Assembly (NCBI GenBank): GCA_965216785.1
Contig: OZ244197.1
Coordinates: 3,054,198 to 3,118,197, forward strand
Origin: Thermodesulfobacteriota bacterium
Lineage (GTDB): Bacteria; Desulfobacterota_D; UBA1144; Nemesobacterales; UBA2774
Direction: 5' to 3'
DNA: 64,000 nt
In this document: one piece after another, positions 1 to 64,000 of the stretch
Position numbering within the stretch: position 1 is the first letter of the stretch
How the letters are laid out: each line of letters starts with the position of its first letter
Position numbers and translations under genes: made by a program
The notes under the pieces: model-generated
The model's input: only the letters and a program-made list of their open reading frames with translations
Database searches by the model: none
Told to the model about the DNA's origin: nothing

Positions 1-207
1 ACTTTTAAGAAAGTGATGGAAGACAGCAGCGCCGACTATACGCTAGTTGTTTACCCAGGTGTACAGCACAGCTTTACAAACCCGGGCGCTGATGAATACG
101 GTAAGAAGTTTGAGCTGCCGCTTGTCTATGACAAAGACGCAGACGAAAAATCTTGGGAGCAGTTCCAGGCTTTCTTGAAAACGATCTTTCAGCCCGAGAA
201 TAACTGA
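1..207 (+). CDS. Dienelactone hydrolase family protein, C-terminal part (5' truncated by the window edge)
   Basis: VYPGVQHSFTNP motif with catalytic His and YDxxADxxSW C-terminus typical of the DLH family; frame is open from the window start. Confidence 0.8.
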   Translation, partial: TFKKVMEDSSADYTLVVYPGVQHSFTNPGADEYGKKFELPLVYDKDADEKSWEQFQAFLKTIFQPENN

Positions 208-222
208 TTGAATTATAATTAT

Positions 223-253
223 GGGCGGAGGAACACACTGTGTATTTCCGCCC
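223..253. terminator. GC-rich hairpin between convergent genes, probable terminator
   Basis: GGGCGGA...TCCGCCC stem with inner ACAC/GTGT pairing, lying between stops at 207 (+) and 258 (-). Confidence 0.6.
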
Positions 254-257
254 TTCT

Positions 258-1541
258 TTATATATCCACAGATAACTGAAAACCTATGACCAGGGCGTTG
301 GGTATATCACCCGAGCCTCCGGGATGCACGACGTACTGTATGTCCGGCTGTAAATTCAGCCACTCTGTAATCTCAATTATATGCGTCGCTTCCAATAACA
401 ACTCGAAATCCTTACCACGAACATCCTCACTAACTTTGCCGTACGCAAAAGCAATTGCTGTTTTATCCCGGTCTCTTTTCCTAATTAGCCCCTTGTATAC
501 CAGACCGCCCGATAAATATAATGGGAATGTGTTAATATCCTCTTGAGGCGCATACGTGATCGCTCCCCAAGGTGTTAGGCCCTGATCCGTTGATTCGCTT
601 TCCAGGTATACCGTCTGCTCGCCGATCAGATAAAATCCGTAATTACCTTCATTATTAGTTACAGTACTGTTGACATCACCAATTTGAGTAAAGCTTAGGG
701 TGTTATAGTAAGCGCCGAATTTATATTTACCGGGTTTTCCGTTCGAGCCGCTCTTTTGATTGAGCAAATAACCTATCTCGCCGATAAATATCGCGCCGTC
801 CCCAAAAGTGAAATCCACACCGTGGGCGCTATCCCTGACAAGGTTGGGGTTTGAGTTGTAAACGCCCGCCATAACATAAACCTCATCAACCGGAGCACCC
901 CTGAGCCAAGCACCCCACGAGGCCTGAGGACTACTGAAGAAGCCCGGGATATTGATAAGAAGACTCACCGGATTCTCATTAAAAGCCAAACTAACGTAGT
1001 TGTATAATACGCTCGATGTAGCAAACTTGTCCCCCACAGCCATACGTCCGAAAGCGAAGTTTAACTTGCCTTCCAAGAGATCGGTCCTTAAAAACATCTG
1101 GTACAGTCTTACAGACTGGCCGCTGAATATACTCGATACGTTAAAAAAGTTACCTATATCCCTATTTGTCAGGCTTTTGCCCGAGGCCCATGAGCCCGAG
1201 ACAACAAACCTGGTACCACCAATATTGAGGAGCTTCTCAAGATCAAAATTGAGAAACGCGTTCAAAAGCCCCGCGTACTGAACCCCCTTCTTTTCTCCCC
1301 CTACCGGGTTACCGAGTATTGACGTGTAGTACCTCGCCGTTGGAGTAACGCCCGATTCGATTAATTTATCCCTAAAACCTCCCCACCCACCCGTCATAAA
1401 CTTTGTCGTATCAATTTGTGCGGTTGAGTTAAGGTCCCTCCCATCAGAAAGACTGTCATTACTCGTCTGAGCTGGAGCATTTGGTGTAAATAAAATCGTT
1501 AACAGTAATAATGCGAGCAGAAATTTGCGATGAGCTTTCAT
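258..1541 (-). CDS. Carbohydrate-selective porin, OprB family
   Basis: Signal peptide; TGGWGGFRxxL N-terminal motif; LQPDIQYVVHPGG C-terminal motif; beta-barrel character. Confidence 0.85.
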   Translation of the reverse strand: MKAHRKFLLALLLLTILFTPNAPAQTSNDSLSDGRDLNSTAQIDTTKFMTGGWGGFRDKLIESGVTPTARYYTSILGNPVGGEKKGVQYAGLLNAFLNFDLEKLLNIGGTRFVVSGSWASGKSLTNRDIGNFFNVSSIFSGQSVRLYQMFLRTDLLEGKLNFAFGRMAVGDKFATSSVLYNYVSLAFNENPVSLLINIPGFFSSPQASWGAWLRGAPVDEVYVMAGVYNSNPNLVRDSAHGVDFTFGDGAIFIGEIGYLLNQKSGSNGKPGKYKFGAYYNTLSFTQIGDVNSTVTNNEGNYGFYLIGEQTVYLESESTDQGLTPWGAITYAPQEDINTFPLYLSGGLVYKGLIRKRDRDKTAIAFAYGKVSEDVRGKDFELLLEATHIIEITEWLNLQPDIQYVVHPGGSGDIPNALVIGFQLSVDI

Positions 1542-1639
1542 AGTGCGCTATTCCAAAACAAATATAAAGCTGTCGATACTTGACTAAAAGAGTATTCAAA
1601 GTTAATTAGACCTGAAATTTGCTGTTAAGAAAAATATTG

Positions 1640-3346
1640 TTAGAAAATACCCCAGAAGGAATCGTGTAGATCGTACCCGGTCTCGTCCCAAAGAGCGCAA
1701 TTGGCATTCAGGTCAGAGACCGTTTTAATTTGATCCACAGGCGTTTTGAATACGAGCCTGTGGCCGTCATTACCGAACGGTGGCCATCTAACAATACCTG
1801 ATTCGGGTTTGAGTTCTTTTGCAAAGCTGGTCCAGTAATCGATCATTAAATCCGAAAGCCTGCTTTCCTGAGGGGTAAAGCTAAAGCCCTTGTTGCTAGC
1901 AGTGTGAAACACGTAGGGCAGCTCGGCTGCGTGACAGACAGTCTCTGCGCAGGCGGGGGTTTTCGGCCAATAATTAAAAGACGATACATGATTAAAAGCG
2001 TATGACCACGTATCGGGGGATGAGTGCTTTGCTGCATACTGCGTCGGACAGATGAACAGATAATCCGTAGCCACTCTTGAAATAACAGCCGTGTTATCGC
2101 CCTCAACGGGCGGATATTTCTCGTAAATTTTCTTTCGGAGCGCGTGATCGCGTATAATAAAATCCAGCATCAGTTTATAATCCAAAGATGAAAGAGCCTT
2201 CTTTTTTACTGCAGCTTTTGTGAGCTCGATGAATAACACACCCTCGTTTTTATTCGTGCCTATGATTATGGGAGTTTTAAGCTTCCCTTGTGATATAGCG
2301 CTAATAGGCTGCTCTGTGATCACCTGCCCGTCTATCACAGGAGCCCATGATAACAAGTCCACTATTCCGTGAAAGATTGTAGGCCATAATAAATTCTTTT
2401 GCGCCTGAGCGTAGAGCACAACTTCTGCGAGCTTACCCCTCATACATTTAACATCGTCCTCAGCGCATCCGAGATCATGAGTGAACCTTTTCGAGATAGC
2501 GTGCGCATCTTTTAGAGTTCTGTAAGGGATCCCAAGTGGGTTACTTTCCATTATCACGGCTCTAAACAGGCCTTTTGATGCAGGTGATGAAACCAGATGG
2601 AGTCCCGTGCTCATAGCGCCCGCGCTCTCGCCGTAAATAGTGACTTTCGATGGGTCTCCGCCAAATGCGCTTATATTTTCCTGTACCCACTTAAGCGCGA
2701 GTATCTGATCCAAAAAACCGTAATTACCGTTAATTTCCTCCCCGGTGGATTTATCCTTTAACCCGGCTAGAAACCCGAGGGCGCCGATGCGGTAGTTAAG
2801 GCTGACCACCACTACATCTCCTCTGGCTGCGGCGTATGCTCCATCGTAGGTGGGCTCAGCGCTCGATCCGTATACAAAAGCCCCTCCGTAAATAAATACC
2901 ATTACGGCCCTGGGCTCTTTAGAAGCGCTGGCCGGTGTCCAAACATTTACCGTAAGACAGTCCTCCGATTGAGGGCTAATAGCAGAACTCTGCGGGCAGG
3001 AAGGCCCGAACCGAGTCGCTTTCAAATCTCCCTCCCAGGACTTTACCGGCACAGGAGCGCGCCAGCGGTTATCCCCCGCAGTTGACTCGGCAAACGGGAT
3101 ACCCAGGTAGGCGTTTATTTTCTTTCCGGAAATAGGTGATACGACTTTACCGCATAAAATGCCTTGCTCGGTCTGAATGGTGCTTGTTCTACAATCTGGC
3201 AGACCGATCCTCTCGTAGTTTTCACTGATCAGAACCTGAGTGGACTTTTCGGGAGCAGGCTTGGAGGGAGCCTGGCGGCTTGCGCAGCTGTACATAATAA
3301 CTACTACAAGGATTACGCCTGCTAAGAATACTTTCCGCAAATTCAT
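1640..3346 (-). CDS. Type-B carboxylesterase/lipase, probable lipoprotein
   Basis: YLGIPFA, SEDCLTVNVW, GGAF oxyanion hole, GESAG nucleophile elbow, HAAEL His; lipobox-like MYSC. Confidence 0.9.
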   Translation of the reverse strand: MNLRKVFLAGVILVVVIMYSCASRQAPSKPAPEKSTQVLISENYERIGLPDCRTSTIQTEQGILCGKVVSPISGKKINAYLGIPFAESTAGDNRWRAPVPVKSWEGDLKATRFGPSCPQSSAISPQSEDCLTVNVWTPASASKEPRAVMVFIYGGAFVYGSSAEPTYDGAYAAARGDVVVVSLNYRIGALGFLAGLKDKSTGEEINGNYGFLDQILALKWVQENISAFGGDPSKVTIYGESAGAMSTGLHLVSSPASKGLFRAVIMESNPLGIPYRTLKDAHAISKRFTHDLGCAEDDVKCMRGKLAEVVLYAQAQKNLLWPTIFHGIVDLLSWAPVIDGQVITEQPISAISQGKLKTPIIIGTNKNEGVLFIELTKAAVKKKALSSLDYKLMLDFIIRDHALRKKIYEKYPPVEGDNTAVISRVATDYLFICPTQYAAKHSSPDTWSYAFNHVSSFNYWPKTPACAETVCHAAELPYVFHTASNKGFSFTPQESRLSDLMIDYWTSFAKELKPESGIVRWPPFGNDGHRLVFKTPVDQIKTVSDLNANCALWDETGYDLHDSFWGIF

Positions 3347-3363
3347 AATCTAACCGAAAAGGC

Positions 3364-4110
3364 TCACCTATGCTCGGGGTTCTCATAATCAAACCTGCAC
3401 CCCGCGTCCCACTCAGAGCGCTGGTTGCCATGCGCCGGAATACCACCCTCGTCCTTAAGCATCTTTGCCAGGTGCATAAGGTTCCAGGTCATAAAAGTGG
3501 TGTTGCGGTTAGTGAAATCATTCTCCGGTCCACCTGAGCCCGGGTCAAGGTATGAGGGCCCTGGGCCCGCCTCCCCAAGCCACCCGGCGTCTGCCTGAGG
3601 CGGTATCGTATACCCCAGGTGCTGCAGCGAATACAGTATGTTCATCGAGCAGTGCTTGGCTCCATCTTCGTTCCCGGTTATAAGACACCCGCCTACTTTG
3701 CCGTAGTCTGCGTACTGTCCGTTCTCGTTAAGTAAATGTGAGTTCGCATACAGTCTTTCGATTACCTGCGTGCATACTGAGGTCTTCTCCCCGAGCCATA
3801 TGGCAGAGCCGAGTATGAGGATATTACAAGCCTTTACCTTCTCGTAAATCATCGGCCAGTCGTCCTTATCCCATCCGTGCTCTGTCATATCGGGATAAAC
3901 TCCAAAGGCAATGTCGTAATCAATTGGCCTAAGAAGCTCGACCTCAATACCGTTTTTTTCCATAATTGTTTTGGAGATTGATATAAGCCCCTCGGTATGA
4001 GAGCGCTCGGGCGATCTCTTGAGAGTGCAGTTAAGAATTAACGCTTTTAAGTCAGAAAAATCCCACTTACTCTCCTCACACATCTTAAGCTGTTTCTCGT
4101 TAAGTTCCAT
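3364..4110 (-). CDS. Flavodoxin-like / NAD(P)H-dependent FMN reductase family protein
   Basis: NCTLKRSPxxSHT FMN loop, SAIWLGE and TGNEDGAKH motifs; GGAGG SD upstream. Confidence 0.8.
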   Translation of the reverse strand: MELNEKQLKMCEESKWDFSDLKALILNCTLKRSPERSHTEGLISISKTIMEKNGIEVELLRPIDYDIAFGVYPDMTEHGWDKDDWPMIYEKVKACNILILGSAIWLGEKTSVCTQVIERLYANSHLLNENGQYADYGKVGGCLITGNEDGAKHCSMNILYSLQHLGYTIPPQADAGWLGEAGPGPSYLDPGSGGPENDFTNRNTTFMTWNLMHLAKMLKDEGGIPAHGNQRSEWDAGCRFDYENPEHR

Positions 4111-4258
4111 TTGATTCCTCCTGTTTTTGATTAAACCTTATACCGACTACATATATCGTTTAGATAGAGATACGTTCATATTATCAAAAGAGATTCATCT
4201 TTATTAGAGCTATCAAGTAATACACTTGATTCAGACATTGTTACTATACTGCTGATTG

Positions 4259-5074
4259 TTATGTAAATATTAATGCTATGCCAATTCCTACTGCCAGGAT
4301 TATGAAGCTGAGCACAGTAACCTTTGCGATCTCAAAAGAGCTTGGCTTTTCCATATCCATGCCGCCCATCTGCATATCCCCCATGCCTTTAGCGGCATCT
4401 TCCTCCAATGCATCTTTCGGTCTCACGGTCATCATGCCGTGCTTTAAGTGATTTGAGACGAGCCACCAATTCATCGGATAGGCGGCGATGAACCCGCACA
4501 GCAGCGCCATCGACATAATGAACCAGAACGCCGGGCTGAGAGGGCTTTCACTTCCCGGAACATAAGACTTGGCGATGCTCGAGACGGGGACCATGGCGGC
4601 CATAAGGCAGTTCATCGACACGAGCTCGGGAATGAAGGTATTGTAAAGCGCTTTCCCGTACGTGCCTCCGGCGGTGTTTTTCATAAAAAGGGCCTGGAAG
4701 ATGGTCCAGCCGAATCCGAAACCCAAAACGTACTCTAATCCTATGTCGGCCAGCATGGAAAGTGAAAGCAGGCTGCCTATCACAGCGCCCGCGAGAATTC
4801 CCACTCCGTCACCCGCCACGCAGTGCATCGTAGAGCCCAGCACCTGCCGCCAGAGCACATTTACATAACGCTCATGAACCCCGGGTAACGGCTCTCTGCA
4901 GCCGAGCGCGTAGAGGAAAGCGCCGACCGGGCCCGTGTAGGCCGTAAGTAGTATGAACCCCCACTTTAGCACTTTGGATTCAGGGGTATGACGTATATCA
5001 ATCGCGACGAATATTACCGAGATAGCGGTAAGGATAAACCACAGCAACATAACACCGTTTAGCATACTCTCCAC
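4259..5074 (-). CDS. DUF4396-type Met/His-rich membrane protein
   Basis: STMHCVAGD and AYPMNWWLVxxxLKHGM motifs; several TM helices. Confidence 0.7.
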   Translation of the reverse strand: MESMLNGVMLLWFILTAISVIFVAIDIRHTPESKVLKWGFILLTAYTGPVGAFLYALGCREPLPGVHERYVNVLWRQVLGSTMHCVAGDGVGILAGAVIGSLLSLSMLADIGLEYVLGFGFGWTIFQALFMKNTAGGTYGKALYNTFIPELVSMNCLMAAMVPVSSIAKSYVPGSESPLSPAFWFIMSMALLCGFIAAYPMNWWLVSNHLKHGMMTVRPKDALEEDAAKGMGDMQMGGMDMEKPSSFEIAKVTVLSFIILAVGIGIALIFT

Positions 5075-5162
5075 CTTCCTGTTTAACTTTTACTCAGGCA
5101 CCTTGTTTAATCTATCCTAATCCTCACGGGGGAAATATTCAAGTAAATTCCTACATAGGACT

Positions 5163-6173
5163 CTAATCGAGCGGCCGCCCGATAAGCATTGATTTAAATT
5201 TTCGCCAGTCTTCTGACGATACGGACCGATCGTAGTCATAAACCTCCACGTGAGAATTCTGACTGTCCGGATCGAGCTTAATTCCCCAGAGCGGTTTTAC
5301 ACCGTTTGGCAGCGTAGAGTATCTAACGTCCCCTATTACATTCGGATACTCTGGATGTATAACCAAAAATCCTTTTGAGAAATGATTGAAGCGGAGTACG
5401 TCCTCATATTGAACGGATTCACGTTCCATTCCAGCAAAGCCCATCGCCGTGTTGAACACCTTTATTTTGCCACCTTCGTACAGACTCGGCATGCCCGAGA
5501 GTCCGGCCCTAACAGCATCGGTATAGTAATAACCGCCGGATTGATACACAGTCCGCCATACTAGAAGATTTCCGATTGAAGGATGCACCATCACTCTTTC
5601 CACCGTGTGTCCTCTGAGCGCGGCGACGTTAGAGATAAAATCCTCGGTCCTTTCTCTCTGATAATAGCCGAGAAGTAAATACAGTACTGCGAATAAGAGT
5701 GCCGCTCTAATAGTAAAAATCGATCTCTTATAATAGGCCGCTACAAACAATATGCCCAGAGTGAGGGTAAAAATAGGGTCGATTATAGAAATTAGTCTCC
5801 AGGAAATCCTAGCATCGGAAAACGGCCAGAAAAGACTCGTCCCGTAGCTCGTGCAAGAATCGAGAAAAGCGTGAGTGCCGTAACCGAGAGCCGCGTATAA
5901 GAATAATTTTCCGAAGCTTATTCGGCGCCTGAAAAATATCCACAGAACGCCTGCTGCGGCCAGACCTCCTAGTGGTATGAAAACGAGCGAGTGCGTAAAA
6001 TGGCGGTGATACTCAAAGAAAAGGAGCGGGTCTTCTGATGATCGTATAAGGATATCAATATCGGCCAATAGCCCTGAAAGGAAACCCACAATCAGAGCAA
6101 TCCGGATCTCTTTTTTATTCGAGACGCTCCCCGGAAGCGCAGCCCCGACGAGCCCTTGACTCAGTGCGTCCAT
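5163..6173 (-). CDS. Membrane-bound metal-dependent hydrolase (YdjM-like)
   Basis: MDALSQ start; DxD, HRHFTHS and THAFLDxxTSYGT motifs. Confidence 0.85.
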   Translation of the reverse strand: MDALSQGLVGAALPGSVSNKKEIRIALIVGFLSGLLADIDILIRSSEDPLLFFEYHRHFTHSLVFIPLGGLAAAGVLWIFFRRRISFGKLFLYAALGYGTHAFLDSCTSYGTSLFWPFSDARISWRLISIIDPIFTLTLGILFVAAYYKRSIFTIRAALLFAVLYLLLGYYQRERTEDFISNVAALRGHTVERVMVHPSIGNLLVWRTVYQSGGYYYTDAVRAGLSGMPSLYEGGKIKVFNTAMGFAGMERESVQYEDVLRFNHFSKGFLVIHPEYPNVIGDVRYSTLPNGVKPLWGIKLDPDSQNSHVEVYDYDRSVSSEDWRKFKSMLIGRPLD

Positions 6174-6226
6174 TCTACAACACCCTCTGCTTCTATTTTA
6201 TGACTTTCTGGCCTATTAACCTGAAT

Positions 6227-6988
6227 CTAAAGCGTAGTCCAGCCGCCGTCTATAACAAGGTCCGATCCTGTAACATAGCGCGCCTCGTCGCTTGCGAGAT
6301 ACAGAACAGCGTGCCCAACCTCAACGGCCTCCGCACGTCTGACAAGCGGGATCATCTCAGCCGCGATCTTATCGAGCTGCTCCTCTGCGTCAGGGGGATT
6401 GCCCATAAACTCGGGATCCATTTTAGTTTTTATATAACCCGGACAGACTGAGTTTACCCTTATGTGATCTCCCGCGTGATCTATCGCCATGCTCCTGGTG
6501 ATCTGTCTCACCGCGCCCTTTGTGGCGTTATACGCGACACAGTCCTCCATCCCTACCATGCCAAGGACAGAGGAGTTGTTTACGATTGCCCCTCCTCCGT
6601 GTTTTGCCATAATCGGGACGACATGTCTGCTCATCAAAAATACGCCTTTAAGATTTATATTCATCGTTTCATCCCATACTTCCATAGGCGTGGTGACAAC
6701 CGTACCAGCCTTGAAAATTCCGGCGTTGTTGAACAGTATATCGATCCTTCCGTGGTGTGAGTAGAAGTCATTCACGACCCTTTCTACGTCTTCCTCATTC
6801 GAGACGTCGCCCTGATACGCGGTAATCTTTCCGGGCCCTTTTGCTTCAGCTACGGTTTCATCGAGCCTTGATTTCGTCCTTCCCATAATTCCAACGTCTG
6901 CCCCCGACTCTGAAAACAGTAGGGCCGTAGCCTTCCCTATTCCATCGCCTCCCCCCGTGATTAATGCCGTTTTACCTTTCAGTCTCAT
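6227..6988 (-). CDS. Short-chain dehydrogenase/reductase
   Basis: TGGGDGIG, NNAG, YxxxK (YNATK), IRVNSVCPG, DGG. Confidence 0.92.
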   Translation of the reverse strand: MRLKGKTALITGGGDGIGKATALLFSESGADVGIMGRTKSRLDETVAEAKGPGKITAYQGDVSNEEDVERVVNDFYSHHGRIDILFNNAGIFKAGTVVTTPMEVWDETMNINLKGVFLMSRHVVPIMAKHGGGAIVNNSSVLGMVGMEDCVAYNATKGAVRQITRSMAIDHAGDHIRVNSVCPGYIKTKMDPEFMGNPPDAEEQLDKIAAEMIPLVRRAEAVEVGHAVLYLASDEARYVTGSDLVIDGGWTTL

Positions 6989-7154
6989 TTATTCGTCCTC
7001 CTATGTATCGAGCTTGCTGAGCTTTATTCTTTATAAAGCACGCTAGTAAATTTAAATCATACCGGGCCCGATTACCAACAATTGGGGTTATAATATTATG
7101 AAACTTGCTTCGGTATTACGAATCAAATTAAATCTTAAAGGGGAAAAACTCGAA

Positions 7155-8576
7155 ATGAAGCGACATACGATACTGAGAACATTTTATATTCTATCGATAG
7201 GCCTCCTGATTCTGATGGGCGGAGCCTCCTGTGATGAGAACAACAATATGATGTCCGATGGAGGGTCAGACAATGGAGACAAACCTCTAAACGGAGACGG
7301 CAGCCCTGAACCAACGCCAATGCCTACTCCTATGCCGACCTTCAGTCCTGTGCTCGGCTTTAAGGGCGTAGGAATTGACTATGATCCCGAGGCCAGGTGC
7401 AGCACCAACAACTGGTCGACCGATTTCCCTGTGGCGTGCAGCCCGCAGGTAGGGTTTACCTGCCCGGGAAGTGGTATGAACACACTGGATAATTGCCCGG
7501 CTTCATGTCAGACATGCTACGACAGCGACCTAGATACTATTAAAAACACACTTAGTGTAGACACGATAACCATCTACCAGCCTAACTACTACATCCTTAC
7601 AGCGGCTAAGGCCAAATCGGTAAAGGTAGTTCTCGGGCTATTTAACGACACCGTGGCGGCGCTTGCGTCAAGGCACTGCTCAAACGATATGAGTACTATG
7701 TGCGCCACGGACTCTGATTGCACAGGAGGCGGAACGTGCACGGACGACACGACGGGATGCACGTATGCGGGGTCAACTTCGGTGTGCGGGACAGCGGCGG
7801 CAGACAGCCTGCTAAACGGAGCGTGCGGAAGCACTACCCCATGGCCCGCGGCGACCTTCTGTGAATCGTCCGGAGCCTACATAACCCCGAATGCAGACTT
7901 TATATCTGACGGCACAGTGATAGGCATACAGGTCGGGAACGAGGTCTTAAGCTCGGAAGACCCGACGCTCACAAAAGACGAGGTCGTAAACGCGGCCAAG
8001 GTGCTGAAGAACGCAATTAGCAGCAACAGCCTTACTGCCATACCGATGATAGTCTCGCTCGAGGTTGGGAATGAGCAGAAGTTCTGTGAGAGTGGAGCGC
8101 CACCTGAGGGCGTTGACTTTATCGCCGCCCACCCGTACTGTGATTTTGTCGCGAGCGTCCCGCCCAGCTGGCCCGACGAGTCGGGAAATACGGCAAAAGA
8201 GGCGGCTGACATGTGCTGGACACAGGTAAAAAGCCTATTTATAGACAACGCGGTTAAGTACTGCGGCGCTGGAAATACCTATATCGGCGAGACCGGATAC
8301 AACACCGGGTGTCCAGGAGACAGCGGAGAGTCCGGCCATTTAGCAGTAACGCCTCATTTCATTGACGATTTCGTTAGTTGGAGCTGCACTAATAATACAG
8401 GCTCGTTCCTCTTCGCTTTTGTGGACGCGTGCCCCATGGCCGGATGTAAAGCGGGGTGCGACAGCACGACTGAAGCGGGTAACGGCTATTTCGGCCTTTA
8501 TCACACGGACATGTACGATACGATGGGTACTTTAACGGCAAAATACAGCCCGCTCCCAATGCTAACTTGCCCTTAA
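7155..8576 (+). CDS. Cys-rich lipoprotein with GH17-like (beta-1,3-glucanase clan GH-A) catalytic motifs
   Basis: Start chosen at ATG 7155 (AAGGGG upstream, signal peptide ending GGASC); VGNEV, HPY, IGETGY, FxFAFxD and YFGLY motifs in GH17 order; Pro/Thr linker; 25 Cys. Confidence 0.6.
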   Translation: MKRHTILRTFYILSIGLLILMGGASCDENNNMMSDGGSDNGDKPLNGDGSPEPTPMPTPMPTFSPVLGFKGVGIDYDPEARCSTNNWSTDFPVACSPQVGFTCPGSGMNTLDNCPASCQTCYDSDLDTIKNTLSVDTITIYQPNYYILTAAKAKSVKVVLGLFNDTVAALASRHCSNDMSTMCATDSDCTGGGTCTDDTTGCTYAGSTSVCGTAAADSLLNGACGSTTPWPAATFCESSGAYITPNADFISDGTVIGIQVGNEVLSSEDPTLTKDEVVNAAKVLKNAISSNSLTAIPMIVSLEVGNEQKFCESGAPPEGVDFIAAHPYCDFVASVPPSWPDESGNTAKEAADMCWTQVKSLFIDNAVKYCGAGNTYIGETGYNTGCPGDSGESGHLAVTPHFIDDFVSWSCTNNTGSFLFAFVDACPMAGCKAGCDSTTEAGNGYFGLYHTDMYDTMGTLTAKYSPLPMLTCP

Positions 8577-8590
8577 TGTATTAGGAGCAA

Positions 8591-10036
8591 TTAAATTCCC
8601 GGGCCGCACTCTATGCTCGATTCTTCGAGTCCGGGGCCGATGTGCAGCTTTTCATTGGCATCACGAAGCGCGGTCCTCAGCCCTTCTTCAATGACAGGGT
8701 GGTAGTAGGGCATTTCGAGCATCTCGGGTATACACATCCTATTCTGATTGGCCCAAGCAAGGAGGTGTCCGATGTGCTCAGCAGCGGGTCCGAACATCTC
8801 CGCTCCCAGAAATATTCCCGTTCCGTATTCCGCATAAATGTAGAGCAGTCCTTTGTTTTTATGCATGACGCGGCTGCGGCCCTGATTCTCAAACGACACC
8901 TTGCCGGTTACGAAGCAGCAGTTTGGCGTTTGCTTGAGCTCGTTATAGCTCTTTCCGGTGATCGCGATCTGGGGCTCGGTGAAAACAATAGTCAGAGGGA
9001 CAGTCCTGTGCCCGGCATGGATTTCAGGATAAGCCGCCGCGTTCTCCCCCGCTATACGGCCCTCGTCCGCAGCTTCGTGAAGAAGCGGCAAATCGTTATT
9101 CGCGTCGCCACCGATGAATATTGAGCTGTTCCCGCACTGCATAGTGTAACGGTCGAATAGCGGTATACCTCTTTCGTCAAGTTCAAGGGATGTATTCTCT
9201 AGCCCCAAATTTTGGACATTTGGAGTCCTGCCCGTAGCAGCCAGGAGATATTCAAAATTCTCAGATTTCTCTCTGCCGGACAAGTCTTTGAATTGAACTT
9301 GCACTTTGTCATCCTGTAAAGAGATTCCAAGGATCTCCGCGTCCGTATCCAGATAGAACTCATCTGCAAATGTCTTGGCCGCGTATTCAATTATCTCCGG
9401 ATGGTTGAGCGGACCGACCAATCCGAATTTGCTCAGCATCTTCGTCCTGACTCCGAGGCGGTGGAGAGCCTGCCCTAGCTCTAGGCCGATAATGCCCGCG
9501 CCGAACACTACCACCGATTCGGGTAAATCTTCCCAGTAGAAAACGTCGTCGTTCACTATGAGCCTGTCGTCTAATCCCTCGAACATTGGGAGCACCGCGG
9601 GTGTGGAGCCTGTAGCGATTACAATAGAGCCTGCTTCAACTGTAGTATGATCGTCAACCTGAAGTGTATGGTCATCAACGAATCTTGCATATCCGTCGAT
9701 CTTATCAGCGGCGTCGATGGCATCGACCGAGTCGAGCACAAACCCGACAAAGCGGTCGCGCTCACTCCTGACTCTTTTCATTACAGCGGTTCCGTCTATA
9801 GTTGGCTCACCGTTGGGATAAACTCCGAAAGCGGGGGCTTCCCTGATGGTATGAGCGGCGTCGGCTGCTGATATTAGCAGCTTACTCGGCATACACCCTA
9901 CCCTGGCGCACGTAGTGCCGTGATGCCCGCCCTCGATGATTACAGCTTTTCTACCGTGCTCTTTGGCCTTTCTAAACGCAACTAACCCAGCCGAGCCCGC
10001 GCCTATTACCGCAACGTCTGTTTTTAAATTCTTCAC
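8591..10036 (-). CDS. Dihydrolipoyl dehydrogenase-like class I pyridine nucleotide-disulfide oxidoreductase (stand-alone)
   Basis: GAGSAG FAD motif, GTTCARVGCMPSK redox disulfide, GAGIIG, YHPVIEE. Confidence 0.88.
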   Translation of the reverse strand: MKNLKTDVAVIGAGSAGLVAFRKAKEHGRKAVIIEGGHHGTTCARVGCMPSKLLISAADAAHTIREAPAFGVYPNGEPTIDGTAVMKRVRSERDRFVGFVLDSVDAIDAADKIDGYARFVDDHTLQVDDHTTVEAGSIVIATGSTPAVLPMFEGLDDRLIVNDDVFYWEDLPESVVVFGAGIIGLELGQALHRLGVRTKMLSKFGLVGPLNHPEIIEYAAKTFADEFYLDTDAEILGISLQDDKVQVQFKDLSGREKSENFEYLLAATGRTPNVQNLGLENTSLELDERGIPLFDRYTMQCGNSSIFIGGDANNDLPLLHEAADEGRIAGENAAAYPEIHAGHRTVPLTIVFTEPQIAITGKSYNELKQTPNCCFVTGKVSFENQGRSRVMHKNKGLLYIYAEYGTGIFLGAEMFGPAAEHIGHLLAWANQNRMCIPEMLEMPYYHPVIEEGLRTALRDANEKLHIGPGLEESSIECGPGI

Positions 10037-10099
10037 AATCGCCCTCTCTTATAAAAAGATATTAGTAGTTATCCCAAGTCCACATTAAAAACTTCAGAT

Positions 10100-10765
10100 T
10101 TAGACTAAGAGTTTGGACCCTCTTTCCGCAGCCTTCTTCTCATCAATCTTTTTCGACTTCGGAACGTCCATGCCGCGCTGTACCGCAGGTCGGCGCCTGA
10201 TTTTTGTCATCCATTTTCTCAGGTTATTAAGCCCTTCTACTTCCACGCCCGCCCAATTGTGAAGCGTAATCCACGGGTATGTCGCAATATCCGCTATAGA
10301 ATAAAAATCTCCGCCCAAATACTCGTTTTCGCTTAAGCGCTTATCGAGCACTTCGTAGAGCCTTCTGGTCTCTCGCTGATAACGGCTGACAGCGTATTCT
10401 ATCCTCTCCGGTGCGTAGCGGTGAAACACGTTTGCCTGTCCCTGCATAGGCCCGATCCCCGCCATCTGAAACATGAGCCATTGAATAACCGTCGAGCGTC
10501 CGTTTACATCCGTAGGTAAGAATTTTCCCGTCTTCTCCGCGAGATAGATGAGTATAGCGCCCGATTCGAATACTGAAAACCCATCGTTATCATGATCCAC
10601 AATTGTCGGGATTCGCCCGTTTGGGTTTATAGTGAGATAAAACTCGTCTTTTTGCTCCATTTTGCTGAGGCTCAGGTGCTTGAGATTGTACGGGAGCTCC
10701 ACCTCTTCAAGCATTATGGATACCTTCCTCCCATTGGGTGTAGAAGCAGTGTAAAGATCTATCAT
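10100..10765 (-). CDS. Glutathione S-transferase, YfcG/Ure2-like (GSH-dependent disulfide reductase type)
   Basis: TPNG, NPNGRIP, FESGAIL and [16 protein letters not shown] motifs; start moved to MIDLYT (GGAGG at 10774-10778). Confidence 0.88.
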
Positions 10766-11051
10766 GTAGTAAACCTCCGGCAATATAGGATCGAAATATG
10801 TATCCTTTATCAAGAATAACAGGTTTTAGATATTTTTTTTCAACAATTTAGTTGAGAAAATGTGAGCCCGGGATTCAATGAAGAAATACTTTAAGATAGC
10901 TATGAGTAAAAGTATCCCTTATTGCTTTCTTGCACAGTAGAGCGCTATCCGCTTTAATGAGCGCCGCGCTTCATATATAATATCCCTAATTCAATCCCTA
11001 ACGCATGCGGCACTTACGAGCAACCCGGCGTATTAAGGAGATAATTAGATA

Positions 11052-12122
11052 ATGTTCATTGATTATGACAAATTAGCGCTGGCCGCGCTAAACGGCCAGG
11101 AGATAGACCGGGAGGTCGCCTTGGCAATTCTGGAAGATCCGGAAGTCGATTTGCTAAATCTAGCAGCCGCCGCAGGAAAGGTGCGAATGGCCTACTTCGG
11201 GAAAAAGGTCATGATCCATCAAATAAATAACATTCAAAACGGCCTATGCCCCGAGGATTGCGGATACTGCGGGCAATCCAAAGTAACAAACGCAAAGATA
11301 AACAAATACCCTATGAAGTCCGAGGAGGATATCTTAAAAGAAGCCCAAGAGGCCAAAGCGCGGGGTGCGTACCGTTACTGTATGGTCGCGAGCGGCCGCG
11401 GCCCCTCTGACAGAGCGACAGACAAGCTCACGCGCGTGATCAGACGGATTAACGATGAAGTCGGAATCAAGACATGTCTATCCGCAGGAATAGTTAACGA
11501 AGAGCAGATTAAAGAATTAAAAGAAGCTGGTCTTGACCGCCTGAACCACAACCTCAATACGAGCGAGCGTCACACGCCGTGCATAGTAACCACGCACACA
11601 TACGAGGACAGGAAAAACACGATTATGGCCGCGAGTAAAGCGGGTCTCGATACCTGTAGCGGTATCATCGTCGGTATGGGAGAAACAAATGAGGACATAC
11701 TGGACGTTGCATATGCTCTAAAAGAGATGAATGTCCCCTCTATCCCGGTGAATTTTCTAATCCCGATCAAGGGCAACCCGCTCTACGATTTTAACCAGCT
11801 CACGCCCGAGCGCTGCCTGCGTATTCTATGCGCGTTCAGGTTCATAAACCCAAAAGCAGAGCTTCGTATGGGCGGGGGACGTGAGGGACATCTGAGGGGC
11901 CTACAGTCACTTGCTCTGTATCCCGCAAACTCACTGTTTGTAGAAGGCTATCTCGTAACCAGGGGAGATAAGGTGGACAAGGTTTATCAGATGATCCGAG
12001 ACGCCGGATTTGAAGCGGACAATGAGGAAGGATTAGACCAAGAACTTACCTCGGCGGATAAATTCACAATAGACGATGACCCGGACATAATGAACCCAAA
12101 GACCGCTCCCAGAGAGCAATAA
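11052..12122 (+). CDS. bioB: Biotin synthase (radical SAM)
   Basis: CPEDCGYCGQS radical SAM motif, NHNLNTS, CSGxIxGMGE, SIPVNFL, ANSLF; AAGGAG SD. Confidence 0.95.
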   Translation: MFIDYDKLALAALNGQEIDREVALAILEDPEVDLLNLAAAAGKVRMAYFGKKVMIHQINNIQNGLCPEDCGYCGQSKVTNAKINKYPMKSEEDILKEAQEAKARGAYRYCMVASGRGPSDRATDKLTRVIRRINDEVGIKTCLSAGIVNEEQIKELKEAGLDRLNHNLNTSERHTPCIVTTHTYEDRKNTIMAASKAGLDTCSGIIVGMGETNEDILDVAYALKEMNVPSIPVNFLIPIKGNPLYDFNQLTPERCLRILCAFRFINPKAELRMGGGREGHLRGLQSLALYPANSLFVEGYLVTRGDKVDKVYQMIRDAGFEADNEEGLDQELTSADKFTIDDDPDIMNPKTAPREQ

Positions 12123-12201
12123 CTTAAAGAGCAGAGCAGCATGCACCTTCGGACTGAACATTCTCCCCTCAAATACTAACGCTGGATAAGAAACCGACCT
12201 T

Positions 12202-12558
12202 ATGATAGAAATTCACACAGGTAGTTGTGAATATAAATCCTATGTCAGCTACCGTCTGGAAAAGCATGGCCGAGACTGGGTGCTGTACATAACAGGGGGC
12301 GTTCCCCACATCGGGTCTGTTGCGTGCACGGAAAGGATAGGAGACACTGCGGAAATCCATCAATTCACTCTCCGGCACCATAGAGAGGACAAAATAGTCC
12401 GCCGGGCTGTCGAAGGACTTAGGGGACTGCTGGAGGGTGAAATTCTCGTAGTTGGAGGTATCCACTACGATGATATCGAACCTGATCAAATCCGGCAGAT
12501 TGAGCAAAACTGCGCCGAGCTACTCAACCGCCTCACATCAAAACTTAGAGATAACTAA
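12202..12558 (+). CDS. Small PAC4/LpdD-like protein
   Basis: GRDWVLYITGG-PHIGSVA, HRED and GIHYDD motifs recalled for the LpdD/PAC4-like family. Confidence 0.6.
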   Translation: MIEIHTGSCEYKSYVSYRLEKHGRDWVLYITGGVPHIGSVACTERIGDTAEIHQFTLRHHREDKIVRRAVEGLRGLLEGEILVVGGIHYDDIEPDQIRQIEQNCAELLNRLTSKLRDN

Positions 12559-12596
12559 CCTCGTCCCAAATCTGGAATTACACACCAGAATAAACT

Positions 12597-13292
12597 TTAT
12601 ATTACATATTCCCTTAGCCAGTAATGAAGTGGAGCGTAATCCTTAAATATTTTATAGCAGTAATCCAGGAAGTCAGCGGAATATATTTCTTTCGGAAGCT
12701 GAATCTCGCACAAAGCGTGTATCCCGTTATACAGAAGAAGCTCAGCGTTCGGGTGCTCGGGGTCATAACCCCTGGGTACCCTTTTATAGTGGGTGTCCCC
12801 AACCTTATAAAGCCCGTTTTTGGTTATCTTTTTTATGATATTCCTTAGCTCTTTGCCTTTCTTGGGATCGACCACCGCGTCGCGGTAGGGTTTAAGCAGG
12901 TCTTTAGGAAATATATACAGCCCTCCGGCCACGTAGATCGAGCTCTTATTGAGCTGAAGGTAAAACCCCGGATTCTCGAGCTTTTTCCTCTTCCCTTCCC
13001 AGAAGAAAATCCCTATATGGGTTTTATAGGGGGTTTTATCCTTAGAGAATCGGACGTCTTTATAAATCCGGAAGATCGACTTATCAGTCTTGGGAATAGC
13101 GACTATTCCGGGAGCTATTGAGTGCAGCCTCTCACCCATCCCGGAGATAAAAGAGAGTGAAGGCTGAAGGACCTTATCTTCAAATATCTCCCTGTTCTCC
13201 TCAAACCACTCCTTTCTATTATTCCTCTCAAGGTCCTTCAGGAATTTAAATGTGTCCTTACTGAACCCGCCAAATGCATCCGTTTCTGCCAA
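12597..13292 (-). CDS. DUF2461 family protein
   Basis: FLxxLxxNNxKEWF and FRIYKDVRFSKDKTPYKTH motifs; TTG start with GGAGG SD. Confidence 0.88.
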   Translation of the reverse strand: MAETDAFGGFSKDTFKFLKDLERNNRKEWFEENREIFEDKVLQPSLSFISGMGERLHSIAPGIVAIPKTDKSIFRIYKDVRFSKDKTPYKTHIGIFFWEGKRKKLENPGFYLQLNKSSIYVAGGLYIFPKDLLKPYRDAVVDPKKGKELRNIIKKITKNGLYKVGDTHYKRVPRGYDPEHPNAELLLYNGIHALCEIQLPKEIYSADFLDYCYKIFKDYAPLHYWLREYVI

Positions 13293-13340
13293 GGGCGGCC
13301 TCCGTGAATTTATGAAATTATCCCGTCCAATTATAAACGT

Positions 13341-13982
13341 TTATGCTGCAGATTGAAGTGCGTCGGTATAACTCTTGTGACACCTCGTATAAAACTCCTC
13401 ATTTTGCAAACGGCTCCGCCAAGCACTTATGTGTGGATAAGGCGATAAATCTATCTGTGAAGCCTCTGCCGGGTCGAGTACCGACAAGAGATTAAAGTCG
13501 GCGAGCGTGAGCTTGTCCCCCGCTATGTAGGGATTCTCGGATAATTGATTTTCAACTACAGGCAGAAACCTGTCTAAGAAGCTAAGACCGTCCGTGACCG
13601 ACCTCTCATCGACTTCGACACCTACTACAGGGGCAAGCACCCTGTTAAAGAAAACCCGGTTAACACCGTTATTTACGTGTAATGACACAAAGTCAGTCCA
13701 CTTGTCCACCTGGGCCCTTTCCGCTAAATCAGCTGGATATAAAGTCGAACCGTGTTTTTCAGCCAGATATTTAATTATTGACCCGCTTTCAAACAGTACA
13801 AACCCGTCATCATCCATAACGGGCACTTTTCCCGCAGGATGCAGTTTGAGATGCTCATCCTTCATGTGCTCACCCGCCATTAAGTTAACGGGCACGTACT
13901 CATAATCGAGCCCCATATAATTTGCGACGTATCTTACTTTATTACTTGGAAGTGAAAGCGGAAACGCATAGATTTTAAGCAT
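13341..13982 (-). CDS. Glutathione S-transferase (theta-like)
   Basis: N-terminal Ser motif, HPAGKVP, FESGSIIKYL, LTLADF; AGGAGG SD. Confidence 0.9.
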   Translation of the reverse strand: MLKIYAFPLSLPSNKVRYVANYMGLDYEYVPVNLMAGEHMKDEHLKLHPAGKVPVMDDDGFVLFESGSIIKYLAEKHGSTLYPADLAERAQVDKWTDFVSLHVNNGVNRVFFNRVLAPVVGVEVDERSVTDGLSFLDRFLPVVENQLSENPYIAGDKLTLADFNLLSVLDPAEASQIDLSPYPHISAWRSRLQNEEFYTRCHKSYTDALQSAA

Positions 13983-14014
13983 TGTTTACTCCTCCTATTA
14001 CTAATATTAGATTT

Positions 14015-14063
14015 TGGACTACTTGGTACATTTATATTGTACTAAGCAGTACATCTATGTCAA
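14015..14063 (-). promoter_or_regulatory. sigma70 promoter of the GST overlapped by two TetR-type operators
   Basis: TTGACA (14063-14058)-N16-TACAAT (14041-14036); palindromes TGTACT-N4-AGTACA (14038-14053) and TGGACT-N4-GGTACA (14015-14030). Confidence 0.75.
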
Positions 14064-14086
14064 GTAAAATATTTTTAGTGGAGGAA

Positions 14087-14686
14087 TTACTTGGAAAAGG
14101 ACTTTAAATAAGTAAGAGCGTGTTTGACTGTATTTTCAGCAGGCCCTGGGTCTTTATTAAATTTTGATAGCAGCAGCGCTCCCTGAAGTGAGGCCAACGA
14201 GAAGTTTGCAAGGGACTTCGGATCGGCTGTTTCTTTAAGCTTCCCTGCTTTTTTTAAGCCTTCGAAAAACTCGGTTATCTTTTGTATGGAAATATTCATG
14301 ACCGCATTTACATCCTGTCTAATATCCTCATTCTCTGCCGCAAGCTCATTCCCAATGGAGCCTATCGGGCATGCCCTCTCGTAATTAAACATCTCTATGC
14401 CACGCAAATGATCGTGAAAATAGTTTTCCAGCCCTTCCCAGCTGTCGATATCAATTCTAATTGGCCCCTGCCCGCTCTTCAGAACATTTTTATAAAACCT
14501 GAGAACTTCGCGGACAATATCCTCTTTACTTTGGAAATAATGATAGAACTGGCTCTTACCCGTACCTGAGGCTTCTAGTATCTGGTCTACGCTTGTGGCG
14601 CGCACGCCGTTTTTATGAAAGAGCTCCCTTGCAGTCTCTACAATACGAGCCCTCGTAATATTCCCTTTTTCAGATAACTCTTGCAT
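14087..14686 (-). CDS. TetR/AcrR family transcriptional regulator (LmrA/YxaF-like C-terminus)
   Basis: N-terminal HTH (ARELFxxxG...TSVDQI...GKSQFYHYFxSKE); ACPIG motif. Confidence 0.92.
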   Translation of the reverse strand: MQELSEKGNITRARIVETARELFHKNGVRATSVDQILEASGTGKSQFYHYFQSKEDIVREVLRFYKNVLKSGQGPIRIDIDSWEGLENYFHDHLRGIEMFNYERACPIGSIGNELAAENEDIRQDVNAVMNISIQKITEFFEGLKKAGKLKETADPKSLANFSLASLQGALLLSKFNKDPGPAENTVKHALTYLKSFSK

Positions 14687-14692
14687 ACTATT

Positions 14693-14720
14693 ATTGTACT
14701 AAATAGTTCAATTTAATCAA
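14693..14720 (-). promoter_or_regulatory. tetR promoter with autoregulatory operator
   Basis: TTGATT (14720-14715)-N16-TACAAT (14698-14693); operator TGTACT-N4-AGTTCA at 14695-14710. Confidence 0.65.
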
Positions 14721-14737
14721 TCTATCCAGTGACCGGT

Positions 14738-15334
14738 CTATATATCTCCGTACCCAATTTTCTTACTCTTTTTAAGCCTCACGAACATGACTATATGGAC
14801 GAAAATAATAACAGGCACTATAAACGTCGGCAGCAGACTGAGCGGCAGCTTGAGAAGCTCACTCATTGAAGCAGGCTCAGCCATCGCCAGTCTCCCTGCT
14901 GTAGCTACGACAAAGAGAATATCCAGAAGCCCAAGGAGGTTCCATAGGAAAAACAAAAACCAAGAGGCTTTCCCCCTCGACGGAATAAAGAGAATAAGCC
15001 CCACGGCTAGGGCAGCTATAACAATATCGCCCCACCCTCCTAGTACCGCGAAATCGTAAGGAAGCTTTCCTTGAGCGTAGAGTATAAGAAAATAGACCCC
15101 TACGAACCTAACTAGGTTAAAAAGAAGAAAAACTTTTACATCGATGCCGATACACCAGCTCTTAAACCCATCTACCCGCCAAAATGAGAGCAGCAAGATA
15201 ATAACCAGCCCGAAGAGAATGAACTGAGGTAAAGGCGGGCGGAGAGAGGCTAATACTCCTGACGCCCCTGCTATAAGCGCTATTATCAGCCATACACCAG
15301 CGATCGCCGCAATATTGATCGAGCTTCTATCCAT
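14738..15334 (-). CDS. Hypothetical multi-pass membrane protein
   Basis: About six hydrophobic segments; GWGD, WNLLGLLD and PxxLLPTFIVP motifs; lies in a gene-sized gap in an operon-like run. Confidence 0.75.
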   Translation of the reverse strand: MDRSSINIAAIAGVWLIIALIAGASGVLASLRPPLPQFILFGLVIILLLSFWRVDGFKSWCIGIDVKVFLLFNLVRFVGVYFLILYAQGKLPYDFAVLGGWGDIVIAALAVGLILFIPSRGKASWFLFFLWNLLGLLDILFVVATAGRLAMAEPASMSELLKLPLSLLPTFIVPVIIFVHIVMFVRLKKSKKIGYGDI

Positions 15335-15343
15335 AATGTCTAC

Positions 15344-15883
15344 TCAATCCTTTAAATTAAATATCTTCAAGGGCGTGTATACGGATCCCTTGTTATTTAG
15401 CTCGCTCTTAATGAGACCTACGTGGGATATATCAAAAGCGGTCTTCTCGGGAAATGCAATCGGTTTTTTTATACTCAATTTACTCTTTACTCGTCCAACG
15501 GTAATATGCGGAATGAACCTTCGGTTTTCCGCTTTAAAACCAAGCGCTTCCAGCTCACTCTCGATTTCGCTTTTAAGCAAGGAAAGCCCATCATTGGGCG
15601 AAAGACCAACAAATAAAACACGGGGCTTTTCTAGATTCGGGAAACCACCGAACCTTGTGATATTCATATTAAAGGGTGAGTATTTAAAACAGAGGGTTTC
15701 TAGTTTATCGGAAATCTCTGCTGCGGCACTGTCCCCGGTTTCTCCGAGAAATTTTAGCGTAACGTGAAGCTTTTCGTACTTCTCCCACTTAACACCGTCA
15801 ATACACGGCTTAAGTCCGTCTATATATTCACCTACCTTGAGCCTGACCTCATCGGGCAAAAGCCCCGCAATAAATATTCTCAA
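15344..15883 (-). CDS. thpR: RNA 2',3'-cyclic phosphodiesterase (2H phosphoesterase)
   Basis: MRIFIA start; two HxT motifs (LHVTLKFLG, PHITVGR). Confidence 0.92.
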   Translation of the reverse strand: MRIFIAGLLPDEVRLKVGEYIDGLKPCIDGVKWEKYEKLHVTLKFLGETGDSAAAEISDKLETLCFKYSPFNMNITRFGGFPNLEKPRVLFVGLSPNDGLSLLKSEIESELEALGFKAENRRFIPHITVGRVKSKLSIKKPIAFPEKTAFDISHVGLIKSELNNKGSVYTPLKIFNLKD

Positions 15884-15937
15884 GATAACTCACCGGATAT
15901 GAGCACAAGACTTCCCCATTAATTATCTTCCCGGGAT

Positions 15938-17197
15938 TTACTTACACCAGGTCGGGAACGACTTACCGCCGCTCTTGCCGAGCTTACGCTGGTTCTGGCC
16001 GTTTAAATACATTATGTAGAGATTTTTACCTCCCGATCTGGAAGAGCTGAATGCGAGATAATGGCCGTCGGGCGACCAGGCTGGGTTCTCGTTTCTACCC
16101 GAGGCCGAGGTCAGTCTTTCCTGGCCCGAACCGTCAGGGTTTATCGTGTAAATGTTCGCCCCGCCTTCTACCTTAACGAAAGCTATGCGGTTAACTTCCC
16201 TGCTGGGAGACCAATCTGGATCTGTGCTGTACCCGCCCGAGGTTATCTTTCTAACCCCTCTACCGCTCGCTGTCATGACGTATATCTGCGGAGAACCGGA
16301 GCGGTCAGAGACAAACGCGATCATCCCGCCGTCGGGAGACCAAGTCGGAGAGACGTCGATCGAGTGGCTCCTGGTAAGGTTCACAGCCCCCTTGCCGTTC
16401 GGACCGGAAACGTAAATGTCTCCGTTCGCGCTGAACGCTAACTGCCTTCCGCTCGGGGACCACGCGGCGCTTTGTTCAAGCTTAAACGCCTTTGTAAGCC
16501 TTGTTTCTTTAACGCCCGAGCCAAGGGTGATCACATAAAGATCCTGGTCCCATACTTTATCGGAGTTAAATACGATCTTATCCCCCGAGGGAGAGCAATG
16601 GGGAGACATTATTAGCGAGCTATGTCTTGTGAGCTGTCTAATATTAAAACCGTCGTAGTCTGAAATAAAGAGGTTCCTCTTACTCCTTCCCCCCTGAACA
16701 TAAGCAATCTTTGATGTAAAAAATCCTTTTTTTCCCGTTATCTGCTTCATTACGAGATCGGCAAACCGGTGGGCAGCCTCCCTCACCTTGCCGGGCGTTG
16801 CCTCATAAGATCTCCCGAGTATCGCTCGCTCTTCCTTAACGTTAAAGAGCCTCACGGCAAATTTTATACGACCCCCGCTCGCTTGATACTGCCCGGCGAC
16901 CAGGTAATCAGCCCCCGCGTCGAATAGTGACTGAAATCCGATATTGTCTATACCACCCGCAATTGGTGTTCCCAAGCTCACGTCGAAAAGTGCGGCGTTT
17001 TCAAGATCGTTACCGAGCACCCTCGCGAATTCCTGCGCGGCCTGGTCGGGCGGGCCAACATTCGAAAGCTCGGCAATATGCACCGGCAGCTTCTGCACAA
17101 TCGGACCTGTAACATCCGGGAGCTTAATCTGTGAATACGCAACCCCTGAAAACGATATAAATACACTTAAGGTTAGAAATAATATCCTGAATGCCAT
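15938..17197 (-). CDS. tolB: Tol-Pal beta-propeller protein TolB
   Basis: Signal peptide, TolB N-domain (DLxxxxLF; AHRFAD; GFFTSKIAYV), PD40 repeats (SPTWSPDG, NPAWSPDG); start at MAFRI with GGAGG SD. Confidence 0.82.
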   Translation of the reverse strand: MAFRILFLTLSVFISFSGVAYSQIKLPDVTGPIVQKLPVHIAELSNVGPPDQAAQEFARVLGNDLENAALFDVSLGTPIAGGIDNIGFQSLFDAGADYLVAGQYQASGGRIKFAVRLFNVKEERAILGRSYEATPGKVREAAHRFADLVMKQITGKKGFFTSKIAYVQGGRSKRNLFISDYDGFNIRQLTRHSSLIMSPHCSPSGDKIVFNSDKVWDQDLYVITLGSGVKETRLTKAFKLEQSAAWSPSGRQLAFSANGDIYVSGPNGKGAVNLTRSHSIDVSPTWSPDGGMIAFVSDRSGSPQIYVMTASGRGVRKITSGGYSTDPDWSPSREVNRIAFVKVEGGANIYTINPDGSGQERLTSASGRNENPAWSPDGHYLAFSSSRSGGKNLYIMYLNGQNQRKLGKSGGKSFPTWCK

Positions 17198-17314
17198 ATA
17201 TCCTCCGCAAATGTAAATTGATTTACTATACAAGTGATATTGGGAATAAATCTAGCTAATGAGAACAGAAAAAACCAGTGAAAATGATAAGCAGCTTAAA
17301 ATAATAGTGCGGGC

Positions 17315-17917
17315 TTATTCTTCAAGCTCGACGTTCCAGTAAGAAATGTCGACGAAATTGAGAAAAGGCTCCCACTCCTTATACCTGACAGCTCTTATGT
17401 ATATGTTTGAGAACGGGTCCCAAAGCGGCTTCTTTGGCTTACGGTTAAGTTTCATCCTGGCCTGGACAGGCGTTCTCCCGCCCTTTTTTCTGTTGCAGTC
17501 AATACAGCAGCACACTACGTTGTCCCAAACGCTCTTGCCACCCTGGGAACGGGGTACCACGTGGTCTATTGTAAGCTCGGCTCTTGAAAACTTGCTCCGG
17601 CAGTACTGACACATCCCGCCGTCACGCCTGAAAATATTTATACGGTTAAACTTGGCCTCTTTTCTTACAAATCCCTCGTATCTTACCAGCAGTATCACTC
17701 TTGGGGTTTTAATCGCGGTGTTTACGGTTCTTATTACGTCTTCCTGGTTATCTCTGAGCATGGATATATCGGTCCAGGAATCAAAATCGAAGGTCTCATA
17801 ATCGTTCCCTACCGCTTTTGCCACGCCGCTGTAAAGCATAAGGAAAGCCCGCTTTACACTTGTAATAGTGACAGGAACAAAGTACCGATTTAGTACTAAA
17901 ACGGGAGAGGATAGCAT
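17315..17917 (-). CDS. HNH endonuclease
   Basis: VLVLN start; RDxxxCQYC, LTIDHVVPRSQGG, WDNVVCCCxxCNxKKG. Confidence 0.9.
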   Translation of the reverse strand: MLSSPVLVLNRYFVPVTITSVKRAFLMLYSGVAKAVGNDYETFDFDSWTDISMLRDNQEDVIRTVNTAIKTPRVILLVRYEGFVRKEAKFNRINIFRRDGGMCQYCRSKFSRAELTIDHVVPRSQGGKSVWDNVVCCCIDCNRKKGGRTPVQARMKLNRKPKKPLWDPFSNIYIRAVRYKEWEPFLNFVDISYWNVELEE

Positions 17918-18072
17918 ACAGTATATGGAATTTACACTTTTTTCATTAGCACTTCAAGTATATTGTGTTAAGGTTTAATTAAGTCGTTGCCGCGCTTTAA
18001 CGCATTTAAACCAGTTATTTCTTGACATATGTGAACCAACGTACAAATTATTAAGGGAAAAAAGGAAGCAAA

Positions 18073-18222
18073 ATGGAAACATTACTAAGCGGATTTGTTA
18101 TTCAACTCATACTCTCGGCACTGCTGTTTGCAACCCTTATATACTTTGTATTAAAAAACGCCCGGCTCAAAAGGCAGATCGAGCAGGCAGCTTCCCCAAC
18201 TGAGAATAAAGAGGACAAGTAA
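18073..18222 (+). CDS. Small single-pass membrane protein (49 aa), not in the ORF track
   Basis: METLLSGFVIQLILSALLFATLIYFVLKNARLKRQIEQAASPTENKEDK*; AAGGA SD; TAA abuts the lgt ATG. Confidence 0.7.
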   Translation: METLLSGFVIQLILSALLFATLIYFVLKNARLKRQIEQAASPTENKEDK

Positions 18223-19038
18223 ATGTATCCCGAAATAATAAGCGTAGGTAATTTCACTATATCATCTTTCGGCCTTATGATAGCGGTATGCTTCATAGTG
18301 GGCTACTGGCTCATAATGTCAGAGGCTAAAAGAAAAAAACTCGACGATAAGCTTATTAGTAATATGTTCCTAGCCACCATGATCGGCGGCATCGTAGGGG
18401 CGAAGATCCTGTACATATTTGAAAACGTACCGTTATCAGAAATTATGAGCGACCCCCTCACCCACTTACTATCAAGAGGAGGGCTCACTTTTTACGGTGG
18501 TTTTATCGGTGCACTCGTTCTCGTCTGGGCAATGGCGTACAGAAACAAGATCAGCATGTGGGTAATTGGCGACATGGCCTCCCCCGCTCTTGCTCTGGCC
18601 TATTCCATCGGAAGGATCGGCTGCCTGCTCGTAGGCGATGATTACGGCGTCCCGTCCAATTTGCCCTGGGCCATGGCATTCCCAAAGGGACTTCCTCCGA
18701 CAGACATCCCCGTGCACCCGACACAGCTCTATGAAGTAATCATAATGTTCATTGCGTTCCTATTCATATGGAGAATAAGGACCCTGCCAAGGGCCGCTGG
18801 ATGGCTCTTCTCGATATATTTAATCATAGCCGGGTTTGAGAGATTCTTCATTGAATTCATAAGGAGCACCACACCTAGCCCGATCCCGCATTTGTCGGTG
18901 GCGCAGGTTACGGCTATCGGTTTAATTATAGTAGGAGCGATCAAGCTGTATTCAATTTACGCCTCGGGTGAAACTAAAAGCGGAGAGCCGGAAAGCAGCC
19001 CGGGCGGAAAGAAAATGCCGAGAAAGAAAAAAGCTTAA
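18223..19038 (+). CDS. lgt: Prolipoprotein diacylglyceryl transferase
   Basis: GGLTFYGG, GRIGC, HPTQLYE and RFFIEFIR motifs. Confidence 0.93.
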   Translation: MYPEIISVGNFTISSFGLMIAVCFIVGYWLIMSEAKRKKLDDKLISNMFLATMIGGIVGAKILYIFENVPLSEIMSDPLTHLLSRGGLTFYGGFIGALVLVWAMAYRNKISMWVIGDMASPALALAYSIGRIGCLLVGDDYGVPSNLPWAMAFPKGLPPTDIPVHPTQLYEVIIMFIAFLFIWRIRTLPRAAGWLFSIYLIIAGFERFFIEFIRSTTPSPIPHLSVAQVTAIGLIIVGAIKLYSIYASGETKSGEPESSPGGKKMPRKKKA

Positions 19039-19109
19039 GCTTTCAGTCTCAACCCCAAACAGAATCTAAACTTTCGCATGCACCCTCACTTAGGTATCTT
19101 TTACCCTCA

Positions 19110-20672
19110 ATGTCGGAGATAAGAAAGCGCGACCTTGCGCTAAGCGCACTCACCGGAGTACTGTTCCCTCTCTCATTCATGGTCCCTTACGCGGGAATAC
19201 TGACTTTTGTTCTGCTCGTACCTCTATTTTGGGCTATTGAGAATAAATCTGCGGGCGATTCTTTCAAACTGGGTCTTTTTGCCGGGCTGATCGCAAACTT
19301 TATCGGTACTTACTGGCTTGTAGGTACGCTGAGTCGGTTCGGAGGCTTTCATACTATTATAAGCTTCATATTTATTGCGATCTTAAGCACGTACGCAGGG
19401 CTTTCCTACGGGATATTTTCCTATATAAGCTCAAGGCTCGGATTCTTTAAAAAACCAGGACTCTTATCGATTATTCTAATAGCGGCCGTCTGGACATCGG
19501 TTGAGTACTTTTTTCCTTTCCTCTTCCCTTACGGCATTTCAAACGCGCTATCAGACTACACGGGCTTAATTCAGATTTTTGACCTCTTCGGCATATATGG
19601 ACTTAGCTTTATCATCGTTATCGTAAATTTGTCCGTCATGAGAGCGATTAAGAGCTTTACCGGACATACGAGAACACCAACAGCGGAGATAGCGCTATCG
19701 ATAGCCCTTATCGCAGCCATGCTTTTGTACGGACAATTTCGCATAGGCCAAGTTGACCGCGAGATAGCCCAGGCCCAGAAGATCAAGGTCGGCATGGTAC
19801 AGGCAAACTTCGATTTTCTTCAGAAAACTGAGAGTCTAGAGGAAATAGTTACCGCAAAGCATAAAGAAATGTCAGAAGATCTAAAATCTGTCGATCTTAT
19901 CATATGGCCCGAGACTTCGATCCAAGCCTGGTTCTCAACCGACTCTGATTACCTTTTTGTAAGAGACGAGACTGGCGTCCCGAAAATAGAAGGGAAATAC
20001 TTTATAGTTGGCGGTATGTCCTTTACACCTAAAGACCCTGATGCGGAAATACTGACGGACGAGAATCTGATAAAATACAATACCGCGTTCCTAACCGACT
20101 CAAACAGCCTTATCCTCGGGCGCTATCACAAGATAAAGCTTCTTCTTTTCGGTGAGTACCTGCCGTTCTCAACTTACATCCCCTCTCTTAAGAATTTCAG
20201 CCCCGCCTCCGGAGACTTCACACCCGGAAGCGAGCTTGAGCTCTTTGAGATAAAGGAAAAGAATATCAAGATCGCGCCAATTATCTGCTACGAGGACATT
20301 ATCCCCTCGTTTAGCAAGCAGTTCGTGGACAAAGGCGCAAACCTAATAGTCAACATCACAAACGACGCGTGGTTTGGTAAAACTACTGCGCCTTATCAGC
20401 ATTTGATAGTGTCCGTCCCAAGAGCGGTCGAGACTAGGAAATACCTGCTACGGTCCACCAACACCGGCATAAGCGCTATCATAGACCCTGTGGGGAGGGT
20501 TGTATCCAAGACAGACACATTCGTTCAGACAAATCTGGTGGGCGATGTGGGTATTATGGATGGAGAAAAGACTCTATATACAAAAATAGGAGACGCTTTT
20601 CCTATAGCCTGTTTGGTATTCTGGTTGGGGTTTGCAGTAATTGAAAGGCTAAGGGGAAAGCAAATCCCTTAG
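19110..20672 (+). CDS. lnt: Apolipoprotein N-acyltransferase
   Basis: TM N-domain plus nitrilase triad: WPET, YHKIKLLLFGEYLP, ICYED; NDAWFG; RAVE..RSTNTGIS. Confidence 0.95.
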   Translation: MSEIRKRDLALSALTGVLFPLSFMVPYAGILTFVLLVPLFWAIENKSAGDSFKLGLFAGLIANFIGTYWLVGTLSRFGGFHTIISFIFIAILSTYAGLSYGIFSYISSRLGFFKKPGLLSIILIAAVWTSVEYFFPFLFPYGISNALSDYTGLIQIFDLFGIYGLSFIIVIVNLSVMRAIKSFTGHTRTPTAEIALSIALIAAMLLYGQFRIGQVDREIAQAQKIKVGMVQANFDFLQKTESLEEIVTAKHKEMSEDLKSVDLIIWPETSIQAWFSTDSDYLFVRDETGVPKIEGKYFIVGGMSFTPKDPDAEILTDENLIKYNTAFLTDSNSLILGRYHKIKLLLFGEYLPFSTYIPSLKNFSPASGDFTPGSELELFEIKEKNIKIAPIICYEDIIPSFSKQFVDKGANLIVNITNDAWFGKTTAPYQHLIVSVPRAVETRKYLLRSTNTGISAIIDPVGRVVSKTDTFVQTNLVGDVGIMDGEKTLYTKIGDAFPIACLVFWLGFAVIERLRGKQIP

Positions 20673-21740
20673 AGCTTTAAGAAACGCGTCATTCTCTTTA
20701 GGTGTACCGATTGTAACTCGCATACAGTTCTCTAGCCTTCCCGGCTTATTGAAATTCCTTATTAGAATATCCCTTTCTGTGAGCTCAGAGAAAATCCGGT
20801 CTGCTTCCGCGACTCGGAATAGAATAAAGTTAGCATCTGTCGGGAACGGCTCGATACCCTCTATAGATTGTAGCTCGCCCATGACCCTGCCCCTTTCCCT
20901 GATTATAAGCTGTATGTTCTCGGACACAAACTCATGGTTATCAAGCACAAGCTCCGCAGCCGCCTGGCTCAATGAATTGATATTATATGGGTAGCGCACC
21001 TTATTAAGCTCCCTAACAAGCTGCGGCTTTGCGTACAGCATCCCGAGCCGAAGTCCCGCAAACCCCACTTTAGACAGCGTTCTCATGATTACGAGGTTTT
21101 CATTGTTCTCGAGAAGGGGCATAAACGTATGTCCGCTGAAATCCGAATACGCCTCGTCCACCACGACAATCCCTTCAGCCTTTTCTATTATGCTTTTAAT
21201 CCTGTCCTCCGAATATGCGTTCCCCGTCGGGTTGTTGGGAGATGCCAGGAAGATTAAATCCGGGTCCGATTTATCAATACTTTCAAGAGTACTTTGAAGA
21301 TCGATATCAAAATTCAGATCCAAAGGCACTTCCAGGGTCTCAGCCCCCATTGCGGTTGCTGTAAGGCCGTACATAGAGAATGTGGGCGTAGGGTAAAGAA
21401 CCCTCCCTGTCGAGCCCGTACAGGCCAGTATTAGCATCCCTATAAGCTCGTCGGAACCGTTTCCCAACACAACTCCTTCTGTCGGAGCGCCGCTTGCCCG
21501 GGCAATCTTCTCCCTAAGCTTTGTTGCCTCGGGGTCCGGATAGCGATGAATATCTACACCTATTAAAGACTCCCCTAACTTCTCCCCTATATCCGGCGGA
21601 AGCTGAAACGGGCTTTCATTGCCGTCAAGCTTAATGCTGCAGTCGATATGCGGGACACTGTAGGCTTCCAGCTCTTTTATGTTCCGCTTAACCCTCTTTT
21701 CCACAATGCCCGCAGCCCCTGCGTTTTTATCCTTATCCAT
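20649..21740 (-). CDS. hisC: Histidinol-phosphate aminotransferase
   Basis: KLDGNESP, GNGSDE, SPNNPTG, VDEAY, RTLSKxxxAGLRLG; follows hisD. Confidence 0.93.
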   Translation of the reverse strand: MDKDKNAGAAGIVEKRVKRNIKELEAYSVPHIDCSIKLDGNESPFQLPPDIGEKLGESLIGVDIHRYPDPEATKLREKIARASGAPTEGVVLGNGSDELIGMLILACTGSTGRVLYPTPTFSMYGLTATAMGAETLEVPLDLNFDIDLQSTLESIDKSDPDLIFLASPNNPTGNAYSEDRIKSIIEKAEGIVVVDEAYSDFSGHTFMPLLENNENLVIMRTLSKVGFAGLRLGMLYAKPQLVRELNKVRYPYNINSLSQAAAELVLDNHEFVSENIQLIIRERGRVMGELQSIEGIEPFPTDANFILFRVAEADRIFSELTERDILIRNFNKPGRLENCMRVTIGTPKENDAFLKALRDLLSP

Positions 21741-21811
21741 AGACGTTAATTATAATATCCTGATTTGATTATGTCCTATAATCCTGGGAAATGAAATGAC
21801 GTAGTCCTGCT

Positions 21812-23101
21812 TTAAGAGTCCGTGCGAACTTTCACCGACAGAGCGTGCGCTTCGAGCTCTTCACTATAGGCAAGGTTCATAACCGCGCTGTTTAGTTCCT
21901 GGAACCCTCGTTTTGATATAGATATTACGCTCGGCATTCTGAGAAAATCATAAACACTTAGCGGAGAAGAAAACCTTGCGGCGCCCCCAGTGGGAAGCAC
22001 GTGGCTCGGCCCCGCTACATAGTCCCCAAATGCCTCGGTTGACATAGAGCCTAAAAAGACTGCGCCCGCGTGTTTTATCTTTTTAAGGAGAGTCTTGGGC
22101 TTCTTTACGCATAGCTCAAGGTGCTCTGGTGCAAGCGTGTTCGCAATCTGCGCAGCCATATCGATCGATTTTACAACGAATATCCTTCCCTTTTTCTTCA
22201 CCGATTCCCCGGCTATATCCTTTCTTTTCAGCTCTTTTAGCTGCGCAGATACCTCTTTTTTAACTTCCTTTGCGTGTTTCTGAGAATCCGTAACGAGTAT
22301 AGGCACCGCCATCTCATCATGCTCGGCCTGTGCCAAAAGGTCAGCTGCCACCCAAGAAGCTGGTGCACTTCCATCGGAGATTATCAATACCTCGCTCGGC
22401 CCCGCAATCATATCTATATCCACTTCACCAAATACGAGCTTCTTAGCGATCGTTACGTAAATGTTCCCCGGCCCTACTATCTTATCCACCTTCGGCACCG
22501 ACTCAGTCCCGTACGCGAGCGCCGCCACAGCCTGCGCCCCGCCTACCTTATATATAGAGTCCACTCCGGCAATCTTTGCCGCGACCAATACGGCCGGGTT
22601 TATATTTCCTCCCGGCGTAGGGGTTACGAGAGACAGCTCCTCCACGCCCGCCACTTTTGCCGGAATCGCGGTCATCAGTACAGTAGAGGGGTAAGCGGCT
22701 TTTCCTCCCGGCACGTAAAGACCCGCTTTTTCGATGGGCCTGATAAGCCATCCGAGCTCGTTCCCGAGATTATCCCTGTACAAATGGCTATCGGGCATTT
22801 TGTGTTTGTGGAATTCCCTTATTCTTCTGGCAGCCGAGTTCAGATCGGATATTAATTTCTTAGAAACTTGTTCGTGCGCTTTCTCTATCTCTTTTGCTGT
22901 AACCTTTATACTTCTCTTTGTAAGCTCTACCCTGTCGAACTTTTTTGAGAATTTAAATAAAGCCCTGTCGCCCCTGCGCCTTACGTCATCAACTATTGTT
23001 CTAACAACCGACTCAAGCTTCGGGTCGCTCACAGACACGCTCGTCCTAAGAGCCTTAATGTGCTTTTCTGAATCGTTTTTTCTAAGCTCTATTATCTTCA
23101 T
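21812..23101 (-). CDS. hisD: Histidinol dehydrogenase
   Basis: YVPGGKAAYPS, GGAQAVAA, IDMIAGPSE, QAEHD, APEHLEL, GDYxAGPSHVLPT. Confidence 0.97.
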   Translation of the reverse strand: MKIIELRKNDSEKHIKALRTSVSVSDPKLESVVRTIVDDVRRRGDRALFKFSKKFDRVELTKRSIKVTAKEIEKAHEQVSKKLISDLNSAARRIREFHKHKMPDSHLYRDNLGNELGWLIRPIEKAGLYVPGGKAAYPSTVLMTAIPAKVAGVEELSLVTPTPGGNINPAVLVAAKIAGVDSIYKVGGAQAVAALAYGTESVPKVDKIVGPGNIYVTIAKKLVFGEVDIDMIAGPSEVLIISDGSAPASWVAADLLAQAEHDEMAVPILVTDSQKHAKEVKKEVSAQLKELKRKDIAGESVKKKGRIFVVKSIDMAAQIANTLAPEHLELCVKKPKTLLKKIKHAGAVFLGSMSTEAFGDYVAGPSHVLPTGGAARFSSPLSVYDFLRMPSVISISKRGFQELNSAVMNLAYSEELEAHALSVKVRTDS

Positions 23102-23276
23102 AGCGAGAGAGGATTATACATAGGAAAGCCATTTAGCGAAAGTCCGCGGGTGTCATATCTTAACCCATTCCTGTATAGAATTACGCGGACTGAGATTTTA
23201 GTAATATCCGGTACACTAAAAGTAACTTACATAAATTCAGACTTTGGCACATTAATGCCATATTTAAAGACACCCA

Positions 23277-23741
23277 TTGAAAGTATATAAATTACATACG
23301 AAGCAAGAGCTCAAAATAACTAAAAAAGAGGCCTGGGAGTTTTTCTCTAACCCTGGGAACCTTCCTCTTATTACACCCCCTTGGCTTGATTTCAGTATTA
23401 CTTCAGAAATAGATTCCAAGATGTACCCGGGCATGATAGTTACATACACGGTAAGCCCGTTTCTAAATTTCCGCATGAGTTGGGTAACTGAAATAACACA
23501 CGTAAAGGAGCCAGATTACTTCGTTGACGAGCAGCGATTCGGTCCCTATAAATTCTGGCATCACCAGCATAAATTTAGGGATATTCCAGGAGGAGTAGTG
23601 GTGGAAGACCTGGTGCATTATGCCCTGCCCCTGGATCCATTATCAAGAATAGCAAACGAGCTAATTGTGAAGAATCAGCTAAAGGAGATATTCGATTTCA
23701 GACGCGAGTATCTTGAAAATAAATTCGGCCCATCGTATTAA
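23277..23741 (+). CDS. SRPBCC (Bet v1-like) family protein
   Basis: WEFFSNPxNLxxITPP, WVTEITHV, FVDEQRFGPYKFWHHQH, IFxFR. Confidence 0.85.
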   Translation: MKVYKLHTKQELKITKKEAWEFFSNPGNLPLITPPWLDFSITSEIDSKMYPGMIVTYTVSPFLNFRMSWVTEITHVKEPDYFVDEQRFGPYKFWHHQHKFRDIPGGVVVEDLVHYALPLDPLSRIANELIVKNQLKEIFDFRREYLENKFGPSY

Positions 23742-23889
23742 CACTTATATTGTTACTGGACTGCAAGAGGGATCATAATACCTCGTCATTTCGAATATAG
23801 AACAGCGATCTCCTTCAAGTTAGTTACATAATTCGAGACAAATACTGGGGACGGAGGTGAGCGCTTCACAGCGATGCCGGGGAATTAGT

Positions 23890-23917
23890 TTGACACACTT
23901 TTGATGCAAAATATACT
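23890..23917 (+). promoter_or_regulatory. sigma70-type promoter
   Basis: TTGACA (23890-23895)-N16-TATACT (23912-23917), 8 nt before ATG 23926. Confidence 0.6.
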
Positions 23918-23925
23918 TTAACCCT

Positions 23926-25212
23926 ATGAGCGATTCCGTTATAGATATGAAACAGTATAAATATGATGAGGCCGAGAAAGAGCTCCGGGTGAAGCTTGCC
24001 GATTATTCCGAAAAACCTGAATTTCAAGCACAGATCGCTGAAGCGTTCTATGTTTGGAAAAACGACCCCGACATGAGCAGCGAAGATATAACGGAAGACC
24101 AGGTAGACGACCTGACGTTTGAGAAGTTCTTTGACTGGTTTCTCTACGACTTTAAGCTCTTTGACACAAGTGAGAGACTGATAGAAAAATACTACAGAGA
24201 ACAAGGCGGCAACCTGGACAAGTTAGAGAAAGCGATGATTAAAGACTGGTGCCAGAGTATATACAGTTATTTTGAAGTGGAGCATGTAAAACCCGGAGAA
24301 GAATGCACAATAAGAGATATTATTACGAAAAAGCAGTATCACGTGCAAGACAAGGCGTCTTCAAAGCAGATCAAAACTTCGGATATAATAGGCGCAAGGC
24401 CCATTAAGTGCGGAGATAACACCTATTTCTCTGCCGTAATATCCGTATACCCTGCCGCATTCAACTCACTCATTCTGGATTTCTTCAAATCGGAGTTTAA
24501 GGAATACAAAAAATCACACGGCAAAGAAAAAACCAAAAACGACTATCTAAAAGACTGGGGTTATCAAATTGGCCACTACTTAGAGGATTTAGCGAAACAC
24601 CCTAAATATGTTACCCCCGAAGGAGACGAGTTCGTACTTGCACAGGCATCTTACCACCTGAAGAACGCTGATAAAGCACTCACTAAGCTTGGAAAAATTA
24701 AATCTCTGGATGAGATAAGCGGGAGTACCGATGACCTCAGAATTTTCAGTTGGGATAAGAGGGGCAAGAATACTATTACCGGTACGATAGAGCTAGAGAA
24801 TGACAATCTCCGCATCGAGTGCTATTCGATAGAGATGCTTTCAAAAGCTAAAGCAAAAATTGAAAAAGAGCTCAGTGGATTAATTGGGCACATAAAGGAT
24901 AGCAAAAAAGAGCTCGGAAGCTTTATCCAGAGTGGTAAGGAAGCATATCCCGCGCCCAAAAAATATCCTTTGGGAATCAAAAATCGAAAGGAGCTCGATT
25001 CAACCCTAGAGCAACATTATCAGAACTGGATAGACCAACCGCTAGGTCTGTTAGACGGCCAGACACCTAACGAAGCATTGCAAACAAAAGAAGGAAAAGA
25101 CAAGTTAAGCTTAGTGTTGAGTGAGCTTGAGACTCTCTTTGAGCAAGCTAAAAAACGCGGTGAACCATATTACGATGTAAACAAATTGAGGAAACAGCTT
25201 AATATAAAATAA
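23926..25212 (+). CDS. Hypothetical protein with C-terminal Xre/MbcA/ParS(DUF2384)-like segment
   Basis: 428-aa ORF; FFDWFLYD motif; C-terminal WIDQPLGLLDGQTPNEA. Confidence 0.6.
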   Translation: MSDSVIDMKQYKYDEAEKELRVKLADYSEKPEFQAQIAEAFYVWKNDPDMSSEDITEDQVDDLTFEKFFDWFLYDFKLFDTSERLIEKYYREQGGNLDKLEKAMIKDWCQSIYSYFEVEHVKPGEECTIRDIITKKQYHVQDKASSKQIKTSDIIGARPIKCGDNTYFSAVISVYPAAFNSLILDFFKSEFKEYKKSHGKEKTKNDYLKDWGYQIGHYLEDLAKHPKYVTPEGDEFVLAQASYHLKNADKALTKLGKIKSLDEISGSTDDLRIFSWDKRGKNTITGTIELENDNLRIECYSIEMLSKAKAKIEKELSGLIGHIKDSKKELGSFIQSGKEAYPAPKKYPLGIKNRKELDSTLEQHYQNWIDQPLGLLDGQTPNEALQTKEGKDKLSLVLSELETLFEQAKKRGEPYYDVNKLRKQLNIK

Positions 25213-25316
25213 AGACGGCATACAAACCTTTGCCTTAACCAAATGCAATACTTTAGTATTAAGAAAACACCAACCGACTATACTTTTGACTAGTAAAAAA
25301 TTAAGCCCTTTAATTT

Positions 25317-25346
25317 TTGACCCGCATCCAAGAACTGCTGTATACT
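25317..25346 (+). promoter_or_regulatory. Putative sigma70 promoter of the export operon
   Basis: TTGACC-N18-TATACT. Confidence 0.45.
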
Positions 25347-25389
25347 TTAAACGAGTATGAATGAACAGATGATGGACAGGAGGAGTGAT

Positions 25390-26163
25390 ATGTTTAAAAT
25401 AAGCTTTAGGTTAATATTGTCGTTTTTCGTAATTAGTACTATGTACTTATCCGTAGTGTCTTCTTATGCGCAACAACAAGATGCATTGGGCGAAATCCAT
25501 GCGAAAGGACAGGAAGTTGTCATACAGTTAAGCGACGGAAGTGAGATAACTCTTGAAAACGGCGAAGAATATCCACTTTATCCTGGCACTATAATAATTA
25601 CCAAGGAAGATAGCCAGGCCGTGCTTAAAGTTGAGGGCGGGACTTATGTAATAGAACAAAACTCAACATTCATTGCAAATTTGCTTAGCTTAAAGAGCAC
25701 GAGTCTTAGCATTGTGGGAACAAACCCTGGAGAAGTATGCTATTGTTTTCAACCAAACGCTCCATTCTTGGTAGACACTCTCATTACCAAAACCACTCCA
25801 CATCAAGGTCAAGTACAACAAGCCAATTACAAACTGTTCGTTCAGGGAAGAACAGATTTAACAGAAGGCAATGCGGCGGCCTATCAGCTTGAAAACAAAG
25901 TAGACTTTACCACTCCAACATCAACATTTGTTATTGAAGAGGGTGAAGAGAAATACTATCCGAAAACCGAAAGAGAAGATGACGAAGAGGATGTCTTCGA
26001 ATCGCGCGACGGATGCTGCGTTCCGGGTGCGGCGGTTATACTAACGACCAGCCCCACCGAATATATCTTGCCGATCATTTTGGGAACAGCGGTAATTACC
26101 GGGACTATTATAGGTGTAACCGATGGCGATGGTGACGGCACATCCAGTAACGTAACACCTTAA
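25390..26163 (+). CDS. Hypothetical exported beta-rich protein with C-terminal hydrophobic segment
   Basis: AGGAG SD before ATG 25390; signal peptide ending SSYA; C-terminal ILPIILGTAVITGTIIGV followed by an acidic/Ser-Pro tail. Confidence 0.7.
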   Translation: MFKISFRLILSFFVISTMYLSVVSSYAQQQDALGEIHAKGQEVVIQLSDGSEITLENGEEYPLYPGTIIITKEDSQAVLKVEGGTYVIEQNSTFIANLLSLKSTSLSIVGTNPGEVCYCFQPNAPFLVDTLITKTTPHQGQVQQANYKLFVQGRTDLTEGNAAAYQLENKVDFTTPTSTFVIEEGEEKYYPKTEREDDEEDVFESRDGCCVPGAAVILTTSPTEYILPIILGTAVITGTIIGVTDGDGDGTSSNVTP

Positions 26164-26265
26164 CAGCGGGTTAATTTCTGAGAACTAGGCAAAAGGATTA
26201 ATCCAAACTTAACGGGTCAACGTAATAGTATTTAGAACAAAGTGAGTTGCAAAAGGATAGCCGTA

Positions 26266-27258
26266 ATGAAATGGCATAAAAGTACAATAATCTTAATACT
26301 TTCAATCTTAATACTCACGGCCTGTGGGTCAAAGTCCAATTCGGGAGTGCAGACTCTACCAAAACCTCAGGCGAGTAAACAGATAAGTAAGGAATCACAA
26401 AAACTAAACAGACAGATTATAGAAGAGACATTCTCTGACCATTCTACAGTAGATTATCAGATAGGCCCGGGCGACTTGCTGGACGTTAAAGTAATGCAGG
26501 CACCGGAACTGGATTCTCAAGCCAGGGTAAATTCTCAAAACTCGGTTTCACTCCCACTTTTGGGAAACGTTGAAGTGGCGGGTCTTACCGCTGTGGGTGC
26601 GCAGCAGAAAATATCTGATTTATTGTCCCAGAAGTATATGCATGATCCTCATGTTGTTGTATCGATAGCGGAATACAAAAGTAAAAGAGTAGCGGTAATC
26701 GGAAGTGTGTTAAAACCTGGAACATATGAGCTGCTTGGAAAAGGCTCATTATTAGACGCTCTCGCTCAGGCGGGCGGGCTTGCCCCGGACGCGAGCGAAA
26801 TCGCATATGTAACCAGAAAGGACGAAGCGGGAAACGAAAAGTCCGTTGAGATAGACCTCGATCTTCTTTTGGATAAAGGTGAGAGCAACTTAAATATCCC
26901 CATTCAAATGGGAGACGTGGTCTATATACCTGAAGCGGGTGTAGTATATGTTGACGGCGCGGTCGAAAACCCCGGGTCTTTCCCTCTTCAAGAAGATATG
27001 ACAGTCAGTCAGGCTGTAACGGCAGCCGGGGGATTTAACGATGTAGCGGAGGACTCAAACATTAAGCTGGTTCGAAACGTAAACGGCCAAATACAGGTTA
27101 CCCCGATAGACCTCGAGCTAGTACACGAAGGAACAGAGGCGGATATTGAACTGCAGGACCAAGACGTAGTTATAGTTGGTAAAAGCGGCATCAAAAGCTT
27201 CTTGGACGCTATAAAGTTCGGGCTATTCTTCCCGCCCTTTAGCGTAGGAGTACAGTAG
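26266..27258 (+). CDS. wza: Polysaccharide export outer-membrane lipoprotein (Wza/OPX family)
   Basis: Lipobox LTAC; YQIGPGDLL Poly_export domain; two SLBB repeats (VIGSVxKPG, VDGAVENPG). Confidence 0.88.
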   Translation: MKWHKSTIILILSILILTACGSKSNSGVQTLPKPQASKQISKESQKLNRQIIEETFSDHSTVDYQIGPGDLLDVKVMQAPELDSQARVNSQNSVSLPLLGNVEVAGLTAVGAQQKISDLLSQKYMHDPHVVVSIAEYKSKRVAVIGSVLKPGTYELLGKGSLLDALAQAGGLAPDASEIAYVTRKDEAGNEKSVEIDLDLLLDKGESNLNIPIQMGDVVYIPEAGVVYVDGAVENPGSFPLQEDMTVSQAVTAAGGFNDVAEDSNIKLVRNVNGQIQVTPIDLELVHEGTEADIELQDQDVVIVGKSGIKSFLDAIKFGLFFPPFSVGVQ

Positions 27259-27283
27259 GCATTAATATTTCAGGCTATTAACT

Positions 27284-29671
27284 ATGGATAACAGACACAA
27301 CAGCGACGACGGCAGAAAAGGCGGACAGTTAGTCCCGGCACGCGAAGACAGAGCGCTCAGAGATTACGAACAGACACAGGAGATATTACGGGCGTACCCT
27401 GTTGAAGAGGATGATATCAGCATTCTTAGATATCTAGACGTAGTGCTCCGGCGCAAAAAGATTATAATAGCTTTTTTCGCTATAGTCGTCATCACAGCCC
27501 TTATTGGGACATTTCTTTCAGACCCCCTTTATAAAGCGACTGCCAAACTTGAAATTTCACTAGATAATCAACGTATCGTCAACTTTGATCAGGTCGTCGA
27601 AATTGAAGGTAAGACTAAGGAGTTCTACGAAACCCAATATTTACTATTAAAAAGTAAGTCTCTTGCTAAAGAAGTTGTGAACGATCTTAACTTATCGGAG
27701 CATCCCGAGTTTTCGGGCTCAAATAAAGAGCCGGGACCCATATCACAAATTACGAGCGGGGTGAAGAACTCCATATCGGGCTTAATAGGCGGTATAAAGG
27801 GGCTTGTAGTTAAATCCCCTGAAGGCGCCAAGTCTATAGACCCGAAACTCTCTCAATTGAGAAAGCAAGATGGTATGTCCAGCAATTTTGTAAGCAGAAT
27901 AACGGTAGAGCCGATTGGAAAATCCAGGCTTGTGAATATAAGCTTTGAAGCTCACGACAGACAGCTCGCGGCAGACGCCGTAAACGGACTAGCTGACGGC
28001 TTCATCGACTGGCTCCTTGACAGAAAAGTAGACGCGACCAAAAAAGGGAGGGACTTTCTTAAGAAGCAGCTAACCCAAGCTCAAGTTAATCTGGAAAGCT
28101 CTGAAGAGGAACTAAACAAATTCGCCAAGAAAAATGATATCGTTTCTCTTGATGAGAATATGAACATTATTTACCACACATTCACAACCTTAAACGACGC
28201 TTTGGCAGAAGCGCAAAAGGTCAGACTCGAGAAAGAATCGCTCTACAACCATGTTAAAACCGGAAACATCGAATCACTGCCGGTCATAATAAACGATGAT
28301 TATATTCAGGATCTTAAATCGCAGCACGCTACTATAAAATCGGAATACAGCAGGATGAGCGCTACATTTAAGCCCGAATATCCGGCGCTTAAGGAGTTAG
28401 GCGCAAAAGTAGCTTCTCTTGAAGCTAAAATAAGCGAGGCTGAGAATAATGTTGCGGCCTCAATTGAGTCCGATTATAAAGCGGCACTCCAAAAGGAACA
28501 GACACTCCAGGCAAAGTATTCCGAGCAAAAAGACCTTGCTCTGGATCTGAATGAAAGGTCCGTACAGTATAATATTTTAAAGAGAGATGTTGATTCCAAT
28601 AAGTCTATATATGATTCACTGCTCCAGAGATTAAAAGAAACAGAAGTGGCATCGGCAATTACAGCAAGCCATATTCAGGTCGTAGACTACGCCTCTGTAC
28701 CGCTTGCTCCCTTTAAGCCCAATCTAAAGCTCAACTTGCTATTTGCGGGTTTCATAGGCATCTTCGGCGGCGTGTGCTTTGCTTTCTTCCTTGAATACCT
28801 AGATAACACTGTAAGAACACCAGAAGAGGTAAGAGACAAATTAAGACTCCCTCTCATCGGCGGCATCTATGAGCTAGAGAAAACAGAAAAAGAGATGCTC
28901 CCGGTTGAGAAATCCTTCTTACTCGATCCGCGCTCACACATAGCCGAGGCTTTCCGTACCATAAGAACCTCTATAATGTTATCTACACCCGGGAACCCTC
29001 CGCAGACGATACTTGTTACCAGCTGTTTCCCCTCTGAGGGGAAAACAACCGTATCCATAAACCTGGCTTCGTCGTTTGCTCAAGCCGGAAGCAAAGTGCT
29101 TTTATTAGAGGCAGACCTGCGACGCCCAAGAATCGGTAGCATACTAGAGTCAAACGGCAACGGTCTTAGCAGTTATTTAACCGGCAATGCTAGCTTGGGT
29201 GAAGTAATAAAAGAATCGGACTTACCAAACCTTTCGATACTTCCTGTGGGTGCTTTGCCTGTAAACCCTTCAGAGCTACTGGGCTCTGAGCAAATGAGAG
29301 ACTTAATCGATAAACTAAGGGACGAGTTCGAGTATATTATCGTTGACGGACCGCCCTCACTTGGGTTTGTCGACTCTCACCTTTTATCTAACATTGTCGA
29401 CGGAGTGGCTGTCGTAATCAGGGCGGGAAGCACGCCCCGTAAATCGATAAGGGAGTTGATCGATAAACTCTACAGTATCAGGGCAAACTTTCTTGGAGTT
29501 ATCATCAACGGAATAGAGCTTAATCAAAGCGGGTACTACTACAAATCATACAGCTACTACTACGGCGCTAACGAAGAAGATTCAAAAGAAAAAGATAACT
29601 ATCTCCCGGAGCGTGTTGCAGAAGAGAATGACAATAGTGATTTCCAGTCCCCTAAAGACTCAACGTCTTGA
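27284..29671 (+). CDS. wzc: Polysaccharide co-polymerase / BY-kinase (Wzc/GumC family)
   Basis: Two TM segments flanking coiled coil; AEAFRTIRT; Walker A PSEGKTT; ADLRRP; C-terminal Tyr cluster GYYYKSYSYYYG. Confidence 0.92.
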   Translation: MDNRHNSDDGRKGGQLVPAREDRALRDYEQTQEILRAYPVEEDDISILRYLDVVLRRKKIIIAFFAIVVITALIGTFLSDPLYKATAKLEISLDNQRIVNFDQVVEIEGKTKEFYETQYLLLKSKSLAKEVVNDLNLSEHPEFSGSNKEPGPISQITSGVKNSISGLIGGIKGLVVKSPEGAKSIDPKLSQLRKQDGMSSNFVSRITVEPIGKSRLVNISFEAHDRQLAADAVNGLADGFIDWLLDRKVDATKKGRDFLKKQLTQAQVNLESSEEELNKFAKKNDIVSLDENMNIIYHTFTTLNDALAEAQKVRLEKESLYNHVKTGNIESLPVIINDDYIQDLKSQHATIKSEYSRMSATFKPEYPALKELGAKVASLEAKISEAENNVAASIESDYKAALQKEQTLQAKYSEQKDLALDLNERSVQYNILKRDVDSNKSIYDSLLQRLKETEVASAITASHIQVVDYASVPLAPFKPNLKLNLLFAGFIGIFGGVCFAFFLEYLDNTVRTPEEVRDKLRLPLIGGIYELEKTEKEMLPVEKSFLLDPRSHIAEAFRTIRTSIMLSTPGNPPQTILVTSCFPSEGKTTVSINLASSFAQAGSKVLLLEADLRRPRIGSILESNGNGLSSYLTGNASLGEVIKESDLPNLSILPVGALPVNPSELLGSEQMRDLIDKLRDEFEYIIVDGPPSLGFVDSHLLSNIVDGVAVVIRAGSTPRKSIRELIDKLYSIRANFLGVIINGIELNQSGYYYKSYSYYYGANEEDSKEKDNYLPERVAEENDNSDFQSPKDSTS

Positions 29672-29698
29672 TTTTCTTCCGTACGCCAAACGACAGTT

Positions 29699-30925
29699 AT
29701 GAATCTTTCACTGCGTCCTCGCTATAAGCAAATACTAGCTGTCATAGCGATCTTAATAATTGTCGCTTTTTTAATCCATAGCTCATTTAAAACCTGGCTT
29801 GCTTACTCGTACGCTGAAGGCCCTCAGCCCGAGGGGCTCAGACTAGCATACGCAAATGATCCCGGTAATCCCGATTACTCTTTTCTAATCGCATATTACC
29901 TAATGGAATACGATGACCAGTCTTCTTACGAATCAGCATTAGAAGAATACAAAAAAGCCCTCACCCTCTCCCCTTTCAATAATAATTACTGGTTTTATCT
30001 GGCCGAGCTTCTGCATTACGGAGGCCAACGCGAACAAGCTCTATACGCTCTTAATGAAGCTACAACTCTCTCACCGGGTACAGTGTCGCTCAGGTGGAGA
30101 GCCGGCATGCTGGCCTCTAAGCTTGGAGATCGAGAATCGGTGCTCGACAATCTTAGCGCTGTTATTGAATACGATCCCCACAGACGCAGAAAAGCCTTTG
30201 CGCTGCTCTGGCAAGCTGTAGGTAATGAGGATAAAATTTTTAACAGTATTTCAGATAACGCATTATCACCCTATTTTTATTACCTCAGAACAACCGGCAG
30301 AATAGATCAGGCGGGCAAAGTCTTTGAAAGACTGAGAGAGCTAAATTACGATACAAGCATAGTAGCCTATAAATATGTAGCCGATCTGATTCGAAGCGGC
30401 GACATAGACTCGGCAAAACAAATCTGGATAGATACATATGGCGATTGGGATGGAGTATGGAACGGCAGTTTTGATGAAGATATGAAAAACGACGGATTTG
30501 ATTGGAGACTGGGGGTAGTAGATGGCGTTAAGATGAAAAAAGATCTAGACTCTCACAGCGGAGATTACTCCCTCATGGTCACTTTTGATAGCAAGCACGA
30601 CATAGATTTCAGCCATCTATCTCAAGTAATTCCCGTTCAGGATGGAAGTAACTACACAGTAAATCTCTACGTTAAAACTGACGACATATTAACTTCAGAG
30701 GACTTGCAATGGCAGGTCTATTGTTTATATACTGAGGAGCTTAACGCCCGCTCAAGTTCGATAATCGGTACGCATGACTGGAAGCCCTATACCATAACAT
30801 TCACTGCGCCAAAGGGCTGCGGGGCAATAAATCTTCGCCTAATATTGGATAAAAGCGATAAGGTCAATAAGCTCATATCGGGAACCCTGTGGGTAGATGA
30901 TGTAAGCATAACAAAAAATTACTGA
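29699..30925 (+). CDS. TPR protein with C-terminal carbohydrate-binding (CBM4/9-like) domain
   Basis: N-terminal TM anchor; TPR-like helices; WNGSF..GFDW...GTHDW...LWVDDVSI jelly-roll motifs. Confidence 0.7.
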   Translation: MNLSLRPRYKQILAVIAILIIVAFLIHSSFKTWLAYSYAEGPQPEGLRLAYANDPGNPDYSFLIAYYLMEYDDQSSYESALEEYKKALTLSPFNNNYWFYLAELLHYGGQREQALYALNEATTLSPGTVSLRWRAGMLASKLGDRESVLDNLSAVIEYDPHRRRKAFALLWQAVGNEDKIFNSISDNALSPYFYYLRTTGRIDQAGKVFERLRELNYDTSIVAYKYVADLIRSGDIDSAKQIWIDTYGDWDGVWNGSFDEDMKNDGFDWRLGVVDGVKMKKDLDSHSGDYSLMVTFDSKHDIDFSHLSQVIPVQDGSNYTVNLYVKTDDILTSEDLQWQVYCLYTEELNARSSSIIGTHDWKPYTITFTAPKGCGAINLRLILDKSDKVNKLISGTLWVDDVSITKNY

Positions 30926-30933
30926 GAGCGTTA

Positions 30934-32331
30934 TTGAACACTACTATGAGAAGAGCCCCGGAATTGATCCTCGATATCTTAATCAGCGCCGGCATAGCGA
31001 TAATACTGCTGAGTCCTTTTCCCTATGGGACCGTGGAGACGTGGTCGGTCTCCCTATTTGAAATAGTGTCGTTTCTAACTTTAGGGTTATGGTGTCTGAG
31101 AGAAGTTAGCAGCAAGAGAATAAGACTTGCAGCTTCCCCCCTATATCTTCCTATGGGTCTACTTTTTATTTTGATCGTTATTCAGCTAATACCTATGCCT
31201 TTGTCGATTTTGAAATATATTTCCCCTCATACACAAGCCATGCTCAATCAAGCTACGGAGGGGCTTAATTACATTTTCGGCGAGAGTACAATCAGCTCTT
31301 TCACTATCAGCATAAATCCCTATGCGACTAAAGAGAAATTGTTGCTCTACTTCTCTTACGCAGCATTTTTTATAGTTACCTCAAACTACGTTGCAAGCAG
31401 AAATCAGCTCAAAAAATATTTTTGGCTTATACTGGCGGTTGGAGTTATTCAGTCTCTAATAGGTATAGCTCAATACATAAGCAGCGCAAGCGCGCTAGCG
31501 GCGTCCGGCACATATATTAATCCAAATCACTTTGGAGGATTATTGATTTTAATTATCCCCCTTTCTCTGGGCTACATATTATATATGAGTCAAAGAACAA
31601 GAGGCGGAGATAATCTTTTTACTATTATTAGACAATCCAAATTTTCAAACCAGCTACTGCTCTTCTTCGCTACCATTTTAATGGGAACGGGGCTGATAAT
31701 GTCTGAGTCAAGAGGCGCTCTTATATCTGTTTTAGCTGCGATTGCTATATTCTATATACTTCTTTCCTGGAAAAAGAAAACCCGATCTGGAACACTCTTC
31801 ATAGGATTATTTCTCACAATTATTGCTATATACTCATTTTGGATAGGCATCGATCCTGTTATTGAAAAATTTGCAGAAACCTCGGAAACACTACCAAAGC
31901 GAACATTTATTTGGAAAGACACACTGACGATAATTAAGGACTTTCCTCTGTTTGGGACGGGGCTCGGGACATACAGTCTCAGTTTTTCTTTATATAAAAA
32001 TGTCGCGTACTGGCCTACCATTATACAGCACGCTCACAATGATTACCTGGAACTCTTGTCTGAAACGGGAATAATCGGATTTTTGCTAGTAATGTGGGGA
32101 ATAGTAATATTCTATAAGCAGGCTATATCGAAATTTCTAAGAAATAATCCTCACAATGACCCTCTTAGGTATTACTTAGTGCTTGGAGCTATAAGCGGCT
32201 CACTTGGAATGATGGTGCATGTGATTACGGATTTTAATTTTCAAATTCCCGCAAACGCTTACTATTTTACGTTTCTTCTTGGTATATCAACTAGTATATC
32301 TAATGTGTCCAGGCAAAAGAAGAATGTTTAA
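30934..32331 (+). CDS. O-antigen ligase / Wzy-like membrane protein
   Basis: GTYINPNHFGG, SRG, FGTGLGT, HAHNDYLE; many TM helices. Confidence 0.85.
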   Translation: MNTTMRRAPELILDILISAGIAIILLSPFPYGTVETWSVSLFEIVSFLTLGLWCLREVSSKRIRLAASPLYLPMGLLFILIVIQLIPMPLSILKYISPHTQAMLNQATEGLNYIFGESTISSFTISINPYATKEKLLLYFSYAAFFIVTSNYVASRNQLKKYFWLILAVGVIQSLIGIAQYISSASALAASGTYINPNHFGGLLILIIPLSLGYILYMSQRTRGGDNLFTIIRQSKFSNQLLLFFATILMGTGLIMSESRGALISVLAAIAIFYILLSWKKKTRSGTLFIGLFLTIIAIYSFWIGIDPVIEKFAETSETLPKRTFIWKDTLTIIKDFPLFGTGLGTYSLSFSLYKNVAYWPTIIQHAHNDYLELLSETGIIGFLLVMWGIVIFYKQAISKFLRNNPHNDPLRYYLVLGAISGSLGMMVHVITDFNFQIPANAYYFTFLLGISTSISNVSRQKKNV

Positions 32332-32406
32332 AGCGAACATCTAATATTCACAAAGTGTGAATACTTACACAACATTTAGCAGCCCTGATATTACAATATG
32401 CTGCGT

Positions 32407-34323
32407 TTATTTTAGTGATGCTTCAGTCGCATCACCGGACTCTTCAATATCCTCACTTTGCGAATTGCTATAAGTAGGCACCAAGTTTTTTATACTTGAT
32501 ATAATGATTTCATTCGAGTCGCCTCTTTCTGAAATGTTGATGAGCTCATCTACAACATTAAGATAATCCACTTGCTGAGGGTTTTTATCGTGGGCTATAA
32601 AAATCTTTTTTCTTATTGTAACGGTTGTATCTTCCTCTGCCGTAAGAATTTCCTCATACAGTTTTTCTCCGGGCCTAAGACCTGTATAAACTATCGGTAT
32701 GTCCTTATCCGGCACAAATCCGAAGGAGTGGATAATGTTTTTAGCTAAGTCCAGAATATTGACCTGCTTACCCATGTCTAATACAAAAACTTCTCCCCCC
32801 CTGCCCAGCGCGCCTGCCTGAAGCACTAAGAATACAGCTTCATGAATACTCATAAAATACCTCATCATATTTGGATGAGTAACCGTAACGGGCCCACCTC
32901 TTCTTACCTGATCCTTGAAAATAGGTATAACGCTCCCTCTGCTGTCGAGAACATTGCCGAAACGTACGGATACGAATTCGGTTTTATCGCTGCGTGTCTC
33001 CTTGAGCATATTTTCAGAGACTCTTTTCGTCGCTCCCATCACACTTGTGGGGTTTACAGCTTTGTCGGTGGATATGAAAATAAATTTCTCGACATTATTC
33101 TTCAGCGCAAGCTGAGAGGTTACCTTAGTACCTAACACATTATTAAGCACAGCTTCCCTGGCATTTTTCTCCAATAACGGCACATGCTTATACGCTGCGG
33201 CGTGAAAAACTACATTCGGACTATATTCCTTAAATATCTTTCCCATCCCGACTTCATCTTTAACGTCCGCCACGATCGACACGTTAGGCACATGCCTGAG
33301 CTTTTCGCCCATCTCCTTGTTTATATAAAATAGCTCTGTATCCCCAACATCTACAAGTACAAGGAGCTCGGGTTCAAATCCCGATATTTGCCTGCAGAGC
33401 TCAGACCCTATTGAACCTCCGGCGCCAGTGACCAACACGCGCTTACCTTTAATATATGAAAAAATACTATCCACTTCCTGGCTTACGGATTTTCTGCCCA
33501 AAAAGTCCTCTGCCGAAACCTCTTTAAAATCACCTACAGTGACTTTCCCCGCGATAACTTCAGGCAGTCCAGGCATTATCCTAATGTGATCAATCCCTGA
33601 CTCCCGACAGTACTCAAGTATATCGCTGATCTGTGATGACGTTGCGGTAGGTATGGAAAGGATAATCCCTTCAATATTATATTTCGCCACTACTTTAGGT
33701 ATGTCTTTGCTGCTTCCGACAACCTGAAGTCCACGAATATAATTTCCGAGCTTTCCCGGATCGTCGTCTACAAATGCCACAGGGACATAAGAATAGCTCA
33801 GATTAGTCGGCCATTTCAGCTCATTTAGCAAATGCACACCGGCATTTCCCGCGCCGACAATAAGCACTCTCTTCCCTTCCTGCTTTTTATAATCCGATTG
33901 ATAGAAGATCCTGTAACCGAATCGAAGCCCGAAGCTAAACAGAAACGTAAGTAAAAAATCAATTAACGCAACTGATCTCGGATATCCCTCCATTAATGGT
34001 AAATCCCGGAATATAACGCTCAGCAAAGTTAATAAGCCGGCGGATAATAGAGATGCCTTCAATACTCCCTGAAGCTCGTAAAGCGAGAAGTATCTATAGG
34101 AAATTTTATAAAGCTTAAATTGCCAAAATACTGCAAGCTTTATCGGTGCATACAAAGCGAGGAGAAATAATATCTGAGGAATAAAACCGCTCCGTATTTC
34201 CCCTAATCTTATATAATATGAAAAGAACAGTATCACGACAAAAAGCACTAAGTCCGTGGTCAATGTGATCGGGAGTTTATAGTGTCTATTTTCATCTACT
34301 AATCGGATTATTATATTTCTCAA
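32407..34323 (-). CDS. Membrane-anchored NDP-sugar 4,6-dehydratase (PglF/CapD/WbpM family)
   Basis: N-terminal TMs; GAGGSIGSELCRQ, HAAAYKHVP, STDKAVNPTSVMGATK, RFGNVLxSRGSV, GLRPGEKLYEE. Confidence 0.93.
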   Translation of the reverse strand: MRNIIIRLVDENRHYKLPITLTTDLVLFVVILFFSYYIRLGEIRSGFIPQILFLLALYAPIKLAVFWQFKLYKISYRYFSLYELQGVLKASLLSAGLLTLLSVIFRDLPLMEGYPRSVALIDFLLTFLFSFGLRFGYRIFYQSDYKKQEGKRVLIVGAGNAGVHLLNELKWPTNLSYSYVPVAFVDDDPGKLGNYIRGLQVVGSSKDIPKVVAKYNIEGIILSIPTATSSQISDILEYCRESGIDHIRIMPGLPEVIAGKVTVGDFKEVSAEDFLGRKSVSQEVDSIFSYIKGKRVLVTGAGGSIGSELCRQISGFEPELLVLVDVGDTELFYINKEMGEKLRHVPNVSIVADVKDEVGMGKIFKEYSPNVVFHAAAYKHVPLLEKNAREAVLNNVLGTKVTSQLALKNNVEKFIFISTDKAVNPTSVMGATKRVSENMLKETRSDKTEFVSVRFGNVLDSRGSVIPIFKDQVRRGGPVTVTHPNMMRYFMSIHEAVFLVLQAGALGRGGEVFVLDMGKQVNILDLAKNIIHSFGFVPDKDIPIVYTGLRPGEKLYEEILTAEEDTTVTIRKKIFIAHDKNPQQVDYLNVVDELINISERGDSNEIIISSIKNLVPTYSNSQSEDIEESGDATEASLK

Positions 34324-34961
34324 ATTTGAATCACTCCAAAAATTGTTCTGATGATTATTCTTATATCCGTCTGAAAGCTCATATCGTTGATATACTTTCT
34401 ATAAAGTAAGATCTTCTCCGGCAGAATCTCATCTATGTAGGCTTCCTCCACATCTTCATACCCTGCGAGAATCTCTTCTTCGTTCTTAAACTCGAGCGCC
34501 GCATAATCGGTAAGTCCGGGACTGATCTGTAATATATAAGAGTAATCGTTCTCAAATAAATCCACGTATTTTTTAGATTCAGGCCTGGGACCAACGACAC
34601 TCATCTCCCCCTTCAGCACATTATACAGCTGAGGCAGCTCATCCAGTTTATATTTCCTCAGATACTTACCCACCGCCGTTATCCTGTTATCGTCTCGAGA
34701 TGTAATGGAGAGACCTTTAGCTTCAGAGCTATTTGTCATTGTCCTGAACTTGTAGAGTATAAAAGGACTTGCGTTCTTACCCATTCTTGTTTGTTTAAAT
34801 AGACCCGGCCCCTCCCCGGATAGTTTTACAAGTATCCAGATAATTACCAACACGGGTGAAAGCACTATAAGAAATGTTAAAGAAAACACAATATCAAATA
34901 GCCGCTTTCCAAATCCGATATATAAACTTTTAGATTTATACTCTATGCTTTTCACAAACAT
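34320..34961 (-). CDS. Small monotopic phosphoglycosyl transferase (PglC-like)
   Basis: KRLFD, KFRTM, KLDELPQLxNVLKGEMSxVGPRP. Confidence 0.92.
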   Translation of the reverse strand: MFVKSIEYKSKSLYIGFGKRLFDIVFSLTFLIVLSPVLVIIWILVKLSGEGPGLFKQTRMGKNASPFILYKFRTMTNSSEAKGLSITSRDDNRITAVGKYLRKYKLDELPQLYNVLKGEMSVVGPRPESKKYVDLFENDYSYILQISPGLTDYAALEFKNEEEILAGYEDVEEAYIDEILPEKILLYRKYINDMSFQTDIRIIIRTIFGVIQI

Positions 34962-36087
34962 CCTTCACCGTTTGAATTACATATTCGATTTCTGCCTCGC
35001 TCATACCCGGATAAATTGGGAGTGATATTATACGCTCATAGAACCATTCTGCCTCGGGGAAATTCTCCACTCCATAAGAAAACGCATTTTGATAAAATGG
35101 ATGCCTATGAAGAGGAATAAAATGAACACTCGTACCTATACCATTTTCTTTTAACAATTCTATAAACTCTGCTCTATCAATATTCAATTCACCTGGGTCA
35201 ATCTTTAATGCGTAAAGATGGTATGAAGAAACTCTCTCACTGTCCATGTAAGGAGTCATAAGCTGTTTAACATCCGAGAACGCCTCGGTATATTTTTGGG
35301 CTATATGCTTTCTCATTTCCCACATTTTATCCAACTTTCTTAACTGCGAGAGCCCGAGAGAGGCTTGCAGGTCTGTCATATTGTATTTGTAGCCCGTCTC
35401 CAGCACCTCGTAGTACCAGGATCCCCCGTTTGAGTACCTTTTCCAAGCGTCTTTAGATATACCGTGCAGTCTTAGAATTCGCATTCTTTCAGCCCACTTC
35501 TCATTCTCTGTCGTTACCATCCCCCCCTCCCCTGCGGCAAGAGGCTTGGTGGCGTAAAAGCTAAAGCACGTCATATCACCGATTGATCCAACCGGCTTAT
35601 CTTTATAGTAAGCCGGCAGTGAATGTGCGGCATCTTCAATGACAAACAATTTATTGGCCTCCGCTATATCCAAGATTTGATCCATATCACATGGCAGCCC
35701 CCCGTAGTGAACCGGAATGATTGCCCGGGTTCTTGAAGTTATCGCCTTTTCTATAGCAGATATGTCAATATTCCCTGTGGTTCTGTCTATATCTACAAGT
35801 ACGGGTACCGCATTACAATAACAAACAACCTCAGCTGTAGCCGTAAATGTCATTGTAGGAACTATGACTTCCTCGCCCTCCTTTAAATCTATCGCTTTTA
35901 GAGCAAGGTGAAGTGCGGACGTCCCTGAATTTACTGCAACTGCATGCTCTGAGCCTACATAGCCTGAGAATTCACGCTCAAACTCAAATGTCTTAGGCCC
36001 CATGGTAAGCCATCCCGACCGTACGGTATCTAGCAATCCGGAGACTTCATCCTCAGTTATATATGGTTTATGAAATGGTATATCCAT
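34936..36087 (-). CDS. DegT/DnrJ/EryC1/StrS PLP-dependent sugar aminotransferase
   Basis: NSGTSALHL, EDAAHS, FSFYATK, GEGG, GYKYNM. Confidence 0.93.
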   Translation of the reverse strand: MDIPFHKPYITEDEVSGLLDTVRSGWLTMGPKTFEFEREFSGYVGSEHAVAVNSGTSALHLALKAIDLKEGEEVIVPTMTFTATAEVVCYCNAVPVLVDIDRTTGNIDISAIEKAITSRTRAIIPVHYGGLPCDMDQILDIAEANKLFVIEDAAHSLPAYYKDKPVGSIGDMTCFSFYATKPLAAGEGGMVTTENEKWAERMRILRLHGISKDAWKRYSNGGSWYYEVLETGYKYNMTDLQASLGLSQLRKLDKMWEMRKHIAQKYTEAFSDVKQLMTPYMDSERVSSYHLYALKIDPGELNIDRAEFIELLKENGIGTSVHFIPLHRHPFYQNAFSYGVENFPEAEWFYERIISLPIYPGMSEAEIEYVIQTVKDVCEKHRV

Positions 36088-36709
36088 GATTTTATGATTG
36101 AGTACAGAGCAATTTTCACTACTATTAGAACGTCTCCTTGAACATTCTACATAAGCTTCTTCACTAATCTCTGAACACTGCCTATATAGTAAACCAAACT
36201 ATTCTAATTATACAGCAACTTAGCGGCCAATATAACGTAAAAACATTTAAAAGCAACAACTAACCACTCAAATCTAATATTCCATATTAGAATAGGCATG
36301 TAAGTCTCTATCTATACCGCAGCTCTGTCAGATAATACTTTTTTATTGTCATTATTATTCAGATTGCATCAACCCCATCTATTTTATATATAAAAGTGAC
36401 CGGTATGAAAAAGATGATAAAAATGATATAAATGTAGTGTACTATGGTTAAAATAACGATGTATAATTATTATCTGTAGAATGCAGAATATAGTTGGAGT
36501 ATCGTCGGAGAAGATTATATATGATTGTAGGTTCAGAAAAATGAAATGATGCTAAGAAGTTATTTCAAATTCTTGAGGTAATTGTATATGTTTATCAATA
36601 AAAACACGGAGATTAATAATACAAAGCTTCGGAATTTGAGAACCGCAATTCTAGACCCTACACAAGATTAGCAAATTCACCAGCAGTCTGCCCTGAGAGC
36701 AACACCAAT

Positions 36710-37618
36710 ATGCAAAGAACACAAACACAAACTAAAGACAGCGAACCGGATACAAAAAATTCCAAAGTAACCGACGACGAAGCTAATCTTATAGATTACA
36801 AAATTCCCACTTCAGTTCGGGAATCCCGTAAAAATGCATCATTAAACCTAAAGGAAATATGGGCATACCACGAACTTCTATATTTTCTTGTATGGCGGGA
36901 TATTAAAGTACGTTATAAACAAACCGCTTTAGGTGTAACTTGGGCCGTACTTCAACCATTTATGACCATGGTTGTATTTACGATATTCTTCGGCAAACTG
37001 GCAAAAATTTCAACAGACGGCTTTCCGGGACCTATATTTTACTTTTCCGCACTTCTTCCCTGGCAGCTTTTCGCGTATGCCTTAACAAATTCGAGCAACA
37101 GCCTGGTTTCCAACAGCGACCTTATAACAAAAGTATATTTCCCTCGTTTAATAATCCCGCTTTCCTCAACAATTGCAGGGGTTGTAGATTTTTGCATCGC
37201 ATTTTTAGTGCTCATCGCAATGATGCTCTATTACGGCATCACACCGAGCTCAACAATAGTACTGCTCCCTCTATTCATAGTATTTGCCATAGCCACCGCG
37301 CTTGCCGTAAGTTTATGGCTTTCGGCATTGAATGTGAAATATAGAGACGTGCGCTTCACGGTGCCGTTTCTAACACAATTCTGGCTTTTCATCACACCGA
37401 TTGCATACCCGAGCAGCCTTGTGCCTGAAAAATGGCGCATTTTATACGGACTTAACCCCATGGCCGGTGTAGTGGAGGGATTCAGATGGGCTATACTGGG
37501 AAAATCGAGCGGTGTGGGTCCTTTAATCATAGTATCCGGGATAATTGTGATAGTCATGCTAATTGGTGGCTTAATATATTTCAGACACACTGAAAGAACT
37601 TTTGCGGACATAGTGTAA
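36710..37618 (+). CDS. wzm: ABC-2 polysaccharide exporter permease
   Basis: RDIKVRYKQTxLGxxW, KVYFPR, YRDV, NPMAGVVEGFR, FADIV. Confidence 0.92.
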   Translation: MQRTQTQTKDSEPDTKNSKVTDDEANLIDYKIPTSVRESRKNASLNLKEIWAYHELLYFLVWRDIKVRYKQTALGVTWAVLQPFMTMVVFTIFFGKLAKISTDGFPGPIFYFSALLPWQLFAYALTNSSNSLVSNSDLITKVYFPRLIIPLSSTIAGVVDFCIAFLVLIAMMLYYGITPSSTIVLLPLFIVFAIATALAVSLWLSALNVKYRDVRFTVPFLTQFWLFITPIAYPSSLVPEKWRILYGLNPMAGVVEGFRWAILGKSSGVGPLIIVSGIIVIVMLIGGLIYFRHTERTFADIV

Positions 37619-37620
37619 AA

Positions 37621-38892
37621 ATGAACAAGACGGCTATTTCTATTTCAAATATTGGTAAAGAATACAAAATCGGCGAAAAAGTCGAATACGGAAGTTTAAG
37701 GGAAGATTTAACCAATTTTATTAGTAGTGGGGTAAAAAAGTTAGTCTCAAAACAAGACGGCTCCAACGGAGCGGAAAAGATTACAGCTCAAGATTACTTC
37801 TGGTCTCTGAAAGATATTTCTTTTGATATCGGCAGAGGAGAGATAATGGGAATTATCGGCCGAAACGGCGCCGGTAAAAGCACACTCCTTAAAATAATAG
37901 CCGGAATTACAGAGCCTACAGAGGGAAGAATAAATATCTACGGCCGCATAGCTTCTTTACTGGAAGTAGGTACCGGTTTTCATCAGGAGCTCACCGGTCG
38001 AGAGAACATATACCTAAACGGCGCGATTCTGGGCATGAGAAGAACCGAGATAGATAGTAAGTTTGATGAGATCGTCGCGTTCTCGGAAGTCGAAAAATTC
38101 ATCGATACCCCGGTGAAGTTTTATTCAACAGGCATGAGAGTCAGACTAGGGTTTTCGGTTGCGGCACATTTAGAGCCTGAGATTCTCCTGATTGACGAAG
38201 TGCTTGCCGTTGGAGACGCCGCATTCCAAAAGAAATGTCTTGGCAAGCTTAATAATGTTGCTACCTCAGAGGGCAGAACGGTATTATTCGTTAGTCACGA
38301 TATGACTGCAATTTTATCTCTTTGTAATCGAACAATACTTTTAGAGAACGGTAAAGTCGTTGCACAAGGTAAGACAGATCAAGTTGTTCAACAATATCTA
38401 GGCGCAGTCGTCACAAACTCCACAGCTCCCTTAGAATTAAGAGAGGATCGCACAGGTGATGGAAGTGTATTAATTACTTCGCTCTCTATCGAAAATTCCA
38501 ATGCAAATAACCCAATTAAACCCGGATGCAAGCTGAAAATTAAAATAAGCTATAAGAGTAAAGATCTGGTTAGTCATCCTCAATTTCTATTTAAAATTAG
38601 GGACTTCAGAACCAATGCAGTTATTCTTCGTCTCGACAGCGATATGATGAGCGGGTTACCTGACGTTCTACCACCTGAGGGTGCAATAAGTTGTATCACT
38701 GACAATATATATATTACTCCTGGAAGATGTATAGTCGATGTAGAAATAAGAAAAGGGACGCTTAGCTGTGACCTTATACAACATGCTGGACACTTCGATA
38801 TCGCAACAGACGATGTATACGGAACAGGAAAAATACCAGAACGAGATCAAGCATCTTATCTGGTTAAGTACAAGTTTTTACTGGAAGAATAA
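37621..38892 (+). CDS. wzt: ABC polysaccharide exporter ATPase with C-terminal Wzt_C domain
   Basis: GRNGAGKST, ELTGREN, YSTGM, DEVLAVGD; C-terminal extension beyond the NBD. Confidence 0.93.
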   Translation: MNKTAISISNIGKEYKIGEKVEYGSLREDLTNFISSGVKKLVSKQDGSNGAEKITAQDYFWSLKDISFDIGRGEIMGIIGRNGAGKSTLLKIIAGITEPTEGRINIYGRIASLLEVGTGFHQELTGRENIYLNGAILGMRRTEIDSKFDEIVAFSEVEKFIDTPVKFYSTGMRVRLGFSVAAHLEPEILLIDEVLAVGDAAFQKKCLGKLNNVATSEGRTVLFVSHDMTAILSLCNRTILLENGKVVAQGKTDQVVQQYLGAVVTNSTAPLELREDRTGDGSVLITSLSIENSNANNPIKPGCKLKIKISYKSKDLVSHPQFLFKIRDFRTNAVILRLDSDMMSGLPDVLPPEGAISCITDNIYITPGRCIVDVEIRKGTLSCDLIQHAGHFDIATDDVYGTGKIPERDQASYLVKYKFLLEE

Positions 38893-38954
38893 CCGAATAT
38901 ATGAAATGAATAATTACACAATAGAAAGCAAATAAATAATCGGGTGCAAGTACC

Positions 38955-39707
38955 GTGTCAATACTTAACAATAATTTAACAAAATTAGTTTGGTGTTTAT
39001 TGCCTAGTTATCTCCGTAGCTATATCGGTACAAAGTTGAAATATAAGGGTTATATACCCATTGGCTTGATCAATTTTGGAGACTTTAGAAGACTAACTCC
39101 GATAGGAAGCAATTACGGACATGATAGAGGCAAACCGATTGACAGATTTTATATAGAGAATTTCCTGGACTCCAATTCTTCCGACATTAAGGGTAGTGTG
39201 CTGGAGATTGAAGATAACGCATATACACTTAGATACGGAAAAGATAAAGTAACAAATAGTGATATCCTTAATCTATCTAAAGAAATAAACCCCGCGACAA
39301 CGATCGTGGCAGATCTTTCATCAGCCCCTCATATACCTTCAAATTCATTTGACTGCATTATATTTACGCAAACTCTGCAATATATATACAATGTAAACGG
39401 AGCCATTAAGACTTTACATCGAGTACTGAAGCCCGGCGGAGTCCTGCTTGCTACCATACCGGCTATTAGTCAACTGGATGCACACTGGTCTGAGCAATAT
39501 TTTTGGAATTTTAGCTCTGCTTCCACCGGACTATTATTTAGAGAGCATTTTCCTGATGATAAAGTAGAAATTCACGGATGCGGCAATATATTAACTGCAA
39601 TAAGCTTTCTCCATGGATTGGCATTAGACGAATTAACTGAAAAAGAGTTGAATTACCAAGATGATATATATGAGTTAATCATAACAATTAAGGCTACTAA
39701 AAATTAA
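38955..39707 (+). CDS. Class I SAM-dependent methyltransferase
   Basis: DRGxPIDRFYIExFL, VLEI, FDCIIxTQTLQ, LKPGGVLL. Confidence 0.82.
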   Translation: MSILNNNLTKLVWCLLPSYLRSYIGTKLKYKGYIPIGLINFGDFRRLTPIGSNYGHDRGKPIDRFYIENFLDSNSSDIKGSVLEIEDNAYTLRYGKDKVTNSDILNLSKEINPATTIVADLSSAPHIPSNSFDCIIFTQTLQYIYNVNGAIKTLHRVLKPGGVLLATIPAISQLDAHWSEQYFWNFSSASTGLLFREHFPDDKVEIHGCGNILTAISFLHGLALDELTEKELNYQDDIYELIITIKATKN

Positions 39708-39724
39708 TAAAACTGAGCGATAAT

Positions 39725-40549
39725 ATGTCTATTTCAATCCCTATACTTATGTACCATCAAGTTAGCACTGTTACTCATCCCAATTTTCGGGAGTATACGG
39801 TAACAACTGAAATGTTCACCTCTCAGATGAGGATTCTGAAACGTCTGGGATTTAACCCTATTACGTTCAATCAACTATACTCGTACAAAAAGGGAACCGG
39901 CACTCTACCTAGGAAACCTATAATTATTACCTTTGACGACGTGTTGGTTGACGCTGTAGAATGTGCAGTCCCAATACTTGAAGAATTTGGATTTAAAGCG
40001 GTATTCTATGTGCCAACCGATTTTGTTGGAAGAAAAAGCAGCTGGATGATACCTGACGTAGATGTCGAATTCCCTGTAGTAAGTTGGAAAGAAATTCGAG
40101 ACCTTGCTTCAAAGGGTTTTGAAATTGGCTCTCATTCAATGACCCATCCCCATCTGGATAAAATATCATCTGAAAACTGCTACAGAGAACTTGAAGGATC
40201 TCGCAAGAAACTCGAACAGGAACTAGGAATTGAAATTAGGCATATGGCTTATCCATTTGGCGAATTCGATGAGAGTGTAAGAGAGTTAGCAAATAATGCT
40301 GGTTATTATACAGCTTGCGCTGGTGAGTCCTACATAGCCAACTCAAACACTCACTTGCTCAGCCTGCCGAGGCAAAATGTCGGTATGAGCGATAATATGG
40401 CTGAGTTTGTATTGAAGATACATTTTGGATATACGATTACTGATGTAAGGAAGATGATAACAAGCAGAACAGAAAACTTAAAAAGGCATATTCCTAAACC
40501 TGTCAGGCAAGTACTAAAAAAACTATTAAGATATCCAAATTCAGCTTAA
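39725..40549 (+). CDS. Polysaccharide deacetylase (CE4/NodB)
   Basis: PILMYH, ITFDD, GSHSMTH, AYPFG. Confidence 0.9.
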   Translation: MSISIPILMYHQVSTVTHPNFREYTVTTEMFTSQMRILKRLGFNPITFNQLYSYKKGTGTLPRKPIIITFDDVLVDAVECAVPILEEFGFKAVFYVPTDFVGRKSSWMIPDVDVEFPVVSWKEIRDLASKGFEIGSHSMTHPHLDKISSENCYRELEGSRKKLEQELGIEIRHMAYPFGEFDESVRELANNAGYYTACAGESYIANSNTHLLSLPRQNVGMSDNMAEFVLKIHFGYTITDVRKMITSRTENLKRHIPKPVRQVLKKLLRYPNSA

Positions 40550-40555
40550 TACATC

Positions 40556-41551
40556 ATGATTAAAGTCAGCATAATAATACCGACATACCAACGGTGTAGC
40601 TCATTGAAGCGTGCTCTAAACGCTCTTAACTCACAATCATTCCCCTTTGATGAGTTTGAAGTAATAGTGTCAATTGATGGATCTCAGGACGGTTCCAAAG
40701 AGTTTGTCAAACAATTCAAGTCTAAATATAATCTGCAATACATATGGGAGCCGAATGAAGGCAGAGCATTTGCATGCAACAGAGGCATACGGAAAGCTAA
40801 AGGGGAAGTTCTAATAATAATAGACGATGACATGGAACCTGGATTTGAATTTGTTAGTGCGCACTTCAAAGCCCATCAATCAAACGCAATGCTCGGCATA
40901 ATGGGGGCAGCTCCCATACCCCTTGATAATAATTCTTCGATTGCAGCACACTATATAGCTTCGGAATTTAATTCAAGACAGAATAAGATTTCATCACCAG
41001 ACTACAAATTCCAGATCAGAGACTTTTACGGCGGCAACCTGTCAATTCGTCTGGAGAATATTTTAAACATAGGAGGGTTTGATGAATCTTTCAAAGGATA
41101 CGCCCATGAAGACATAGAGCTCGCTTACCGGTTAATTAAATCGGGCGTTACAATCATATATGATAAAGACGCATACTGCACTCAACACTATGAAGATAAT
41201 TTTCGAAACCTTCTCAAAAAAACAATTTCTGCAGGTAAAAGTGCGGTCTTACTTTATAGAATGTACCCTAATTCTTTTGAAGAAAATGAGCTCGCAACTT
41301 ATAATTCAGACGGCTGGAAGTGGCGTTCGCTTCGTTTGTTCTTAATTTGGATCAGCATTATTATTCCCTTTACAACCGATATTATTGCATCATTTGTAAT
41401 ACATTTCGGGAAATCATATTCAGGAATAAAAGCAAAACTATGCTATTTAGCTATGGATTATTCCCTTTGGCTTGGAGTCTGGCTAGCGCTGAGAAATGAT
41501 ACCGATAGAAGACAGATCATCTCCAAAATAAAATCTTTCAAAAGAAAATGA
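40556..41551 (+). CDS. Glycosyltransferase family 2
   Basis: SIIIPTY, DGSxD, IDDD, GGFDE..EDxEL. Confidence 0.9.
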   Translation: MIKVSIIIPTYQRCSSLKRALNALNSQSFPFDEFEVIVSIDGSQDGSKEFVKQFKSKYNLQYIWEPNEGRAFACNRGIRKAKGEVLIIIDDDMEPGFEFVSAHFKAHQSNAMLGIMGAAPIPLDNNSSIAAHYIASEFNSRQNKISSPDYKFQIRDFYGGNLSIRLENILNIGGFDESFKGYAHEDIELAYRLIKSGVTIIYDKDAYCTQHYEDNFRNLLKKTISAGKSAVLLYRMYPNSFEENELATYNSDGWKWRSLRLFLIWISIIIPFTTDIIASFVIHFGKSYSGIKAKLCYLAMDYSLWLGVWLALRNDTDRRQIISKIKSFKRK

Positions 41552-41619
41552 AAAAAAATTAACATACAAAAATCATGACTCGCATTAATATTACTAATAT
41601 ATCAACAATGGTAGCTTAA

Positions 41620-42390
41620 ATGAACCGTAAAATCCCAATCCTAACATATCACCAAGTGGCGCCAAACCCTGAGGCGTGCTATCCGCTGCAGTCAGTAGAA
41701 CCTAAGGCTTTTGCGCTCCAAATGAAAATGCTTAGTAGGCTAGGCTACAACACTATCGATCTTGATCAATTGTATGAATATAGAATGGGGAGGGGCAACC
41801 TACCGGAAAAGCCGATTGTAATAACATTTGATGACGGTTATCAAGACTCAATAGATTATTCAATCCCTATCCTAAAGGATTACGGTTTCACTGCGATTTA
41901 CTATATACCTACCGATTATATAGGAAAAAATAGCTCATGGTTAATGCCTGAGCTAGGATTTGAATTGCCAATTGTCGATTGGGAAAGAATTAAGTGGCTT
42001 GACTCAAACGGTTATCATATCGGAGACCATTCTGCATCTCACCCCCACCTTGACCGGATCACAAGAGATGAATGTATTAATGAGCTTGAAATCTCAAAGA
42101 ACATACTTGAAGAAAAACTCGGACATGAAGTTAAACATTTAGCGTACCCTTACGGATCATACAACAAATCAGTAATGTTAGCTGCCTCAGAGATTGGTTA
42201 TAACACCGCATGTACAATCGAAGAAGGCTTATGTAAACCCAAGTACGACCGACTTTCTCTACCCCGTATCAATATAGGGCAAAGAGATTCGATAGTAGAT
42301 TTTGTTTCGAAAATACATACAGGCTTTAGCCCACAAAGCGGTGCAAAGATACTTTTCAATAAAACATTAAATATTTTCAGCATCCTATGA
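41620..42390 (+). CDS. Polysaccharide deacetylase (CE4/NodB)
   Basis: PILTYH, ITFDDGY, HSASHPHL, AYPYG. Confidence 0.9.
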   Translation: MNRKIPILTYHQVAPNPEACYPLQSVEPKAFALQMKMLSRLGYNTIDLDQLYEYRMGRGNLPEKPIVITFDDGYQDSIDYSIPILKDYGFTAIYYIPTDYIGKNSSWLMPELGFELPIVDWERIKWLDSNGYHIGDHSASHPHLDRITRDECINELEISKNILEEKLGHEVKHLAYPYGSYNKSVMLAASEIGYNTACTIEEGLCKPKYDRLSLPRINIGQRDSIVDFVSKIHTGFSPQSGAKILFNKTLNIFSIL

Positions 42391-42470
42391 ACGTAAAGCA
42401 TTATAATTCAATTAAGACCCATCCCCATGTTTTCGTACAAAATTATAATTTCATATGAGACACAATTACA

Positions 42471-43580
42471 ATGAAGCACACAGTCGTACATTACATTGAC
42501 AGTAAAGAGTTCGGCGGAGCCGAGCAAATGGTTTTTACTATATTAAAAGGAATGGCCCGCAATAAATGGAAAATCGTATTGATTTACCATCCGCATGTCG
42601 GCTTGTCTCGCTTTATAGAAAAAGTAAACGAGCTTGATGTGAGCACAGTTTGCCTACCAGAAATAAAAAACTGGAGAGATATCTCCGGATTTATAAGATT
42701 TATCAGGAAGTTAAGGCATATCAAACCCTCCGTATTCCACGCTCACTTACCATGGCATCTACGCTGCACATTCGGCATTCTCTGCGCATTTTGTGCCCGT
42801 GTTCCTGCAATCATAGCTACTCTTCATGCTTATCAAGAAAATCTAGGACGTAAAGAACTCTTCATCCAGAAAATTTTATCAATTTTAGTAGACCGCTATA
42901 TTGCTGTATCGAAAAGTATTGCAAAACAATTCAAAAAAGTAACACTTTTTGAGGCCAATGTCTTAGTAATTCACAATGGGATTTGTATTGATAGATTTAG
43001 TAAGACAAACATGGACGATCCACTCAGCTCCATGAAAGCTCAAAAAGAGTTCACAACCATTCTAATGATTGCCCGCATGGATAAACACAAAGGGTACGAA
43101 GATTTGATATCTGCTGCGGCTCTCATACCTAATGCTTACTTTATGCTTGTAGGAGACGGACCTGAGAGAAAGAAACTGGAACAAAGTGTAAAGAAATTAA
43201 ATATGCAAGATCGTGTTTTATTTCTAGGATACAGAGAAGATATACCCTCACTTCTAAGTAGTTGCGATCTATTTGTACTCCCTTCACTATTTGAAGGTCT
43301 GCCGCTAACCATACTCGAAGCGATGGCTGCCGAAAAACCGGTGATTGCTTCAAATATTAGTGGGATAGATGAAATAATTACGGACGACGAGACAGGATTT
43401 TTAGTACCCACCAAAGATCCTGAAGCCCTATCATCAGCTATAAAGATTTGTATTTCAAACCCCGATAAAGCCCAAAAAGTGGCCCAAGCGGGGAATATTC
43501 GGGTTAAAAAAGAATTCTCCGACAAGAAAATGCTCAAAGCTATATCCACATTATACGAGGAACAGTTAAATTCTGTGTAA
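42471..43580 (+). CDS. Glycosyltransferase family 4
   Basis: GGAE, HKG, PSLFEGLPLTILEAMA. Confidence 0.9.
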   Translation: MKHTVVHYIDSKEFGGAEQMVFTILKGMARNKWKIVLIYHPHVGLSRFIEKVNELDVSTVCLPEIKNWRDISGFIRFIRKLRHIKPSVFHAHLPWHLRCTFGILCAFCARVPAIIATLHAYQENLGRKELFIQKILSILVDRYIAVSKSIAKQFKKVTLFEANVLVIHNGICIDRFSKTNMDDPLSSMKAQKEFTTILMIARMDKHKGYEDLISAAALIPNAYFMLVGDGPERKKLEQSVKKLNMQDRVLFLGYREDIPSLLSSCDLFVLPSLFEGLPLTILEAMAAEKPVIASNISGIDEIITDDETGFLVPTKDPEALSSAIKICISNPDKAQKVAQAGNIRVKKEFSDKKMLKAISTLYEEQLNSV

Positions 43581-43593
43581 AAGATAAAAACAG

Positions 43594-44367
43594 ATGAACC
43601 CTAATAAACTCCCAATTATACAAAGCCTTTGGATCGGTGAAAAACTATCCGTAATGGAACAGCTCAGCATATCATCTTTTGTCAAAAACGGCCATCCGTT
43701 CCATTTATATGTATACGATGATATCGAGAACATACCACATGGTACAGTTGTTAAAGATGCAAGCAAAATACTCACTCGCGACAAATTTTTCAAAAACAAA
43801 CAAGAATACAGCTACGGGGCAATTTCAGATATATTCAGATATAAATTAATCCTAGAGAAGGGTAATTATTGGGTGGATACAGACGTAATATGCTTAATGC
43901 CCATTGATGATGAATCTGAGTATGTGTTCGCACGAGCTAAACAGCGTACATTATGGAGCCCGCCAGAAGATACGTTTCAGGTGGAGTCTTGCCTTATCAA
44001 GGCACCCTCTGGATCAGGAATAATGGAATTTTGTTATGATCAATCAATTAAAAAAAATCCTGATGAAATAGTTTGGGGAGAAATAGGACCTGATCTACTT
44101 AAACGTGAGGTTATAAACTTCGGACTTACCAAATATGTGAAAGGCCCTAATGAATTCTGTCCTATTGATTGGCGTGATTGGAGAAGGTACATAAGCGGCT
44201 CAATTATTTCCACATCTATAGACAAGGTTAGGATGGCGGTTTACGGCACAAAGGCAGTTCATCTGTGGAACGAAATGTGGCGTCTAAACGGCGTGGATAA
44301 AAACAACAGCTTTCATGAAAGGAGTATATACGAGCAGTTAAAAAAACGTTATCTGAGTGACAGCTAA
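43594..44367 (+). CDS. DXD-motif glycosyltransferase (GT32-like)
   Basis: QSLWIG, SDIFRY, GxxWVDTD, WGEIGP, HLWNE. Confidence 0.8.
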   Translation: MNPNKLPIIQSLWIGEKLSVMEQLSISSFVKNGHPFHLYVYDDIENIPHGTVVKDASKILTRDKFFKNKQEYSYGAISDIFRYKLILEKGNYWVDTDVICLMPIDDESEYVFARAKQRTLWSPPEDTFQVESCLIKAPSGSGIMEFCYDQSIKKNPDEIVWGEIGPDLLKREVINFGLTKYVKGPNEFCPIDWRDWRRYISGSIISTSIDKVRMAVYGTKAVHLWNEMWRLNGVDKNNSFHERSIYEQLKKRYLSDS

Positions 44368-44390
44368 TAGAATAAGCAAAAACAATTCAA

Positions 44391-46073
44391 ATGGAGAAAA
44401 ACACCTTATCAAGAGAATCATTGAACCTGTTAATCAGAAGAATGGATGGACGCTTCTTATCATCTAATCCATATCCAAAAAAAAGTATATGTTTTGCGAA
44501 AGGCGCGCTTTCAGATGCGGTTGATCTTATATCAGAATCTGTGGTTCATTCTGCTTCCACTGTTAGTGACTGCGAGCTTGCAGTCGCTGTAGATCCGGAT
44601 CACAAAACTCTACAAGCCGCATCGTCTTCTCTTAAGCCGGGAGGAACATGTTATATAGAATGGAATGTAACCCAACTAGTTAACCTTAAAAACATTAGGA
44701 ATAAATTAGAGGCTTCAGGCTTTGATGATATCGCATTATACATTCCAAAGCCCCCTCCAAACATAGCTTCGGCAAAAACATGGATACCATTGAAATCTAA
44801 AAATGCTATTGAGTTCTGGAGTAAGATAGAGTACAACCAACCACCTGAAAATAATGCAAAATATATCAACTATTTTCTCAAGAGATCATTTGTAAAAATA
44901 TTCTCAGGCTTATTCAACACATTCCCGGGATTACTATATCCCAGAATCAAGAGCTTTATTATTTGCTCAATAGCTCACAAACCAATTCTCAATACAGACA
45001 AACAAATACCATCGAACAGAAAGACACATTCCGAAAATAAAGGGAAAGACTTTCATAGTTACTCAATTGAACCCGATAAATCAATATTAAAGAGCTCTGA
45101 TTCTTACTTTCAATCTCAACACTCATCTATCTTAATGATGACGGAAGGGTCGTTCTTACAGAACAATGTAATATTATTCGTATTTGCCGACGATAAAAGC
45201 GAGCCTACATACTTAGTCAAAATGTCTCGTCTAGCGAATTTTTCTAAAACACTGATTAATGAAGCAAACACGCTAAGCCACCTTGAGACAACCACTAAAG
45301 ATATTAACATTATCCCAAAGTTGTTGTTTTATGAAAATCTCAATGGGTACTCTTATATAGGTGAAACCTATATTAAAGGTAAAACCTTCAATAAAATTCT
45401 CACTAATAATAATTTTAGAGAGCTTTCGATGAGAGCCACGAAATTATTAGTAGAATTTGACACTGCAACAAGAAAGAAAGCCCCTAATAATTGGAAAGAC
45501 AAACTGATAAAACCAATTTTAACAAAATTCCTCACTTCCTATGGCCCCATACTGACACCCGATCTTATAAAAAAAGCATCTAGTCTATTGAATGAAATTG
45601 AATTAACACATACAGTTTGTACTCATGGCGATTATTCTCAAGGGAACATACTCATGAAATCGGATGGAGAATTAGCACTTATTGATTTTGAGCATAGCAT
45701 AATTCATGGTTTTCCGGTTATTGATATAATATACTTTCTTGCTCTTTTTAGCTTCGACCTTAAATCTGCCTGGGAAGGAAATAATTATTTATCATGTTAT
45801 AGAGATTTGATGAATGAAACTACCGATATTGGTAGAGTGTATAAAGAATGCCTGCATTATTATTGCGAACAAGTAGGAATTCAGAAATCAATGATCCCAA
45901 AATATCGACTTCTTTTATGGACTATGTTTCTAAACAGGAAATATGATGAGTTAAATTTGAGCGAGAACTTCACTCCAACCGAAAAATCATTACGAGATGT
46001 ATTACATATTGACTTATGGATAGAAGAAATCACCCGTTTAAGTTATTCTCAGAGCAAAATAAAATATAGCTAA
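44391..46073 (+). CDS. APH/kinase-like phosphotransferase with degenerate N-terminal methyltransferase-like segment
   Basis: C-terminal VK...E, HGDYSQGNI and LIDFE kinase motifs; N-terminal LKPGGTCYIEW. Confidence 0.65.
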   Translation: MEKNTLSRESLNLLIRRMDGRFLSSNPYPKKSICFAKGALSDAVDLISESVVHSASTVSDCELAVAVDPDHKTLQAASSSLKPGGTCYIEWNVTQLVNLKNIRNKLEASGFDDIALYIPKPPPNIASAKTWIPLKSKNAIEFWSKIEYNQPPENNAKYINYFLKRSFVKIFSGLFNTFPGLLYPRIKSFIICSIAHKPILNTDKQIPSNRKTHSENKGKDFHSYSIEPDKSILKSSDSYFQSQHSSILMMTEGSFLQNNVILFVFADDKSEPTYLVKMSRLANFSKTLINEANTLSHLETTTKDINIIPKLLFYENLNGYSYIGETYIKGKTFNKILTNNNFRELSMRATKLLVEFDTATRKKAPNNWKDKLIKPILTKFLTSYGPILTPDLIKKASSLLNEIELTHTVCTHGDYSQGNILMKSDGELALIDFEHSIIHGFPVIDIIYFLALFSFDLKSAWEGNNYLSCYRDLMNETTDIGRVYKECLHYYCEQVGIQKSMIPKYRLLLWTMFLNRKYDELNLSENFTPTEKSLRDVLHIDLWIEEITRLSYSQSKIKYS

Positions 46074-46076
46074 AGA

Positions 46077-47309
46077 ATGCCGATGCGAATCTTATTCATC
46101 TCAAGCTATTTCCCGGAAAATTTAAGTACAAGCATCCATGGCGTATATAAACGGATGGGCATGCTCATTGACGCTATAAAGGAAATCGCGGAAATAGACA
46201 TGCTGTTCTTCGTCCCACCTGAAAATTATAAACCCGGAGCCGACATATATTATCAAAAAGAGTTCTCAGAACACTGGGATAAAGAGATCAATCTATATCT
46301 ATGCCCCCGGGCCGAATTTAATGAAGAAGATGAAATTAGAAAATGGCTCTCTCTGGGCGCGGGAATTTTTAGCTTCTATAAACAAAGAGGAAAGATTGAA
46401 TACAGCGGAAGTGAACAACTAGCGGCTCTTGAGAAATGCTTAGACAGAAAACCCGGCGCGATTCTCGCGCACAGATTATCAGCCATGTGCCCGCTTCTCC
46501 TTACAGAACATTCACTGCCCCCGGTTTTCTTTGATCTAGACGATATTGAGCATGTAGTCTTAAAGCGCTACATAGAAAACAGGAAGAATTTACGCAGTAA
46601 TTTACTAAATCTTCTTCTTCCGTCTTTAACTAAGGGAGAGTATGAAGCAGTCAAGTTAGCGTCAAAAACATTTGTTTGCTCAGAATATGACCGTAAGTAT
46701 CTATCAGAGAAATTTAAACTCCCGGGAATTGTAGTTATACCAAACTCAATTAACATCCCTAAATTAGAACCTCTGACAAAAGAGCCGAACATGCTGTTCC
46801 TAGCGTCCGATTACGACCCGAATGTCCAGGCTGCGGAGTATTTAATCCAGGAAATTTGGCCTAGAGTGCTTGAGAAAGTCCCTCGCGCCAAATTAGTGAT
46901 AGCAGGCATCTCCCCTGATAAGCTAAATATAAAGCAGAGTGATGTACCGGGACTCGAGCTGCCCGGGTTTGTCAAAGATTTAGACGTGTTATACAAAAAA
47001 ACTCGCTCAACCATAGTGCCCATGCTTGTCGGCGGCGGAACGCGCTTTAAGATTGTAGAATCCGCGATGTACGGCAGACCCACGGTTTCCACTACTGTCG
47101 GAGCCGAGGGGATAGAACTTACCGATCCAAAGGAGATTCTTATCCAGGATACGCCTGAATCGATTGCGGAAGCATGTGTAGAATTACTTGAAAATTATGA
47201 GCTTAGTGTGAAGATCGGCCTTTGTGCAAGGGAAAAAGCTAAAAAGCTATACGACCGTAAAAACGTCGTAAACTCCGTAAAAACAAACATCATGAACAGC
47301 TTAAAATAA
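46077..47309 (+). CDS. Glycosyltransferase family 4
   Basis: GFVxDL, GGGTRFKIVESAMYGRPTVSTTVGAEG. Confidence 0.85.
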   Translation: MPMRILFISSYFPENLSTSIHGVYKRMGMLIDAIKEIAEIDMLFFVPPENYKPGADIYYQKEFSEHWDKEINLYLCPRAEFNEEDEIRKWLSLGAGIFSFYKQRGKIEYSGSEQLAALEKCLDRKPGAILAHRLSAMCPLLLTEHSLPPVFFDLDDIEHVVLKRYIENRKNLRSNLLNLLLPSLTKGEYEAVKLASKTFVCSEYDRKYLSEKFKLPGIVVIPNSINIPKLEPLTKEPNMLFLASDYDPNVQAAEYLIQEIWPRVLEKVPRAKLVIAGISPDKLNIKQSDVPGLELPGFVKDLDVLYKKTRSTIVPMLVGGGTRFKIVESAMYGRPTVSTTVGAEGIELTDPKEILIQDTPESIAEACVELLENYELSVKIGLCAREKAKKLYDRKNVVNSVKTNIMNSLK

Positions 47310-47351
47310 CTTATATCAATCTATAACGGGGAGATTTATACTTATAGAGTT

Positions 47352-48278
47352 ATGCCTAAGGTTAGCGTAATTATACCTACTTACAACCGCGGGGATTTTC
47401 TCAAGAGCTCCGTAAACAGTGTTCTGAAACAAACATATGAGGACTACGAGCTCATTATATCAGATGATGCTTCAACGGACCATACCAGGAAGTATGTGGA
47501 GAGCATATCTGATTCGAGAGTCGTGTATATATGTAATAAAACTAACCGGGGCGTAGCTGCCACAAGGAATAGCGCGCTTAAGATTTCAAGAGGGGACTAT
47601 ATAGCGTTTCTTGATGACGATGATGAATGGTTACCCGAAAAACTCTCATTGCAGGTCGAAAAGATAGAGAAGAGCTCCCCTGATGTAGGCGGCGTCTATA
47701 CCGGTGTGTCATACCTGGATATAGAACTCGGGGAAATAACATCCGTCTCAAACCCGCACATAAGAGGTAATATACTAAATGATATTCTCCCTGAGAATTT
47801 CCTAGTCACTTCATCCCTACTGCTCAGAAAATCATGCTTTGAAAAAGCAGGATTATTCGATGAAAGATTTCAATTCGGCGAAGATTTCGACATGTGGATC
47901 AGAATCGCGAACTACTATAATTTTGATTTCATAAAAGAGCCATTAGTGAAATATGCGATCCACGAGTCAAAGATCACACTAAACTACCAGAAAGTGATAT
48001 CAGGACTTGAATTACTGCTATCCAAACATAAGGATTTGTATTCACAAAATAAGAAGGCATACAGCGATTATACTCTCGGATTAGGGATATTCTATTGCTA
48101 TAACGGGAATACCACAATGGGAAGAATGAGCTTCATAGAGGCCATTAAGTTAAATCCCGCTAACATTAAACACTATTATAATTTTGCTCTTTCCTTGCTT
48201 GGAGCACGGGCGTTTATGAAAATAAAAATACATCGTTCCGGTCTTAGCCAGGCACTTAGAAGCTTAACCTATGGTTAA
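47352..48278 (+). CDS. Glycosyltransferase family 2
   Basis: VSVIIPTYNR, DDASTD, FLDDDDEW, GLFDE..EDFDMW. Confidence 0.92.
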   Translation: MPKVSVIIPTYNRGDFLKSSVNSVLKQTYEDYELIISDDASTDHTRKYVESISDSRVVYICNKTNRGVAATRNSALKISRGDYIAFLDDDDEWLPEKLSLQVEKIEKSSPDVGGVYTGVSYLDIELGEITSVSNPHIRGNILNDILPENFLVTSSLLLRKSCFEKAGLFDERFQFGEDFDMWIRIANYYNFDFIKEPLVKYAIHESKITLNYQKVISGLELLLSKHKDLYSQNKKAYSDYTLGLGIFYCYNGNTTMGRMSFIEAIKLNPANIKHYYNFALSLLGARAFMKIKIHRSGLSQALRSLTYG

Positions 48279-48326
48279 CGTTAAGCTCTCTAACAACTAA
48301 TGAAAAATCTATAAAATGAGAGAAAT

Positions 48327-49469
48327 ATGACTGTTCTTCAGGTTATGGCGCTTGCCCCTAATAAAGTAGGTGGTTTCGAGGAATATATTCTGAGCTTCGC
48401 TAAAAAGATGAATGAGCTCGGGCACGATGTAATTTTTGTTTTCGGGGGAGAGCCGCATCCGTACATAAAAGAGAAACTAAGCGAGTCTAATACCGCTTAC
48501 TATGTTGAAGAGATACCACAAAGCACACTCGGTATGCTCACTATGTTTTACAGACTTCTCAAACTTATTTTGAATACCCGTCCGCACATTGTGCAAGGGC
48601 AGTTTCATCCCCATGATCACTTAGCGGTTCTCGCCGGATTCATCACCGGGAAAACCACTTATAGAACTATCCATACAACGACTTCTCAATCTGCCGGACC
48701 TCTGAAGTACCAAAGTATATTGAAGGCAAAAGCTAGCTCGTTTTTATCTAAAACCACGTTTGCGGTATCTGGTGCTGTAAGAAGAGATTTAGTAGAAAAT
48801 TTGCATATACCTGCAAAAAAAATCCAAATCCTATATAACGGTGTGAATCTGGAACATTATTACCCTAAGCAAAATGATTTTTCCCTGCAAAGGGAGCTAG
48901 GCGTAGGCGAGACAACAAGAATAATTTTATGTATTGCACATGCACGGCCTACAAAGGGGCTTGAATATTTAATTACCGCTGTGCCTCCCATAATTGAAAA
49001 TCATCAGAATACTCATTTTGTTTTTTGTGGCGGGGGACCGCTTGAAAACAATATGATCACTTTAGCCGAAAAGCTCGGGGTATCGGAATATGTACATTTT
49101 CTTGGCGTGAGGAACGATGTTCAAGCGCTATTAAATTGCTCTTACCTACTAGTGATGCCGTCCTTAGCCGAGGCTTTCGGTTTAGTTTCATTGGAATCTA
49201 TGGCCATGGAAAAAGCTGTTATCGCATCAAATGTAGAAGGTATAGCCGAAATCGTTCAACATGAAAAAACAGGTTTACTGGTTCCGCCGGCAGACTCGGA
49301 TTCCTTAGCTAAAGCTGTTATATCTCTTTTGGATAATCCCCAAAAAACCGCTCAATTGGGGATCCGGGGCAGAAAAAGAGCTGAAGAGCATTTTGATCTT
49401 AACAAAAGAGTGGAAAATGAAATTAATATTTACGAAGATGAGCTAGGACTTCAACTCAAAACTCGGTAG
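48327..49469 (+). CDS. Glycosyltransferase family 4
   Basis: GGFE, KG, PSLAEAFGLVSLESMA. Confidence 0.9.
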   Translation: MTVLQVMALAPNKVGGFEEYILSFAKKMNELGHDVIFVFGGEPHPYIKEKLSESNTAYYVEEIPQSTLGMLTMFYRLLKLILNTRPHIVQGQFHPHDHLAVLAGFITGKTTYRTIHTTTSQSAGPLKYQSILKAKASSFLSKTTFAVSGAVRRDLVENLHIPAKKIQILYNGVNLEHYYPKQNDFSLQRELGVGETTRIILCIAHARPTKGLEYLITAVPPIIENHQNTHFVFCGGGPLENNMITLAEKLGVSEYVHFLGVRNDVQALLNCSYLLVMPSLAEAFGLVSLESMAMEKAVIASNVEGIAEIVQHEKTGLLVPPADSDSLAKAVISLLDNPQKTAQLGIRGRKRAEEHFDLNKRVENEINIYEDELGLQLKTR

Positions 49470-49586
49470 TTACTGGCTCTTATTCACAAAGAATTCGAGT
49501 TATAATGTTACATAGATAGGATTTCTGTTTGTATAATTAAGCTATTAGCGGACGAACACAAAGCTTAAGGATTTATTTGGAATAAT

Positions 49587-50987
49587 ATGCTCGGCACAAA
49601 TTCTCAAACACCCGCGTTGAACACAATCCTCATAATAGCGTTAGTCGCGCTGGGCGCTCTGGCAGGCATATTAATAGCTATATACGGTTTTTCACCACTC
49701 ATAGTGGCGGCGCCTCTAGCGCTGGTTTTTTTCCTCATTACGGTAAACAAACCGTGGATCGCCCTCACGGCCTTTTTTCTTTTAGTACCGCTTGAGAATC
49801 TCTTTGTTTTGGAAGGAGAATTCAGCGCCACCAGCAGTAAATTGATTGGCGCTTACTTGATATTTCTAATGTTAATTTGCGGGAGGATCAAGTATATATC
49901 TGAAGTATTTAGACACAAGAAAACACTTTGGATAATCGGATTCCTGCTTGCCGCTTTAATTTCGACTCTGTTTTCTGACATTGCGTCTGCTTTGTTAGAA
50001 AATCTTCTGAGACTTTTTATTTTCACTGCTCTATACGTTGTGCTCATTGTTATGATAAGAGACATGAAAACTCTCACATATTGTCTTCAAGCATTGGTAG
50101 TAGGCGCCGCCTTATCTGTACTAAGTCCTCTAATTCTCGACACAGGTAGCACCAGTGGCATAGACTTGGAACGATACGGTGGTCTCTGGGGTGACCAGAA
50201 TGAATTTGCGGCGATATTACTGGTAATCATCCCCTTCAGCCTAATACTATACCAATATGAAAGAAAAAAAATTATGAAGATGCTCTATGGCGCGAGCTTT
50301 CTGATTATCCTGATCGGATTCTTTCTTACTTATTCCAGAGGCGGTTTCGTAGCATTCGTAGTACTTTTCCTGTTTGCGTCTTATAGAATTATAAAAAGTA
50401 AGCACAGAGTAAAAATTCTAGCTATTTTCATACCCGCCGTCATAGCACTTAGTGCGGTGTTCTATAACACAATCGCAGACGATTATATTTCCAGAGTCGA
50501 AACTCTAAGAGCCATTCAAAAAAATGAGGCGGCGACTGTAGATGGATCAATAAAGCTCAGATATATATATTATTTCGAAGTAGCGCCCGAGATATTCATC
50601 GAGGATCCTATATTCGGGGTTGGTCCTGGAGGGTTCATTCATTACAACACTTATCTTAAGCAAGTCGCTCACAACACATACCTTGAGATATTAACAGGTA
50701 TGGGAATTGTTGGGTTCATAGTTTTTATGGTGATACTATATCTCACTTGGAGAGAGCTAAAGAATACACAGCTTACTTCTAAACACATTCATGAGTTAAA
50801 ATCATTATACTATTATTCAACTGCGCTTGAGTTTAGTTTTATATCTATATTAGTGGCCGGTATGTTTATATCTTTGGACTTAAACAAAATACTATGGCTA
50901 AGTATCACGCTAAGTACCGTAATGGCAAACATACTCCGAAATCAAATTTTATCTGAGCGCAGCCTGTCGCAATCTCCTTATAGATAG
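49587..50987 (+). CDS. O-antigen ligase / Wzy-like polymerase
   Basis: RYGG..DQNEFA, TYSRGG, FGVGPGGF, AHNTYLE; many TM helices. Confidence 0.85.
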   Translation: MLGTNSQTPALNTILIIALVALGALAGILIAIYGFSPLIVAAPLALVFFLITVNKPWIALTAFFLLVPLENLFVLEGEFSATSSKLIGAYLIFLMLICGRIKYISEVFRHKKTLWIIGFLLAALISTLFSDIASALLENLLRLFIFTALYVVLIVMIRDMKTLTYCLQALVVGAALSVLSPLILDTGSTSGIDLERYGGLWGDQNEFAAILLVIIPFSLILYQYERKKIMKMLYGASFLIILIGFFLTYSRGGFVAFVVLFLFASYRIIKSKHRVKILAIFIPAVIALSAVFYNTIADDYISRVETLRAIQKNEAATVDGSIKLRYIYYFEVAPEIFIEDPIFGVGPGGFIHYNTYLKQVAHNTYLEILTGMGIVGFIVFMVILYLTWRELKNTQLTSKHIHELKSLYYYSTALEFSFISILVAGMFISLDLNKILWLSITLSTVMANILRNQILSERSLSQSPYR

Positions 50988-51042
50988 CTAGCTCAGTATC
51001 AGCACAGATTCATCAAGCAGTTTGAAGAGACATTACAAGTCC

Positions 51043-52296
51043 ATGAGAATACTATACATTTCACAATACTTTCCGCCGGAAATGGGCGCCCCCTCGGCCA
51101 GGGTCTCAGAGCTGTCCAGATACTGGGTAGAGATGGGACATGAGGTCACTGTGCTCACATGCTTCCCAAATTACCCCGATGGAATTATCTATGAGAATTA
51201 TAAAGACAAAGTCAAAAAGCTTTATGTCCGTGAAGAGTTCAATGGAATAAACGTAATACGAGTATGGGCATACCCCACTCATCTTAGAAGCGCATTAAGA
51301 AGGGGCACAAATTATCTATCTTCACTCCTATCGTTTTCACTCACAGCCTCCATCCTAGACCGGCCGGATGTTGTGATAGCGACTTCGCCTCCGCCTTTTA
51401 TAGGCCTTACAACACTTACACTTAAATACTTTAAATCCATACCGGTTGTATTCGAAGTCAGAGACCTCTGGCCCGAGGTTATTACAGCTGTGGGAGCGGG
51501 TAGCTCAAGCAGCATTTCCTATAGAATTATCGATGGCATAGTAGATTTCTCATACAAACACAGCGACCTCATCGTTGCATTAACCAATTCATTTAAAGAC
51601 TCTATCGTTAATACGAGGGGGATCGAGGAAGAGAAGGTTAAAGTGATAGAAAACGCCGTCGACACTGAGCTTTTCAAACCCGTAAAAACGGATAAAAGTG
51701 CTTTTAAAGAATTAGGGCTGGAGAGTAAATTCATCATCTCATACGTTGGAACAATAGGACTCACACACGGCGTGGACGTAGTTATCAATGCGGCAGAGGA
51801 GCTAAAATCGCAAATACCCGACATAGTATTTCTCCTAGTTGGTGACGGGTATGAAAAAGAAAGATTAAAAGCGCGCGCAAGTGACAGCGGCTTGGATAAC
51901 GTTTTGTTCCTAGGCAAGCAGCCAAGATCAAAAATTCCCGAAATTATCAACGGCTCTGACATTTCACTAGTTCTATCTAAAAAAAGCGAGCTTTTAGAGA
52001 AAACCATATTCGCGAAAGTCTTCGAACCCATGGCCTGCGGCAATCCGATCATAGTTGGAGCCCGAGGCGAGACTAAGCATGTAGTGGTGGATCAAGGAAA
52101 TGCCGGGTTATCGTTTGAACCCGAAGATACCAAAGGACTGATCAAGTGTATAGATAAGCTATATGACGACCCAAAACTCAGGAAAAAACTGGGAGATAAC
52201 GGAAGAAAGCTCGTTACAAAGAGCTTTTCAAGAAAGAAGAAAGCCGATGATTATATAGAGCTACTAGAAAACTTGATTGAAAAAAAAGAGCGGTGA
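51043..52296 (+). CDS. Glycosyltransferase family 4 (WbuB-like)
   Basis: SQYFPPEMGA, PNYPxG, TSPP, EVRDLWPE, KxFExMACG; start taken at MRILYIS. Confidence 0.9.
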   Translation: MRILYISQYFPPEMGAPSARVSELSRYWVEMGHEVTVLTCFPNYPDGIIYENYKDKVKKLYVREEFNGINVIRVWAYPTHLRSALRRGTNYLSSLLSFSLTASILDRPDVVIATSPPPFIGLTTLTLKYFKSIPVVFEVRDLWPEVITAVGAGSSSSISYRIIDGIVDFSYKHSDLIVALTNSFKDSIVNTRGIEEEKVKVIENAVDTELFKPVKTDKSAFKELGLESKFIISYVGTIGLTHGVDVVINAAEELKSQIPDIVFLLVGDGYEKERLKARASDSGLDNVLFLGKQPRSKIPEIINGSDISLVLSKKSELLEKTIFAKVFEPMACGNPIIVGARGETKHVVVDQGNAGLSFEPEDTKGLIKCIDKLYDDPKLRKKLGDNGRKLVTKSFSRKKKADDYIELLENLIEKKER

Positions 52297-52499
52297 AATA
52301 TAAAGCAGCTGCCCACCTGCAGCTACAGGAAAAAGAGAATAATATCTAAATTCCCATATCCGGCTGATCTCCTTGATAAAAACAGGGAGAGGCTATACAA
52401 TTAGTTTAAAGTTGACATCTATACTATAAACTTCTTAGCCGGAGTACCGTTCATTCAACACTGCTTGGACATATTATCAATTCTTTCGGGTAAGCCCAC

Positions 52500-53615
52500 A
52501 TGAAAATCGGGGTTCTGATACTACTTGATACACTAGACTTGGGTGGAGCCGAAAATCTCGCGGCAAATATAGCTATCAATCTAAAGAAAACAAATATATA
52601 TCATCCGCTCATTTGCTTAACACGAAGGGGCGGTGAATTAGAATACAAATTAAAAGAAAACAATATCAAATACGTTGTTCTGGGCAGACGCAACCGCTAT
52701 GAGCTCCATAAATTCTATGGAATGAAAAAGATCATAGAGGAAGAGAATATAAAGTTAATCCACGCCCATAATCCGGGATCGAATTTCTGGGCCGGTATAA
52801 TAGGCAAACTATTGGGCATACCCGTAATTTCACACCTACACACCCATCCTGAAGAGCTGGGGAAAATCCGCGGATCGATTACAAGTAAAATTATAGGTCG
52901 GATGTCCGCCAAAATCATATGTATTGCGGAATTTGTAAGACAAGAACTCATACGCGAACAAGCCACAGACTCTTCAAAGATTATAACGATTCATAATGGT
53001 ATAAGAATCAAGGACTATCAATTAGAGCCAAATGCCGATCTAAAGGCCGAATTGGGCATCGACACCGACTCGACAGTCATCGGAATTGTAGCAGGGTTTA
53101 GGGAAGAGAAAAACCATGAGATGTTTCTTCTTGCTGCAAAGGAGGTTCTGGATAGAAACCCAAATGTTACTTTTTTGCTCGTTGGGGAAGGTGTATTGAG
53201 AGATCAAGTAGAGCGTAGAGCTCTAAATTTAGGGATAAAGGACAACTGTATTTTTACCGGGCTGCGTAAGGATATACCGGATATACTCTCAATAACCGAC
53301 ATTGGTACTCTTTGTTCGATCTACGAGGGCATACCTTTGGTAGTTCTCGAATATATGGCCGCGTCAAAGCCGGTTATATCAACCGACTTACGGGGTGTGC
53401 GTGAAATCATTGAAGACGGAAAGAGCGGATTGCTAGTCCCGCCTGGCGATTTTAAAACGCTAGCCGCAACGATTGAGCGTGTATCGGAAAATAAAACTCT
53501 AGCCCGCTCATTAGGTGAAAACGGATTCAAAACTGTTAGTGATAAGTTTTCAGAAGAGTCTATGATGAACAAGATCGAAAGTCTGTACGAAGAACTACTT
53601 TCAAATTACACCTGA
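52500..53615 (+). CDS. Glycosyltransferase family 4
   Basis: GGAE, EKNH, SIYEGIPLVVLEYMA. Confidence 0.9.
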   Translation: MKIGVLILLDTLDLGGAENLAANIAINLKKTNIYHPLICLTRRGGELEYKLKENNIKYVVLGRRNRYELHKFYGMKKIIEEENIKLIHAHNPGSNFWAGIIGKLLGIPVISHLHTHPEELGKIRGSITSKIIGRMSAKIICIAEFVRQELIREQATDSSKIITIHNGIRIKDYQLEPNADLKAELGIDTDSTVIGIVAGFREEKNHEMFLLAAKEVLDRNPNVTFLLVGEGVLRDQVERRALNLGIKDNCIFTGLRKDIPDILSITDIGTLCSIYEGIPLVVLEYMAASKPVISTDLRGVREIIEDGKSGLLVPPGDFKTLAATIERVSENKTLARSLGENGFKTVSDKFSEESMMNKIESLYEELLSNYT

Positions 53616-53714
53616 AGGGTGAGTATATATTCCCGGGAATCTCACCAATCGATGCTGAGTTATTGAATCCCGGAAATTACTTTTTACGCAGTATGTTAGA
53701 ATTTAAGGACCAAT

Positions 53715-55655
53715 ATGTGTGGAATAGTAGGAATCTGGAGCTCAGGAAAAGAAATCAGTGGGGCAATATTAGACTCCATGGCAGAAGCGCTCGCCCACAG
53801 GGGACCCGATGATTCCGGTAGCTACATAGACGAAAGGAGCAACATAGGGTTTGCGCACCGAAGACTTTCCATCGTCGACCTCTCGCCGCTCGGACACCAA
53901 CCCATGTCAAACGAGGACGGATCTATCTGGATTACATACAACGGAGAAGTCTATAACTTTAAAGAGATAAGAGATGAGCTCATCCAAAAAGGCCACAGGT
54001 TCAAAAGCAATACCGATACAGAGGTCGTCCTTAAGTCATATGAGCAGTGGGGTATAGAATGCGTACATAAATTTATCGGAATGTTTGCACTCGGGATCTG
54101 GGATAAGAGAAGTAGAAAACTCTACCTTTTAAGAGACAGAGCAGGCGTAAAACCCCTTTACTATTACAGCAATAATGGCCTATTTATGTTCGGATCAGAG
54201 CTAAAAGCGCTCATGCAACACCCTGAATATAAAAAAGATATAGATTACAATTCACTTTCAGTATATGTGAGGCACGGTTACATACCGGCCCCCCATACAA
54301 TTTTTCAGAATACATACAAACTAAGGCCCGGACATTACCTTTGCTTATCCGACTCAGACAATATTCAGGAGATTAAGTACTGGGATGTAACCGATTATTA
54401 TTTACAACAAACCCTGGATCAGCCTGAAGATGAGATACTGGAGGAGCTTGAGAGTTTGCTTTTAGACTCGTTTCAATACAGGCTTGTAGCAGATGTACCT
54501 ATAGGAGTATTTTTAAGCGGCGGTATAGACTCGTCGACCCTCTGCGCGCTACTTCAGAGCAATATAGGAAGCCAGCTAAAAACATACTCTATCGGCTTCG
54601 ATGATAGCAGCTTTAACGAGGCTGAGTGGGCTAAAAAGATTGCCGATTACATCGGCACGGACCACACAGAATACTACATATCCCCAACTGAGGCCCTCGA
54701 CATCGTGCCTAAGCTTCCTGAGATCTATGATGAGCCCTTCGCCGACAATTCAGCAATACCTACTTACCTTGTATCCAAGCTCACGAGAGAAAGCGCGAAG
54801 GTCGCTCTTTCCGCTGACGGAGGCGATGAGCTGTTTTGCGGATATAATAGGTATTTATATTCGGATAATATACATCAAAAACATACCAAGATGCCCGGAT
54901 TGCTAGGGGGCGCCGTCAACGAAGGGCTAGACATGCTTAGTCCTCAGTTAGTTGACTGGACTTACAGGAAACTAAGATTCGCTCTTCCCCATGTACATGA
55001 CTTTCGTCACAAATATATAAAATTCAGAAATATGATTTCTAACGCCCGCCGGGGCGACTACGTCGAAATGTATAAAACCGCAATAGGATATTGGACAACG
55101 GAAGAGCTAAACAACATTATGCTGAATCCCGGGAATTCTCCGTATGACTCATTTATCGCGGAGACATTCGCAAAACTACAAGGGAAAAGCCTACTCACAC
55201 AAATGATGGCCACCGACTTTAAATACTACTTAGTAGATGACATTCTAACCAAGCTAGACAGAGCATCCATGAGCGTTAGCTTGGAGGGGCGCGATCCATT
55301 CCTAGACCACCGGTTAATAGAATACGCTGCGAGGATCCCTGTGAATATGCATTACAAGAACGGACAGAGTAAACATCTACTAAGAAGTATATTATATAAA
55401 CATGTCCCCAAGAAGTTATTAGAAAGGCCCAAACGCGGATTTGCAGTTCCGCTTTATAGTTGGCTCAGAGAAGATCTTTCAGAGCTTGTAAGAGATCATT
55501 TAAGCTATGAAAATATCAATAAGGACGGCATATTCAATCCCGAGGCTATTTCAAGAAACGTCAACGATTTTATGAAAGGCGCTACGATAAACGCAAACTC
55601 TATATGGTGCATTCTGATGTTTCAGATGTGGAAAGAGAAATGGATGCCCGGTTAA
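53715..55655 (+). CDS. asnB: Asparagine synthase-like glutamine amidotransferase (probably amidating a polysaccharide sugar)
   Basis: MCGI N-terminal Cys, HRGPD, NGEVYN, LSGGIDSS, DGGDELF, DRASM. Confidence 0.9.
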   Translation: MCGIVGIWSSGKEISGAILDSMAEALAHRGPDDSGSYIDERSNIGFAHRRLSIVDLSPLGHQPMSNEDGSIWITYNGEVYNFKEIRDELIQKGHRFKSNTDTEVVLKSYEQWGIECVHKFIGMFALGIWDKRSRKLYLLRDRAGVKPLYYYSNNGLFMFGSELKALMQHPEYKKDIDYNSLSVYVRHGYIPAPHTIFQNTYKLRPGHYLCLSDSDNIQEIKYWDVTDYYLQQTLDQPEDEILEELESLLLDSFQYRLVADVPIGVFLSGGIDSSTLCALLQSNIGSQLKTYSIGFDDSSFNEAEWAKKIADYIGTDHTEYYISPTEALDIVPKLPEIYDEPFADNSAIPTYLVSKLTRESAKVALSADGGDELFCGYNRYLYSDNIHQKHTKMPGLLGGAVNEGLDMLSPQLVDWTYRKLRFALPHVHDFRHKYIKFRNMISNARRGDYVEMYKTAIGYWTTEELNNIMLNPGNSPYDSFIAETFAKLQGKSLLTQMMATDFKYYLVDDILTKLDRASMSVSLEGRDPFLDHRLIEYAARIPVNMHYKNGQSKHLLRSILYKHVPKKLLERPKRGFAVPLYSWLREDLSELVRDHLSYENINKDGIFNPEAISRNVNDFMKGATINANSIWCILMFQMWKEKWMPG

Positions 55656-55770
55656 TTATGCCTTCCATACTCACCAGAAGCTAAAAGCGTTTTTATGATC
55701 ATATCGATATGCAAACAGTCCAAGTGTATATATATTTTACGTATCCTATTCTTTATCTGACGGCATAAAA

Positions 55771-56982
55771 ATGAGAGTATGCTACATCACACATTCTGCG
55801 CCTTGTGGTAAAGGCGAGACATTCATAATTAATGAGCTCAACACAATCAGAAAATATTTCGATGTTGTAATTTTACCATTACGACCTCGCGGAACTCCAC
55901 AATACGAAGAAGCGAAAATGCTTTTGGATGACAGTGTAATAATACCGTTATTCAATTTCAGGATATTTATTCACTTTTTATTTTCTATCTTCTCAAATCC
56001 TGTACAAGTATTCACATGCATCGCTAATATCTTTACCGAAAGCAGATCACTAAGAGTACTATTCAGAAATCTTTGTGTAGTACCAAAGGCATTTTACGTA
56101 ACAAATTCATTGAAAGATTTAAAGATAAGCCATATACATTGCCACTGGTCATGTATTCAGACTACTTTTGGATCAATAGTTGCAAAGAATTTAGGCTTGG
56201 GTTTCAGTTTTACCGCGCATAGCTATGACATAGATGAGAATAATATGCTCAGACAAAAAGTTTTAGAATCATCTTTTGTCCGAGCCATCTCTCAAAACGC
56301 AAAAAATCAAATTATTGAGTTAACAGGACTTGATAAATTAAATCATAAAATTCATGTAATTCACATGGGAGTGACAATCCCAAAAGTAAGCAATAAAACA
56401 AATCACAATAAAAAATCTCGAAAAGTAATTGTGTGCCCTGCCAATGTTGAGGAGATTAAGGGTCAGAAATACTTGATCGAAGCCTGCGCTATATCAAAAT
56501 CTAAAGGTCTTTCATTAAAATGTTTGATAATTGGCGAGGGCCCTGATATTCCTAAATTAAAATCTTTAATTACGGAGAAGGGCTTAGAAGATGACGTTTT
56601 CTTAGAAGGTTACTACCCTCATAGTAAACTTATGGGCATGATGCAAAATGAAAATATCGATATTGTAATATTACCGAGTATCACTATGAATAACGGTTAT
56701 AGTGAGGGAATCCCCGTTGCCTTAATAGAAGCAATGAGCTACAAGATACCTGTAATTTCCACGAATACTGGAGATATTAGCGAGCTCCTTGGACAAGGCC
56801 GCGGAATTATGGTGGCGCAAAAGAATCCCGAAGAGCTATCAGAAGCTATTACGAATGTGGTTACGGATAAGAGTTTAAGTGAATCATTACGGACAAGCGG
56901 TTTTCAGCGTGTTAATAACGAATACAATATTCAAAGCACATGCAAAGATCTCGCCGACTTAATTAAACAAAGCGTTGAATAG
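55771..56982 (+). CDS. Glycosyltransferase family 4 (WcaL-like)
   Basis: ETFI, HIHCH, FTAHSYD, KG, EGIPVALIEAMS. Confidence 0.88.
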   Translation: MRVCYITHSAPCGKGETFIINELNTIRKYFDVVILPLRPRGTPQYEEAKMLLDDSVIIPLFNFRIFIHFLFSIFSNPVQVFTCIANIFTESRSLRVLFRNLCVVPKAFYVTNSLKDLKISHIHCHWSCIQTTFGSIVAKNLGLGFSFTAHSYDIDENNMLRQKVLESSFVRAISQNAKNQIIELTGLDKLNHKIHVIHMGVTIPKVSNKTNHNKKSRKVIVCPANVEEIKGQKYLIEACAISKSKGLSLKCLIIGEGPDIPKLKSLITEKGLEDDVFLEGYYPHSKLMGMMQNENIDIVILPSITMNNGYSEGIPVALIEAMSYKIPVISTNTGDISELLGQGRGIMVAQKNPEELSEAITNVVTDKSLSESLRTSGFQRVNNEYNIQSTCKDLADLIKQSVE

Positions 56983-57010
56983 AACCTTAACACAGCGAAA
57001 ACTTACAATA

Positions 57011-57043
57011 GTTCTTCCGGCTATGAGTGCTAGCCGGAAGAAC
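57011..57043. terminator. Perfect 13-bp hairpin between convergent transcription units
   Basis: GTTCTTCCGGCTA-7nt-TAGCCGGAAGAAC. Confidence 0.75.
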
Positions 57044-57151
57044 AAAACCCTTTTACTCTCTTAACTCAGCTCTTTTATATCCATTTTTAGATCAAGTCAC
57101 GCTATTTTATTCATAAATTCTGTTTACCGTCTATAGCCTGTACTTTTGTTT

Positions 57152-59419
57152 CTAATAGTTTTCATCGGCTCCTATATCACATACATCTTCGGTCGAAGCG
57201 TATCTTGGCTCATTATCTATATCTCCGAGTGCACAGTGATTGTTATTCCCACTGTTCTTAGCTTGCGAGTTAGAGGTTATATGATAATCACCCCCACCCA
57301 GGTCAAAAAATCCGGGATTGGTGTTCGTAATACCGTTATCATCCCAGCCGCTTACATTCTGGTAATTCTGAAAATCATTTCTCCAATCACCTGCCCAGAC
57401 CCACCATTGGTATTCCACATTCCAAAGATTGTGATCATAGGTATTTTGCCTAGATTCAGAGTCAAAAACCACTATCCCCATAACGTCGTTTCTTGAGCTC
57501 TGGAATATATTGTTCATGAAGATGTTGTTTACGCTACCGTAAATACCTACAAACGTATGATCGCTAGCGTTTGTAGACGGATAATCTTCAATTACGAAAG
57601 TATTATTAACGATGAGACTGTCTTCGGTATTATAATACAGGGCCATACCCCATGAATTGTTTTCAATTATGTTATTTTCCACAAGGGTGTTCCTTATAAC
57701 ACCGGCTGAGCCGCACTCAGAAGCATTCCACTGTATACCGTTACCACCATGATTACTTATCAAGTTGCCACTCACTGTGTTATTTGTCATTCCGTTACAG
57801 AAGAATTCGCTCAGATATATACCGTGGCAGTTCTTGGAGTTCCTCTGTCCGGTCGATGGATTAATGCAGGAACCCTGCTCAATACCGTTATTCTCTATAG
57901 TGTTCTTAGTAATAAACACATCACTGGTAGATACTACAAGAATACCTCCGTAACTATTATGATGTATCCAATTACCGCGAATAGTGTTGTGTCCTTTGTA
58001 GATTTTGATTCCTTCCCAGCCGTAGCGTATCTCAAATCCCTCAATAATCACCCACTCCGCATTTACTTCAACCCTCTGCGTGCCTCCTGAAGGGCAGCAA
58101 TCGGCAGGATATTCTCCACCACCCGGGTCTATAACCGGACTATGGCCCGGATAATTAATTAAGGCTATCGGCAGATCTCTTGTGCCATTCTTATTTAGAT
58201 TCACACGCTCAACATATATACCGTCCTTTACCTGTATAGTATCCCCAGGACGAGAGTCATCAATCGCATCACTTATGGTTCTATAATCGCCGTCTCCATC
58301 TATTGATACAACTACTACCCTCTTGTTGGCCGGATAAAGCGGAGCGTCCGAAACTCCGGTATCCGGAACTACTTCACCCGGACCAGGCACTGGTTCAGGA
58401 TCAGGTGTTGGTTCAGGGTCCGGCACCGGCTCAGGGCTAGGTACTGGCTCAGGAGTTGGTGGCGGTGGTGCAGTACTTCCCGAAACTCCAATGACCTGGG
58501 CTGTTTTATTCGTGATCTCACACTCATCTGTTTCAACACGCGCTTGAACATGCACTGTCTTCCCTAAAAAACTGTCGTTCAGGTTCACGTTCAGGGTCGC
58601 GGTACCCTCAGAATTCGCTATTGCCCTACCAAACGCCTTTGGCTTATTTAGATCAAGTATTTCACCTGCGCATACCGTGCCCGGAATTTTTTTCGTACCC
58701 TCACTAAACGCATACCTAAATTTCACAATAGCACCCGGAGGCGCTCCTGTTACCTGTAAAGTATTGAGACCCGTTCTTCCCGGATCAAGGTCAGCCAGTA
58801 CAGCTCCTCCACTCGGAGATGGCTCGGGAGCAGGCGAAGGATCAGAAGATGAATTATATGAAACTTTTAAAATAGGTTTATTAGAGTTATTCTCACTGCT
58901 GTTAATCAACAAGTTTCCACTAGAGATTGTTAAATATATACCGTTATTATCTGCAGTACCGTCAACCCAATCTTGAACTAGACCAGTAATATCTAAATCA
59001 TAATAAACTCCGTCATTTCCAACAGATACACTGTCTTCGCTGAGTGATGACATATCAGGTCTATTAGACCAAGTTGTTGATTCGTTCCAATCGTTCAACA
59101 CTTCATATGCAGTTATAATATTATTGAAACTGCGTTTATAAGTAACGAAAACCGATAACTTGGCACTCTGTATATCCGTACCCTGCGGTATCTCATCCAA
59201 ATCAAATTTAATAAGGCCGTATCTTTTATATGTTTGCTCTCTAAGCCTAATATACGAACTTGACCCGTACTTGTTATTTGTTTTTTTACTGTTTATAAAT
59301 GTGTCCTGAGAAGAAGATAACTCAATTACTTCCGAAAAAGCCAATGTAGATGTAAGCATAAAAATACAAAACACGAAGAATCCTAAGATGTGCTTAGCTA
59401 CATGAAAGTTGAATCTCAT
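57152..59419 (-). CDS. Secreted modular protein: DNRLRE/CBM96-like domain, Ig-like domain, Pro-rich linker and right-handed parallel beta-helix domain
   Basis: Signal peptide; DTFI..NKYGS..LIKFDL..WNESTTW..LDITGLVQDW..NNG..SSE..P.L; GDTIQVKDGIY and Asn-rich beta-helix repeats; DIGADE C-terminus. Confidence 0.82.
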   Translation of the reverse strand: MRFNFHVAKHILGFFVFCIFMLTSTLAFSEVIELSSSQDTFINSKKTNNKYGSSSYIRLREQTYKRYGLIKFDLDEIPQGTDIQSAKLSVFVTYKRSFNNIITAYEVLNDWNESTTWSNRPDMSSLSEDSVSVGNDGVYYDLDITGLVQDWVDGTADNNGIYLTISSGNLLINSSENNSNKPILKVSYNSSSDPSPAPEPSPSGGAVLADLDPGRTGLNTLQVTGAPPGAIVKFRYAFSEGTKKIPGTVCAGEILDLNKPKAFGRAIANSEGTATLNVNLNDSFLGKTVHVQARVETDECEITNKTAQVIGVSGSTAPPPPTPEPVPSPEPVPDPEPTPDPEPVPGPGEVVPDTGVSDAPLYPANKRVVVVSIDGDGDYRTISDAIDDSRPGDTIQVKDGIYVERVNLNKNGTRDLPIALINYPGHSPVIDPGGGEYPADCCPSGGTQRVEVNAEWVIIEGFEIRYGWEGIKIYKGHNTIRGNWIHHNSYGGILVVSTSDVFITKNTIENNGIEQGSCINPSTGQRNSKNCHGIYLSEFFCNGMTNNTVSGNLISNHGGNGIQWNASECGSAGVIRNTLVENNIIENNSWGMALYYNTEDSLIVNNTFVIEDYPSTNASDHTFVGIYGSVNNIFMNNIFQSSRNDVMGIVVFDSESRQNTYDHNLWNVEYQWWVWAGDWRNDFQNYQNVSGWDDNGITNTNPGFFDLGGGDYHITSNSQAKNSGNNNHCALGDIDNEPRYASTEDVCDIGADENY
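58378..58470 (-). repeat. Coding Pro-rich tandem linker (PEPVPSPEPVPDPEPTPDPEPVP)
   Basis: Imperfect 18-nt/6-aa periodic repeat inside CDS 57152-59419. Confidence 0.7.
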
Positions 59420-59534
59420 TTTGCGCCTCCTTTAAGTACCTATCCATTCCTGAAAAGGGAGGCTCAAACTAAGACCCGGCGGGGAAATTAATAAGGGGTA
59501 ATCGATAAAGGAAGATAAAACTTTGAATTTATCG

Positions 59535-59635
59535 TCCTAATTTCGGCAACCCGTCCACCATATGCTTTACTTCAAGCACTTAGGTCAAAGGCTTTGCGTC
59601 CCATACTTTCGAATGGTTTGCCTTTTCGATTAGGA
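59535..59635 (-). ncRNA. c-di-GMP-I (GEMM-I) riboswitch
   Basis: Minus strand TCCTAATCG-AAAA-GGCAAACCATTC-GAAA-GTATGGGACGC-AAA-GCCTTTGACCTAAG...TATGG...GGGTTGCCG-AAATTAGGA: GAAA tetraloop, CCUAAG/UAUGG receptor, G20/A47/C92 equivalents and P1 pairing all present. Confidence 0.93.
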
Positions 59636-59682
59636 TTTGGCTTAACTAAACGCCAATCTAACTAATCTGCATACCTTAAGAA

Positions 59683-59698
59683 TGCAATATGCATACCA
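59683..59698 (-). promoter_or_regulatory. sigma54 (-24/-12) promoter
   Basis: TGGTAT-GCATA-TTGCA with exact GG-N10-GC spacing, about 50 nt upstream of the riboswitch. Confidence 0.7.
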
Positions 59699-59795
59699 AC
59701 TTCGAGGTATCATAGAACCTACTTAAGGTTTCCGACGCAAGTCCCTTATTATGATGAATTATTGATCTAGAGAGGAAAAACAAGAAAATGTCAGA

Positions 59796-59815
59796 ATGTG
59801 CAAAATAGTGCACAT
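59796..59815. promoter_or_regulatory. Inverted repeat, candidate enhancer (bEBP upstream activating sequence)
   Basis: ATGTGCA-N6-TGCACAT about 100 bp upstream of the sigma54 site. Confidence 0.45.
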
Positions 59816-59945
59816 GGAGTGCCAAATTACACTATTCCCAGACATTATACGTCAATGACCACTAAAATATGACATTTTTGGGCTTTCTCGCATATACTTT
59901 TAAATGAAGGGGTGAATTATATTAACTAGGGATAATCAAAGCTGC

Positions 59946-60452
59946 TTAGCGGTAGGCACTTTTCTGCTTACTGTACAAATACCAAACAACTATTATCATC
60001 AATGCGGCAAGAGAAATTTGCAGAATTACCAATGAGGCTATCTTAAAGTAAGCAAACTCGGGGCTAACGTAACGTATAAGCCAGCCACCGGCTATATCAC
60101 CAAAGGCTGAAGCAAAAGAGCTGACAATCAGTACCAGCTTCCAAAAACCACTAATAGGCGTAAATAGAATAAGGTGGTTTAGAGTAACCAGAATAATCGC
60201 CATTGAGAACAAGTGAAAATGCGCCTCTTCAAGCATACCGAGATAGCTTCTAGGCTGCCTGAAGCTTTCCTCGGACCCCCTGTAGTACTCTACAACAGAC
60301 TCATAGCTGAAACCGACTTGGAGATAAAGAAGCAAATTGGTAATCCATAGGAATACAAAGAACAGGACGGTAAAAACTATTATGAGCTTTAAAAGACTGT
60401 TTTTTGAGATGTCTGGTGATATGAAGAACCGCAACTTAATTACCCGCTTCAC
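59946..60452 (-). CDS. Four-TM membrane protein with His cluster (HxH-x12-H); true start may be TTG 60434
   Basis: Four hydrophobic segments; EEAHFHLFSMAIILVTLNH; abuts the upstream FMN-binding gene. Confidence 0.7.
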   Translation of the reverse strand: MKRVIKLRFFISPDISKNSLLKLIIVFTVLFFVFLWITNLLLYLQVGFSYESVVEYYRGSEESFRQPRSYLGMLEEAHFHLFSMAIILVTLNHLILFTPISGFWKLVLIVSSFASAFGDIAGGWLIRYVSPEFAYFKIASLVILQISLAALMIIVVWYLYSKQKSAYR

Positions 60453-61005
60453 TAAACAGTAGGCCGTTATCCGTAGCTACATTAAATACAGCAAGCACTC
60501 TCCTTATAGAGCTTGTCAGAGAGTTAGCGGTTATTGTAGCCCCTGTTATGTTAGGAATGTCTTTTCCAAGCTTAAGTGAGTTATTCTCTATCCCCTTATT
60601 ATCAAATAGATCCATCCACTTATCTCCGGCCATATATTCGGGCGGTTCAAAAAACGCTAGAACCTCTGCTTGTCTCAGTGTACCGTCCCGATTGATAACA
60701 AACATCACAGTCTCAGACTTTGTTCTTAAATGATGTGTATCTATTATAGCATAACCAAGGGACTTGCTTCCCTTCTTACCCTCATATATCACATATAGCT
60801 TTGACTCGAGCTTGGCTTTTGATAGAGACTCGATTTCGTCCACCTGCTCCTGGGTCAAAAATATCTTAGTCTTCTCAATACTATCCGCATCTGGGAATGC
60901 TGTTTTTAAAGCCTCGTCCCTTTTCATAAACACCCTAGCTTCTGAATTCGGTGCAAAGCTAACCGGCAGCAGGATCAACGCAAATGTTAACAATATTTTT
61001 ATCAT
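60436..61005 (-). CDS. Periplasmic FMN-binding (flavinylation-motif) protein
   Basis: Signal peptide; FFEPPEY; ITGATIT matches the [S/T]GA[S/T] covalent-FMN motif. Confidence 0.85.
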   Translation of the reverse strand: MIKILLTFALILLPVSFAPNSEARVFMKRDEALKTAFPDADSIEKTKIFLTQEQVDEIESLSKAKLESKLYVIYEGKKGSKSLGYAIIDTHHLRTKSETVMFVINRDGTLRQAEVLAFFEPPEYMAGDKWMDLFDNKGIENNSLKLGKDIPNITGATITANSLTSSIRRVLAVFNVATDNGLLFSEAGN

Positions 61006-61028
61006 ACCGTTTTACCGTAAATATTAAA

Positions 61029-61067
61029 CAGAGGGGGAATAGAACATAGCACTCTAAGCCCCCTCTG
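61029..61067 (-). terminator. Intergenic hairpin after the porin gene (partial terminator or mRNA stabiliser)
   Basis: CAGAGGGGG...CCCCCTCTG followed by TTT on the minus strand. Confidence 0.55.
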
Positions 61068-61088
61068 AGCATGTATATTTAACCAGAT

Positions 61089-62660
61089 TTAAAACACATA
61101 TCCAAGTCCGAAGTTAATTTGGTTTTGTGAGTCATTAGCATCGTTATCAAGCCACTGGTATTCGACCTTAACAACGACGTTTGGAATCGGTTTATAATTA
61201 AGCCCTATAGTAAGGTCACTCCTATCGTTCGCGGGATTGCGCTCAAATCCCGAAGGTACGCTTGATTGAGAATCATACTGCTCCCATCTCACGAACGGTG
61301 CCAAGTACTGCGCGTACTGACTGGTAAAATTGGCAAGCGTTAGGAGGTTGTATCCTCCGACTAGATAATAACCCCACTGGCTCTCACCCACCGATTCATC
61401 CCCGGTAAAATCATTCAGGGCGTTAATCCTATCGACATCATCCAATGAGGTATACACTACAAGCGCCCTACCCTCAAACCCTCTGTACTGAAGCTGCACG
61501 TCTCCCTCATACATTTGGAAGAAGCCTTTGAATTTGTCTCCGTTAAACTCTGACTCCTCATTTTCGATCGTCTGGTCTTGCCCTGTGTTCCCGAGGAAAA
61601 TAGAGCCGCCGATGGCTAAATAAGGTAGAGGCTCGTACTCGACCCTACTTACGAATGCAACATTGTTAAATAAAGCTCTGTTACCTTTTATCCTCAGACT
61701 GCGGTTATTGGATGCCTTAAAGCCCCTCGCGTCAAAGCTATTCATTACATACGCCCTATAGTTAATCGAACCCGCGCTCTGAAGATCTATGTCTCCGAAA
61801 ATACCTATACCGTTCTCTCGCCAGGTCGTAGGTATGATAACCCTTTCAACCGAGGGCCTGAATACTCCGAAAAACGTGGTAGGCTCGTGGACTTCGTTTA
61901 CGATTCCGAATGGTGCGAGCAGCAATCCGCCTCTTAAGTTAATCTCCGGCAACAGCAAGAAATCAAGAAGCGCAAACTCTGCCGATACCGACCCCGACCT
62001 ACCATCCTGATTGGATGAAGTAGTACCGTGCTCGAACTCTATCTCTGAGTTAAAGATAATCCTTTCGGTAAATTTATAGCCGAAGTAAAGGACAACTCTC
62101 TGGGCATCGACTATATTATCCTCTCCTTCCCTTATCTGCCCTACTACTAATTCTCCATAGCCTCCGATAGAAAGCCCTCTGTCTTTTAAATAGACCTTTG
62201 AGGCCGCAGGACCGGCGCCGTATACAGGCTCATAAGTAGGCTCGTCTACGACGGACGCCTGCTTAATGTTATCTATTTCTTCTGCAAGTATGTTTAATTT
62301 TTCTTCTATAGACACCAGCCTGTCATCCGGCGTACCCTCCGCCTTAAGCTCTTTGAGCTCATTCGTTACGCTCTCGAGCTTTTTCTCAAGCTGCTCTATC
62401 CTCTCGTCCTGAGTCTCGGTTTCATCATCGCTCAGCCTCTGAGCCACAACGATACTTTCACTTTTCTTCTGTTCCTGGGCTTCTTTATGTATTTGTCTGG
62501 CTCTGCTACTCTGTATCTGAGCCAAATCGTCCGCAAATACCTTTTGATCCACGCTAAGCTCTTCAGAACTAATACTCATTGTCGGGAGTATCAAAAGTAA
62601 GAGCGTTAATACAACACTGTGAGCAGTCAATAGCCCTTTCGTATCGGTAAATTTCACCAT
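61089..62660 (-). CDS. Outer-membrane beta-barrel porin with N-terminal coiled coil (OprO/P-like)
   Basis: Signal peptide; coiled coil; IGGYGE, LYFGYKF, NSEIEFEH, HEPTTF, IIPTTWRE; C-terminal GLGYVF beta-signal. Confidence 0.8.
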   Translation of the reverse strand: MVKFTDTKGLLTAHSVVLTLLLLILPTMSISSEELSVDQKVFADDLAQIQSSRARQIHKEAQEQKKSESIVVAQRLSDDETETQDERIEQLEKKLESVTNELKELKAEGTPDDRLVSIEEKLNILAEEIDNIKQASVVDEPTYEPVYGAGPAASKVYLKDRGLSIGGYGELVVGQIREGEDNIVDAQRVVLYFGYKFTERIIFNSEIEFEHGTTSSNQDGRSGSVSAEFALLDFLLLPEINLRGGLLLAPFGIVNEVHEPTTFFGVFRPSVERVIIPTTWRENGIGIFGDIDLQSAGSINYRAYVMNSFDARGFKASNNRSLRIKGNRALFNNVAFVSRVEYEPLPYLAIGGSIFLGNTGQDQTIENEESEFNGDKFKGFFQMYEGDVQLQYRGFEGRALVVYTSLDDVDRINALNDFTGDESVGESQWGYYLVGGYNLLTLANFTSQYAQYLAPFVRWEQYDSQSSVPSGFERNPANDRSDLTIGLNYKPIPNVVVKVEYQWLDNDANDSQNQINFGLGYVF

Positions 62661-62685
62661 ATGTTAATCCCCCTTTTTCTATTAT

Positions 62686-62754
62686 GAATTTCGTTATCAT
62701 TATCATCATACCAGAGAGCAAGCCATTGTCAATTAATGATAATCATTCTCATTA
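62686..62754 (-). promoter_or_regulatory. Fur-boxed sigma70 promoter of the porin operon
   Basis: TTGACA (62732-62727)-N16-TATGAT (62710-62705) with TGn extension; Fur-box-like TAATGATAATCATTCTCATTA at 62734-62754; GATAATGATAAC over the -10/+1 region. Confidence 0.8.
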
Positions 62755-62780
62755 TTAGTAGTTTCCTATAAGAAAAGAGT

Positions 62781-62935
62781 AAAAAGAGAGACAGGACATG
62801 GAAGGTCGAATGTCTGAGAGATGAGGAGATCTAAACATGCCCTGCCTCTCTATTTGAATTTCTAGGTATGAAGAAAGGCGGCAAGCTAAGGTAATAGGAC
62901 TGTATGGAAATATTATAAATGCCGCCCTTCCTCAT
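62781..62935 (-). ncRNA. Candidate structured sRNA / 3'-UTR RNA: two 16-bp stems with 36- and 35-nt loops, ending in a U tract
   Basis: Stems 62935-62920/62883-62868 and 62851-62836/62800-62785 are fully paired on the minus strand with two G-U pairs each; TTTT follows. Confidence 0.55.
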
Positions 62936-62970
62936 GATATTATGTGTTCATGTTAATATACTGTAATCAT

Positions 62971-63192
62971 TTAAGAATGCTTATGTATATCATGTCCCCG
63001 TTCTCTAGCTGAATTTACTTCAAGAGCTTCAATGATCATTTGAGTTAATGCGAGCAAATTTCTATGCTCAAGCCTTAATGTTATGGGGCCAAGACTCAGG
63101 TTATATGAGTCACAGCACTCACACTTTGTAATACTCCCTATATTTGAGGAAGAAAGCACCGACGGCCTGTCTATATCGCTTAGTAAACCCAT
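62971..63192 (-). CDS. Small hypothetical protein (73 aa) with CxCC motif and His-rich tail
   Basis: ATG 63192 preceded by GGAGGA; KCECCDSY; C-terminal HDIHKH. Confidence 0.7.
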   Translation of the reverse strand: MGLLSDIDRPSVLSSSNIGSITKCECCDSYNLSLGPITLRLEHRNLLALTQMIIEALEVNSARERGHDIHKHS

Positions 63193-63225
63193 TTTGATCC
63201 TCCGCAAATTTATTTCAACGTAAAA

Positions 63226-63279
63226 CATAATGATAATCAATATCATTATCATTATGCCAGAGAGAATATCTTATGTCAA
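63226..63279 (-). promoter_or_regulatory. Fur-boxed sigma70 promoter
   Basis: TTGACA (63279-63274)-N17-CATAAT (63256-63251) with TGn extension; near-palindromic GATAAT array CATAATGATAATCAATATCATTATCATTATG at 63226-63256. Confidence 0.82.
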
Positions 63280-63346
63280 GGAAAATATTTTGGCTCCCTA
63301 ACATTTAATGCTTTTAACGAACTACAGTGATTTAATAGTGGAAAAT

Positions 63347-64000
63347 TTAATAGAATGCCCTAGTAGCGGACGGCGCTGCGATAATGATTCCTCTAGATCT
63401 ACATTTTGAAGGCGCAGGCTTCCAAAGACCTATCTCGTTTTGTGCTTGCTCTATCTGTTCGGCTGACATCTGAGCGCTGATTCGCTCTATCGATATCTGT
63501 GCGGTCTTTACCTCTCTTGGTGAGCCGGATTTACTCGCGAGTCCATACCACTTGTATCCCTCGATCAGATTCTTTTGGAGACCACATCCCTTCTTGCAGT
63601 TTATAGACGCATAGGGAATTCCCATGTGTGTATAAGCGGCACCCAGAGCGTTCTGCGCCTGGGTCTGGCTCTTCTGCGCCGCATCTGTCCAATACATAAC
63701 CGCCTCATCGTAGTTGCGCCTTACGCCAGCGCCCGAATAATAGAGGAGCCCCATTGCATACTCAGCATCACAGTCCCCCTCTTCCGCTAGCGGCTTCCAG
63801 AACTTTTTTGCTATATCAAAGCTCCCCTGCTGATACCACTTGAGCCCGATCTTGAAGTTATCCTTCTCTGTGAAATCACTTACCGGGTTCGGCAAATCTT
63901 CAGGCACTTGCTCGGGTATCTGCTCTACTTGAGCGCACCCCGAACCAATATATAAAAACAATATAATAGCAATTGTGTTTAGACTGAGGTACTTTAAATA
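63347..64000 (-). CDS. Sel1-like repeat lipoprotein (5' truncated by the window edge)
   Basis: Frame open from 64000; lipobox GSGC; AEEGDCDAEYAMGLLYYSGAGV and AQNALG..Y..GxG..NLIEGYKWY Sel1 repeats. Confidence 0.85.
   Translation of the reverse strand, partial: YLKYLSLNTIAIILFLYIGSGCAQVEQIPEQVPEDLPNPVSDFTEKDNFKIGLKWYQQGSFDIAKKFWKPLAEEGDCDAEYAMGLLYYSGAGVRRNYDEAVMYWTDAAQKSQTQAQNALGAAYTHMGIPYASINCKKGCGLQKNLIEGYKWYGLASKSGSPREVKTAQISIERISAQMSAEQIEQAQNEIGLWKPAPSKCRSRGIIIAAPSATRAFY

Follow-up and report, generated by a model that had tools for sequence, protein, structure and literature searches.

On the minus strand of the 64,000-nt window (the whole stretch of DNA analyzed here), two tandem hairpins downstream of a small Cys-protein gene probably make up the 3′ end of a transcript repressed by Fur and would represent a new, convergent family of iron-sparing small RNAs, a reading to which we assign a probability of about 0.77. 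Loop 1 of the pair complements the translation start sites of three iron-protein genes, and the RNA is for this reason likely to shut these genes off when iron is scarce. The original prediction had proposed a Fur-repressed, 3′-UTR-derived or dual-function iron-sparing sRNA; this core was strengthened by comparative and target evidence, while the details of its seed and the part assigned to the second hairpin were not. The features of the locus are collected in Table 1.

Table 1. Features of the candidate sRNA locus and its surroundings, in window positions.
Feature	Position	Strand	Remarks
Promoter P1, TTGACA-17-CATAAT with extended TG	63251..63279	minus	Scores 11/12; predicted start near 63244
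Fur-type boxes that overlap each other at the P1 start site	63226..63250	minus	Two mismatches to the E. coli consensus
73-aa Cys protein, DUF6686-like	62971..63192	minus	Match below cut-off; predicted four strands and one helix
Hairpin 1	62868..62935	minus	16-bp stem, 36-nt loop; family-conserved RNA element
Stem 1 arms	62935-62920 + 62883-62868	minus	16 bp, loop 36 nt
Seed of hairpin 1 (AGUCCUAUUACCUUAGCUU)	62883..62901	minus	Complementary to actA, acnA and leuC ribosome-binding regions
Hairpin 2	62785..62851	minus	16-bp stem, 35-nt loop
Stem 2 arms	62851-62836 + 62800-62785	minus	16 bp, loop 35 nt
Loop-2 core (UCCUCAUCUCUCAGACAU)	62810..62827	minus	Candidate pairing with actA start codon and katG Shine-Dalgarno region; weak, post hoc
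U-rich tract UUUUACUCUUUUCUU, 3′ of hairpin 2	62770..62784	minus	Sequence; probable transcript 3′ end
Promoter P2 with its own Fur-type box	62705..62756	minus	Serves the porin cassette
Porin-like gene heading cassette with FMN-binding protein	61089..62660	minus	Context

Reading back the minus strand from 62935 to 62781 recovered the two tandem stems as first described, separated by a spacer of 16 nt, along with the U tract that had been reported behind stem 2. Both stems contain two G·U pairs and no mismatch, and the strand preference that had been read from these pairs was borne out by folding: the minus-strand fold of the pair (−57.3 kcal/mol, z = −5.9) was equalled by none of 200 shuffles, whereas the plus-strand fold reached z = −2.8, with 1/200 shuffles as good. 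No standard terminator was called after hairpin 2, because its loop is too long. A genome-wide census of long-loop stems (at least 15 bp, loop of 25–49 nt, at most three G·U pairs) returned 22 in the 3.1-Mb source genome, among which hairpins 1 and 2 were the only adjacent ones. Long inverted repeats can also belong to REP- or MITE-like mobile repeats, an origin that the original prediction had itself proposed to check. BLASTN against the source genome found the element in a single copy, which excludes such a repeat, and the occurrence of one copy per genome at a fixed place behind the small ORF, together with the G·U bias, likewise leaves the mobile-repeat reading with a negligible probability. 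The candidate also fell outside the families present in Rfam 15: its top scores (17–21.5 bits) came from unrelated families and lay far under the gathering scores, none of RyhB, PrrF, FsrA and IsrR gave a match, and five homologous loci gave none with any family.

The proposal that the hairpins lie under a Fur-boxed promoter was upheld by P1 and its counterparts in relatives. By regular expression, 19 of the 21 homologous loci have a TTGACA promoter in the position of P1, and in the remaining two one is visible by eye. A Fur-type box with at most four mismatches was found at 18/21 of these P1 loci versus 2/400 background upstream regions, the boxes being scored by sequence against the E. coli consensus. 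Since feoAB, a fur gene and an operon of imelysin, DHOR and porin genes are preceded by the same box, it points to iron control rather than to control by zinc or peroxide. The source genome, which is 92% complete, encodes three Fur proteins and carries an RNase E/G gene. Between the small ORF and the hairpin, a regular-expression search found an internal promoter in none of the 21 loci; the source genome has a weak, 9/12 promoter-like site there (62967-62939), which lacks a Fur box. Two further observations concern the same box type: the second Fur-boxed operon comprises imelysin, a di-haem DHOR and a paralogous porin (L065:4294-8453; G000:C1:2250293-2254455), and a Fur-like box at G000:C1:1174516-1174534 lies some 230 nt ahead of a different 73-aa ORF, which has no Pfam match.

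Downstream of the hairpins, P2 (TTGACA-16-TATGAT at 62732-62705, score 11/12; Fur-type box at 62756-62738) precedes a cassette of porin, FMN-binding protein and small membrane protein genes (window 59946-62660). In most homologous loci the porin gene lies immediately downstream of the element, the arrangement expected of a cis-acting attenuator or riboswitch-like element that governs read-through from P1 into the porin cassette. We consider such a role highly unlikely, given that the porin is served by a promoter and Fur-type box of its own and keeps both where the hairpin is missing (G008, G027 and G031), that the hairpin persists at two loci where the porin is no longer downstream (L035 and L038), and that folding gave no alternative structure.

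Comparison of the homologous sequences showed that hairpin 1 is a real, conserved RNA element. We found it behind the small ORF in 21 genomes from five genera, and a covariance model of the hairpin detected 21 of the 33 family genomes (its own training set) and gave one weak match, at 28.7 bits, among 87 genomes of other families. In the alignment, 13 consensus pairs were paired in 98.9% of 273 cells, while slid registers of the stem paired only 45–84% of cells. The covariation that the original prediction had called for was present in this hairpin, with eight pairs changed on both sides and none of 500 shuffles scoring as high, although this shuffle control is inflated by the relatedness of the sequences. 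Within the 3′ half of loop 1 lies a conserved seed, CCUAUUACCUUAGC (62898-62885), whose octamer ACCUUAGC (62892-62885 in the source genome) was invariant in 21/21 sequences, and the 5′ half of the loop was free to vary in length and sequence. The specific translation-start mimics that had been proposed for the loops were not supported; in particular, CAUACAG, the part of loop 1 taken to be an anti-AUG, was not conserved among relatives.

A pattern search of metagenomes gave 24 matches, eight of which were due to chance; the other 16 were ORF-plus-hairpin loci, some of them near-duplicates, in which the full hairpin follows the small ORF at a distance of 52–78 nt. Hairpin 1 was lacking from 12 family genomes, among them fragmented assemblies as well as the near-complete G005 and G008, which belong to other genera; in another of the 12, G027, both the small ORF and the hairpin were absent between intact neighbours. 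Contigs from two RNA runs (X1 and X2) came from a relative about 94–95% alike and covered the small ORF but not the hairpins; such contigs cannot show absence, strand, ends or level. In G012 (L006:1019) the small ORF starts with ATA rather than ATG and the hairpin is intact; in G028 (L315; G028:C274) the small ORF, the promoter region and the hairpin loop all look decayed.

To find targets, we ranked the −40..+15 regions of 2907 genes of the source genome, called by a simple script, against a 19-nt segment of loop 1, the seed core having been chosen from conservation and the seed borders set after a first look at the matches. Ranks 1–3 were occupied by actA (−22.5 kcal/mol), acnA (−21.9 kcal/mol) and leuC (−20.3 kcal/mol), against a background of −8.6 ± 2.8 kcal/mol (mean, sd) for all 2907 genes. 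Each of these three duplexes covers the Shine-Dalgarno region, and a second scorer returned the identical top three. An enrichment of iron genes among the targets was seen for the loop-1 seed and not for loop 2 (see below). Three Fe-motif genes came out on top in 0/199 full shuffles and 0/199 shuffles that kept CCUUA, with the Fe-motif set comprising 85 of the 2907 genes and the aconitase motif having been added to it after the matches were seen; an equally strong third-best duplex occurred in 5/199 and 8/199 of these shuffles, respectively. The cost of opening was 1.0 kcal/mol for the seed and 4.4–7.2 kcal/mol for the targets. We use the name actA for a pentaheme cytochrome gene heading an operon with QrcB-like, NrfD and ActD genes (alternative complex III), a name that rests on operon order and the ActD match, the QrcA and QrcB scores being below cut-off. 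Alternative complex III takes the place of the bc1 complex.

Ranks 4–13 and 15 of the 2907 held no recognisable iron genes, and rank 14 was a cytochrome c gene ahead of nosZ, so that only a small regulon is predicted. Without windowing, the seed ranked acnA 1, actA 3 and leuC 6. An unconstrained ranking with the whole loop (actA 1, acnA 5) gave implausibly gapped duplexes, and the windowed ranking was used instead. A pattern search for further family-wide targets in four genomes produced 26 matches, among which only actA and acnA lay at the start of a recognisable gene. The suggestion that bioB might be a target was not sustained: the bioB-like gene with a AAGGAGAT site ranked 1814/2907 for the loop-1 seed and fell outside the top 28 in both loop-2 windows. 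The rank-14 cytochrome c gene heads a Sec-dependent nosZ operon (L066:3721-6173; G000:C1:2719717-2722172), and the 23S rRNA (G000:C1:1351897; L331) holds GCUAAGGAACU(A/C)GG, a partial seed complement that is probably due to chance.

We then compared the target sites in 50 genomes per gene, out of 59–60 with a match among 61 searched, having dropped one actA row and one acnA row with unsure starts; these genomes are related, and the site counts are not independent. GCUAAGG was present at actA (−30..+5) in 20/21 RNA-bearing genomes, in 6/10 genomes of the same genera in which the RNA was not found, and in 0/18 genomes of other lineages, with median energies of −23.3, −20.7 and −9.8, respectively. 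The corresponding counts were 14/19, 4/9 and 1/21 for acnA and 1/21, 0/9 and 0/20 for leuC. Within the genus of the source genome, the actA site was retained though the sequence just upstream had diverged. The acnA site was lost in genus g2, and the RNA-less outgroup G040 scored −20.4 at leuC. The weakest sites among the 10 genomes of genus g3, for actA, acnA and leuC alike, were those of G028, which may simply be divergent; its actA and acnA sites have one extra base within the seed match. We also observed that acnA leaders (L077, L088 and others) can form a short hairpin in cis that covers the Shine-Dalgarno sequence (ACCUUCC with AAGG or GGAG), which could be an alternative cause of the conservation of the acnA site.

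These data bear on a competing explanation, in which the hairpins do no more than terminate or stabilise the small-ORF mRNA and are complementary to ribosome-binding sites only by chance. Genus g2 has a U run after hairpin 1 and genus g1 has one after hairpin 2, any CCUU-rich loop will pair with Shine-Dalgarno sequences, and a swap of seeds among relatives showed no cognate preference, swapped seeds pairing as well as or better than the cognate ones and genus g2 pairing worst with its own. However, a terminator has no need of an invariant 8-nt motif in a 30-nt loop, hairpin 1 of genera g3 and g5 lacks a U run, and the CCUUA-keeping shuffles never placed three iron genes on top. The pairing with GCUAAGG moreover extends beyond the anti-Shine-Dalgarno, since the 16S tail is ACCUCCUUU. 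On this evidence we regard a pure terminator or stability role as quite unlikely.

Another explanation has a protein binding to the motif, which would then be either a word in the DNA (GCTAAGG-N-ATAGGA) common to the locus and its targets or an RNA decoy, for example for the small protein. This would fit the nearly identical word that locus and targets carry on double-stranded DNA, the resemblance of the small protein's predicted fold to PUR/PC4 nucleic-acid binders (Z about 5), and the mixed outcome of the wobble test (8 wobble-keeping, 5 wobble-breaking, 19 transversions). The target sites, however, are on ribosome-binding sites and abut the AUG rather than being at the promoter, and the copy at the locus sits in a loop closed by a stem with G·U pairs, which favour RNA. 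Further, the loop and the actA site of one genome, G066, both differ from the family yet are complementary over 17 bp, and the protein occurs without hairpin 1 in 10/15 f7 genomes. We therefore judge a protein-binding site to be very unlikely, and continue to favour pairing of an iron-sparing RNA with its targets.

The small protein itself was conserved together with its ribosome-binding site and was present in 22/33 family genomes, 10/15 sister-family genomes and 0/72 other genomes of the class. The DUF6686 label appeared on a few of its 82 homologues, and our literature search found no paper on DUF6686. The protein has a net charge of −2, and so is not basic, and contains a CxxC motif; the ORF gave no HemP-family match. 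Its structure model (pLDDT 85.9) has four strands and a helix. Foldseek found nothing at E ≤ 0.001 with this model. The ESM Atlas yielded leads under 0.9 only. The top structural neighbour, which was not significant, was a PURA repeat (Z 5.1, rmsd 4.6, 57 aligned); COMM domains, Borrelia PUR and a PC4 homologue (Z 4.8, rmsd 2.2, 50 aligned) were tied with it. We raise a chaperone role for the protein as a hypothesis only.

In the mechanism that we propose for the iron-sparing RNA, Fur with bound iron would repress P1, and low iron would give rise to an RNA of about 465 nt, with the 73-aa coding sequence and a 3′ end at the U tract. The long stem would protect the RNA and hold the seed open in the large loop, whether in the full transcript or after cleavage. 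The conserved target would be the operon of alternative complex III, which encodes the pentaheme ActA and the Fe-S protein ActB; the seed would cover its Shine-Dalgarno sequence as well as those of aconitase A (in 4/5 genera) and LeuC (mainly in the genus of the source genome), so that translation of actA, acnA and leuC would be blocked under scarce iron. Iron would thereby be spared while P2 turns on the adjoining porin cassette. No Hfq was found in the 92% complete source genome, and the pairing would therefore be Hfq-independent. Hairpin 2 may serve as an accessory module, may be the older of the two and may also act as a terminator.

Iron-sparing RNAs are described as non-homologous and convergent, and all those discussed in one account target aconitase (PMC9410917). 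By analogy, the layout here is closest to that of Burkholderia BrrF, which is cut from the 3′ end of Fur-boxed hemP and is reported to have no homologues outside Burkholderiales (PMC7377471). BrrF of Burkholderia cenocepacia shares with the present locus a Fur-boxed promoter, a small protein gene (hemP in its case), a 3′ sRNA without its own Fur box, an iron-uptake cluster often located downstream, and acnA among the targets. It differs in that the small protein here is DUF6686-like rather than HemP, the lineage is Ca. Dadabacteria (for which PMC8115339 served as background only) rather than Burkholderiales, the predicted loop seed covers the Shine-Dalgarno sequence whereas BrrF mostly pairs outside it by its 5′ end, and the conserved target here would be alternative complex III.

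FsrA of Bacillus subtilis, with FbpABC, resembles the proposed RNA in being Fur-repressed and Hfq-free, in pairing with ribosome-binding sites, in its overlapping targets (citB, leuCD and qcrA for FsrA; PMC7430163) and in cooperating with Fur-regulated small proteins. FsrA, however, is an 84-nt stand-alone RNA with a C-rich seed, and the Fbp proteins are small and basic, unlike the CxxC-containing protein found here, with its net charge of −2. Staphylococcus IsrR is likewise Hfq-independent, with seeds in the loops of tandem stem-loops that pair with the Shine-Dalgarno sequences of Fe-S enzyme mRNAs (PMC9410917), but is a stand-alone gene with C-run seeds, and no Rfam match links it to our element. 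RyhB and PrrF follow the same Fur-repressed iron-sparing logic and target aconitase (PMC9410917, PMC7377471); they are Hfq-dependent with a Fur box directly before them, whereas here neither an Rfam match nor an Hfq was found. In RsaC and s-SodF, too, the 3′ end of an mRNA repressed by a metal gives rise to an RNA that silences users of that metal, although the metals and repressors (MntR, Nur) are others and the targets are superoxide dismutases. The target of RsaC is sodA. Both are described as 3′-UTR-derived metal-sparing RNAs, RsaC for Mn and s-SodF for Ni, with sodN silenced (PMC9294342).

Our literature search, which took in few subscription papers, found no described sRNA for Dadabacteria, no description of a deltaproteobacterial RyhB analogue, and none of alternative complex III in connection with a small RNA or a Fur regulon. 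If the reading is true, an iron-sparing response would have originated independently in this uncultured lineage, and alternative complex III would be the first case we found of that complex as the main target of an sRNA. The RNA, the seed and the target sites are defined to the base, which makes the claim testable in an E. coli reporter without culturing, and the DUF6686-like protein gains an iron-regulated context and a testable role.

The second hairpin, for which the original prediction had also expected covariation, proved patchy. It was clear in three genomes of the genus of the source genome and in one metagenome contig, with look-alikes in G007 and G015 (at the same place), G038, G066 and G067, and its covariation was not significant (three double changes, 92/500 shuffles, six sequences). 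With two loop-2 windows, the 30 best-ranked targets included 0 and 2 Fe-motif genes, and actA came at ranks 264 and 1174. Loop 2 can pair with the actA start-codon region, next to the hairpin-1 site, at −14.5, which is weak alone. The gene katG reached ranks 1, 2 and 4 for loop 2, only in windows picked afterwards; its site was present in 3/3 genomes of genus g1, and part of it, GTCTGGGA, also occurred upstream of katG in 2/5 genomes without hairpin 2. We therefore name katG only tentatively as a possible target of hairpin 2.

Outside its training set, the hairpin-2 model matched G038 of the sister family (E = 1.1e-5), where the stem lies about 45 nt behind a TTGACA-17-TATAAT promoter with a Fur-type box and no ORF between; from its sequence, this looks like a candidate stand-alone sRNA gene. 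The G038 element (L360:1430-1575; G038:C7, about 80370-80520, plus strand) is upstream of apbE and a porin. The model also gave an ambiguous match in G059, and those in G027 and G029 look like chance. Its scores in G066 (18.9 bits) and G067 (22.1 bits) were no better than those of hairpin 1 or unrelated stems, so that these two stems cannot be counted as proven homologues. In G066, where a similar stem lies behind two small ORFs, the pairing of the loop with the Shine-Dalgarno sequence and AUG of the genome's own actA is contiguous, includes three G·U pairs and amounts to −24.3 kcal/mol, a value reached by 0/30 loop shuffles and 0/2907 background regions. This actA site is the sole exact 14-mer match in G066, with a second actA copy at one mismatch. 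The loops of G038 and G067 gave no significant pairing with their own actA (8/30 and 10/30 shuffles), and four f7 genomes contained 17 sequences close to the G066 seed match, none of them at the start of a recognisable gene.

Taken further, these patterns would fit a single Fur-repressed, Hfq-free unit that encodes both an sRNA and its own chaperone and has swapped seeds yet stayed locked on the actA operon, an idea that we hold to be rather doubtful. In such a unit, the modelled PUR/PC4-like CxxC protein would be an RNA matchmaker of a kind new to bacteria that might also sense metal, and the RNA would be modular, built of long-loop hairpins that can replace one another, with an anti-AUG in the sister family, an anti-Shine-Dalgarno here, and both in the genus of the source genome. 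In G066, G067 and G048 (L292, L288 and L291), tandem paralogues of the small Cys protein lie behind a Fur-boxed promoter, and the same three sister-family genomes carry a further paralogue (…TFPYGNIQKCSCGGYY…) upstream.
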